Positions 1-41,964 of a stretch of 41,964 nucleotides of DNA are shown here, one piece after another (within the stretch, counting starts at the first letter, position 1; each line of letters begins with the position of its first letter). Source of the stretch: an uncultured archaeon (lineage in GTDB: Archaea > Iainarchaeota > Iainarchaeia > Iainarchaeales > 1-14-0-10-31-34). Both the position numbers and the translations under genes were made by a program. The notes under the pieces are model-generated. The model did not search any database. It had not been told where the DNA came from and saw only the letters and a list, made by a program, of their open reading frames with translations. The stretch is from assembly GCA_964608675.1 (NCBI GenBank), contig CAZSOZ010000007.1, positions 1 to 41,964 of the forward strand. The letters are read 5' to 3'.

Positions 1-700
1 TTGTTTCTGTTTCTTTGTTTTTTTCTGTTTTTTTTGTTTGTTCTTCTTTTTTTTCTTCTTGTTCTTTTTCTTCTTTTGTTTCTTGTGTTTTTTGTTCTTT
101 TTTGATTATTTCTTCAAGATTTATTTTGTCCGGAAAAACTGTTCCTGGTTTGACTATCCTTACTTTTACTCCTATTGTCCCAAATTTTGCTTTTGCAGGA
201 GACATTCCATAATCAACTAATTTTGCTTGTTCTCCTATTTTTTTCATGTATCCTTCTGCTATTCTTTGCTTTCTTTTTCTTACTCCTTTTCCACCCAATG
301 CTCCTGATAAAACTATTTCTACTCCTTGCGCTCCTGCTGAAGTAATGTCTCTTGCAGTTCTGTATACTACACTTCTCCAGCTGAATCCTCTTCCTATTAA
401 ACTTGAAATTTTGTCTGCCATTGCTTGTGCATCTAATTCAGGGATTGTTATTTCTTTTATTTCAATTTGAGGGTTTTCAATTTCAAATTTTTCTTCAATA
501 ATTTTTGTAAGTCTTTTTATGTTTGTTCCTCCTTTTCCTATTGCTAGTCCGGGTCTGCTTACATTTAATACAATTCTTGTTACAAGCGGAGTTTTTGCTA
601 TTTCAAGTTTTGTAAAACCTGCTTTTTCCAGTTCTTTTTTCAGGTAATTTTCCATTTCAATTCTTTTTATTCCCTGTTTTATGAATGTTCTTTCAATCAT
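1..700 (-). CDS. rps3: 30S ribosomal protein uS3 (3' end runs off the window)
   Basis: Not in the ORF track because no stop falls in the window. ATG at 700 directly after the uL22 stop reads MIERTFIKQGIKRIEMENYLKKELEKAGF...RPGLAIGKGGTNIKRL (KH-domain GxxG); it ends in a K/E-rich tail. Confidence 0.95.
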   Translation of the reverse strand, partial: MIERTFIKQGIKRIEMENYLKKELEKAGFTKLEIAKTPLVTRIVLNVSRPGLAIGKGGTNIKRLTKIIEEKFEIENPQIEIKEITIPELDAQAMADKISSLIGRGFSWRSVVYRTARDITSAGAQGVEIVLSGALGGKGVRKRKQRIAEGYMKKIGEQAKLVDYGMSPAKAKFGTIGVKVRIVKPGTVFPDKINLEEIIKKEQKTQETKEEKEQEEKKEEQTKKTEKNKETET

Positions 701-1174
701 TTATTTTCCCTCTTGAAGTATTATTTCAATATGTGCTGACTTTCTTTCTCTTGATTTTCCTGCAATTTTTCCTTTTGGCTGATGGCTTACTCTTGTGTAT
801 CCTTTTGATGCAAATCCGTGTTTTACAAACATGTTTTCTGTGTTTAGTCCTTTGTAATCTGCATTTGCTTCAGCGCTTTCAAGCAGACTTAAAAAAATTC
901 TTGTTGTTTTTTCAGGGTATCTTCCTGTTTTTGTGTTTGATTTCGAGTTTCCTTTTCTGTGCGCTACTTTTTTGTTGTATTTTTTTAGGGGCAGAAATTC
1001 TTTTTTTGTTATAATATTTTGTAGGAATTCTTTTGCTCTTTTTAATTTTTTTCCTTTTAATTCTCTTATTATTTCTGTTGAATATTTAACTGAAGCGTTT
1101 GCATTTTTTTTAATGGCTTTTGCTGTAATTTTCCTGTTTATTTTTTTGTGCAGATTATAGTTTTTTTTAACCAT
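701..1174 (-). CDS. rpl22: 50S ribosomal protein uL22 (archaeal type)
   Basis: KKVAHRKG, GRYPEK and HIEIIL motifs; lies between uS19 and uS3. Confidence 0.96.
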   Translation of the reverse strand: MVKKNYNLHKKINRKITAKAIKKNANASVKYSTEIIRELKGKKLKRAKEFLQNIITKKEFLPLKKYNKKVAHRKGNSKSNTKTGRYPEKTTRIFLSLLESAEANADYKGLNTENMFVKHGFASKGYTRVSHQPKGKIAGKSRERKSAHIEIILQEGK

Positions 1175-1178
1175 TTTA

Positions 1179-1580
1179 TCACTTTCTTGCAGTTATTGCT
1201 GTGCTTGATTTTGTTGCTCCTATTCCTGCTTTTCCGTGTAGTAATCTTTTTCTTGTTAAAACCATTTCTCCAAGGTAGTGCCCAAGCATTTCTGGCAGGA
1301 TTTCTTTTACTTCGAATTCTTTTCCGTTGTATACAGCAAATTTTAAACCAATCATTTTTGGAATTACTATTGTGTCTCTGTCATGAGTTCTTATGAGTTT
1401 TGGTTCTTTTCCGTTTTCTTTTATTTTTAATGCTTTTTCTATTTGTTTGTCAAGCTTTTTGTTTTGGTTTCTTTTAAGGCTTCTTCTTGCCCTTGAATTA
1501 ACTAATTTTGAAAATTCTTCTGTGTTCATTTTCTGTAGTTCTTCTATTGTTTTTCCTTTGAACATAAAAATTTTTGCCAT
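1179..1580 (-). CDS. rps19: 30S ribosomal protein uS19
   Basis: SRARRSLKR, IRTHDRD, VYNGKEF, EMLGHYLGE, HGKAGIGAT motifs. Confidence 0.97.
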   Translation of the reverse strand: MAKIFMFKGKTIEELQKMNTEEFSKLVNSRARRSLKRNQNKKLDKQIEKALKIKENGKEPKLIRTHDRDTIVIPKMIGLKFAVYNGKEFEVKEILPEMLGHYLGEMVLTRKRLLHGKAGIGATKSSTAITARK

Positions 1581-1587
1581 TATTCAT

Positions 1588-2310
1588 TCACCTTTTTTTT
1601 CTTCCTGTTCTTTTTGATGCAATTGCTCCTACTTTTCTTCCAGGTGGAGCATGTCTTGAAGTACTTTTGCTTTTTCCTGGATGGTGTTGTGCTCCTCCGA
1701 ATGGATGCGAATCAGGATTCATTGCCACTCCTCTTACTCTTGGATAAGGCTTTGATTTTGATTTCATTAAATGGAATGCTTTTCCTGCTTTAACTAATGG
1801 TTTTTCCTGTCTTCCCCCTCCAGCTACACAGCCTATTGTGGCTCTGCATTCAGGAAGCAGGCCAATTTTTTTTCCTGATGAAAGTTTAACGTAAACGTTT
1901 TTTGAGTCTTTTGATAAAATTAATGCATATGCTCCTGCGCTTCTTATTAATTTTCCTCCGTCTCCTGGAGTTAATTCAATATTAAATATCGGACACCCTT
2001 CAGGAATTTCTTTTATTGGACAGACGTTCCCTAGTTCGATTGACGCATTTTTTCCGTATTCAATTGTTTTTCCTGTTGCAATTCCTTCTGGCGCGTAAAC
2101 TGTTTCTTTTGAATTGTCTTCAAAAGTGATTTCTGCCAATACTCCTGTTTTTCCTTTATCTCTAAGTATTTTTGTTATTTCTCCTTTTATTTTGTCTTTC
2201 TTTTGTTTTTTTTCGTATGTAATGTATTTTATTTTGTGTTTTGCTTTATGGGTTGCCCTGTATTTTGGGGAGCCTTTTCCTGCTTTTTGTAGTTTTATTC
2301 TTCTTCCCAT
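1588..2310 (-). CDS. rpl2: 50S ribosomal protein uL2
   Basis: Start reassigned to MGRRIKLQ (ATG 2310); PRVRGVAMNPDSHPFGG and APPGRKVG motifs. Confidence 0.97.
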   Translation of the reverse strand: MGRRIKLQKAGKGSPKYRATHKAKHKIKYITYEKKQKKDKIKGEITKILRDKGKTGVLAEITFEDNSKETVYAPEGIATGKTIEYGKNASIELGNVCPIKEIPEGCPIFNIELTPGDGGKLIRSAGAYALILSKDSKNVYVKLSSGKKIGLLPECRATIGCVAGGGRQEKPLVKAGKAFHLMKSKSKPYPRVRGVAMNPDSHPFGGAQHHPGKSKSTSRHAPPGRKVGAIASKRTGRKKR

Positions 2311-2311
2311 T

Positions 2312-2581
2312 TTACAATACACCTAATTTTATTGCTATATCTCCTGCTTTGAATTCTTTGTTTAATTTAACTATTGCTTTTTTTCTTCCTTTTCTGTCTT
2401 TTATAATTCTTACGTTATCAACTTTTACGCTGTATGTTTTTTCAATTTTTTCTTTTATTTTTTGTTTTTCTGCTTTTTGGTTTACAATAAATATTATTTT
2501 GTTTTCTGCTTCAATCAAATTAACTGCTTTCTCTGAAATCAATGGATGAATTATTATTTGATGTTCTTTGATTCTATTCAT
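2312..2581 (-). CDS. rpl23: 50S ribosomal protein uL23
   Basis: PLISEKA, ENKIIFIV, KKAIVKL, IAIKLG motifs; synteny. Confidence 0.95.
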   Translation of the reverse strand: MNRIKEHQIIIHPLISEKAVNLIEAENKIIFIVNQKAEKQKIKEKIEKTYSVKVDNVRIIKDRKGRKKAIVKLNKEFKAGDIAIKLGVL

Positions 2582-3381
2582 TTTTTATCACTTAAATATT
2601 TTATTGCGTTTTCTGTCCATATAGTAAGTCTTCCTGCACTGCTTCCCGGCGCAAGAAGTTTGGCGTTTAAATTTTTTGCTGTTGAAATATCTACTCCTTC
2701 AAGGTTTCTTGCGCTTTTTGTTATTCCTGCTTTTTCTCCTGTTATAATCAATAAACTTTTTGCTTTCTTGTATTTTCTTCCTCGTCTTTTTCCTTTTCCT
2801 GCTCTTATAATTTTTCTTTTTTTTGCTCTTTCAATATCATCCAGCAAATTAAGTTTTTTGAGTATTTCTTTTACTTCTTTTGTTTTTATTTTTTTTTCAA
2901 AATCGTTTTCTATTATTATCGGAAAAATTATTCCGTCTGCTTTGTGTCCTCTTTTTTGAATTAATTCTTTTTTTGCTGTTGCAGCTATTGCTGACTCTAG
3001 AGCTTTCTTTTTTTCTTTTTTGTTTATTTTTTCCTTTATTTTTTTGTCTGCATGGGGAGGAAAAGCTTTTGGTCCTTTTACAGCTCCTGAAATTCCTGCT
3101 ACTTTTCCATACAATAAATATCTCCTGTTTTTTGTTCTGGGCCTTCTGGCTTTTCCTGTGTTAATGCTTTTTTTTACAGTAGGGGGTTCTCTTATTCCAA
3201 CGTATTCTGCGGTTGTTTTTCTTCCGCTCCAGGGATCCCCTCCTTTTGGCTGTAATGCATTTGATTCAATTGAAAGCACTGCTCTTTTAATTAATTCTGG
3301 TTCGTATGCTGTTTCAAATACTTCCGGCAGTTCAATTTCTTTGATTTTTTTTCCGTTTATAGACAATACTTGTGCTTTCAT
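2578..3381 (-). CDS. rpl4: 50S ribosomal protein uL4
   Basis: IELPEVF, IRAGKGKRRGR, ARNLEGVD, LLAPG..GRLTIWTE motifs. Confidence 0.96.
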   Translation of the reverse strand: MKAQVLSINGKKIKEIELPEVFETAYEPELIKRAVLSIESNALQPKGGDPWSGRKTTAEYVGIREPPTVKKSINTGKARRPRTKNRRYLLYGKVAGISGAVKGPKAFPPHADKKIKEKINKKEKKKALESAIAATAKKELIQKRGHKADGIIFPIIIENDFEKKIKTKEVKEILKKLNLLDDIERAKKRKIIRAGKGKRRGRKYKKAKSLLIITGEKAGITKSARNLEGVDISTAKNLNAKLLAPGSSAGRLTIWTENAIKYLSDKK

Positions 3382-3388
3382 TTTTTTA

Positions 3389-4351
3389 TCACTTTAAAAT
3401 ATTTACTTCCACTATTTTCAGTTTGTTTTCTTCTGCTTTTCTTATAGGAAACCTTAATGCAATACATCTTTTGGGTGTTCCGGGAACAGAGCCTGCAACC
3501 AAAACAAAATCATTTTTTGTTTTTCCGTAATTTTTTATTTCATTTAATTCTTTGCCTTCTCCTATAAGAAGCACTTTTTTGTTGTATTCTGTTCTTGTAT
3601 GGTAGCCCATTTGTCCGGGTCTTGCAACAGTGTACATTACTGTTGAAGGATTCCAGGGGGAAATTGCTCCAACAGCTCTTCTTTTTTTTGCTTTTGGCCT
3701 TTCCATTTTTATTCCAAATCTTTTGATTACTCCCTGCATGCCTTTTCCTTTTGTTACTGCTTTTGTGTCAACAAACTGCATTTCTTTAAATACTTCATTT
3801 ACTTTTATTTCTTTTCCGATTTTTTCTTTTGCGAATTCAAATTGTTTTGTTTTTTCTCCTGATATTCTTATTTCGCTTATGTCCGGCTTTTTTTTTCCGA
3901 ATCCGGTTTCATACGGCTGAGTGTGAACAATTAAACTCACATAGTCTGCTTGTGCAAGTTTTTTTTCTAATTCTTCTATTGAATGCTTTTTTTTCTTTTT
4001 TAAAATATTCTTTATTTTTCTTTGAAGCTGTTTTTCGTTTTTTTCGGTTATTGCTTCTCCTAAAACTTTTTTTCCTTCAGTGGTTTTTTTATATAATCTG
4101 ATTCCAAAAACTTTTATTGGAGGGCATTCAATTATTGTTCCTGAAAAAATTTCTTCCTGCCCGAAATTTTTTGATTTTTTTTGATCGTTTTTTGCAGTGA
4201 ATGAAATCATTCCTGCTTTATAACCTAAAAAATTTAAAGGCTTTGTTTCTTCTGATTCAGGGAAAGTCTGGAAAGTAGGTGTTTCTTTTTTTGCCTTCTT
4301 TCTTGGATAGTATGCCATTGACCCTGAATGCGGTTTGTGTTTTTTTCCCAT
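3389..4351 (-). CDS. rpl3: 50S ribosomal protein uL3
   Basis: GSMAYYPRK, GYKAGM, TKGKGMQGVIKRFG, GQMGYHTRTEYNK motifs. Confidence 0.97.
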   Translation of the reverse strand: MGKKHKPHSGSMAYYPRKKAKKETPTFQTFPESEETKPLNFLGYKAGMISFTAKNDQKKSKNFGQEEIFSGTIIECPPIKVFGIRLYKKTTEGKKVLGEAITEKNEKQLQRKIKNILKKKKKHSIEELEKKLAQADYVSLIVHTQPYETGFGKKKPDISEIRISGEKTKQFEFAKEKIGKEIKVNEVFKEMQFVDTKAVTKGKGMQGVIKRFGIKMERPKAKKRRAVGAISPWNPSTVMYTVARPGQMGYHTRTEYNKKVLLIGEGKELNEIKNYGKTKNDFVLVAGSVPGTPKRCIALRFPIRKAEENKLKIVEVNILK

Positions 4352-4494
4352 TAAATCACTTTTTACTTCAACTATCTAGCATAGCGAAGTTGTAAAGCCA
4401 AAAAATGCTGTTAAAAAGCAATCATTAGCATTTATGTTCCTTTCAGAACACAGTCTACTATTAAAAGTAGTAATACTATTTTTCTCAAAAAACT

Positions 4495-4508
4495 TATTTA
4501 AAGCTTTC
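4495..4508 (-). promoter_or_regulatory. Putative BRE/TATA promoter of the uL3 operon
   Basis: Minus strand reads GAAAGCTTTAAATA about 145 nt upstream of the rpl3 ATG; the same TTTAAATA box precedes tuf and the surface-protein gene. Confidence 0.55.
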
Positions 4509-4513
4509 TGTTT

Positions 4514-7378
4514 TCATCTTTTTGCAACAAGTATTACTACTATAATTATTATTATGATTAATCCGATTACTGCTCCTGCATTTTCTGCAAGTGAAATTAA
4601 TGCAGTGCTTATTCCGGTTTCTTTGAATTCTGCGATTTTATTAATTGTTTTTCCGTTATCTAATTCAAGTTTTACAGGAATATCTTGTTCCATTTCTTTT
4701 CCGTTTGTTTTCAAAGCAAACACGAATTCTTTTTTTGTTTCTTCTTTAACTTCAATTGTTGTATCCCCTTCTAATTTCCAGTCTTCCGGCAGTTCAATTA
4801 TAATGTTTCCCTGAATTTCTTCTTTGCTTTGGTTGTCTACAACTATTTTTAATTCAAGTTCATTTAATACGCTTCTTGTTGTTTCAGCTGAAACTTTTAT
4901 TTTTTCTGTGTCTTCTGTTGCTGTCAGCCTTATTTCTTTTTCACTTCTTTTTCCAAGTGATTCAACAACTAAAACAGTGTTGTATTCCCCTGTTTTTTCA
5001 GCTTTAATGCTTAAGCTGACTGTTCTGTCTGAATAAGCAGGAATAACAATGCTTTTTTCATTGGCTTTTAATTCTTCTGGCACAATCATAAAAATATTAA
5101 ATTTTCTGCTTGTTCCTGAATTATTTATTAAAGTAAAAGAAATGCTGTCTTCTAACGCAATTGTTTTTTCTCTTGGATATCCTGTTATTTCAAATGCAGT
5201 TGTTGAAGAAATAATTTTTGTGGTTTCTGATTTAATATTGCATCTGTCTATTGATATATCATAAACCAGAAAACTTTCTGTTCCTTCAAGCAGTTCAATT
5301 TCGATTGTTTTTGTTACAGTGTAATTTGCAGGAACTTCAATTAAATAAGGGCTTACACTTAAATTTGTTCCGCTGATTCTTATTTCAGCTCTTTTATTTA
5401 ATGGATTATCAATATTCAATGTTATTGTTTCTTTTCCTAAAACACTTTTAATGCTTGGAGCATTCAACGAAAAATCAATGCATGAACTTTCTTCTCTATT
5501 TACTCTTACAGTGAAATTTTTTCTTCCAATATCTGAAGCAGAACAATATTCTGCTCCTGAATAATGCCCTGAAACTTCAATGAAAACAGTTGCAGTTCCT
5601 GTTTTGTTTCCTGTAATTTTTGCAGTAATTGTTCTTGTTCCGTTTTCTGAAACAGAAGAAGGATAATAGTATTCGCTTGAATTTATTTCTGATGCATTAT
5701 CGTAAACATTAACTGAATCAACGTAAAATTTTTGATTTGCATTATTGGTTATTTCAAAATCAAAATTTTTTGTTTCTCCTTCTTTTAAAGAAACCGTTCT
5801 TGTTAATACATTTATTTCTCTGCAGTCTGATTCAAAGAAATCTTTGTTATTTATTCTTGCATTAAATCTTTTCTGTGTATCAGAAAAAGTGCATTGTCTT
5901 CCGTCTTCAAATTCTCCTTTTACTTTAAAGTAAGCTGTAATAATTTTGTCTGTGCTTACATTTTCAGTATTGATTTTAAATGAAACATTTCTTTCAGTGT
6001 AAGCAGGAATATAACTTGAATAATCTATTCCAGTAAAATTTAAGTAAGGAGAACTTTCTTCAAAGTCAACTCCATTAAAACTGTCAATGTAAAATCTTTC
6101 TCCTGAATTGTTTTTAATTGAAAAATAAAAAGAAGAAAAATCATTTTCTTCCATGCTTAAATCTCTTGTATTTAAAACCAAATCATTGCAGTTTCCTTCA
6201 AAGAAATCGTTTTCTACAGTTAAATTAATTATTTCTTCTCCTATTTCAGAATAAGAACAATGATCTCCGCCTGAATAATGTCCTGAAACCCTTAATCTAA
6301 TTGTTCCTTCTTTGTCAAAAGAAACGTTTTCGCTTTCAACTTTGTAGGTGAATTCTTTTTCAGAATTTCCAGGAATCAATGTTGGCTTGTATGTTTCAAA
6401 TGCATTAAAAAAACTGCTTGTTTCAACAACATCAAACGAATCAACGTAAAAAGAAGTATCAGAATAATTTTTTGTTTTAAAAGAAAAATATTCTGTGGAA
6501 TTTTCGTTCATTCTTTCATTTGAAGCAATAATTACTATGTCTTTGCATGACTGGAATGCATTATTCTGTATTTTAACCAGAAAATCTTCTTTAATGTTTG
6601 AACAATTTTTTCCATTATAAAACTCTCCTTCCAGTTCAAGTGTTGCTGAATCAGTTTTATCTGAATTCACTTCATTTGTTTCAAACCTGAATCTCACTTC
6701 TCCTGTGCTTCCTGCAGCAATAGAAGAATCTTTTGAAACAAGATATGTATTAAAATAGTCTTCTCCGAAAATTCTTGCGTTGTGTATTTCAAATCTTTCC
6801 TCTGAATTATTTCTTATAGTAAAACTGATTGTTTTTGTTGTGTTTTCGTTCATTGCAACAGTTTTGTTGTCAATTTCTATGTCAGAACAGAAAGCGTCTG
6901 TTCTGGGCAAAACTTGGTTAATAAAAGCAGAATGCCAGTCTTTTCTTGAGTAATCCAAGGCACTTCTTGCATAAACTACTACTTCATAAGAAGAATATCT
7001 GTCGTCTGCATAAAACGCATTATTCCAGTTAACTTCAAGATAATTTAATTGATAAACATAATAAGTTTTTACAGAAGTTTTTTTGAGGTAAATTCCGTCT
7101 CCGTAAACTTCTGTCCAAACCTGGATTTGATCGTAAGGGTCATAAACAGTATCATAATATGGGTAAACATCATAATAGTAATCAACAAAAACACTGGCTT
7201 TTATGTCGATTGCGTCTCCGTCTCTTGCAGTAATTGAACTATTATATCCAAAACTATAATCGCTGTTTAACTGAACATAATCAACTGTCGGATAATACGG
7301 ATAATAAGTATTTACGACAGCAAAAGCATTACTTAAAATAAATAAAAAAAGAATCAATACTGCAGTTTTTTTCTTCAT
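4514..7378 (-). CDS. Large membrane-anchored surface protein with tandem Cys-flanked Ig-like repeats (954 aa)
   Basis: Start moved to MKKKTAVLILFLFILSNAFA (signal peptide, GGAGG upstream); beta-rich repeats of about 115 aa, many N-x-S/T sequons, C-terminal TM helix AVIGLIIIIIIVVILVAKR. Confidence 0.85.
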   Translation of the reverse strand: MKKKTAVLILFLFILSNAFAVVNTYYPYYPTVDYVQLNSDYSFGYNSSITARDGDAIDIKASVFVDYYYDVYPYYDTVYDPYDQIQVWTEVYGDGIYLKKTSVKTYYVYQLNYLEVNWNNAFYADDRYSSYEVVVYARSALDYSRKDWHSAFINQVLPRTDAFCSDIEIDNKTVAMNENTTKTISFTIRNNSEERFEIHNARIFGEDYFNTYLVSKDSSIAAGSTGEVRFRFETNEVNSDKTDSATLELEGEFYNGKNCSNIKEDFLVKIQNNAFQSCKDIVIIASNERMNENSTEYFSFKTKNYSDTSFYVDSFDVVETSSFFNAFETYKPTLIPGNSEKEFTYKVESENVSFDKEGTIRLRVSGHYSGGDHCSYSEIGEEIINLTVENDFFEGNCNDLVLNTRDLSMEENDFSSFYFSIKNNSGERFYIDSFNGVDFEESSPYLNFTGIDYSSYIPAYTERNVSFKINTENVSTDKIITAYFKVKGEFEDGRQCTFSDTQKRFNARINNKDFFESDCREINVLTRTVSLKEGETKNFDFEITNNANQKFYVDSVNVYDNASEINSSEYYYPSSVSENGTRTITAKITGNKTGTATVFIEVSGHYSGAEYCSASDIGRKNFTVRVNREESSCIDFSLNAPSIKSVLGKETITLNIDNPLNKRAEIRISGTNLSVSPYLIEVPANYTVTKTIEIELLEGTESFLVYDISIDRCNIKSETTKIISSTTAFEITGYPREKTIALEDSISFTLINNSGTSRKFNIFMIVPEELKANEKSIVIPAYSDRTVSLSIKAEKTGEYNTVLVVESLGKRSEKEIRLTATEDTEKIKVSAETTRSVLNELELKIVVDNQSKEEIQGNIIIELPEDWKLEGDTTIEVKEETKKEFVFALKTNGKEMEQDIPVKLELDNGKTINKIAEFKETGISTALISLAENAGAVIGLIIIIIIVVILVAKR

Positions 7379-7441
7379 CAAATTCCTCCAAAAAAACACT
7401 ACTCTTAAGTAGTAAATTATATATAAGTCTGTAATTTAAGT

Positions 7442-7449
7442 TATTTAAA
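7442..7449 (-). promoter_or_regulatory. Putative TATA box of the surface-protein gene
   Basis: TTTAAATA on the minus strand about 65 nt upstream of ATG 7378. Confidence 0.45.
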
Positions 7450-7557
7450 TATATGTTTGAAAGTTTTTTTTCTTTTTTATATTTTTTGTAGTCGTTTTTT
7501 TCTATTTTGCTTTTTTAACCATTGCTTTTTTAATAAACAAAAAACAATTGTCTTTTT

Positions 7558-8814
7558 ATGCCTAAAAAAACAAAGCCTTTGAATATTTTTTCTATTGGAG
7601 AATATCCTCCTTTTCCCGGCGGGGCAGCAATAAGCGGGCTTCAGGTCTGTCAGGAATTAAACAAGTTAGGTCATAAGATTACTGTTTTTACTCAGGAATA
7701 TAATAATGAGCCAATGCCTAAATATGCTGGAATAAAATTTGTTCCAGTGAAAACAAAACATGTTTTGGATGTTGATATCAAGACAGTTGAACTGGTTAGA
7801 TGGAAAAGGCAGTTTAAAGGCTTTGGCGGAAGAATAGCCAAAATTCCTTTTTTGAATGCAATAAAAAAAGAAATGAAATTACGCAAGCCGGATGTAATTA
7901 TTGTGAATTACGGCGTCCCTTATGCAAACTTTGTAATGTCTTTTGCAAAAAGGAATAAAATCCCTGTAATAACTGTTTTGAGGGGATCAGATGTTCATGT
8001 TCTTCCTTTAAAGGGATACAATAAAACAAAGAAAACTATTTTAAGGGCGTATAAAAAAGCAGACGCAATAATAACTGTTTCAGATTACCTTAGGAATATA
8101 CTTAAAGAAATAGGGATAAAAAAAGCAAAAACAATAAGAACTTCTCCTGACACGAAACAATTTTTTCCTCTAAAGAAAACAGAAATAATTAAAGAAAGAA
8201 AAAAATTAAACATTCCTTTGAATGCAACTGTTTTTATTCACACATCTACTTTAAAGCCTGTAAAATCTCCTTTACTGATTGTGAAGGCAGCAGAAATTGC
8301 ATTAAAAAAGAATCCAAATATGTATTTTCTTGTTATCGGCGAAGGCGAGTTAGGTCCTGAAATGAGAAAAATGGTTAACAGAAAAGGACTTAAAAGCAGG
8401 TTCAGGTTTTTAGGCTGGTGTAATCAATCACAGGTAAGAAAATATCTTGGTTTATCTGATGCGTTGGTTATGGCTTCAAAAAGAGAAGGCCTGCCAAGAG
8501 CAGTGCTTGAAGCAATTGCAATGGCAAAACCGGTTATTTCCAGCAGAGCAGGCGGAATCCCTGAAATAGTTTTTCACAATAAAACAGGATTTTTATACAA
8601 GCATGGCGATATAAATGCATTAGCTAATTATATGAATTCAATGACTAACAAAAAAACAAGAGAAAGGCTTTCGGCTGAAACCATCAGGCATGCAAAAAAA
8701 ATGTCTATTTCAGAACTTGGAAAAAAATATAATGACCTTGTCCTAAAAGTTGTTGAAAAAAGAAAAAGAAAGCCTTCTATAATTAAAAGAATTTTCAGGT
8801 TTAAAACAAAATAA
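7558..8814 (+). CDS. Glycosyltransferase family 4 (GT-B), unusually basic
   Basis: EYPPFPGGA, LNKLGHKITV, LRGSDV, SKREGLPRAVLEAIAMAKPVISSRAGGIPEIV (E-x7-E motif). Confidence 0.93.
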   Translation: MPKKTKPLNIFSIGEYPPFPGGAAISGLQVCQELNKLGHKITVFTQEYNNEPMPKYAGIKFVPVKTKHVLDVDIKTVELVRWKRQFKGFGGRIAKIPFLNAIKKEMKLRKPDVIIVNYGVPYANFVMSFAKRNKIPVITVLRGSDVHVLPLKGYNKTKKTILRAYKKADAIITVSDYLRNILKEIGIKKAKTIRTSPDTKQFFPLKKTEIIKERKKLNIPLNATVFIHTSTLKPVKSPLLIVKAAEIALKKNPNMYFLVIGEGELGPEMRKMVNRKGLKSRFRFLGWCNQSQVRKYLGLSDALVMASKREGLPRAVLEAIAMAKPVISSRAGGIPEIVFHNKTGFLYKHGDINALANYMNSMTNKKTRERLSAETIRHAKKMSISELGKKYNDLVLKVVEKRKRKPSIIKRIFRFKTK

Positions 8815-8818
8815 TTAG

Positions 8819-10261
8819 TCAGCCTTTTACTACTCCAATTGGAACCATTCTTGCAACTTTTCTTGCTATGCCTGAAATTTCCAATGACTTAATTACTTCG
8901 TCTACGTCTTTATAGGCTTCAGGCATTTCTTCTGATAAAGTTTTAATTGAACGGGCTTTTACAAACCTTCCTGCTGACTCCATTTCCTTTTGTACGTGTT
9001 CTCCTTTTTTTGTTTTGATTGCTTTGCTTCTGCTCATTATTCTTCCTGCTCCGTGCGCTACAGAACCAAAACTTTCAGTTAAACCTTTTTTTGTTCCGAC
9101 TATAATCCATGAAGCTGTTCCCATTGAACCAGGAATGATTGCTGGATGGCCAGAATCCCTGTATTTTGATGGATTTTCTTTTCTTTCTGCAGGAAAAGCT
9201 CTTGTTGCTCCTTTTCTGTGAACCAAAACTTTCTTTTTTTTTCCGTCAATTTCGTGTTCCTCAAATTTTGCAATATTGTGTGCTACATCATACACTAAAT
9301 CCATTTCCATTTCTTCTGCTGTCCTTTTCATGACTTTTTCAAAGCTTTTTCTTGTCCAGTGAGTTATTATCTGCCTGTTAGCAAAAGCATAATTCACTGC
9401 ACAAGCCATAGCTGAAAAATATTTTTTTCCTTCAGGGGAATTAATCGGAGTGCAGGCCAACTGCTTATCTGAAACTTTAATTTTGTATTTGTTCATTGCT
9501 TTTTCCATTTCATTCAGGTAATCTGATGCAATCTGGTGTCCAAAGCCTCTGCTTCCGCAGTGAATCATTACAGTTAAATTTCCTTTTTTTAACCCGAATT
9601 TTTCTGCAGTTTTTTCATCAAATATTTTTTCTATTTTTTGTATTTCCAGAAAATGGTTTCCTGAACCAAGAGAACCTAACTGGCTTAAGCCTCTTTGAAC
9701 GGCTTTTTCTGAAACAAATTCTTTTTTTGCTTCCTTCATTTTTCCGTTTTCTTCTGTTGTCTGCAAATCTTTTTTCCAGCCGAATCCGTTTTCTACTGCC
9801 CATTCGCTTCCTTTAATCATTACTTTTTCTAATTGTTTTTTGTCTGCTTTGAATTGCCCTTTTGAACCCAGTCCTGCAGGCACTTGATTGAATAATTCAT
9901 TTAATAATTCTTTTTCTTTTCCTTTAATGTTTTTTTCAGTTAAATTTGTTTTGATTAACCGTACTCCACAGTTAATATCAAATCCGATTCCTCCTGGACT
10001 TATAATTCCTTTATTTAAATCAAATCCTGCAACCCCTCCTATTGGAAAACCATATCCTGAATGACAGTCAGAAAGCGCAATTGAATTTTTTTGTATGCCT
10101 GGAAGTTCTGCAACATTAATTAATTGCTGTACTGCTGTTTCTTCTATTCCTTCAATTATTTTTTTTGTTCCAATTATTTTTGCAGGAACCAACATTCTTC
10201 CTTCTTTTGGAATTTCATAAATTCCTTTTTCTATCTGCTTCATTTTTTTCACTTTATACAT
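8819..10261 (-). CDS. rtcB: tRNA-splicing ligase RtcB (alternative start ATG 10243)
   Basis: DCHSGYGFPIGG, GFDINCGVR, GSGNHFLE, IHCGSRGFGHQ, DVAHN, HRKGATRA, PGSMG, HGAGR motifs. Confidence 0.97.
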   Translation of the reverse strand: MYKVKKMKQIEKGIYEIPKEGRMLVPAKIIGTKKIIEGIEETAVQQLINVAELPGIQKNSIALSDCHSGYGFPIGGVAGFDLNKGIISPGGIGFDINCGVRLIKTNLTEKNIKGKEKELLNELFNQVPAGLGSKGQFKADKKQLEKVMIKGSEWAVENGFGWKKDLQTTEENGKMKEAKKEFVSEKAVQRGLSQLGSLGSGNHFLEIQKIEKIFDEKTAEKFGLKKGNLTVMIHCGSRGFGHQIASDYLNEMEKAMNKYKIKVSDKQLACTPINSPEGKKYFSAMACAVNYAFANRQIITHWTRKSFEKVMKRTAEEMEMDLVYDVAHNIAKFEEHEIDGKKKKVLVHRKGATRAFPAERKENPSKYRDSGHPAIIPGSMGTASWIIVGTKKGLTESFGSVAHGAGRIMSRSKAIKTKKGEHVQKEMESAGRFVKARSIKTLSEEMPEAYKDVDEVIKSLEISGIARKVARMVPIGVVKG

Positions 10262-10676
10262 CCACTAAAACTTCTGCAGTCCATTTGTTTTTTTCTTTCA
10301 CTGCCTTAAAGCCGTGTTTTGTTATTGCTTTTATTTCTGTTTTAATTTGATGTTTTTTAAGGTCAATCTTCTCTCCAAAACATTTTGCCTTTAGGAAAAA
10401 CTTTTTTTCCTTTTGGTTTGTTTCTGTCTTAAATTCCCTGAATATAATTTCCTGTGAATCAATCAAATACAAGACTTCTTTTAAGAATTCAAATAATGCT
10501 TCTTCAAATGATTCTGCTTTTATTTTTATTATTTCTTCGCCTGTTTTTTTCACTTTTTTTAAGTCAATTACTGCATTGCATAATGCTTTTCCTGAATTTT
10601 CAATTAATTCTTCTTTTGTTTTTCCGTAAGCCCTGAATTTCACGTCTGCTATGTGCTCTAAATATTCATATTGCAT
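10254..10676 (-). CDS. Archease (RtcB activator)
   Basis: YEYLEHIADV N-terminus, EIKAITKH, C-terminal VLVDV; directly upstream of rtcB. Confidence 0.94.
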   Translation of the reverse strand: MQYEYLEHIADVKFRAYGKTKEELIENSGKALCNAVIDLKKVKKTGEEIIKIKAESFEEALFEFLKEVLYLIDSQEIIFREFKTETNQKEKKFFLKAKCFGEKIDLKKHQIKTEIKAITKHGFKAVKEKNKWTAEVLVDV

Positions 10677-10697
10677 TACAAAATATACTCTGAAAAC

Positions 10698-10705
10698 ATT
10701 TAAAT
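10698..10705. promoter_or_regulatory. Palindromic TATA box (ATTTAAAT) possibly shared by two divergent leaderless genes
   Basis: Sits 22 nt from the archease ATG (10676, minus) and 24 nt from ATG 10729 (plus); GAAAAC BRE-like element on the plus side. Confidence 0.55.
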
Positions 10706-10728
10706 AATACTTAATTCATTATCAAACT

Positions 10729-11041
10729 ATGAAGATAAATTTTAGTTCATTATTTGAAAGCTACCCTAAAAAAGGATTGTTGTTAGGAATTATTATTGCT
10801 ATTTTTTCGGTTTTCACTTTTTTTTGAAGTTTTATTAGGGGCACAAATTCCAAATTTAGCATTGCCTTTTATGCTTCTTGCATTCCCTGTTTTTTTGTTT
10901 GTATCAATTTTTCCTTTGAGTTTTAATCAATTGGATTTGAATTTGCAAGTCTTGTTTGTTGGCTTGATTTACATTATCTATTTTGCTTTACTTGGCTATA
11001 TATTAGGTTTTGTTGTTGAAAAACTGAAAAATAAAAAATAG
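10729..11041 (+). pseudogene. Small multi-TM membrane protein gene (about 103 aa) with a 1-nt frameshift in a poly-T run
   Basis: The ATG 10729 frame (MKINFSSLFESYPKKGLLLGIIIAIFSVFTFF) stops at TGA 10825-10827 after T8; deleting one T joins it to the 10796-11041 frame (EVLLGAQIPNL...YFALLGYILGFVVEKLKNKK). Confidence 0.65.
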
Positions 11042-11075
11042 TGTTTTTCGGTTTCTTTTCTTTGGGCAACTTGAA

Positions 11076-11102
11076 CTTTCTTTTCTTGTGAAGAAAAGAA
11101 AG
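11076..11102. terminator. Perfect 12-bp hairpin between convergent genes
   Basis: CTTTCTTTTCTT-GTG-AAGAAAAGAAAG, 5 nt past the rps10 stop. Confidence 0.5.
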
Positions 11103-11107
11103 GGCAG

Positions 11108-11416
11108 TTAGCCTTTTAATTCGATTTCAACGTGAACGTTTTCTGGAATTTCAACTCTCATTATTCTTCTTAGAGTTCGTTCGTCGGCTTCGATGTCAAT
11201 TAGTCTTTTGTGGATTCGCATTTCCCATTTATCAACCGAACTTGTTCCCCCGCCAGGCATTCCTTTTCGTGTAGGAACAGTCATTTTTTTTGTAGGCAAA
11301 GGAACGCTTCCGGAATGTTTTACGCCTGTTCTTTTGGCTACTTCTCTTATTTTTTCGCAGATTTCTTCAAGTAATTTGTAGTCCGGGCTTGATAATTTTA
11401 TTCTTGCTTTCTGCAT
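11108..11416 (-). CDS. rps10: 30S ribosomal protein uS10
   Basis: MQKARIKL, GSVPLPTK, WEMRIHKRLIDI motifs; alternative start at 11425. Confidence 0.97.
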   Translation of the reverse strand: MQKARIKLSSPDYKLLEEICEKIREVAKRTGVKHSGSVPLPTKKMTVPTRKGMPGGGTSSVDKWEMRIHKRLIDIEADERTLRRIMRVEIPENVHVEIELKG

Positions 11417-11451
11417 TTTAATCATCTTTCTTCTGCTAAAAAAAAATAAAA

Positions 11452-11483
11452 TTATTTTTTCAAAAAAAACTTTGAAAAAATAA
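11452..11483. repeat. 13-bp inverted repeat between tuf and rps10
   Basis: TTATTTTTTCAAA-AAAAAC-TTTGAAAAAATAA. Confidence 0.6.
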
Positions 11484-11509
11484 AATGAATAAAAGCGATT
11501 AAACCGCTT

Positions 11510-12775
11510 TTATTTTGGAGTGATAGTTACTATCATTCCTGCTGCAACAGTTTGTCCCATGTCCCTTATTGCAAATCTTCCCAGTTGCGGGAATTTTTTG
11601 TATTCTTCTGCTGATAAAGGTTTGGTTGGAACAACTTTGATTATTGCTGCGTCTCCTGTTTTCAAGAACTTTGGATTTTCTTCTTTTACTCCGCCTGTTT
11701 TTGGGTCAAGTTTTTTTTGGATTTCTGTTACTGTCATTGACATTTGTGCGGTATGTAAATGGAATACCGGAGTATAGTTTATTGGAATTGCTGTTGGATG
11801 ATTTAATACAACAATTTGTGCAATGAATTCTTTTATGACTGTCGGGGGATCTGAAGAATGTCCTACAACGTCTCCTCTTGCCACGTCTGCTTTTGATATT
11901 CCTCTTACATTGAATCCAACATTGTCTCCTGGACCTGCCTGAGGCAGTTGTTCGTGGTGTGCTTCCACTGTTTTTACTTCCCCTGTTTTTCCTGATGGCT
12001 GGAATATTACTTTATCTCCTGGTTTTAGTATTCCTGTTTCAACTCTTCCTACAGGAACTGTTCCTACTCCTTTAATGTTATAAACGTCTTGAATTGGAAG
12101 CCTTAATGCTTTGTCTGTAGGGGGTTTTGGAGCAATCATATTATCTAATGTCTGAACTAAGGTATCTCCTTTATACCATGCTATGTTTTCTGATTTTTTT
12201 GCTACATTGTCTCCTACCCATGCACTTACAGGAATAAATTTAACGTTTTCTATTTTGTATCCTATTCCTTTAAGCAGTTTGGTCATTTCTTCTTCTACTT
12301 TTTTAAATGAAGCTTCTTCATATTTCACTTCATCCATTTTATTTATTGCTACAACAATTTGTTTTAATCCCATCACTTGTGCCAAGAAAGCATGTTCTTT
12401 TGTTTGAGGCTGTACTCCGTCTTTGCAGCTTACAACTAATACTGCTGCATCAGCCTGTGATGTTCCAGTAATCATGTTTTTTACAAAGTCTTTGTGTCCT
12501 GGTGCATCAATTATTGTGAACCTGTTTTTTTGCCCGTCAAATTTTTTGTATGCAACATCTATTGTGACTCCTCTTTCTCTTTCTTCTTTGAGGTTGTCCA
12601 TTACATAAGCAAAAGCAAAGGTTCCTTTTCCTCTTTCTTCTGCTTCCTGCTGCAGTTTTCTGTAATCTTGTTCACTTAATGAACCAGTGTCATACATTAG
12701 TCTTCCTACTAATGTTGATTTTCCATGGTCAACATGGCCAATGAAAACCAAGTTTACGTGTGGCTTTTCTGCCAT
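11510..12775 (-). CDS. tuf: Elongation factor 1-alpha (aEF1A)
   Basis: [42 protein letters not shown]; strong GGAGGTG Shine-Dalgarno site. Confidence 0.99.
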
Positions 12776-12894
12776 TTAATACACCTCCAAACTAAACATC
12801 CACTCTAATAAATGAACATAAAAATTTTGTCAAAAAACACTTTTAAAGCTAGAAAACAGTGCTTTTATCAATTATAATCTTTTAAAACAAAACC

Positions 12895-12902
12895 TATTTA
12901 AA
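12895..12902 (-). promoter_or_regulatory. Putative TATA box of a tuf-specific promoter
   Basis: TTTAAATA on the minus strand about 120 nt upstream of the tuf ATG. Confidence 0.5.
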
Positions 12903-12979
12903 TGCTTTTATAAACCTTTTTTGTTTAACTTTTTAATTTTTGCAATAAGTTTAAATTCAAGTTTTAACATATTTTTTGC

Positions 12980-13657
12980 ATGCGTAGACCAAGAAATAGA
13001 TTTCGTGATATACCAAGAGAAGGCAGAAAAAGGCTTACTTTTAAATCCAAAAAAACATCTGGAACAAAAAAGCCTGCAAAAAAGTTTCCTTTTTTTCCTA
13101 AATCAGTACTTGAAGCAAAAATAAAGAAATCTCCAAATAACTCTGAATTATATTTGCTTCATTCTAAAGGAAATATTTCTACTTTTGCAATTACTTTGGG
13201 CGAAAAAATAATTAGCCAAGGAAGTTTGCTAAAAATTGCATCTGAAGTTTTAAGAAATAAAGCTCTTGCAAGGGAAAAAGTAGCAGAAATTTCAGGGTAT
13301 ACTTTGAATGATTTGCTTTCAATAGGAGATGTGCCTAAAGTGGGTTCTCAGGCAACAGGAAAAATTTCTGTTATAGAAAAATCAAACAAAAAAAATATTT
13401 CTCTGCAGGCAATCGCTTTTCCAAGCAAAATAAAAATTTCTGAAAGAACTAGACTTGATTTGAAAAGAACTTTTTTTAGAAGACTTGTTTCAATGCTTGA
13501 ACAAAAAAGCCAGTTTAAAGGAAAAAGCAGTCTTCAAGTTAAAATCAAAAAAAATGAAATCAGGTTAAGAACTTTTCTTGAACAAAAACTTGGTTTTAAA
13601 GAATTAACTAAAACAGAATTTGCTGACAGTTTTTTTGTAATGCATAAAAAAATTTAA
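12980..13657 (+). CDS. Hypothetical highly basic protein with a degenerate GNAT-like C-terminus
   Basis: 225-aa ORF fills the fusA-tuf gap; TTTAAAT about 25 nt upstream; C-terminal LQVKIKKNEIRLRTFLEQKLGFK resembles GNAT motif B (L-x-V...N...FY.K.GF). Confidence 0.75.
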   Translation: MRRPRNRFRDIPREGRKRLTFKSKKTSGTKKPAKKFPFFPKSVLEAKIKKSPNNSELYLLHSKGNISTFAITLGEKIISQGSLLKIASEVLRNKALAREKVAEISGYTLNDLLSIGDVPKVGSQATGKISVIEKSNKKNISLQAIAFPSKIKISERTRLDLKRTFFRRLVSMLEQKSQFKGKSSLQVKIKKNEIRLRTFLEQKLGFKELTKTEFADSFFVMHKKI

Positions 13658-15849
13658 TCAAAAAAGTATTCTGCTTTTTTTGGTTCTGGGTCCATTCCTT
13701 TTCTTTTTCTGATGTCTACTATTGTTTTGTGCTGTAATTCTCTTGGAAGCAGTTCATAGCCTGCGTATTCTGCTGTCCAGATTGCTCTTCCTTGTGTTGC
13801 TCCTCTTATTGCTGCACTAAATCCTATTAGTTCTTTTACTGGAGCTTTTCCTATAATGATTGTCTGGTCTCCTTCTGTTTTCATGTCATTTATTTGTGTT
13901 CTTCTTGCTCCAAGTTCTTTGCTTGCTGCTCCCATGAAGTCTTGAGGGACAGTAATAAACAGTGTTTGTTTTGGCTCCAATAAAATTGGGTCTGCTTGAA
14001 GCATGCATGCATAAATTCCTCTGGTTATTGCAGGAAGAACTTGTGCTGGCCCTCGATGTATTGCGTCTTCATGCAGTTTTGCGTCCTCAATTATTATTTT
14101 TACTCCTTGGCATTTTTCTTTTGCTAATGGGCCTTCATTTGTTGCGTCATTGAATGCCTGTATAATTAATTCTTTTACTTCAAATAATGCTTCAATTCCT
14201 TTTGTTGCATTTACTATATAGCAGTTGTTGTTTACTGCCCAGATTCTTTTTGCTTCATCTCGGTCTATTCCTATATCTATAAATTTTTCTATTATTTCTT
14301 TGTCTTTGTTTCTTATTTTTCCGCTTATTTTTGTTTCAATTAATTTTTCAAGAATTTCATCAGAAATTTTTTCCACATGCATATAAAATTTGTTGTGTTT
14401 GTTTGGGGTTTTTGCTTCATGTTTTGGCGGAGACTCTTTTGTTATTGTTTCTCTGTAAACAACTATTGGAGGGCTTACTGTTATAGGCACTTTGTGGTCG
14501 TGTTCAATTCTGTGTTGTGTTACTTCTAAGTGAAGTTCTCCCATTCCTGAAAGTAAATGTTCTCCTGTGTCTTGGTTTACTACTGCTTTAATATTTGGGT
14601 CTTCTTTTGTTATTTGTCTTATTACTTCAATTAATTTAGGCAGGTTTTTGGCTTCTTTTGCTTCAACTGAAACAGTCATTACTGGTTCAGCGTTTGACAT
14701 AAATGATTCAAATTCTTTCATGTCAACTGTTGAAATTGTTTCGCCTGCAAAAACTTCTTTTAATCCCACTAAGGCAGCAATGTTTCCTGCAGGAACTTCG
14801 CTTACTTGGACTCTGTCTGGACCCATATATAATCCTACTTGCTGTACTCCTATGTCTTTTTTTGAGCCAATTAATTTTATTTGAGTTCCTTTTTTTACTT
14901 TTCCTGAATAAATTCTTCCTGTGGCAACGTCTCCTGCATGAGGGTCTACGGTTACATCTATTATCATCATTGCTAGAGGACCGTTTGGATCGCATTCAAT
15001 CATTGATTTTCCTTCTTTGGTTTCGTTTTCTCCTATCCAGATTTTTGGAATCCTGTATTTTTGTGCAATTAATGGATTCGGCAAATGCTGGATTATTAAT
15101 TCAACTATTGCGCCGTATAAAGGGCTTCTTTTTGCAAGAGTTTTTTGGTCTTCGTTTTTGCAGTAATCATAAACGTCTTTGAATGTTATTCCTGTTGTTT
15201 TCATGTGCATGGAAGATATTGCCCAATTATAGTAAGCTGAACCAAATACAACAGAGCCATTTTCTACTTTTACCTGCCATTTTTCTTTGAATTGTTTTGG
15301 TGCATTTTTTTCAATTAATCTGTTTACTTGAACAATGGTTTTTACAAATCTTTCCTGCATTTGTTCTGCAGTTAATTGTAATTCATTTACAAGTCTGTCA
15401 ACTTTGTTGATAAATAATACAGGTTTTACGTTTTCTTTTAATGCCTGCCTTATAACTGTTTCTGTTTGAGGCATTACTCCTTCAACTGAATCAACTACTA
15501 ATATTACTCCGTCTACTGCTCTCATTGCTCTGATTACTTCTCCTCCAAAATCAATGTGCCCTGGAGTATCAATTATGTTAATTAAATAGTCTTTGTCTTT
15601 GTATTTTTGCACTATTGAAACATTTGCTGCATTGATTGTTATTCCTCTTTGTTGTTCTAATTCATAGTAGTCCATGAACTGCTGTTTTCCTGCGAGTTCT
15701 TCTGAAATTAATCCTGAAGCAGCAATTAAGTTGTCTGTCATTGTTGTTTTTCCGTGGTCAATATGAGCCACTACTCCTATGTTTCTGATGTTTTCTCTGT
15801 TGTTCATGAATTTTTCTGCGTGTCTTGCTACTTCTTCTCTTTTGCTCAT
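13654..15849 (-). CDS. fusA: Elongation factor 2 (aEF2)
   Basis: AHIDHGKTT, RGITI, DTPGH, NKVD, GMGELHLE; diphthamide loop HEDAIHRGPAQ intact. Confidence 0.99.
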   Translation of the reverse strand: MSKREEVARHAEKFMNNRENIRNIGVVAHIDHGKTTMTDNLIAASGLISEELAGKQQFMDYYELEQQRGITINAANVSIVQKYKDKDYLINIIDTPGHIDFGGEVIRAMRAVDGVILVVDSVEGVMPQTETVIRQALKENVKPVLFINKVDRLVNELQLTAEQMQERFVKTIVQVNRLIEKNAPKQFKEKWQVKVENGSVVFGSAYYNWAISSMHMKTTGITFKDVYDYCKNEDQKTLAKRSPLYGAIVELIIQHLPNPLIAQKYRIPKIWIGENETKEGKSMIECDPNGPLAMMIIDVTVDPHAGDVATGRIYSGKVKKGTQIKLIGSKKDIGVQQVGLYMGPDRVQVSEVPAGNIAALVGLKEVFAGETISTVDMKEFESFMSNAEPVMTVSVEAKEAKNLPKLIEVIRQITKEDPNIKAVVNQDTGEHLLSGMGELHLEVTQHRIEHDHKVPITVSPPIVVYRETITKESPPKHEAKTPNKHNKFYMHVEKISDEILEKLIETKISGKIRNKDKEIIEKFIDIGIDRDEAKRIWAVNNNCYIVNATKGIEALFEVKELIIQAFNDATNEGPLAKEKCQGVKIIIEDAKLHEDAIHRGPAQVLPAITRGIYACMLQADPILLEPKQTLFITVPQDFMGAASKELGARRTQINDMKTEGDQTIIIGKAPVKELIGFSAAIRGATQGRAIWTAEYAGYELLPRELQHKTIVDIRKRKGMDPEPKKAEYFFD

Positions 15850-15875
15850 TTTTTATTCCTCTAAATAGATTTTTT

Positions 15876-16484
15876 TTATCTTGAACTTACTGCAATTCTT
15901 TCTACTTCATCTTTTCTTTTAACTGAAAAAGAATTTGAGTCGTTTTTTGAAGCCAGAATTAATTCTTTTGCAAGCATTTGTGACGCATCAACTTTTTTGT
16001 TGAATGAAGATGAAAATGCAGCTAACGCAATGTTTTTCAGGGATTCATCAATTCTTTTTAGTGGAGCTACATCCACTGACAAAGTGTATGCTATTCCTCC
16101 TTTTTTTATTCTTGTAATGTCTTCTCTTGGAGCAGCATTTTCTATTGCTTTAACTAATACTTGAAGAGGGTTTTGTTTTGTTTCATTTTCTATTATTGAA
16201 AATGCGTCTTCTACTATTCTCATTGCCTGTAGTTTTTTTCCGCAGCTTCCTCTTCCTCTTATGTATTTTCCTGAAAGTTTTCTTTTTCCTTGTCCTGATC
16301 TCATCAGCTTGTTTATAAGCCTTTCAATTATGTTAAGTTTTCCTTTTGAAAACCTTTTTCTCGTGTTTTTTCCGAATGTATGTGGAATGGTTTTGTCTTC
16401 AAATGCAATGTATTTTGCCAGACCTAAGTCTTCTATTTTTACATTTTCTGAATTCCATTTACCAAAAAGCAGTGTTTCATTCAT
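15876..16484 (-). CDS. rps7: 30S ribosomal protein uS7
   Basis: LFGKW, IIERLINKLM, NPLQVLVKAIENAAPRED, VDVAP, KDEVERIA motifs. Confidence 0.97.
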   Translation of the reverse strand: MNETLLFGKWNSENVKIEDLGLAKYIAFEDKTIPHTFGKNTRKRFSKGKLNIIERLINKLMRSGQGKRKLSGKYIRGRGSCGKKLQAMRIVEDAFSIIENETKQNPLQVLVKAIENAAPREDITRIKKGGIAYTLSVDVAPLKRIDESLKNIALAAFSSSFNKKVDASQMLAKELILASKNDSNSFSVKRKDEVERIAVSSR

Positions 16485-16489
16485 TTAAA

Positions 16490-16921
16490 TTACCTTTTTA
16501 CTTTTTCTTTTTTTCCTCTTCTGAGCATTTCTAATGACTGGTTGTTTACTTTTATTACTTTGAATTTTACTCCCCATAAATCTCCTTTTGCTCCTTTTTT
16601 TCTTCCGCCTCCGCCTTCTATTAAGACTTCGTCGTGTTCATCAATAAATTTAATTGCTCCGTCATATGGTGCTAATGCAGTTAATTGTTTTCCATTTTTT
16701 ATTAATTGTACTCTTACACATTTTCTTATTCCTGAGTTCGGTTGTCTTGCTGTCACTCCCCTTTTTTCCAGTACAATTCCTTTTGCTTGAGGGCTTCCTT
16801 CAAGTATGTCTTTTAATTTTTTCTTTTTTCTTCTGCTTCTGATTTTTTCTTTTGGATTCTTTTTTTTCCATTTTTTTCTGTTTTTTTCCTGGCTTCTTGC
16901 ACTAAATTCTCCTCTTGCCAT
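16490..16921 (-). CDS. rps12: 30S ribosomal protein uS12
   Basis: [38 protein letters not shown]; alternative start at 16927. Confidence 0.97.
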
Positions 16922-16952
16922 ATTCAATCACTTTTTTTAATTTATGTCCTTT

Positions 16953-17366
16953 TCATTTTATTTTTATGTCTTTTATTTCATAATTTCTTTTCATTAATTC
17001 TTTTATTTTTTTCAGTTTGTTTGTGTTTGTCATTATTTTTCTTTTGTTTTCTGAATCAAGATTCAAAACAAAAGTTTTTTTTTCGCCTTCTTTTTTTTCT
17101 GTTATTTCATTTATTTTTATTTCTTTTAAAGAATTTTTAATGAAATTTTCAGGTTTTTCTGTGAACCCGTAGATTTCAATGTTTTTCTTTAATTTTTGCT
17201 TTAATTTTTTTATTTTTTCTCCTTTTTTTCCTATTGCGTTTCCTACATCTTTTGAGTTAACTACAAACAAAATATTTTTTGGGGTTATTATACAGTCTCT
17301 TGCGGTTACTCCTGAAAAGTTTTGCAATGCATTTATGAGCAGAATTTCTTGGTTGGATATCTTCAT
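16953..17366 (-). CDS. nusA: Archaeal NusA (KH-domain transcription factor)
   Basis: SGVTARDCII, AIGKKGEKIKKL KH motif; canonical position between eL30 and uS12. Confidence 0.9.
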   Translation of the reverse strand: MKISNQEILLINALQNFSGVTARDCIITPKNILFVVNSKDVGNAIGKKGEKIKKLKQKLKKNIEIYGFTEKPENFIKNSLKEIKINEITEKKEGEKKTFVLNLDSENKRKIMTNTNKLKKIKELMKRNYEIKDIKIK

Positions 17367-17722
17367 TTCTTTTTCACTGTTTTTTTTGGTTTTCTTTTTT
17401 TGACTGTTTTCTTTTTTGTTTTCTTTTGGTCTTTTATTTCAAGTATTTTTGATTTTCCTTTGTTTAATACTGTCATCACTGAAACAGGGAACGGTTTTCC
17501 GCACACAGAACCCAGTTCAAGGGATGTTCCGGGAAATTCGTAAAATGGAATTTCACTTAATTTTGCATAATTCTCCAATCTTTCTTTTAAAAGTTTTTTT
17601 GTGTTGGAGCTTATAATAATTAATTCTCCGTTTCCCTTTAAAATGTTTTTCTCGGTTTGTTTTTCTCCAAAATTCACTTTTCCGGTGTCCACTGCTCTTC
17701 TGATTTCAATGTTTATATCCAT
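17363..17722 (-). CDS. rpl30e: 50S ribosomal protein eL30 with a Lys-rich C-terminal tail
   Basis: AVDTGKVNFG, YAKLSEIP, GTSLELGSVCGKPF, GKSKIL motifs. Confidence 0.96.
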   Translation of the reverse strand: MDINIEIRRAVDTGKVNFGEKQTEKNILKGNGELIIISSNTKKLLKERLENYAKLSEIPFYEFPGTSLELGSVCGKPFPVSVMTVLNKGKSKILEIKDQKKTKKKTVKKRKPKKTVKKK

Positions 17723-17727
17723 TTTAT

Positions 17728-21544
<3,817 letters not shown>

Positions 21545-21550
21545 TTTCTT

Positions 21551-23365
21551 TTACACCTTGTCTTTAATTAATAATTTTGGCATTATTCCCAAAGACTTTA
21601 ATTCATCTAACAATAATTTAAAACCATAACTCATTTCAACTGGATAAACTGCGCTTGAATTGCATATTGGACAATATCTTCTGTTTCTTATTTGATCGTT
21701 TATTGCAATTAAACCACATTTTTCGCAGACTAATTCAATTAATTTGTCTGAGTCTTCAATTAATTTTTCATGCAATAACATTGCTGCTCCGTGCCCTACT
21801 AATGTTTCTCCTTCCATTTCTCCAAATCTTAGTCCGCCTTCTTTTTCTTTTCCTTCTGTTGGCTGTCTTGTAAGAATTTGCACTGGCCCCCTGCTTCTTG
21901 ACTGCATTTTATGTGCAACCATGTGGAATAATCTTCTGTATGAAACAACTCCTGTAAAAATCTGGCCTTCAAGTTTTTTTCCTGTTAAGCCGTCATAAAA
22001 CGCTTCTTTTCCGTCTGCTCTGAATCCTGATTCTTCAAGCATTTTTCCTATTTCTTTCTGTGAAACTGAACTGAATGGAGTTCCGTCTATTTCTTCTCCT
22101 TTTAGTGAGGCTGCTTTTCCTCCAAGCATTTCAAGCAAATGCCCTATAGTCATTCTTGATGGAATTGAATGCGGGTTTAGAATTAAATCTGGTTTAATTC
22201 CTTCTTGAGTGAAGGGCATGTCTTCTTCTGGCACAATTGCTCCTATTACTCCTTTTTGTCCGTGTTTTGATGAAAATTTGTCTCCTACTTCAGGAACCAT
22301 ATTGCTTCTGATTTTAATTTTTACTAATTTGTTTCCTTCTCCGTCTTCTGCAATAAATACTTTATCTACATAGCCTGGTTTTCCTTTTCTTACTGTCATT
22401 GAACTTTCTCTTCTTTTTTCTTGTACTACCCCGAATTCTGATACTTCTTCCAGAAATCTTGGAGGAGAAGTTCTTCCGACTATTACATCTTTTTCTGAAA
22501 CAAATTCTTCTAATTCAACTAAGCCGTCTTCGCCTAATTTTTTATAGAATTCTTCTCCTAAATAACCTACAGTTTCTTCTTTTGGAATTTCAAATTTGTC
22601 AATTTGTCCGCCTGGATATCTTGTTTCAGCAGTTTCATAAGTTCTGAAGTAAGCGCTTCTTCCAAGCCCTCTGTCTACTGCTCCTTTATTAATTATGACA
22701 GCATCTAAAATATTGAATCCATAATAAGGCATTATTGCTACAACAAAATTTTGTACTTGAGGTCTTTTTTCTAACTGCATTAAATCGCTTGTTTTTGTTT
22801 TAACTATTGCTTTTTGAGGGTAATGCAGTAAATGCCCTTCTGTGTCAGTTCTTAAATTGTGGTTGCTTCCTGATATTCCTAAAGCTTGCTTGAACATTTT
22901 TGCTCCATGTAAAGCCTTTCCTGCCATATTGTTTTCTAGATAAGGAATCAGAGAACTCACAACTGAAAGAATTCCAACCGGATCAATTTCCATGTGGGTG
23001 TGCTTGTTTGTTATTTCTTCTTCTTCAGTTGCAATTAATGCGTTTTCTTCTTCTTCTGCATCAAGGTATTCTATTGCTCCTTCTTTAACTAAATCATTCC
23101 ATTGAATTTTTCCTTCTTTTATTTGCTTTAATTGTTCTTCTTTTAATTTGAGTTTTCCGTTTTCAATTACTAATAAAGGTCTTTGAACTCTTCCTGCATC
23201 AGTATTAATATAAACTTCTTTTGTGTCTTCGTGGAATGCAATATTCACTTGGTGTTCTATTTTTCCTTTTCTTCTGTGTCCAATTAATTCTTTGGTTAAC
23301 TGTTGCGGATCTTTGTGAAATCCAATCAGTCTTCCGTTAATATATACTTTTCCCTGTGAAACCAT
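21551..23365 (-). CDS. rpoB1: DNA-directed RNA polymerase subunit B' (Rpo2C)
   Basis: NTDAGR, GDKFSSKHGQKG, NPHSIPSRMT, GGLRFGEME, C-terminal Zn ribbon (CEKCG...CPIC). Confidence 0.98.
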   Translation of the reverse strand: MVSQGKVYINGRLIGFHKDPQQLTKELIGHRRKGKIEHQVNIAFHEDTKEVYINTDAGRVQRPLLVIENGKLKLKEEQLKQIKEGKIQWNDLVKEGAIEYLDAEEEENALIATEEEEITNKHTHMEIDPVGILSVVSSLIPYLENNMAGKALHGAKMFKQALGISGSNHNLRTDTEGHLLHYPQKAIVKTKTSDLMQLEKRPQVQNFVVAIMPYYGFNILDAVIINKGAVDRGLGRSAYFRTYETAETRYPGGQIDKFEIPKEETVGYLGEEFYKKLGEDGLVELEEFVSEKDVIVGRTSPPRFLEEVSEFGVVQEKRRESSMTVRKGKPGYVDKVFIAEDGEGNKLVKIKIRSNMVPEVGDKFSSKHGQKGVIGAIVPEEDMPFTQEGIKPDLILNPHSIPSRMTIGHLLEMLGGKAASLKGEEIDGTPFSSVSQKEIGKMLEESGFRADGKEAFYDGLTGKKLEGQIFTGVVSYRRLFHMVAHKMQSRSRGPVQILTRQPTEGKEKEGGLRFGEMEGETLVGHGAAMLLHEKLIEDSDKLIELVCEKCGLIAINDQIRNRRYCPICNSSAVYPVEMSYGFKLLLDELKSLGIMPKLLIKDKV

Positions 23366-23371
23366 TTTTTC

Positions 23372-24838
23372 TCACAACTTTTTCAGTTTAACTCCCATTT
23401 CGTCAAGTAATTTTTCAACAGGTTCTTCTGCTGAATCAACTGTAACCTCTGATAATAAACTTAAATTTTTTACTAGTCCGCACTGTGGCCCGTCAGGGGT
23501 TTCAATTGGATCCAGTCTTCCCCAATGAGTTCCGTGAACGTCTCTTGCTTCATATAATTCTCTGTTTTTGTCTAATGGACTCTTTACTTTTCTTAAGTCT
23601 GTTAATGGAGCCAGAAAATTTACTCTTTCCATGAATTTGCTTACTCCTGTTGCTCTTCCAATCCAGTTTCCTGTGCTCATCGCAAACCTGATTCTTTCGC
23701 TTATTGCTCCGGGTCTTACAACAGTTGAAATATTTAGTTTTCTTCTTCTGGTGACTGTTCTGTCAACCTGAAATTTTAAGTCTTTAATAAAATATTTGAA
23801 TGAATATCTAAACAAGTGCTCCATTAATTTTCCGCTTAATTCAAGTCTTTTATTTTTATAATGGTCTTTGTCGTCTTCTTTTCTTATTCCATAACTTAAT
23901 TCTATTGATTTTGTTGCCATCATTGTTAAATAGTATGCTTTTGCCAGCCGGTCTTCTGCTCTTTGTCCAATATGAGGAAGCAGAAATGCATCAATTACTT
24001 CTTTTGCTCTTCTTAACCTGTATTCAATTACTTGTCCTGGTGCAACATATTTTCCGATTTTGTCTAATGCGTCATTTTGTTTTTTTAAGTCATCTAATTC
24101 AAGGTTTAAAAGCACGTCATTAATTATTTCTTTTTCTTCAGGAAATGCTCCAATAATGTCTTTTTCATTTGTCAAACCTAAGGCTTTAAGCAGTACAAAT
24201 AATTTTAGTTTCCTTGGAGAAGAAGGAAAGGTAACTGAAAGCACTCCATCAATGTTTCTTGTAATTCTTACTCTTCCTTTAAATGCTCCTTTTGTTGAAA
24301 TAACTTCTGCTATTGATTTGTCTTCTGTTTTTGAAATTAAGACTCTGTCTGAAGCCAAAACTTCTTGTGTCATTAATGCTTTTTCCGAACCATTAATTAC
24401 AAAATAGGCTCCATAATCCATGGAGTCTTCTCCCATTTCAATTAATTCTTCTTCATTTAATCCTTCAAGCCAGCACCTGTTTGATTTAAGCATTATTGGC
24501 ATTTCCCCTATGTAAGCTCTTTTTTCGTCTTGTTCTACATCTCTTCTTAATAATTTCATTGTCAAAAAAACAGGGCCTGAATACGTTCTATTTCTTGTTC
24601 TTGCTTCCATTGGAAAAAAATTTGCTCTTGGGCTTCCGTCTGCTTCAATTATTCTTGGCTTTAATATTTCAATGTTTTCTAATTCAATTTTTACTTCTTC
24701 TATTTTTGGAATAATTTCTTTGTTTTCTTCAACAATTTCATCTAATTTTGTGTCAATAAATTGATTATATGAATCGATTTCTTGCTGGGCAATATTTTTG
24801 CTTAAAAAATAGTTTTTAATCAGAGGCCATCCTTTCAT
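23372..24838 (-). CDS. rpoB2: DNA-directed RNA polymerase subunit B'' (Rpo2N)
   Basis: IDSYNQF, PMEARTRNRTYSGP, YFVINGSEK, DDKDHYKNKRL, TGNW, ETPDGPQCGLVKNL motifs. Confidence 0.98.
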   Translation of the reverse strand: MKGWPLIKNYFLSKNIAQQEIDSYNQFIDTKLDEIVEENKEIIPKIEEVKIELENIEILKPRIIEADGSPRANFFPMEARTRNRTYSGPVFLTMKLLRRDVEQDEKRAYIGEMPIMLKSNRCWLEGLNEEELIEMGEDSMDYGAYFVINGSEKALMTQEVLASDRVLISKTEDKSIAEVISTKGAFKGRVRITRNIDGVLSVTFPSSPRKLKLFVLLKALGLTNEKDIIGAFPEEKEIINDVLLNLELDDLKKQNDALDKIGKYVAPGQVIEYRLRRAKEVIDAFLLPHIGQRAEDRLAKAYYLTMMATKSIELSYGIRKEDDKDHYKNKRLELSGKLMEHLFRYSFKYFIKDLKFQVDRTVTRRRKLNISTVVRPGAISERIRFAMSTGNWIGRATGVSKFMERVNFLAPLTDLRKVKSPLDKNRELYEARDVHGTHWGRLDPIETPDGPQCGLVKNLSLLSEVTVDSAEEPVEKLLDEMGVKLKKL

Positions 24839-25077
24839 CTGACCACCACTCTATAATAAATAGATTTTCCTGCTGTAGGAGTTTCTCTTATAATTCTGAT
24901 TAAATCCCCTTTCTTTGCTCCAAGTTCTTCTATTACAGGATCGCTTAATGAAATCAAAGGAAATCTTTCTTTTTTTCCGCCTGCTTTAACTATAATTTTT
25001 TCTGCTTCTTCTTCAGCTACAATTTCGTGTATTGGAACTAAAAAGTGATTCATTATAGAACGCAATTTTTTTACCAA
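24835..25077 (-). CDS. rpoH: DNA-directed RNA polymerase subunit H (Rpo5)
   Basis: HFLVPIHEI, PLISLSDPV, GDLIRIIRETPTAG..YYRVV. Start placed at TTG 25077 after GGAGTTGA (ATG 25053 is possible); the 165-aa ORF call is over-extended. Confidence 0.93.
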   Translation of the reverse strand: MVKKLRSIMNHFLVPIHEIVAEEEAEKIIVKAGGKKERFPLISLSDPVIEELGAKKGDLIRIIRETPTAGKSIYYRVVVR

Positions 25078-25289
25078 CAAATCAACTCCGGAGAGAAACT
25101 TTTTTTTTGACTGGAGGGACCTTGCCAGACAAATTATTTCAAACTTAAATCGCTGTAAACATAAATAAATAATTAATAACTTAGAAGTTAGCATCAGAAA
25201 ACATTTTAAACCATTATGTTTAATTTGAATTTTAAGTCTTTTTTTCTTTCCAATAATCTTTTTATTTTCTATTTTTCTTTTTTTATATA

Positions 25290-25937
25290 ATGGTTTCAGA
25301 AAAACATTTTCCTCTGCTTCTTTTGATTGCAAAAAAAGCAGGTTTGAATGATTCTCTTAAAGCTTCCACTTCTCAGCTTGCTTTTGAATTAAATATTTCT
25401 CAGCAGTCGGTTTCAAGAAAATTAAGTTTTCTTGCACAAAAAAAACTAATTGAAAGAAAAGTTTTTGCTGATGGAAACATAATTCATTTAACAGAAAAAG
25501 GAAAAAAACTTTTGTTTAAAAGAAAACAGGAATTAGATAAAATTTTTTCTTCAAAAAAAAAGAAGACAATCAAAGGAAAAGTTCTTTCAGGTTTAGGTGA
25601 AGGAAAATATTACGTGAATGTTTCAGGCTACCAAAAGCAATTCAAGGAAAAACTAGGAAAAAAAATTTTTCCCGGAACATTAAACCTTAAAGTGAATGAA
25701 TCTGAATTAAATGCTTTTCTTTCTTCAAAACAAAAAATTGCAGTTGAGGGCTTTTCAGACAGCAGGAGATCTTTTGGTCCTGCTTTATTGTTTAAAGCAA
25801 AATTAAATTCTGTTGAAGGCGCAGTAATTGTTCCTGAAAGAACAAACCATCCTTCGAATGTCATTGAATTTATTTCTCCTTTTTTTCTCAGAAATAAATT
25901 GAACCTCAAAGACAATTCTGTTGTTCAGTTGTCTTGA
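25290..25937 (+). CDS. ribK: CTP-dependent riboflavin kinase with N-terminal winged HTH (RbkR-like)
   Basis: LNISQQSVSRKL HTH; GKVLSGLGEGKYY, FPGTLNL, PERTNHP, EFISPFFLR motifs. Confidence 0.93.
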   Translation: MVSEKHFPLLLLIAKKAGLNDSLKASTSQLAFELNISQQSVSRKLSFLAQKKLIERKVFADGNIIHLTEKGKKLLFKRKQELDKIFSSKKKKTIKGKVLSGLGEGKYYVNVSGYQKQFKEKLGKKIFPGTLNLKVNESELNAFLSSKQKIAVEGFSDSRRSFGPALLFKAKLNSVEGAVIVPERTNHPSNVIEFISPFFLRNKLNLKDNSVVQLS

Positions 25938-26347
25938 TTTTTTTTTGGTTTTTTAAGAAAAGAAAACAATCCTTTTTTTTCTGTTTTTTTGTTTTCTGTT
26001 TTTTTTCCCATAAAACTTATTTTTCCCAGCTCTCGTTCAGTGTCTTCAACCAGCGTGTTTACTTTTTCTGTTAATCCATCTTTTTTTATTTTTTCTTCGT
26101 CTTTTGTAAGCAGTCTGATGGCTTTTTCTATTTCATTGTCTCTTTTTTGGCTGAATTTACTGCCTGCTGTTTCTTCTTTTTTATTTTCAATTAGTTCGTC
26201 ATTTTTTTCTTTCACTTGTTTTTCCGGTTCTTTTTTTTTTCTTTTTTTTTCTTCAGATTTTTTGCCGAGTAAATCCATGGCATTGTCTATTTCCTTTCCT
26301 CTTTCTTTTTCTTTTGTCTTGTCTTCTTTCATTTTTTTTTCCTTCAA
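25925..26347 (-). CDS. Hypothetical Lys/Glu-rich low-complexity protein
   Basis: ATGA overlap with the upstream gene; ends in the amphipathic-looking KKGLFSFLKK. Confidence 0.65.
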   Translation of the reverse strand: MKEKKMKEDKTKEKERGKEIDNAMDLLGKKSEEKKRKKKEPEKQVKEKNDELIENKKEETAGSKFSQKRDNEIEKAIRLLTKDEEKIKKDGLTEKVNTLVEDTERELGKISFMGKKTENKKTEKKGLFSFLKKPKKNQDN

Positions 26348-27270
26348 ATTTTAATGTATTCCTTTAATTCCATTTTTTTGTTGAAAATAATGTTGTATTT
26401 TCTTGTTTTAATTATTGCTTCTGCTTCATATCCTTTTTCATTTTTTTCTATTGAAAGAATTTCCACTTCATTTGTTCCCAGTCCATTCACTAAAACCTGT
26501 TTCATTCTTTCTTTTATTTCTTCAGGGGATTTCTTAAACCATTCTTCTGCTTTTCTGGATTTCCATGCAACAATTATTACTATCAGAAGAATGATTACAA
26601 TAAAGCTGACTGCAACCAAAACAAAAGGAAATTCAGAAGGTTTTTCTTTTTGAAAATCAATCTGAATAAAGTTTCCGTCCATTTCATTTATTTCATTAAA
26701 ATTTATGAAGCTGTTTTTTATTTCAAATCCTTTTGGTTTTACTTCAACTATTTCTCCTTCAACTTTTATTTGCAAATTTTCTTTGTTTATTTCTGATGCA
26801 ATGAATTCTTTTGTTTCTGGCCTCATTTTTAAAATAAAGTATTCTTCATTTAAGTCTCCTAAAATAAATCCTTCTTTTGGCATTAGTTCGCTGGCTCTTT
26901 CTACAGTCTGCCTTGAAACCCAAAAACTTACCTGCATTTTTTTCTGTTCTTTATCCAGATTGCATTCAAATGAATTTTTGATTTCTTCAAATAAATCGAT
27001 TTTTGTTTTGATTATTTTTCTTTTTTCTTCATCAGGAACATTAATGTTTGCTTCCAGCCCTGCAAGGTATGATTCGATATTTTTCTTTATCTGTGTTTTG
27101 CAGTCTTCTGTTGCTTCTGCTTTTTCTGTTAATTTTCCCTTGTAATTTATTTCCACTAAAACTTTTTCTTTTTGTATTTCTATTTTAGTGGTTTTTTCTG
27201 CGTCTTCAAAATAGTTCAGGCACCCGCTGAACAATACAAGCAGAACACCAATATAAATTATTTTTTTCAT
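26344..27270 (-). CDS. Hypothetical lipoprotein-signal protein with a C-terminal TM helix and short tail
   Basis: MKKIIYIGVLLVLFSG-C17 lipobox; TM helix FVLVAVSFIVIILLIVIIVAW followed by about 70 aa. Confidence 0.85.
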   Translation of the reverse strand: MKKIIYIGVLLVLFSGCLNYFEDAEKTTKIEIQKEKVLVEINYKGKLTEKAEATEDCKTQIKKNIESYLAGLEANINVPDEEKRKIIKTKIDLFEEIKNSFECNLDKEQKKMQVSFWVSRQTVERASELMPKEGFILGDLNEEYFILKMRPETKEFIASEINKENLQIKVEGEIVEVKPKGFEIKNSFINFNEINEMDGNFIQIDFQKEKPSEFPFVLVAVSFIVIILLIVIIVAWKSRKAEEWFKKSPEEIKERMKQVLVNGLGTNEVEILSIEKNEKGYEAEAIIKTRKYNIIFNKKMELKEYIKI

Positions 27271-27325
27271 TTACTAAAAAATAGTTTTATGAACTTAATA
27301 AACATGTCTTTTTTTGTGATTAAAC

Positions 27326-27496
27326 TTATACTTTCAGGAACATTCCCAGTGAAACACAGTAAAGAAATGCCAGAGTTATTCCTTCAGCTGAATAAAGATA
27401 ATCTCCAAAAATTCTTATGCCAAAAAGATTCAATGTAAATATAATTATAAAAAAAACAAAGAAAATTTTCATTCCGTTTCCTGTTCCTTTCAGCAT
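27326..27496 (-). CDS. Small two-TM membrane protein (56 aa, below the ORF-track cutoff)
   Basis: ATG lies 1 nt after the upstream TAA; MLKGTGNGMKIFFVFFIIIFTLNLFGIRIFGDYLYSAEGITLAFLYCVSLGMFLKV. Confidence 0.65.
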   Translation of the reverse strand: MLKGTGNGMKIFFVFFIIIFTLNLFGIRIFGDYLYSAEGITLAFLYCVSLGMFLKV

Positions 27497-27497
27497 A

Positions 27498-27860
27498 TTA
27501 AATCACAAAAAAATTATAGTAAAACAATGTTGCCAGAAAGTGTATTGCCATTATCGGTGCAACTCTTCCTTTAAGCGAAGGCACTGTTTCAGTAAAAGTA
27601 ATTAAAATTATTCTTCCTACATAAAGCAAAAAGAAAAATCCCCCTACAAGAAAAACAACGCCTATTTCCGGAAAAAAAGTAATATTAAGCCAGATATAAA
27701 ATGTAATTACAAAAAAGCTTTTCCAGCTCCATTGCATGTCGTGATTTACATATGTTGCCAGCACAAAAACAAACAGCCATAAAAGATTGTTCATAATTAA
27801 TTCTACAAACCACTGCACGTTGAATGAAAGTAAGTTTCCGATAAATTCAAATGGAAGCAT
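27498..27860 (-). CDS. Hypothetical polytopic membrane protein (about 120 aa)
   Basis: About four hydrophobic, Trp/Phe-rich segments; ATG start MLPFEF with GTGA upstream. Confidence 0.75.
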   Translation of the reverse strand: MLPFEFIGNLLSFNVQWFVELIMNNLLWLFVFVLATYVNHDMQWSWKSFFVITFYIWLNITFFPEIGVVFLVGGFFFLLYVGRIILITFTETVPSLKGRVAPIMAIHFLATLFYYNFFVI

Positions 27861-27960
27861 TTTTGTATTCACTTTTTTTTTGGCTGTTTCAGTAAAAATA
27901 AACCAACAAAACTCTTAAATACTCATTTTTTCACTGAAATAAGTTAAAAATAAATTTTTT

Positions 27961-28710
27961 TTAAACAAATGAAATGATTATGTAGAATATTCCCAGTGTT
28001 ATGCAAAAATAACTGAAATTAATTTTTTTTGCGAATTCTATCAAATACTTTATTGAAAAAAATCCGGCTATAAACGCAATAAAAACTGAAACCAGCAGGT
28101 TTATTTCAAATTTTATTCCTTCCATTAACCCAAAACCTATTTCTGCAATAAACACTGACGGAACCGAAAGAAGAAAACTTAATTTGAATGCTTTTTCTGG
28201 AGAAAATCCTTCAAACAACAACACACTTGTAGTTATTCCACTCCTGCTTATTCCCGGAAGCACTGAAAAACCCTGCCCTAGCCCCAAAAAAAATGCATTT
28301 TTTGTATTTTCTTCGATTTTTTTTTCTTTTTTCTTTTTCCATTGAAGCAAGCCGGTAACCAAAAGCATTAATCCAATTAATAAAGTCAAGTATATTGAAT
28401 TAACTGCAAATTCTTTCATCAACAAGTAAACAGGAACCGCAGTTATTGCAGTTGAAAGCACTGCAGTAACTAAAAACTGAAGCAGGCTCTTGTTTTTTAA
28501 TTCAATTATTTCTTTCAGTTCTTTTCTGAAATAAATTAATGCAGAAAGCATTGTTCCTGCATGCAATACTATTGAATAACTGAAAGCTTTTTCTGCAGGA
28601 ATTCCAAAAAATTTTATTCCTGCAATAATCACGTTTCCCTGTGAACTGATTGGAAGCCATTCAGTTATTCCCTGCATTAAACCCAAAAATACTGCCTGAA
28701 CTAAATCCAT
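27961..28710 (-). CDS. uppP: Undecaprenyl-diphosphate phosphatase (BacA/UppP family)
   Basis: QGITEWLPISSQG and PGISRSG signature motifs; SFLLSVP. Confidence 0.93.
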   Translation of the reverse strand: MDLVQAVFLGLMQGITEWLPISSQGNVIIAGIKFFGIPAEKAFSYSIVLHAGTMLSALIYFRKELKEIIELKNKSLLQFLVTAVLSTAITAVPVYLLMKEFAVNSIYLTLLIGLMLLVTGLLQWKKKKEKKIEENTKNAFFLGLGQGFSVLPGISRSGITTSVLLFEGFSPEKAFKLSFLLSVPSVFIAEIGFGLMEGIKFEINLLVSVFIAFIAGFFSIKYLIEFAKKINFSYFCITLGIFYIIISFV

Positions 28711-28719
28711 TTTTTATCA

Positions 28720-30081
28720 TTAATTAATTGTTTTTTTCTGCTTTAATTCTTTCGGTATCCACCATTCCAGTTTGTATACAGTTAATGCAAGAATTGTTCC
28801 AATGATTGAAGCAATCAATAAAGAAAACCAGATTCCTTTTAATCCATAAATGTCTTTCAAGAAAAACGCTAAAAACACAATCGTCAGCCAGTAATTTCCT
28901 GTCATTATCATTGCAAGAAAAGTTTTTCCTGCTCCCTGAAAACCTCCTGAAATTCCCAGCAAAAGCCCTCTGAATGGATAAGAAAAAGCAACAAGTGTAA
29001 GGTAAAGCACTCCGATTGAAATCACTTCTTCGTTGGAGGAAAACAATTCAAAGAACGGACGCGGAATCAAAATAAAAATTACTGCAACAAAAGCCATAAT
29101 AAAAACAGAAATCATTGCAGAATAATTGATTGTTTTTCTTGCTCTTTCCAGTTTTCCTGCCCCTATATTCTGTCCTACTACTGCAATAGTTGCATTAATT
29201 AATCCCAGCACAGGAAGAATTGCAAGTGAATCAAGCCTTGTTCCTACTCCATATGCAGCAAGTGCATTAACTCCAAACAAACCCACAAAACTCATTAAAA
29301 TAGTCAGTCCAAGAGAAATAGTCAACTGCCCTGCAGAAGCCGGCGCACCAATAAAAAAAATGTCTTTCATTATTTTCAGTCTGAATACAAAATCCTTTAA
29401 ATTAATTTTAATCAGTCCTTTTCTTCTTAAAATATAAGCGATATTTAGTCCTGCTCCAATTCCTCTTGCAATAACAGTTGCTAATGCTGCTCCAAAAATT
29501 CCTAATGCAGGAAAACCAAATAACCCAAAAATAAGCAATGCATCCAGAATAATATTCAATATAACACTTATTGCCATATGAATCATTGGAGTCTTTGAAT
29601 TTCCTTCTGCCTGAATTATTCCCTGAGAAATAAACCCCAAAAACAAAAAAATGAATCCAACAAAAATTGTATTGGAATAAACTAAAGTCAGTTCAAGTAT
29701 TTCCGGAGTCGCCCCCATAAAAACAAAAACATGTTCTCCAAAAAGTATTCCTAAAACAGCAATAATTATTCCTGACGCCAAAGAAAGAAGCAGGGAATGT
29801 TCTGCAATATTATCTGCTTTTCTTAAATTTTTTGCTCCGATTGCCTGTGCAACCAAAGTAGTTGAACCAATTCCCAGTCCTGACGCCAAAGCAATAAAAA
29901 TAAAGACAACAGGAAAAGTTATTGCCACTGCAGCCAAAGCATCTGCTCCAAGGCTTCCAATAAAAATAGTGTCAATTATGTTGAATGCAGTCTGCATAAA
30001 CATTCCGAACATTATCGGCAAAGCAAGAACAATAAGTGTTTTCAGAATATTTCCCTGTGTTAAATCCTTGTTTTGAACCAT
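28720..30081 (-). CDS. MATE family efflux transporter
   Basis: DLTQGNI, LALPIM, NIIDTIFIG, LVAQAIGA, NIILDALLI, GQNIGAG; about 12 TM helices. Confidence 0.95.
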   Translation of the reverse strand: MVQNKDLTQGNILKTLIVLALPIMFGMFMQTAFNIIDTIFIGSLGADALAAVAITFPVVFIFIALASGLGIGSTTLVAQAIGAKNLRKADNIAEHSLLLSLASGIIIAVLGILFGEHVFVFMGATPEILELTLVYSNTIFVGFIFLFLGFISQGIIQAEGNSKTPMIHMAISVILNIILDALLIFGLFGFPALGIFGAALATVIARGIGAGLNIAYILRRKGLIKINLKDFVFRLKIMKDIFFIGAPASAGQLTISLGLTILMSFVGLFGVNALAAYGVGTRLDSLAILPVLGLINATIAVVGQNIGAGKLERARKTINYSAMISVFIMAFVAVIFILIPRPFFELFSSNEEVISIGVLYLTLVAFSYPFRGLLLGISGGFQGAGKTFLAMIMTGNYWLTIVFLAFFLKDIYGLKGIWFSLLIASIIGTILALTVYKLEWWIPKELKQKKTIN

Positions 30082-30209
30082 AAAAAAATCCTGCAAAAAC
30101 CTAAAAAAAACAAAAGAAGTTATTAGGAATGCCTAATAGGTTTTTTTCTGCATTAAATTCAAGCAACAATTCTTTTTTATTTCTTTTCATCTTTTTCTTT
30201 AATGATTTT

Positions 30210-31925
30210 ATGAAGGATTACGTTAATTGGAAAATTGGCGGAGAAGCAGGATATGGAATTCTTTCAGTAGGAGTAATGTTTGGAAAATTCTGCACAAGAA
30301 ACGGTCTGCATGCTTTTTATTCAAGCGAGTTTCCTTCTCTTGTAAGAGGAGGCCATAATACAGTCCAGTTAATGGTTAAAAGCAATCCTGTTTTGTCTCA
30401 GCATTTTGAAATAAATCTTTTAATTGCATTAAACGAAGAAACCGTTGAAAAACATCTTCATGAATTAAGCTCTGATGCAGGAATAATTTTTGATTCAAAA
30501 GACGTTAACATAAAAAAATTTAAAACAAAAAAATCTCATCTGCTTATTGATATTCCTTTAACTGAAATCGCAGTAAAGCACGGAAAAAAAATAATGCGGA
30601 ACACTGTTGCTTTAGGTGCTTCAATTTCTTTGCTTGGAATGCAATTTAATGAATTTGAAGGCCTTATCAAAGAAACATTTACAGGAAAAAAAGATGCTTT
30701 GGCTCCAATTAATATTGCTGCAGCAAAAGAAGGATTTAATTTCATTAAAAACAGAAGCATTAAATTTAATTACAAACTAAAAAAACAAAAACAAAAAAAT
30801 AATATTTTTATTAATGGAAATGATGCATTCTGCCTTGGAGCAGTTAAATCAGGCTTAAAGTTTGTTGCAGAATACCCTATGACTCCTTCTTCTTCTATTC
30901 TTTCTTTTATGGCTGCACACGAACTGCAGTATGATATTGTAGTAAAGCAGACTGAAGACGAAATTTCTGCAATTAACATGATTATCGGAGGAGCTTTTGC
31001 TGGTGCAAGAAGTTTAACTGCAACTTCAGGAGGAGGTTTTTCTTTAATGGTTGAAGGTCTTGGCTTGGCAGGAATGACTGAAACTCCTGTTGTAATTCTT
31101 GAATCACAACGACCAGGTCCTTCTACAGGGCTTCCTACAATGACTGAACAAGGAGACTTAACTTTTGTTTTGCATGCTTCTCAAGGCGAGTTCCCCAGAT
31201 TAATTATTGCTCCCGGCGACCCTGAAGAAGCATTCCAAACAGGATTAAATTCATTTAATTATGCAGAAAAATACCAGTTGCCGGTAATTGTTTTATTGGA
31301 CAAATATATTTCTGAAGGAAACACTACAACAAAAGTTTTTGATTACAAAAACTTTAAAATAAACCGCGGAAAACTTTTGAATAAAGCACCAAAAAATTAT
31401 TTAAGATATAAATTTACTTCTGATGGAATTTCTCCAAGAGTTCTTCCTGGAACTCATGGAACAGTTTACAAAGCAAACGGCGACGAACACAACGAAAAAG
31501 GAGTTTCTTGGGAAAGTGAAGAAAACAGAATTAAAATGATGGATAAAAGAATGAAAAAATTGAATGAATTAAAAAAAGAACTGCCTGAACCAAAATTGTA
31601 TGGAGATAAGAAAGCTGAAATAACTTTGATTGCATGGGGTTCAACTAAAGGCATAATTCTTGAAGCGCTGGAGGAATTAAAGAAACAAAAAATTAAAGCA
31701 AACTTTTTGCATTTTACTTATATTTATCCTTTCAAAGAAAAAACTTTGTTAAAGCTCTTAAAAAAATCAAAAAAAGTTTTGCTGGTTGAAAACAATAAAA
31801 CCGCTCAATTAGGAAAAATTATTGCACAGGAAACAGGCATTCAAATCAAAAACAAGTTATTGAAATACACTGGAAGACAATTTTATCCTCAGGAAATAAT
31901 TAAAGGAGTGAGGTCTTTGAAATGA
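30210..31925 (+). CDS. korA: 2-oxoacid:ferredoxin oxidoreductase alpha subunit (gamma-alpha fusion)
   Basis: GGEAGYGI, SLVRGGHN, YPMTPSS, EDEISA, TATSGGGFSLM, QRPGPSTGLPT; start moved to ATG 30210. Substrate specificity not determinable. Confidence 0.92.
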   Translation: MKDYVNWKIGGEAGYGILSVGVMFGKFCTRNGLHAFYSSEFPSLVRGGHNTVQLMVKSNPVLSQHFEINLLIALNEETVEKHLHELSSDAGIIFDSKDVNIKKFKTKKSHLLIDIPLTEIAVKHGKKIMRNTVALGASISLLGMQFNEFEGLIKETFTGKKDALAPINIAAAKEGFNFIKNRSIKFNYKLKKQKQKNNIFINGNDAFCLGAVKSGLKFVAEYPMTPSSSILSFMAAHELQYDIVVKQTEDEISAINMIIGGAFAGARSLTATSGGGFSLMVEGLGLAGMTETPVVILESQRPGPSTGLPTMTEQGDLTFVLHASQGEFPRLIIAPGDPEEAFQTGLNSFNYAEKYQLPVIVLLDKYISEGNTTTKVFDYKNFKINRGKLLNKAPKNYLRYKFTSDGISPRVLPGTHGTVYKANGDEHNEKGVSWESEENRIKMMDKRMKKLNELKKELPEPKLYGDKKAEITLIAWGSTKGIILEALEELKKQKIKANFLHFTYIYPFKEKTLLKLLKKSKKVLLVENNKTAQLGKIIAQETGIQIKNKLLKYTGRQFYPQEIIKGVRSLK

Positions 31926-32776
31926 CTAAAGTTGAAGATTTTCATACAAAAGAAAACCCTACATGGTGTCCTGGATGCGGAAACTTTTTGATTTTAACGT
32001 CATTAAAGAATGCTGCAGCTAAAATGAATTTGCATCCAAGCGAAATCGCAGTAGTTTCAGGAATAGGGTGTTCTGCAGGCCTGCCTCACTGGATTGAAAC
32101 CTATGGTTTTCATTCAATTCATGGAAGAGCTCTGCCTGTTGCAACAGGAATTCAGTTAGTTAACCATTCATTAAATGTAATTGTTGTTTCAGGAGACGGA
32201 GACGGTTATGGAATCGGCTTAAATCATTTAATTCATGCAATGAGAAGAAACCTTGACATTACTTATATTGGCCACAACAATAAAATTTATGGTTTAACTT
32301 TAGGTCAGGTTTCTCCTACTTCAAATAAAGGAACAAAAACTGTTTCTACTCCCCACGGAGCAATTGAACTCGCAGTTAATCCAATTTCTTTGGGTTTGGC
32401 TTCAGGTGCAACTTTTGTTGCCAGAGCATTTGCAGGAAACACTAAACAGTTAACTGATTTAATTATTCAGGGAAACAAACACAAAGGTTTTGCTTTAATT
32501 GATGTTTTTCAGCCGTGCGTTACATGGAATAAAATCAATACATTTGATTTCTATAAAGAAAGAGTTTATGATTTGCAGAAAGAAAACCATAATGTTTCTG
32601 ATTTTGCTTCTGCCTGTGTTAAAGCCCGTGAATGGGGTGATAGAATTCCCACTGGCTTGTTTTATAAAACAAAAAGAGAAACTTATGCTGATGACCTTCC
32701 ACAACTAAAAGAAAAACCTTTAGTTAAGCATTCAATTCAAAACAACATTAAGCCTTTATTTGACGCCTACAAATAA
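31922..32776 (+). CDS. korB: 2-oxoacid:ferredoxin oxidoreductase beta subunit
   Basis: WCPGCG, SGIGCS, HGRALP, GDGD TPP motif, QPCVTWN; ATGA overlap with the alpha gene. Confidence 0.93.
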   Translation: MTKVEDFHTKENPTWCPGCGNFLILTSLKNAAAKMNLHPSEIAVVSGIGCSAGLPHWIETYGFHSIHGRALPVATGIQLVNHSLNVIVVSGDGDGYGIGLNHLIHAMRRNLDITYIGHNNKIYGLTLGQVSPTSNKGTKTVSTPHGAIELAVNPISLGLASGATFVARAFAGNTKQLTDLIIQGNKHKGFALIDVFQPCVTWNKINTFDFYKERVYDLQKENHNVSDFASACVKAREWGDRIPTGLFYKTKRETYADDLPQLKEKPLVKHSIQNNIKPLFDAYK

Positions 32777-32807
32777 TTTTTATTTTTTTTTTAGTTTACT
32801 TTTTAAT

Positions 32808-33380
32808 TTAAATTACTTTAATTAATTCAAACACATATAAAATGATTCCAACTAATACTCCTGCTCCAATCATTTCTATTCCTCTTTGAATGCTTTTTTC
32901 TTTTGCAATTTTTCCTACAAAATAACCTAAACCAAATAATGAAATTACAATTAATGCAATTGAAGAAAAATATGCAGTCATTTTGTTAATTAAATTGAAT
33001 TGAGCAAGAAAAAAAGGAATAATTAAAATGAATGAAACAACACTGGAGCTTAATCCGTTTGCTAACCCCATCATTAAACTCATTTCCTTGTATTTTGATT
33101 CAATTTGAGTTTGATTTAGGTTTCTTAATAAATGTTTTTCCAGTGATTTCAGGTTTCTTTTTCTTTCTGCTTTTTCTGCTGAATAACCTCCCCAGATTCC
33201 TGATACTCCTGTTGCAATTATTACTCCTATTGCTGAAATAATTACAAGCCCTGGATCCAACGCTCCAGCAACAAGCATTGCAATAACTATTCCTAAAATA
33301 GTGAGAACTCCGTCAAAAGAATTCATTATAAGGTATCTTCGGATTATTTCGTTTTTTTTAATTAATTCAAGGAAAAGCAT
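32808..33380 (-). CDS. VIT1/CCC1-like membrane protein
   Basis: RRYLIMNSFDGVLT, SGIWGGYSAEKAE motifs; about 5 TM helices; paired with DUF211. Confidence 0.82.
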   Translation of the reverse strand: MLFLELIKKNEIIRRYLIMNSFDGVLTILGIVIAMLVAGALDPGLVIISAIGVIIATGVSGIWGGYSAEKAERKRNLKSLEKHLLRNLNQTQIESKYKEMSLMMGLANGLSSSVVSFILIIPFFLAQFNLINKMTAYFSSIALIVISLFGLGYFVGKIAKEKSIQRGIEMIGAGVLVGIILYVFELIKVI

Positions 33381-33397
33381 TCAATAAACCTTTTTTT

Positions 33398-33721
33398 TTA
33401 TTTGGTTACTTCTTTTGTGCTTACTTGCGGGACATCAATTACTTTTCTTCTTCCTACAATCACTTTATCTATTGAATGAATTACTGCTCCATATTCATCA
33501 ACTATTTTGTGGACTTCTTCAAAATCAATGTTTTCTCCTTCTAAAGTAGCTTTAATTGATTCAGTTTTTTCGTCTATTGCATACACTGCAATGTTTGCGT
33601 TTTGAACTGATTTTATTTCGCATAAAACCTGTGCAAATTCAACTATGTCTGGTTTATGGGGTTTAAGAATATCAATTTCAATTACTTTTACTTTTTGTTT
33701 TTTTCCGATTTTTTCTGCCAT
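33398..33721 (-). CDS. DUF211 family protein
   Basis: IDILKPHKP, IDEKTE, GAVIHSIDKVIVG motifs. Confidence 0.85.
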   Translation of the reverse strand: MAEKIGKKQKVKVIEIDILKPHKPDIVEFAQVLCEIKSVQNANIAVYAIDEKTESIKATLEGENIDFEEVHKIVDEYGAVIHSIDKVIVGRRKVIDVPQVSTKEVTK

Positions 33722-33775
33722 ACTTAGATAAAGGTGTTCCTATTAAAAAAACTTTTCTTTTTTGATTTTAATTTA

Positions 33776-34840
33776 ATGAAAGAACTAAAAATTGATTTAA
33801 TTCATCTGCCTTCTTATGGAACCGGACAAACAGTTTACTCTGAAATTCTTGTGCAAAAACTAAAAGAATCAAACGAATTGGATTTAAATGAAATAACTCC
33901 AAACAAAAGCTTTTTATTTAATTTTTTTAACTGCTTTGACCACAATCTTGCAATGAAATTTCTTCCGTTTATTTTATTAAATAAAATCAGAAAAAATGCA
34001 GTTGTTCACATTACAAACCAAGAATTATTTTTTTTGATTCCAAAAATTTTAAATCCTTTAATTTTAACTTTGCATGACTTCAGCCATTTTACTTACTACA
34101 AAAACTGGAGTCAAAAAAACGTTTTTCTTTTAAACAAAACACAAAAAATTTTATGTGACTCTAATTCAACTAAAAAAGAACTGCTTTTTCATTTTCCTTT
34201 TTTTAAACAAAAAGCAGTTGTAATTTATCCTGGAAAAAAAGACTTCAAGAAATCAAATCAGAATATCAAAAAAAAGTATTCAATTCCGGAAAATTCAAGA
34301 ATTATTTTGTTTGCTGGAAGCGATGACTCCAAAAAAAATTTTTTCACTTTATTGAAAGCTTTTTCAAAACTAAAACAACAGAATTTACTGCTGGTAAAAA
34401 TCGGCTCAAAATACACTTTTTCAAGAGAAAATAAAAGAACTGAATTTCATGAATTCATTAAAAAAAATTCTTTGCAAAAAAAAGTTTTGTTTTTGAATTT
34501 CATTCCTGAACAGGATTTAATTGATTTTTATTTTGCTTCAGAGTTATTTGTTCAGCCTTCTTTTCATGAAGGCTTTGGTTTTACTTTGCTGGAAGCCATG
34601 TCTTGTTCCTGTCCTGTTTTATGTTCTGACATTGCTGTTTTTCATGAAATTGCAGGAAATTCTGCTTTATTTTTTAATCCAAACCAATGCAAAGATTTAG
34701 AAAAAAAAATTGAATTAATTTTGTTTAATTCAAAACTAAAAAAAGACTTGATTTTCAAAGGCTTTGAAAACATTAATCGATTTAATTGGAATAAAACTGC
34801 AGAACAAATAATTAAAGTTTATACTGCAGTAATTAAATAA
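33776..34840 (+). CDS. Glycosyltransferase family 4 (MtfB-like)
   Basis: LTLHD, SNSTKKEL, KKNFFTLLKAF, PSFHEGFGFTLLEAMSCSCPV, FHEIAG; start moved to ATG 33776. Confidence 0.92.
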   Translation: MKELKIDLIHLPSYGTGQTVYSEILVQKLKESNELDLNEITPNKSFLFNFFNCFDHNLAMKFLPFILLNKIRKNAVVHITNQELFFLIPKILNPLILTLHDFSHFTYYKNWSQKNVFLLNKTQKILCDSNSTKKELLFHFPFFKQKAVVIYPGKKDFKKSNQNIKKKYSIPENSRIILFAGSDDSKKNFFTLLKAFSKLKQQNLLLVKIGSKYTFSRENKRTEFHEFIKKNSLQKKVLFLNFIPEQDLIDFYFASELFVQPSFHEGFGFTLLEAMSCSCPVLCSDIAVFHEIAGNSALFFNPNQCKDLEKKIELILFNSKLKKDLIFKGFENINRFNWNKTAEQIIKVYTAVIK

Positions 34841-34851
34841 GGTTTTTTTTT

Positions 34852-35532
34852 ATGAAAAAAATAAAGAGTTTTTTTTATGGGATTTTATGCAGATTTGGTT
34901 ATAAACAACCTCTGCCAGAATTTATTGCACAACACATTGAATTTATGGAATTATTTAATGAAATTAAATTTCGTGCTTTGCTTGGAATCGAAAGAGCTTT
35001 TTTTCTTTTTCAGTTTGCAGGCCACGCATCTAATTTTTTGCAGGGAGAAATCGCTGAAGTAGGAGTTTACAAAGGAGGCGGAGCAAAAATTATTGCTGAA
35101 GCCGTAAAAAATCCAAATAAAACCATTCATTTGTTTGATACTTTTTCCGGTCACCCGAAAACAAATAAAAAAGAAGACTCTGAATACCAGAAAAAAGGGC
35201 TTTACAAGGATACAAGTCTTGAAGAAGTAAAAAATTTTTTAAGTGAATTCAATAAAATTAAATTTTATAAAGGAGTTTTTCCTGAAACCACCAAGCCTGT
35301 TTTACAAAAAAAATTTTGTTTTGTTCATATTGATACTGATTTGTATGAAAGCACTAAAGCTTCAATTGAATTTTTTTATTTTCGAATGGTTTCAGGAGGA
35401 ATAATTATTGTGGATGATTACGGCAACCCTGACGCCAAAGGAGTAAAAAAATCAGTGGACGAATTCTTCAGAGATAAAAAAGAATTTCCTATTCTTTGCA
35501 CTCAGCACCAATGCATTATAATCAAATTATAA
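34852..35532 (+). CDS. TylF/MycF family (macrocin-type) O-methyltransferase
   Basis: GEIAEVGVYKGG, LFDTFSG, KGVFPET, FVHIDTDLYES, GGIIIVDDY motifs. Confidence 0.9.
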   Translation: MKKIKSFFYGILCRFGYKQPLPEFIAQHIEFMELFNEIKFRALLGIERAFFLFQFAGHASNFLQGEIAEVGVYKGGGAKIIAEAVKNPNKTIHLFDTFSGHPKTNKKEDSEYQKKGLYKDTSLEEVKNFLSEFNKIKFYKGVFPETTKPVLQKKFCFVHIDTDLYESTKASIEFFYFRMVSGGIIIVDDYGNPDAKGVKKSVDEFFRDKKEFPILCTQHQCIIIKL

Positions 35533-35541
35533 AAAAACTGA

Positions 35542-36525
35542 TTATTTCTTTTTTTCCATTACTTCTTTGACTGCTTTTATGATATCTTTATCTGTGCACC
35601 CAAACTTTTCCAGAAGTTCTTCGGGTTCCCCTGATTCTCCGAACCTGTCTTTTATTCCAACGAACTTAATTGGAACAGGAAATTCTTCGCTTAAAAGTTC
35701 TGCTACTGCAGACCCCATTCCTCCATGCACTTGGTGTTCTTCTGCTGTAACAATTGCTTTAGTTTTTTTGGCTGCTTCAATTATTGTTTTTTTATCCAAT
35801 GGCTTGATTGTATGATTGTTGATTACCATTGCATTAATTCCTTGTTTTTCTAATTCTTCTGCTGCATGCAGTGCATAATACACTTGCATTCCGCAGGCAA
35901 TAATGCAGACATCTTTTCCTTCTTTGAATACTTCTGCTTTTCCTATTTCAAATGGAGTTCTTTCTGTTGTAATAATTGGAACTTTTTCTCTTCCAAACCT
36001 TAAATAAACTGGCCCTTTAATTAATCCTGCTTGAACAGTTGCTTTTTCTCCTTCAACTGCATCGCATGGCGCTAAAACAATTAAATTTGGAATGCATCTT
36101 GTTATTGCAATATCTTCTAATGCTTGATGGGTTGCTCCGTCAGGTCCAACAGAAATTCCTGCATGAGCTCCTTCAACTTTAACGTTTGTTTCAGCATAAC
36201 AAACGCTTACTCTTAATTGATCCCAGTTTCTGCCTGGATTAAAAACTGCATAAGAACTTACAAAAGGAATTTTTCCTTCTTTTGCCATTCCTGCTGCAAT
36301 ACTCATCATGTTTTGTTCTGCTACTCCTACTTCAATAAATCTTTCAGGAAACCTTTTTTGAAACCAGCCCATTCTGGTTGAATCACTTAAATCACAGCAT
36401 AAAGCAACAACATTCTCGTTTTTTTCTCCTAATTCAACTAAACCGTGTCCGTAGCCGTCTCTTGAAGGAACCCATTTTGCTTCTTTAAAGTTTTCTATTA
36501 AATGCATTTCAGGATTAACTGTCAT
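35542..36525 (-). CDS. Transketolase, C-terminal subunit
   Basis: RDGYG, GVAEQNM, GPDGATHQALED, GPVYLRFGR, TIKPLD, EEHQVHGGMGSAV motifs. Confidence 0.95.
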   Translation of the reverse strand: MTVNPEMHLIENFKEAKWVPSRDGYGHGLVELGEKNENVVALCCDLSDSTRMGWFQKRFPERFIEVGVAEQNMMSIAAGMAKEGKIPFVSSYAVFNPGRNWDQLRVSVCYAETNVKVEGAHAGISVGPDGATHQALEDIAITRCIPNLIVLAPCDAVEGEKATVQAGLIKGPVYLRFGREKVPIITTERTPFEIGKAEVFKEGKDVCIIACGMQVYYALHAAEELEKQGINAMVINNHTIKPLDKKTIIEAAKKTKAIVTAEEHQVHGGMGSAVAELLSEEFPVPIKFVGIKDRFGESGEPEELLEKFGCTDKDIIKAVKEVMEKKK

Positions 36526-36527
36526 TT

Positions 36528-37382
36528 TTAATCTTCTCCTTGTTTGATTTTTTCTTCTAATTCATTTAATTCTTTTAATGCTTTTTCTTTTTCTTCTTTA
36601 TTTGGAGGTTTTCCGTGCCATTCATGTTTTCTTTCCATAAAAGAAACTCCTTTTCCAGGCACAGTGTTTGCAATAATCACAATAGGTTTTCCTGTCAAAG
36701 TTTTTGCTTTTTCAAATCCATCTAATAATTCTTGAACATTGTTTCCGTTTAATTCAATTACATGAAAATTGAATGACTCAAATTTTTTGTTTAATGGATT
36801 CAAAGGCATTACATTTTCAGTGTTTCCGTCAATTTGAATAAAATTTCTGTCAATTACTACAATTAAGTTGTCTAATTTGTTTTTTCCGGCAAACATGAAT
36901 GCTTCCCATGGCTGTCCTTCGTTTATTTCTCCATCTCCCATTAAACAAATTACTTTCCAGTTTTTTTTATCCATTTTTCCGGTTAATGCAATTCCTGCCG
37001 AAATTGAGATTCCCTGCCCTAAAGGCCCTGAAGTTGTTTCTAATCCAGGTAAATCCAAGTGATTTGGATGGCCCTGCAGTCTTGTGCCTAATTTCCTTAA
37101 AGTTTTTAGTTCTTCTTTTGGAAAATATCCTGTTTCAGCCATTGCAGCATATCTTACTGGAACAACATGTCCATGAGATAAAATTAGTCTGTCTCTTTCT
37201 TTCCATTCAGGGTCTTTTGGATTATGTTTTAATACATTAAAATATAATACTGCAAAGATGTCTGCCATTCCTAAAGGTCCAGCAGAATGCCCTGATTTTG
37301 CTTCTTCAAGCATTTCAATTATGTCTTTTCTGATTGTGTTTGCTTTTAATTTTAATTCTTTTATTTCAGTTATTTTTTCCAT
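36528..37382 (-). CDS. Transketolase, N-terminal TPP-binding subunit
   Basis: SGHSAG, RDRLILSHGH, LQGHP, GPLGQG, GDGEINEGQPWEA, GKGVSFME, WHGK motifs. Confidence 0.95.
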   Translation of the reverse strand: MEKITEIKELKLKANTIRKDIIEMLEEAKSGHSAGPLGMADIFAVLYFNVLKHNPKDPEWKERDRLILSHGHVVPVRYAAMAETGYFPKEELKTLRKLGTRLQGHPNHLDLPGLETTSGPLGQGISISAGIALTGKMDKKNWKVICLMGDGEINEGQPWEAFMFAGKNKLDNLIVVIDRNFIQIDGNTENVMPLNPLNKKFESFNFHVIELNGNNVQELLDGFEKAKTLTGKPIVIIANTVPGKGVSFMERKHEWHGKPPNKEEKEKALKELNELEEKIKQGED

Positions 37383-37475
37383 TTTTTTTTCACTTAAAAA
37401 ATTAGGTATTGGGTTTCAGCTACAAAAACTGAAATGCCAGAAAATGTTTTTAAATCTATCCAAAATTCATAAAAA

Positions 37476-40400
37476 TTATGAATTTTGCATTGCCTTGTTT
37501 AAGTATTCTTCTGCGTCTTGTTTTGTCCATCCTGTTGTGTTTGTTTCTTTGTATTCTTCTGGCATTTCGCATGGTGCTGGTCCTTCATTAAAAATGTAGT
37601 TTATTAAGTATACGAGGTCTGCAATATTTACTTTTTGGTTTTGGTTTGGGTCTGCACAAACTGTTATTGGATTGCATTTTGGTGCTGGTCCTTCATTAAA
37701 AATGTAATTAATTAAATAGCTGACATCTATTATGTTTACTTTTTTGTCATTGTTTGGGTCACCACATAAAAATGGTTTTGTGTAAGCTCCAGTGTGTTGT
37801 GGATTGTTTCTGTACATTTGCCAGTCACTTGAAAATTCAGTGTAGTTAGCATCAAATTCCCAAACATAAATATATTCATCTGTTGCTAATACAATGTCTA
37901 TTTTTCTATCATTATCAATATCATCAAAAATTGGAGTAATATACATAGTATAATCCCAGGGGTACCAGTCTTGTATTTTGTAAGAATCAATAATTTTTGG
38001 CCAGTTTATTATATAAGAACCATTTTTATGAATTCCATAAAATTTTTTGTCTTTTAGCCCGTAAATGTTTACATTAAATATTTCTTTTTGGTTGTCGTTG
38101 TCTATGTCGCCTGTTACTGGTTCATTATAATAAAAGCTTGCAGGCAAGTGGTATTCTTCAATTATTTTTCCCATATAATCAAAGATGTAATTGTTATAGG
38201 TTGAAACAAACACTTCCAAAAACCCGTCATTGTCTAAATCAAATGGAATTAATGAAAAAATATATGCGCTTGAGTTAATTATTGCTGGCCAGCCATTAAT
38301 TTCATTTCCTGCGGAATTTATTGCATGTATTTTTGTTGTCCATTTTTGATAATTGGCATCACTCTGGTTTTTATCAGCATACAATATTTCCATAGTGTTA
38401 TCTTTATCTAGGTCAGCTAAAGCAAATGTTCCATTATTCTCTTCTTCTTTTATAATTGGCCATCCATTTAATTCATTTCCATCAGAATTAAATAAATGAA
38501 GTTCTCTTCTATCTAATGAATAATTGTTTCCATAAAGGAATATTTCTTTGTGTCCATCTCCAGTTATATCTCCTACTGCAGGAGGAGACTGAAAGCCTAT
38601 TGCAGGAATCGTTGCAATCCATTTCAAGCTTCCATCATGATTAAAAACATAAATTTTGTCTTTGGTTCCGCAACTATTGTTTCCGCATAGAGGAAAAGCT
38701 AAAATAATTATTTCTTTTAGTCCATCATTGTCTAAATCTGTAATTATTGGAACAGATTCTGGATTGAAATGATAATTTGCTATCCAATTTTGCCATAAAA
38801 CAGTTCCTTCAGAAGAAACACATGCTAATTCATTATATGAATTAAAAATTATTTCTTTTGTCTCGTCATTGTCTAAGTCGTCAACAGAAGGAACAGTTTT
38901 TATCCTAAGCGAAAATTTGTTTAATTCAGATTCTTCTTTGTTTGATAAAGGCCATCCTTCAATGTCTTCTCCATAAATATTTAATGCATGAGTTAGCAAG
39001 CTCCAATTTTCTTTTTCAATTTCCTGAAAAATTATTTCTTTTTTTTCATCTCCGGTTATGTCTGCTACCAAAACAGGATGTACATTAATCATTCCAAACT
39101 CCATTTTTTTTGGCCACCCTTGTTTGTAATCAGGATCCACAATTATTGTTTCTTTTTCTTCATTAACTAAACCATCTTTGTGAAAAACTTTTAATTTTAA
39201 AGTATAAGTGTAATTATAGTCATTCATTCCAGAAGTGTCAAGCGTTCCTAACAAAGAATCAATTACAGGGCTTTGCCCATTATTTTCTAGATTTATTCCT
39301 GTAGTAAACCATTCATTTGGTTCTTCTCCTATTCCCCATTCAATAATGTAATTGGAAAAATGGCTTCCTATAGCAGAACCATTTATTTGAACTGTTTCCT
39401 CTAGCTTAAAAAATCTTTTAGATAAATTAATATCAGCGTTATCTAAAAATAAAACTGTTTTGTAGTTTGTTTGCAATATATTCCCATCATCAACTGTTAG
39501 TTTTAATACATATAATCCATCTTTATTTCTTGTTGAATCAATTTGACCTAAAACACTGTCATCAATTTCAATTAATCCTTCATCATTAAGTTCAATTCCT
39601 TCTGTTTTCCATTCAATTGGATTAAGGCCTCCTCCAATTGAAATTACATAATTATCAAAGGTTGAAAAGGGAAGTTCGCCTTTTTTTGCTGTCCCATTAA
39701 TTGAATTAGTTTCTCTTAATGTTCCGTAATCTTCAAGATTCATATGAGAAACTGGAAGTTCGTTTGGTTTATTTGGCTTTAATGTTGGGTCGCCAAGTAA
39801 TTCCATTCCATAATGCCATGTCATGTTGTTTATTCCTATTTCATTGAACCAGAACTTAAATGCTTCCCCTAATGTTTGTCTTTCTCCTAATGGGCCATAA
39901 AAATAGTTGAAATCAAGCATGCTCCCTGATTTAGTTGAGCTAATTACTCCAACACCATAAGTGTCTGCAAACAAATATCTTCCTGCTAGATAATTCTGTT
40001 CAGTAAACTTTGCTGCAGAACACGCAAATAAATTATAGAATAATGCATGCGGATCTATATTTTGAATATCTTCTGAGGAAACATCCCTATTTGACTCGCT
40101 TTCAAAAATATGGCCTCTTGGCCAAGAATGAACAAAAACTGAAATCCAGTCATAATTCCATAATAATCTTGTTTTGTAATCCAACTCATTTGTTCCATTT
40201 TTGTCTTTTACTTTTGTTGTGTATTTATATAATTCTTGCATATCTTGGTTCCATTCTTCTGCCCAATACTGCCAGTCATTATCAACATAAACTAAACTTC
40301 TGTTTGGAAGTTTCAAGTTTTGTGTTCTGTATAAATGGTTTTTGTAAAAATAATTTTTGTATAAATCAATTATGTTTCCTTCTAATGTTGTTGCATCAAT

Positions 40401-41243
40401 TCTTCCAATCCAGATTTCTGCTTCAGTGTTTCCTGAATGTTCATCATATATTCCATCTGATTCAAAATCAGTCCATGTTCCATCCAAATCCATGTAAAAT
40501 AAATCCAAAGGAAACTCTTCAAAGGATTGCATGTCTAAAAACCATGCTGTAGGAATATCTCCAACAAAAATTGCTCCTTGAAGTTCAGGCAAACCCTGCT
40601 CCAAGAAATTCTTTAAATCTTCTGGCGCGCCAAAAGTTCCAAAATATAATTCAACACTATACCCTTCATTTTGTAAATCAAAAACAAAAGTCTGAAGTTC
40701 TTGTTCTAATTCATAATAAACTCCTGCATCAACAACAACATAAATCAAATTACTTTTGTTTTTTTCTCCTGAATCAAATGCTTTTTGAATATTAAAAGGC
40801 TGAACTTTTCTATTTTTAGTATATTCCTCATAATTCATTGGTTTTGTTCCTTTTGGGCCAGCCCATCGTGTTTTTGCTATAAAGTCTTGTTCTTTTATGC
40901 TTGTATCTCCCTCCAAATATTTTTGATAGTTTTTTATTCTTGTTTGATGTTCTTCAACGGTTTCCCTAAATTCTTTTTGGATTAATGGATGATAAACTCT
41001 TTCTATTTCACTTAAAACAACTTTTTGTTTTTCACAAACATTTTCTTCGTCTGTTTGTTTGTCACAATCATTATCTAATCCATCGCATATTTCTGTTGAA
41101 GGAATGCACTCTGGTTCTATTGTTGTTGGTTCTGTTGTTTTTGTGTCTAATGATTTGATTGCTTTTCCTGTGTCAGTTTGAGTGCAACCAGAAAAAAACA
41201 AAATAAGTAAAATCAAGAAAAGTGCTGTTGATTTTTTGGGCAT
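37476..41243 (-). CDS. Large lipoprotein: Cys-rich metal-binding motif, C25 (gingipain-like) peptidase domain, two Ig-like repeats, FG-GAP/VCBS repeats, dockerin
   Basis: FFSG-C20 lipobox; EICDGLDNDCD; FVGDIP, EIWIGRI, FVHS, LFACS, LLGDPTL; repeated D-[LI]-D-N-D-G-x-x-E and GWP; duplicated C-terminal dockerin-type repeat. Confidence 0.85.
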   Translation of the reverse strand: MPKKSTALFLILLILFFSGCTQTDTGKAIKSLDTKTTEPTTIEPECIPSTEICDGLDNDCDKQTDEENVCEKQKVVLSEIERVYHPLIQKEFRETVEEHQTRIKNYQKYLEGDTSIKEQDFIAKTRWAGPKGTKPMNYEEYTKNRKVQPFNIQKAFDSGEKNKSNLIYVVVDAGVYYELEQELQTFVFDLQNEGYSVELYFGTFGAPEDLKNFLEQGLPELQGAIFVGDIPTAWFLDMQSFEEFPLDLFYMDLDGTWTDFESDGIYDEHSGNTEAEIWIGRIDATTLEGNIIDLYKNYFYKNHLYRTQNLKLPNRSLVYVDNDWQYWAEEWNQDMQELYKYTTKVKDKNGTNELDYKTRLLWNYDWISVFVHSWPRGHIFESESNRDVSSEDIQNIDPHALFYNLFACSAAKFTEQNYLAGRYLFADTYGVGVISSTKSGSMLDFNYFYGPLGERQTLGEAFKFWFNEIGINNMTWHYGMELLGDPTLKPNKPNELPVSHMNLEDYGTLRETNSINGTAKKGELPFSTFDNYVISIGGGLNPIEWKTEGIELNDEGLIEIDDSVLGQIDSTRNKDGLYVLKLTVDDGNILQTNYKTVLFLDNADINLSKRFFKLEETVQINGSAIGSHFSNYIIEWGIGEEPNEWFTTGINLENNGQSPVIDSLLGTLDTSGMNDYNYTYTLKLKVFHKDGLVNEEKETIIVDPDYKQGWPKKMEFGMINVHPVLVADITGDEKKEIIFQEIEKENWSLLTHALNIYGEDIEGWPLSNKEESELNKFSLRIKTVPSVDDLDNDETKEIIFNSYNELACVSSEGTVLWQNWIANYHFNPESVPIITDLDNDGLKEIIILAFPLCGNNSCGTKDKIYVFNHDGSLKWIATIPAIGFQSPPAVGDITGDGHKEIFLYGNNYSLDRRELHLFNSDGNELNGWPIIKEEENNGTFALADLDKDNTMEILYADKNQSDANYQKWTTKIHAINSAGNEINGWPAIINSSAYIFSLIPFDLDNDGFLEVFVSTYNNYIFDYMGKIIEEYHLPASFYYNEPVTGDIDNDNQKEIFNVNIYGLKDKKFYGIHKNGSYIINWPKIIDSYKIQDWYPWDYTMYITPIFDDIDNDRKIDIVLATDEYIYVWEFDANYTEFSSDWQMYRNNPQHTGAYTKPFLCGDPNNDKKVNIIDVSYLINYIFNEGPAPKCNPITVCADPNQNQKVNIADLVYLINYIFNEGPAPCEMPEEYKETNTTGWTKQDAEEYLNKAMQNS
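37572..37706. repeat. 27-bp exact direct repeat encoding the two dockerin halves
   Basis: TGGTGCTGGTCCTTCATTAAAAATGTA at 37572-37598 and 37680-37706 (YIFNEGPAP twice). Confidence 0.9.
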
Positions 41244-41294
41244 AACATTAATTCATGTTTTTGGATAATATAAAGTTTTGTTTTGTTTTTGTTT

Positions 41295-41843
41295 TTATTT
41301 CCATTTTATGTTGCATCCGCAGGAAGGCTCTTCTTTTACTGAAACCTTTTTTCCTTCAATTAACTGCTGTAATGCTTCTTCTAATTCTGCTGTGTTTCCT
41401 TCTTCGTGTTCATACATGTGAGTATCATCAAATCTTCCATGATAAACCAATTTATGGCTTGAATCAAACAAGAATGGGTCAGGAGTGCATTCTGCTCCAA
41501 ATTTTTTTGCTGTTTCCTGTGTTGGATCACTTAAATACAAAAACTTGAATTTTCCTGTTTCAGCGTATTCTTTCATGTTTTCAAATGAATCTTCTTCAAC
41601 TACTTCAGAGTTTGAATTAATGCCTATTACTTGCAGAAATTTTTCGTATTTTTCCTGCAGTTCATTTAAGTAATCAAATTTAGGTTTTACGTACGGGCAG
41701 TGGTTGCACATAAACACAATCAAAATACTTTTTCCTTCAAATTCTTTTAATGAATGCATTTTATTATCGGTTCCTTTTAATTCAAAGCCAGGGGCTTTGT
41801 CTCCTTTTTTTAACACATTGTATTTTGAGTAAGTTAAAACCAT
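41295..41843 (-). CDS. Thioredoxin-fold redoxin (AhpC/TSA-like)
   Basis: APGFEL, FMCNHCPYV, GINSN, CTPDPFLFD, YHGRFDD, GCNIKW; GGAGTGA Shine-Dalgarno before ATG 41843. Confidence 0.92.
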   Translation of the reverse strand: MVLTYSKYNVLKKGDKAPGFELKGTDNKMHSLKEFEGKSILIVFMCNHCPYVKPKFDYLNELQEKYEKFLQVIGINSNSEVVEEDSFENMKEYAETGKFKFLYLSDPTQETAKKFGAECTPDPFLFDSSHKLVYHGRFDDTHMYEHEEGNTAELEEALQQLIEGKKVSVKEEPSCGCNIKWK

Positions 41844-41911
41844 TTTCAATCACTCCTTTTATTCATTTTAATTATTTTTTGTGTTTTTTTTTATTATTTT
41901 TTAATTTAATT

Positions 41912-41964
<53 letters not shown>

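Follow-up and report, generated by a model that had tools for sequence, protein, structure and literature searches.

A tryptophan occupies the position equivalent to Pro-90 of Escherichia coli S12 in the uS12 protein of an uncultured archaeon, and we found the same residue in nearly all Iainarchaeota genomes that we compared. The gene lies on a DNA stretch of 41,964 nucleotides, which was analysed as a whole and is referred to as the window. In the reading that we favor, to which we assign a probability of roughly 0.6 as a whole, this gene is the single, functional uS12 copy of an Iainarchaeota (DPANN) archaeon, and its tryptophan is not a private mutation. The residue would be ancient, shared by nearly the whole phylum and kept by selection, having been accommodated by its surroundings and then entrenched. 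An arginine in the other decoding-centre loop of the protein would be a separate, recurrent and near-neutral polymorphism, that is, an ordinary variant. The uS12 loops and the 16S rRNA bases C1054, G1405 and A1492/A1493 are textbook invariant parts of the ribosome. A whole phylum appears to live with a P90W-type change, and in its largest order the 'invariant' C1054 has in addition become U and 1405-1496 pairs as A-U. In Iainarchaeota, nature would thus have selected another way to build the decoding centre, and the phylum offers concrete combinations of uS12 with h44 and h34 for the study of epistasis.

The uS12 gene and its altered loops

The uS12 gene sits in the standard archaeal row rpoA''-eL30-nusA-uS12-uS7-EF2, whose members we assigned by Pfam. 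The features of this region are as follows:

13654..15849, minus strand: aEF-2 gene (Pfam GTP_EFTU, EFG_III, EFG_IV and EFG_C)
15876..16484, minus strand: uS7 gene, immediately downstream of uS12 (Pfam PF00177, E 3.4e-37)
16490..16921, minus strand: uS12 (rps12) coding sequence with its TAA stop, single copy (Pfam PF00164 Ribosom_S12_S23, E 1.5e-37)
16565..16585, minus strand: loop 2, G-D-L-W-G-V-K (usual G-D-I-P-G-V-R), codons GGA GAT TTA TGG GGA GTA AAA
16574..16576, minus strand: TGG codon, Trp118 (Trp116 from ATG), equivalent of E. coli P90 by sequence and BLASTP
16730..16750, minus strand: loop 1, A-R-Q-P-N-S-G (usual archaeal and eukaryotic A-K-Q-P-N-S-A), codons GCA AGA CAA CCG AAC TCA GGA
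16745..16747, minus strand: AGA codon, Arg61 (Arg59 from ATG), equivalent of E. coli K42 by sequence and BLASTP
16927..16931, minus strand: GTGAT, Shine-Dalgarno-like word 5 bases upstream of the ATG, putatively complementary to the 16S 3' end ...GAUCACCUCCU
16953..17366, minus strand: NusA-like KH-domain gene, immediately upstream of uS12 (Pfam KH_5, E 4.6e-12)
17363..17722, minus strand: eL30-type (L7Ae/L30e family) ribosomal protein gene (Pfam PF01248, E 3.7e-17)
17728..18930, minus strand: RNA polymerase subunit A''-type gene, Rpb1 domain 5 (Pfam PF04998, E 7.5e-49)

The open reading frame as called mechanically spans 16490-16927 and begins with a TTG at 16927 on the minus strand. The start is likely the ATG at 16921-16919, two codons inside this frame, because relatives begin with MARGEF or MANGEF and the GTGAT word lies 5 bases upstream. 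Counted from the ATG, the protein has 143 amino acids and the two residues are R59 and W116; they become R61 and W118 when counted from the TTG. Annotation pipelines may differ by two residues in their choice between the two starts (window 16919-16927).

The PF00164 match covers positions 5-110 of the 110 profile positions. The canonical loops KQPNSA and GD[IL]PGVR are absent from the protein, and the PNS core and the GD..GV frame are retained; the altered loops are best read as a motif variant and not as a failure of orthology. BLASTP against E. coli K-12 rpsL (E 6e-13) placed R61 opposite the first Lys of PKKPNSA (residue 43 with Met, corresponding to K42) and W118 opposite the Pro of DLPGVR (residue 91 with Met, corresponding to P90). 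A sequence-only reading of the window had located an Arg codon at 16745-16747 and a Trp codon at 16574-16576 and had equated them with K42 and P90; AGA and TGG are indeed read there on the minus strand, and the alignment agrees with both assignments. The best solved relatives are archaeal uS12 proteins (E about 1e-43). Among these, Pyrococcus uS12 (4v6u, 6swc and others) aligns without gaps (E 1.2e-43) and shares loop 1 as AKQPNSG, but has Pro, in GDIPGIRY, where the Iainarchaeota protein has Trp.

We consider refuted the reading that the Trp is an artefact, whether of sequencing, of assembly, of a pseudogene, or of an additional or contaminating uS12 copy. The open reading frame is intact inside a conserved operon, and the 1.2-Mb genome (94% complete) contains just one uS12 match. 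A second sample (run X2) yielded an 882-base contig that is identical over 16300-17044, which covers uS12 and speaks against the lack of read support that the sequence-only reading had listed as a refuting outcome. The same residue is found in 76 of 76 genomes of the same order. A Pro-to-Trp change requires at least two base changes, and the Trp is neither chance nor sequencing error, because it is kept in 89 distinct uS12 sequences with pairwise identities down to 51%. A tblastn search of plasmids returned no match and was uninformative.

Distribution of the Trp and Arg residues

Among named genome records, those closest to the window's genome are MAGs of 'Candidatus Iainarchaeum' and the Ca. 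Iainarchaeum andersonii genome obtained from a single cell, which share 68-80% identity with it. Trp is present at the P90 position in all 30 loci of the same genus, family and order, always as GDLWGV[KR], and the 76 Trp-bearing genomes of this order span 30 families. Two of these genomes (G007 and G054) fell outside the regular expression and were read by eye; the loop of G054 is GDLWGVSY. In family f30, a pattern match inside the uS12 coordinates gave G-S-Q-W-G-V-K in 8/8 genomes, and by pattern search the Gly-Ser-x-Trp form was found in f30, f33 and f34. In the other orders of the class, 11/12 genomes have Trp, with GDLWGVKY as loop 2 in f36 and GS[MQ]WG[VIM][KR] in f33, f34 and f37. A single Iainarchaeote is of the Pro type (G063, family f35, loop 2 GDIPTVKW). 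Its loop is itself odd, with P-T-V replacing P-G-V. Our phylum-level sample consists of genomes of this one class.

Pooling gave 158 uS12 rows, with 101 Trp, 50 Pro, 6 Ser and 1 Gly. The Trp rows comprise 82 genome rows and 19 named loci, eight of which duplicate a genome row; their 89 distinct sequences have a minimum pairwise identity of 51% and a median of 76%. Outside the phylum, Trp occurs in none of 57 archaeal uS12 rows (50 Pro, 6 Ser and 1 Gly). The Trp had been presented as a peculiarity of one genome, with the possibility left that it is widespread in archaea. Neither view matches these counts: the residue is a clean molecular signature of almost the whole phylum Iainarchaeota, and it occurs in none of the 57 archaeal rows beyond. 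The survey covered the best 150 of 1854 matching representatives at 50% identity (1.84 billion proteins) and 80 genome loci. Among the best 150, other Trp forms were found only in P0003 and P0018, two intein-bearing Trp-type proteins whose source organism is not given; GDIPGVR is present in 120/151 rows and KQPNSA in 125/151 rows of this survey of best representatives. In the papers that our literature searches reached on uS12 in DPANN and Iainarchaeota, on S12 P90W and on decoding-centre bases, we found no description of a natural Trp variant; those on P90W are both bacterial, and one listed for Iainarchaeota ribosomal proteins deals with hibernation factors.

Residues other than Pro and Trp occur at the same position. 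Ser is found in ANME-1/Methanophagales and in Altiarchaeota (including the Altiarchaeales locus L118) as well as in L100, Gly in L129 (one uncultured archaeon), and His in the intein-bearing protein P0078. We noted loci L101, L115, L110, L112, L118 and L129 and proteins P0004, P0020 and P0078 as lacking the Pro. As judged from these Ser, Gly and His forms in separate archaea, archaea have given up the 'universal' Pro on several occasions. In every non-Pro form the preceding residue is Leu (GDL[S/G/W]), and 45 of the 50 Pro rows have Ile there. Since the Ser-type archaea (ANME-1 and Altiarchaeota) encode their Ser by TCN codons, Pro (CCG) to Ser (TCG) to Trp (TGG) would be a path of single steps via a naturally viable state. 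Two of the archaeal-type uS12 loci stand under bacterial titles, L100 (Desulfobacteria MAG), whose loop GDLSGVRF is ANME-1-like, and L127 (Acutalibacteraceae bin); both are probably mis-binned archaeal contigs.

In a FastTree phylogeny of 28 16S sequences, a single gene with few taxa, (f34 + f37) is the sister group of (f35 + (f36 + main order)); the supports are 0.98 and 1.0. The Pro-type family f35 is thus nested inside Trp lineages, and either Trp dates from the origin of the phylum and f35 reverted to Pro, or it would have arisen twice.

Arg at the K42 position is found in 36 of the 76 same-order genomes and Lys in the other 40, and the split follows families. Arg is also present in 9/50 Pro-type rows (Geoglobus/Archaeoglobi, Thermoplasmatota and Mnemosynella). 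Because Lys accompanies Trp in 62/101 Trp rows, Arg appears not to be needed for Trp in Iainarchaeota. The sequence-only reading had treated the Arg as a notable re-tuning substitution and the change of PNSA to PNSG as distinctive. The first does not sit well with a residue that is polymorphic in the order and recurs in Archaeoglobi, Thermoplasmatota and others, nor the second with the same Ala-to-Gly change in Pro-type archaea such as Pyrococcus (AKQPNSG).

The GC content of rRNA tracks growth temperature. The genome has a GC content of 32.3%, and its complete 16S rRNA gene, located on another contig, of about 50% (0.48-0.52), which suggests that this is not the genome of a hyperthermophile. 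The corresponding substitution in RPS23/uS12, K60R, replaces the same Lys of KQPNSA; passages in PMC8570412 describe it as present only in thermophilic and hyperthermophilic archaea and as raising accuracy ('hyperaccuracy') in yeast, worms and flies. In contrast, its occurrence in 36/76 Iainarchaeales genomes, among them a genome of 32% GC with a 16S of ~50% GC, suggests that the Iainarchaeales data do not fit the word 'only'.

The 16S decoding site and possible accommodation of the Trp

We aligned 68 16S sequences with MAFFT: E. coli rrsB, which provides the numbering, the 16S of the window's genome, 53 further main-order and 7 other-order Iainarchaeota sequences, and 6 other archaea. The latter are the complete genes from 15 outgroup genomes, six of which yielded no 16S and three a partial one (G167, G170 and G174). 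All 68 sequences, the 54 of the main order among them, keep the monitoring bases G530, A1492 and A1493. The following changes were found in the main order:

C1054 to U, h34: 53/54 main-order 16S genes; the exception G036 keeps C1054
G1405-C1496 to A-U, h44: 53/54 main-order 16S genes; the exception G020 keeps G-C
A915 to U: 46/54 main-order 16S genes; 7 stay A (f30 and f31 genomes) and G101 has G
U13 to C: 54/54 main-order 16S genes
C1400 to U: 9/54 main-order 16S genes

The Rfam archaeal consensus marks G1405, C1496, A915 and C1054 in upper case as highly conserved positions, and at all four the 16S of the window's genome has another base. The orders of f34 and f37 have Trp, yet keep C1054 and G1405-C1496; G020 combines Trp with G1405-C1496, and G036 combines it with C1054. 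None of the listed rRNA changes co-distributes strictly with Trp. Of the earlier proposal that the 16S rRNA compensates for the uS12 substitutions, one part stands, as the same lineage is altered in h44 (1405-1496), in h34 (C1054U) and at 915/13; a strict tracking of Trp is not seen.

Two more specific ideas were rejected. The 1410-1490 pair is G-C in 60/60 16S genes of Trp-type Iainarchaeota, the single Pro-type genome having A-U, and G1410-C1490 is the only decoding-site feature common to all Trp-type 16S and absent from the Pro-type Iainarchaeote. As a specific compensator of Trp it fails, since G-C is the Rfam archaeal consensus and is also found in ANME-1. An enrichment of rRNA changes at the decoding site was dismissed as well: about 4 of the 12 order-wide changes (13, 149, 542, 1054, 1061, 1094, 1129, 1262, 1345, 1405, 1496 and 1528) are located there, which is too few, and they are confounded by shared descent.

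The 16S of this lineage is divergent in general, and that of the window's genome differs at 36/600 columns in which 8 outgroup sequences agree throughout. This divergence is what one would expect if the Trp reflected neutral drift in the fast-evolving ribosome of a small-population DPANN lineage, having no meaningful effect on decoding, being unrelated to the rRNA changes and becoming frozen later. The different distributions of Trp and rRNA changes, the Ser, Gly and His residues of ANME-1, Altiarchaeota and others, which indicate an archaeal site that tolerates change, and the one Pro-type lineage nested among Trp lineages point the same way. We nevertheless regard drift as unlikely. A single codon could be erased by any drift, and the Trp is invariant in all of its 89 distinct sequences; elsewhere, archaea and eukaryotes among the best 150 of 1854 representatives almost always have Pro; and the same replacement is conditionally lethal in Thermus (PMC3884664).

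This Thermus thermophilus rpsL allele (PMC3884664, citing Carr et al. 2005) likewise has Trp in place of the aligned Pro, in the loop contacting h44 beside A1492. It was made by site-directed mutagenesis and, when streptomycin is absent, is conditionally lethal. In Thermus S12, bulky replacements of P90, the engineered P90W included, result in streptomycin dependence (PMC3884664), in agreement with what the sequence-only reading had stated for bacteria. Excerpts of the same paper report that P90W was never recovered in genetic selections, as several base changes are needed; that it clashes with h44, moving the A1492 phosphate by 9.5 A, displacing C1409-G1491 and shifting 1410-1415; and that C1490U suppresses P90L, with no spontaneous suppressor found for P90W. 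K42 mutations are described there as able to suppress the streptomycin dependence caused by P90 mutations. Against this background, a natural, phylum-wide Trp is unexpected, because the engineered P90W is streptomycin-dependent in Thermus. The Iainarchaeota residue differs in being natural and fixed in a phylum, in an archaeal ribosome, within the loop GDLWGVK, together with G66 and G112 and with A1409-U1491 in h44. The protein does have the bulky side chain aligned to E. coli P90 that defines this class of alleles; as such it would act at most like a compensated one, since a free-living lineage cannot be drug-dependent.

Within uS12, Trp and Pro rows differ by A66G, R112G, I117L, R121K, E134M, V136R and V56R (158 pooled rows). 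Of the four changes located within or next to the two loops, three go to smaller side chains, which would fit making room for an indole. G66 and G112 are also found together with Pro in Pyrococcus. These co-substitutions are confounded by phylogeny and the rows are not independent, because the Trp rows all trace back to a single origin or to two.

The selected Trp of our favored reading may be accommodated as follows. The Trp would sit at the tip of the loop facing h44. In a standard ribosome it would clash with h44, distort A1492 and stall tRNA selection, as in Thermus P90W. In Iainarchaeota, the indole may be accommodated by the shrunken neighboring side chains and by the lineage's own h44 context. 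Leu117, the small residues at 66 and 112 and the A-U pair 1409-1491 would form this permissive local context, which was perhaps reached via Ser. The Trp would then have become entrenched by epistasis, with its indole packing permanently against the h44 backbone near 1490-1492. The net effect is likely a modest bias of the A site to the restrictive (slower, more accurate) side, its direction and size being extrapolated from bacteria. A measurable gain in accuracy is conceivable, and we would rather bet against it than on it. A re-tuned accuracy centre as such would agree with what genetics in bacteria and eukaryotes has taught about P90W, K42R and C1054U.

The C1054U change has a laboratory counterpart. 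In PMC9014874, C1054 is called invariant and is one of four bases touching the A-site tRNA; its text does not mention positions G1405, C1496 and A915. The E. coli ram mutant C1054U suppresses UGA mildly; it is restrictive when another misreading event is scored, and its proofreading of Phe-tRNA is somewhat hyperaccurate (PMC3964911). It represents the same change, at the A-site base packing on tRNA position 34, as in 53/54 main-order genes; it is a laboratory mutant with mild, context-dependent effects, whereas in Iainarchaeota the U is the wild type of an order. A recoding linked to U1054 was rejected: 497 long frames end with TAA (297), TGA (158) and TAG (42), so that all three stop codons are used and there is no sign of reassignment. 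As a speculative extension to which we give low odds, Iainarchaeales may be a natural 'restrictive allele plus suppressors', in which U1054, A1405-U1496, C13/U915 and the small uS12 neighbors made the Trp viable and then indispensable. If so, the phylum would provide a ready-made epistasis map around A1492/A1493, out of reach of bacterial mutant hunts because Pro-to-Trp needs two base changes. The decoding centre would have a different speed-accuracy set-point and possibly an intrinsic insensitivity to aminoglycoside-type compounds.

Such insensitivity could also have been the selected trait itself. The altered sites would then line aminoglycoside-type and streptothricin-type pockets as an adaptation to natural ribosome-targeting antibiotics. 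The altered set comprises the K42-equivalent Arg, the P90-equivalent Trp, 915/13, G1405 and C1054, and we take positions 13, 915 and 1490 to belong to the streptomycin pocket. According to published abstracts, aminoglycoside-resistance methyltransferases have G1405 as their target base. A paper that mentions C1054 30 times reports the 30S subunit as the site of action of streptothricin F (PMC10187937), and S12 substitutions at the decoding-site interface generally yield streptomycin resistance (PMC3884664). Against a common drug selection speak the different nodes at which the changes arose and the polymorphic Arg, and we consider this alternative very improbable.

Derived loops and inserted elements in relatives

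A second, more derived loop set has KQPHSG[LI][IAM]K as loop 1 (Asn to His, with the following Arg lost) and GS[QM]W as loop 2 (Asp to Ser). It is found at L061-L070 (f33, f34 and f37) and L191-L192 (f24), and is known from loop 2 alone in f30 genomes. The f34/f37 derived loops come with 16S C518G (530 loop) in 5/5 cases, and with C1400U/A (16S loci L165-L169). His and Ser also occur together with a retained Pro in P0005 and P0052 (GSIPGVRY), and L088 is an exception that has PHSG with GD. The two loops thus seem to change together in this Asn/Asp to His/Ser pair.

An in-frame intein of ~510 residues interrupts uS12 between K69 and C70, three residues past the PNSG loop. Its carriers are loci L195-L198 (G004, G002, G046 and G039), genomes G133, G134, G162 and G111, and proteins P0003, P0018, P0023, P0057 and P0078; P0003 has a Pfam Intein_splicing match. 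The intein is present in two species of the same genus as the window's genome, and in both Trp-type and Pro-type uS12. In L014 (G011), the uS12 match carries one in-frame TAA, probably in an N-terminal extension ahead of the true start.

The 16S gene of the window's genome (G000 contig C2:36755-38240, L071) has a compensatory change of C1059-G1198 to U-A in h34, shared by 8/14 main-order genomes examined. Around 1390-1406 and 1492-1510, where commonly used primers bind, its sequence is not that of E. coli, and 'universal' 16S probe and primer sites (1390-1406, 1492-1510 and about 1050) mismatch this lineage. Several relatives have long 16S genes (G064 2240, G051 2237, G004 2233, G008 1675 and G117 1550 bases; usually ~1490), and these 60 to 750 extra bases suggest inserted elements such as introns or homing-endonuclease genes.

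Follow-up and report, generated by a model that had tools for sequence, protein, structure and literature searches.

The RNA polymerase of Iainarchaeota carries a conserved active-site variant without the metal-B glutamate

In the window, i.e., the whole stretch of 41,964 nucleotides analyzed here, the gene for RNA polymerase subunit B' encodes leucine in place of the glutamate of the metal-B 'ED' pair. We asked whether this substitution reflects an error, decay of the gene or a natural variant of the enzyme core, and what such a variant might mean for the polymerase. The host is a member of the Iainarchaeota (Diapherotrites, DPANN) with a genome of 1.2 Mb. The first-pass annotation of the window had reported the loss of this Glu and of an NTP-binding Arg and had proposed that the whole active centre is remodelled, with possible effects on metal use, NTP selectivity or proofreading.

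The gene was identified as rpoB' by its domains, its similarity to solved structures and its context (Table 1). Pfam domains 4, 5, 6 and 7 of Rpb2 are present in order (PF04566, PF04567, PF00562 with 408 bits, and PF04560), and residues 6 to 604 match a subunit B of the PDB, i.e., over the full length, with E = 1.2e-224 (phmmer). The operon has the canonical order rpoH-B''-B'-A'-A''-L30e-NusA-S12-S7-EF2-EF1a-S10, with rpoH as its first gene, and A' has the expected NADFDGD and R..P motifs, with NADFDGD (20216-20236) and NRQPSLH (20318-20338) intact. No stop codon interrupts rpoB', which is single copy in its own genome; a search of that assembly, 94% complete, for a second rpoB found none. The single copy and the strong conservation suggest that the assembled polymerase is catalytically active.

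Table 1. Positions in the window of the RNA polymerase genes and of the active-site elements discussed in the text
Feature	Positions	Strand	Basis
rpoA'' (Rpo1C), 400 aa	17728..18930	-	Translated ORF
rpoA' (Rpo1N), 868 aa	18938..21544	-	ORF and Pfam
rpoB' (Rpo2C), 604 aa	21551..23365	-	ORF; Pfam; PDB subunit B match
rpoB'' (Rpo2N), 488 aa	23372..24838	-	ORF and Pfam
rpoH (Rpo5), ~72 aa from ATG at 25053	24835..25053	-	Pfam Rpb5_C; translation
Metal-B motif GFNILDAV in B', residues 216-223	22697..22720	-	Codon mapping and alignment
Loop YLENNMAGKALHG in B', residues 142-154, replacing the canonical ...HN..PRN.Y loop	22904..22942	-	Codon mapping and alignment
Basic loop GDKFSSKHGQKG in B', residues 361-372	22250..22285	-	Codon mapping
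PSRMTIGHLLE in B', Arg404 (R1020 equivalent) and Glu412 (E1028 equivalent) intact	22130..22162	-	
HKMQSRSRGP in B', Gln488 for the usual His of the K-[IM]-H-A-R motif	21884..21913	-	
Bridge helix in A', E793Q, L795E, A799G, R801S, Q809Y	19109-19180	-	
Trigger loop in A'', M100L, F105K, V110A, T116G, L119I, P120Q, I123E	18559-18642	-	
Fork-loop region GRLDPIETPDG in B''	23489-23521	-	Asp for Cys; ETPDG for ETPEG

The three substituted stretches of B' align without gaps to subunit B of Pyrococcus, Thermococcus and Sulfolobus (phmmer, E = 1e-224 to 1e-194), and residues 121-599 match residues 737-1217 of the yeast Rpb2 chain with an offset of 616. This offset equates Leu220, Asp221 and Lys150 with E836, D837 and R766, Lys363, Lys367 and Lys371 with K979, R983 and K987, and Arg404 and Glu412 with R1020 and E1028. 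Neither the Glu nor the Arg was recovered by alignment to the archaeal and yeast structures. Leu220 (TTA, 22706-22708) takes the place of the ED-pair Glu, and the Asp of the pair is retained as Asp221 (22703-22705).

The substitution extends to the whole phylum. Glu is absent from this column in all 209 distinct Iainarchaeota B' sequences; Leu stands there in 159, Met in 26, Gln in 8 and other residues in the remainder, and all 209 have the neighboring Asp. The canonical set used for the B' columns, 81 non-DPANN archaeal sequences, has Glu in 78, Gln in 2 and a gap in 1. Relatives, sampled in 97 distinct DNA contexts, encode the Leu at the site by CTT (18), TTG (14), TTA (10), CTG (10), CTC (7) and CTA (1). 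All six Leu codons are thus in use, indicating that selection has kept Leu while its codon turned over synonymously.

Several key residues of the active centre are kept. Asp221, Lys363 and Lys371 correspond to D837, K979 and K987, the share of subunit B in the eight residues invariant among two-barrel polymerases, and the two Lys are present in 209/209 Iainarchaeota sequences, as are Arg404 and Glu412. The R1020 equivalent, described as common to all DNA-dependent two-barrel polymerases (PMC2919709), is Arg404 of PSRMT, and HMVAHK is likewise intact. The fifth carboxylate, equivalent to Rpb2 E836, is the one that is missing. The intact motifs and open frames noted by the first-pass annotation were thereby borne out and argue against decay. 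Given the single copy, the absence of Glu from 209 sequences, the use of all Leu codons and the retention of key residues, the Glu-to-Leu change represents a natural, conserved variant in the enzyme core, neither an error nor a product of gene decay.

The Glu had been described as lining the Mg-B site. Its loss is real, but it is not the primary ligand, which is the Asp (D221 here): in the account of PMC2919709, the Glu is a second-shell residue that holds MgB by a water-mediated bond, is 'present in nearly all' two-barrel polymerases and lies outside the eight invariants. A study of the E. coli enzyme finds it 'not well positioned' for Mg2 binding and reports a weaker inhibition of cleavage by substitutions of E813 than of D814 (bioRxiv 10.1101/2024.06.20.599782). 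In yeast, rpb2-E836A is reported as viable and slow with a severe fidelity defect, and D837A as lethal (PMC3533926). The reported mutants of the ED pair (yeast E836A/D837A; E. coli beta E813A/Q and D814A/N; PMC3533926, bioRxiv 10.1101/2024.06.20.599782, PMC5856549) thus affect the same position, and the Glu in them is dispensable for viability and catalysis but the Asp is not, in agreement with the natural sequences, in which the Glu has gone and the Asp stays. However, those are single engineered changes in canonical enzymes and are costly (slow elongation, fidelity defect), whereas the change described here is ancient, fixed and joined by other fixed substitutions. The fifth carboxylate is also reported absent, with the eight invariants kept, from Qde1 and YonO-like polymerases (PMC2919709), but these are single-subunit and very distant, in contrast with the full multisubunit archaeal polymerase of the window.

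The NTP-binding Arg presents a more nuanced picture. Gly149-Lys150-Ala151 occupy the places of Pro-Arg-Asn, and Lys150 (AAG, 22916-22918) falls at the R766 position in the gap-free alignment. Lys is found there in 184 and Arg in 23 of 207 Iainarchaeota sequences, and position 149 is Gly in 195/207; the canonical archaeal set has Pro in 77, Arg in 79/79 and Asn in 76. The Arg is therefore replaced as claimed, but its charge is kept, some relatives retain it, and the second NTP-contacting Arg, Arg404, is intact. R557, the equivalent of R766, is described as pairing with the Asp of the ED pair in the open state (PMC3533926). The Asn that follows Pro-Arg shows no simple co-variation with the state of the Glu: Woesearchaeota and Altiarchaeota change the Asn yet keep the Glu. 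In the basic loop, Lys367 (AAA, 22265-22267) does replace Arg at the R983 position, but the column varies among Iainarchaeota (R 124, K 66, other 19).

The EGKEKEGG stretch (21833-21856) was considered as the R1020 site, and thus as a second lost NTP Arg. This was rejected, since the offset of 616 places R1020 at the intact Arg404; position 506 in that stretch is nevertheless an Arg-to-Lys change across Iainarchaeota. Separately, Gln488, which the first-pass annotation does not mention, is Gln in 209/209 Iainarchaeota sequences, with His in 71 and Tyr in 9 of the canonical set. Overall, 160 B' columns are at least 95% conserved in the canonical set, and 7 of them are replaced phylum-wide in Iainarchaeota. 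Three of the 7 (149, 151 and 220) fall in the two motifs singled out at first pass, and the pattern of replacement as a whole goes beyond chance.

The proposal that remodelling reaches beyond B' was also supported, by comparing 30 Iainarchaeales with 17-18 canonical archaea. Positions that are invariant or nearly so in the latter are replaced in 30/30 Iainarchaeales: five in the bridge helix, seven in the trigger loop and two in the F-loop (757-758 of A'). The window's bridge-helix residues occur in 27-30 of the 30 relatives, against the canonical residue in 16-17/17 archaea, and the trigger-loop replacements occur in 30/30, against canonical residues in 18/18; the catalytic His106 of the trigger loop is kept. 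An Arg of the trigger loop (RTKH) was examined as charge compensation and dismissed, as Arg is the norm in canonical archaea (16/18; Asn 1, Lys 1). In B'', ETPDG (23489-23503) is real as well and occurs in 8/8 of the motif variants listed for 35 Iainarchaeota loci, where the Cys position is variable (D, C or G).

Among relatives both close and distant, the same non-canonical residues recur, so that the first-pass reading withstands the check on canonical residues in close relatives. Glu is absent from 24/25 Micrarchaeota-group loci, which carry A (11), G (6), N (3), Q (2), T or S, with K in a subgroup. In a B' tree, Iainarchaeota and Micrarchaeota form one clade with a support of 0.989, in which 1 of 76 members has Glu. 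The Glu was thus probably lost once, in their common ancestor, although a single-gene tree in which monophyly of Iainarchaeota has a support of 0.3 argues only weakly for a single loss in the ancestor. The Micrarchaeota subunit B resembles that of the window as its sister group without Glu and mostly without detected TFS, but it has small or polar residues or Lys instead of Leu and retains Pro-Arg. Both its bridge helix and its trigger loop are near canonical despite the Glu loss, indicating that changes in these elements are not required to tolerate that loss. Elsewhere, Altiarchaeota keep the Glu at both loci checked, the majority of Woesearchaeota sampled retain it, and Kor1-type genomes have changed it to Lys. 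The Glu and TFS sampling covers lineages other than Undinarchaeota, Huberarchaeota, Aenigmatarchaeota and Nanohaloarchaeota.

We then looked at the cleavage factors. Searches for TFS (Pfam PF01096) were negative for all 121 Iainarchaeota and all 42 Altiarchaeota genomes and for 91 of 101 Micrarchaeota genomes; the factor is present in 32/33 non-DPANN archaea and in 24/24 Korarchaeia-like, Geoarchaeota-like, Nanoarchaeota/Woesearchaeota and Marsarchaeota (one) genomes. In the host genome, a custom HMM built on 14 TFS sequences, DPANN ones included, gave a best score of 19 bits, none of 17,947 six-frame ORFs fitted a regular expression for the hairpin ribbon, and a search for Gre factors found none. 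The sub-threshold TFS matches in that genome were rejected: a 45-aa zinc ribbon lacks the acidic hairpin, a 123-aa protein has the N-terminal ribbon alone, a small zinc-ribbon protein is a putative ribosomal protein S27ae, and others are putative L44e and RpoP.

The best explanation as a whole, to which we give a probability of about 0.75, is that the window encodes the single functional polymerase of an Iainarchaeota archaeon and that its catalytic centre is a lineage-wide, selected variant. The Glu would have been lost in the ancestor of Iainarchaeota and Micrarchaeota, and a hydrophobic residue, mostly Leu, would have been fixed in Iainarchaeota. The two-metal mechanism would persist, with Mg-A on the NADFDGD triad of A' and Mg-B held by that triad, Asp221 of B' and the NTP phosphates. 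The Pro-Arg-Asn loop, which touches the ED pair, would have become Gly-Lys-Ala, and the fixed bridge-helix, trigger-loop and F-loop changes probably re-tune the site. By analogy with mutants of other enzymes, a Glu-less site may grip Mg-B less tightly without NTP; hydrolytic cleavage and pyrophosphorolysis would then be reduced, and speed or fidelity possibly as well. Weaker Mg-B retention, reduced cleavage and reduced fidelity may thus apply to Iainarchaeota, and such costs might be tolerable in a genome of this size without TFS or Gre. That Leu or Met is so strongly fixed points to positive selection for hydrophobicity at this position, which this explanation leaves unaccounted for.

The TFS distribution could also be taken to mean that constraint was relaxed: if the Glu mainly holds Mg-B in TFS-stimulated cleavage, loss of TFS in this branch within DPANN would have freed the position. 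The contrast between the lineages with and without detected TFS fits this idea, as does the occurrence of L, M, A and G only where TFS was not found, with Q, D or K in TFS-bearing lineages. Nevertheless, we consider it unlikely, because the conservation of Leu with synonymous codon turnover denotes selection rather than free drift, and a strict coupling of the two losses is contradicted in both directions. Altiarchaeota keep Glu without detected TFS, whereas Kor1-type genomes and the Micrarchaeota with a mini-TFS (acidic DE hairpin kept) encode the factor and have Lys at the site, and Nanoarchaeum equitans is reported to combine Gln with TFS (PMC8204694). The independent events are also few. 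It is possible, although doubtful, that Iainarchaeota, Micrarchaeota and Altiarchaeota gave up factor-dependent cleavage and that the Iainarchaeota-Micrarchaeota ancestor then rebuilt the Mg-B site without the second carboxylate. If so, these cells would run a polymerase with differently tuned or absent proofreading, and a new way for a multisubunit polymerase to hold NTP-Mg would be formed by Leu together with the trigger-loop Lys beside the catalytic His and the relocated bridge-helix Glu.

The N. equitans enzyme is the closest published parallel, one that the first-pass annotation does not mention. Gln replaces one of its metal-B acids, and the reconstituted enzyme is described as active in vitro, with maximal activity at ~200-300 mM fluoride (PMC8204694). 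Unusual bridge-helix, trigger-loop and fork loop 3 substitutions are also reported for it, with similar ones in Woesearchaeota and Pacearchaeota (Nottebaum and Weinzierl 2021, PMC8204694). Like the polymerase of the window, it belongs to DPANN, has lost one metal-B acid and, in fork loop 3, has Asp for Cys ahead of ETP.G. Of the fork-loop-3 substitutions of the nanoarchaeal type (Cys to Asp, Gly to Asp, Val/Ile to Arg, Asn to Ala), that change is the only one shared, and among Iainarchaeota it is variable; ETPDG is a Glu-to-Asp and not a Gly-to-Asp change, and VKNL is canonical. In contrast with the polar Gln of N. equitans, the window has Leu, in a phylum without Glu; it lacks the typical proline within the bridge helix, its bridge-helix and trigger-loop substitutions form another set, and TFS, reported as encoded in N. 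equitans (PMC8204694), was not found in its genome or phylum. The Iainarchaeota site is thus a more radical variant of this published DPANN phenomenon.

The parallel raises the prospect that the hydrophobic metal-B pocket and the Lys-for-Arg changes are tuned to another metal such as Mn2+, an anion or a cofactor. The divergent metal-B motif and fluoride need of N. equitans speak for it, together with the fixation of Leu/Met throughout the phylum and the location of 3/7 replaced invariant columns in two contacting loops around Mg-B. We hold this to be very unlikely, because a metal or anion preference of Iainarchaeota would be conjecture, the fluoride effect is not known to stem from the metal-B Gln in N. 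equitans itself, and the Ala/Gly of Micrarchaeota, which are not hydrophobic, make no common new pocket apparent. An error of sequencing or assembly, a wrong alignment register, a pseudogene or an extra paralogue has a practically negligible chance, given the gap-free alignment, the same residues in 209 distinct sequences from many independent assemblies, the uninterrupted single-copy gene and its canonical operon.

The reading as a lineage-wide, selected variant is thus retained. Outside subscription journals and supplements, we found no description in the literature, including DPANN genomics papers, of this active-site variant of Iainarchaeota and Micrarchaeota, or of the absence of TFS from these two groups. 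A whole phylum and its sister phylum live without the metal-B Glu, and Iainarchaeota have fixed a hydrophobic residue in its place, which carries the phenomenon from its sole published case, N. equitans, into another and considerably larger part of DPANN, where the set of substitutions differs. In this variant, nature provides a selected background for studying the role of the second carboxylate in Mg-B retention, fidelity, pyrophosphorolysis and cleavage. It lets one ask which co-changes make the Glu loss cheap, and it raises the question of how cells cope without a recognizable cleavage factor. The recombinant systems already available for archaeal RNA polymerases make such questions accessible.

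The residues and codons that the first-pass annotation had named in RpoB' were all found, including a Leu in place of the metal-B Glu, i.e., the Glu of the ED pair (Rpb2 E836, E. coli beta E813), and a Lys in the Pro-Arg-Asn loop. The ETPDG sequence reported for B'' was present, and PSRMT, HMVAHK and NADFDGD were all intact. In addition, the K-[IM]-H-A-R motif has Gln488 in place of its His, a change absent from the annotation; in E. coli, we take this His to be the residue to which the initiating nucleotide can be cross-linked. A different register retaining the canonical residues is contradicted by the phmmer alignments of the motif stretches to the solved Pyrococcus, Thermococcus and Sulfolobus subunits, which were gap-free. 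The match with yeast Rpb2 (query residue 121 to chain residue 737) gave a numbering offset of 616, which equates L220 with E836, D221 with D837, K150 with R766, K363/K367/K371 with K979/R983/K987, R404 with R1020 and E412 with E1028. Those positions are consistent with the residue names in PMC3533926 and PMC2919709.

Polymerase genes, substituted residues and neighboring features of the window
Feature	Position	Strand	Remarks
rpoH	24835-25053	minus	start probably ATG at 25053
rpoB''	23372-24838	minus	488 aa
rpoB'	21551-23365	minus	604 aa
rpoA'	18938-21544	minus	868 aa
rpoA''	17728-18930	minus	400 aa
Leu220 (RpoB')	22706-22708	minus	TTA, in GFNILDAV
Lys150 (RpoB')	22916-22918	minus	AAG, in YLENNMAGKALHG
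Lys367 (RpoB')		minus	in GDKFSSKHGQKG
EG-R/K motif	21833-21856	minus	B' residues 504-511, contains R506K
Extended RpoH ORF	24835-25332	minus	165 aa, ORF-finder extension from TTG
Riboflavin kinase gene	25290-25937	plus	overlapped by the extended RpoH ORF
ORF	4514-7399	minus	961 aa, between ribosomal protein L3 and glycosyltransferase genes; no Pfam match at 1e-5
RtcB tRNA ligase and its activator Archease	8819-10676	minus	paired within the ribosomal-protein/elongation-factor cluster
FG-GAP/dockerin protein	37476-41243	minus	1255 aa, FG-GAP repeats and C-terminal dockerin type I domain; probably a surface protein

In the operon, rpoA'' is followed by the genes for L30e, a NusA-like KH protein, S12, S7, EF-2, EF-1alpha and S10. 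The genome (1.2 Mb in 53 contigs, 94% complete) harbors a single rpoB' copy, and the complete genome of archaeon GW2011_AR10 represents a close relative, with 75% identity. Judging from sequence, the RNA polymerase of the window is probably the organism's working polymerase. In the extended RpoH ORF the Rpb5_C domain begins at residue 92, and starting at the ATG yields an ordinary 72-aa RpoH. Elsewhere, A'' matches lie within open frames of 1140 to 1280 aa (genome G034, contig C2, 7920-9095; genome G013, contig C12, 7743-8909; also genomes G227, G216, G258, G266 and G244). The A' and A'' genes may therefore be fused in several other archaea and in some families of Iainarchaeota; one candidate fusion frame has a single in-frame TAA.

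Genome loci and metagenome proteins together supplied 259 B' sequences of Iainarchaeota. They reduce to 211 distinct aligned strings, 209 of which span the counted columns. No relative carried the canonical Glu (0/209). The column held L in 159 strings, M in 26, Q in 8, I and T in 3 each, V, A and D in 2 each, and S, Y, F and K once each; Glu is likewise missing in other orders of the phylum, where the residue is K, M, T, D, A or Q. All six Leu codons are used at the site, among 97 distinct DNA contexts. The loss of the metal-B Glu is thus neither error nor decay. Asp221, Lys363, Lys371, Arg404, Glu412 and Gln488 were each kept in 209/209. The two Arg-to-Lys replacements are less uniform across the phylum: at the R766 position Lys is shared by 184 relatives but 23 retain Arg, and the R983 position varies (R 124, K 66, other 19).

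The canonical set (non-DPANN archaea; 80 loci, 81 sequences) had Glu in 78 and Gln in 2, both Thermofilaceae, and Arg at the R766 position in 79/79. Among its 160 columns conserved at 95% or more, only seven are replaced phylum-wide in Iainarchaeota (28, 149, 151, 220, 239, 329 and 506), three of them within the two motifs, namely the Pro-Arg-Asn loop and the ED pair. The replacements outside these motifs are R28I/V, F239Y, E329K and R506K. In the open state, the first motif's Arg is paired with the Asp belonging to the second (PMC3533926), so that the two motifs form one contact cluster around Mg-B.

The first-pass annotation had also described the whole active centre as remodelled. As a description this is correct, because the mobile elements carry changes fixed in 30/30 Iainarchaeales loci at positions conserved in 16-18 of 17-18 canonical archaea. 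They are M100L, F105K, V110A, T116G, L119I, P120Q and I123E in the trigger loop, E793Q, L795E, A799G, R801S and Q809Y in the bridge helix, and the absence of the F-loop His-Phe. F105K adjoins the catalytic His, which is kept. The trigger-loop Arg was rejected as a novelty, being found in 16/18 canonical archaea.

Outside Iainarchaeota, 148 cluster representatives had mostly Glu (Glu in 129, Gln in 5, Asp in 4, Thr and Lys in 1 each, gaps in 8). Sporadic replacements were Gln in Thermofilaceae, Geoarchaeota-like Thermoproteota, some Thermoplasmata and the Thermoplasmatales 'I-plasma', Asp in Korarchaeia-like and Nanoarchaeia genomes, and Lys in Kor1-type genomes. Woesearchaeota mostly keep Glu and have very divergent Pro-Arg loops; Lys is present in three of them. 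Glu was missing from 24 of 25 Micrarchaeota-group genomes (Ala in 11, Gly in 6, Asn in 3, Gln in 2, Thr and Ser in 1 each; Glu in 1), which retain Pro-Arg and a near-canonical bridge helix and trigger loop. For a B' tree (FastTree, LG + gamma, midpoint-rooted), 355 sequences were filtered to less than 80% identity; rows exceeding 60 gaps were left out, as was every protein known from metagenomes only. The resulting 182 sequences included a clade (support 0.989) of 57 Iainarchaeota, 18 Micrarchaeota and one Marsarchaeota-labelled MAG, with Glu in 1 of 76 members. The simplest reading of this single-gene tree, in which Iainarchaeota alone have a support of 0.3, would be one ancestral Glu loss for both groups. 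The Marsarchaeota-labelled MAG of 0.7 Mb (locus L428) nests inside Micrarchaeota, with Asp for the metal-B Glu, Gly-Lys for Pro-Arg and a weak match (28 bits) to TFS, the factor for transcript cleavage in archaea; its label or bin may be wrong.

Transcript cleavage involves the ED pair, and we therefore searched genomes for the TFIIS zinc ribbon (Pfam PF01096) of TFS, counting genomes matched over genomes searched. PF01096 matches were found neither in the window's own genome nor in Iainarchaeota at least 85% complete (0/121), a set of four Iainarchaeota including the complete AR10 genome (0/4), two samples of Altiarchaeota (0/2 and 0/42), Micrarchaeota-group genomes (0/25) and one Nanobdellati-labelled genome of 0.5 Mb (0/1). 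A wider Micrarchaeota sample gave weak matches, at 20-46 bits, in 10/101 genomes and none in 91. TFS was detected in 32/33 non-DPANN archaea, in 3/3 Hydrothermarchaeota and Thermoplasmata, and in 24/24 Korarchaeia-like (6), Geoarchaeota-like (4), Nanoarchaeota/Woesearchaeota-type (13) and Marsarchaeota-labelled (1) genomes; archaeal controls were positive (4/4) in every run. The matches in Woesearchaeota-type genomes show the search to be effective for DPANN MAGs. Nothing in the window's own genome exceeded the TIGR01384 cut-off, a custom HMM including DPANN sequences did not find TFS, no Gre domains were found, and the sub-threshold candidates, once examined, were not TFS. A 123-aa protein on its contig C2 (locus L142, 1264-1635, minus strand) has an N-terminal zinc ribbon weakly like the Rpb9/TFS N-ribbon (PF02150, E = 0.013). 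The rest of the protein is a low-complexity tail without the C-terminal ribbon, and the similarity may be due to chance or mark what is left of a TFS. A mini-TFS, roughly 84 aa long, is encoded by some Micrarchaeota (L452, 1474-1749, minus strand; L470 and L472 as well), with two zinc ribbons joined almost directly and the acidic DE hairpin kept. In one genome with a weak match and Lys at the Glu site, the match was a 91-aa ORF (84-aa mini-TFS) with this hairpin.

Loss of Glu and loss of TFS are only loosely linked. Altiarchaeota kept Glu in both loci checked, though TFS was not found, Lys at the Glu site coexists with TFS in Kor1-type genomes, and four TFS-matching Micrarchaeota genomes, including those of L452 and L470, also have Lys there (GYNMKDA; L455, L457-L459). 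A connection with TFS therefore stays a minority reading. Our literature searches did not find a published statement of TFS absence in Iainarchaeota, Altiarchaeota or most Micrarchaeota.

The metal-B neighbourhood is, from the patterns of conservation, apparently an ancient, selected variant combined with phylum-specific changes in mobile elements. Mg-B is liganded by the NTP phosphates, two Asp of the A'/Rpb1 triad and Rpb2 D837, and E836, which contributes a water-mediated bond, is missing in Qde1 and YonO-like polymerases (PMC2919709). The E. coli residue D814, but not E813, is placed to bind Mg2, and cleavage suffers less from substitutions at E813 than from those at D814 (bioRxiv 10.1101/2024.06.20.599782); the E813A/D814A double mutant no longer retains Mg-II at high pH, and most of its phosphate-stimulated exonuclease activity is gone (PMC5856549). 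In yeast, E836A is slow and severely impaired in fidelity but still viable; D837A is lethal, as are R766A/Q and R1020K/Q, and E. coli R678C has minor defects (PMC3533926). The natural pattern, with Glu lost, Asp and R1020 invariant and R766 replaced by Lys only, fits what those mutants allow. The best-supported mechanism would be ordinary two-metal catalysis in which Asp221, the triad and the NTP hold Mg-B. Mutants of other enzymes suggest that Mg-B retention and cleavage or pyrophosphorolysis may be lower, and speed or fidelity altered.

Nottebaum and Weinzierl (PMC8204694) describe radical bridge-helix, trigger-loop, fork-loop-3 and metal-B motif substitutions in the Nanoarchaeum equitans RNA polymerase, with Gln at one of the two metal-B acids; the reconstituted enzyme was active and fluoride-stimulated, and similar patterns were noted in Woesearchaeota and Pacearchaeota. 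The enzyme of the window, from a separate phylum and a genome in which TFS was not found, differs from it by a Leu rather than a Gln at the metal-B acid, the absence of the bridge-helix Pro and another set of bridge-helix and trigger-loop substitutions. We did not find a description of the Iainarchaeota or Micrarchaeota metal-B variant in literature searches. The phenomenon as such has been published for Nanoarchaeota, and the window carries a new and more radical variant of it.
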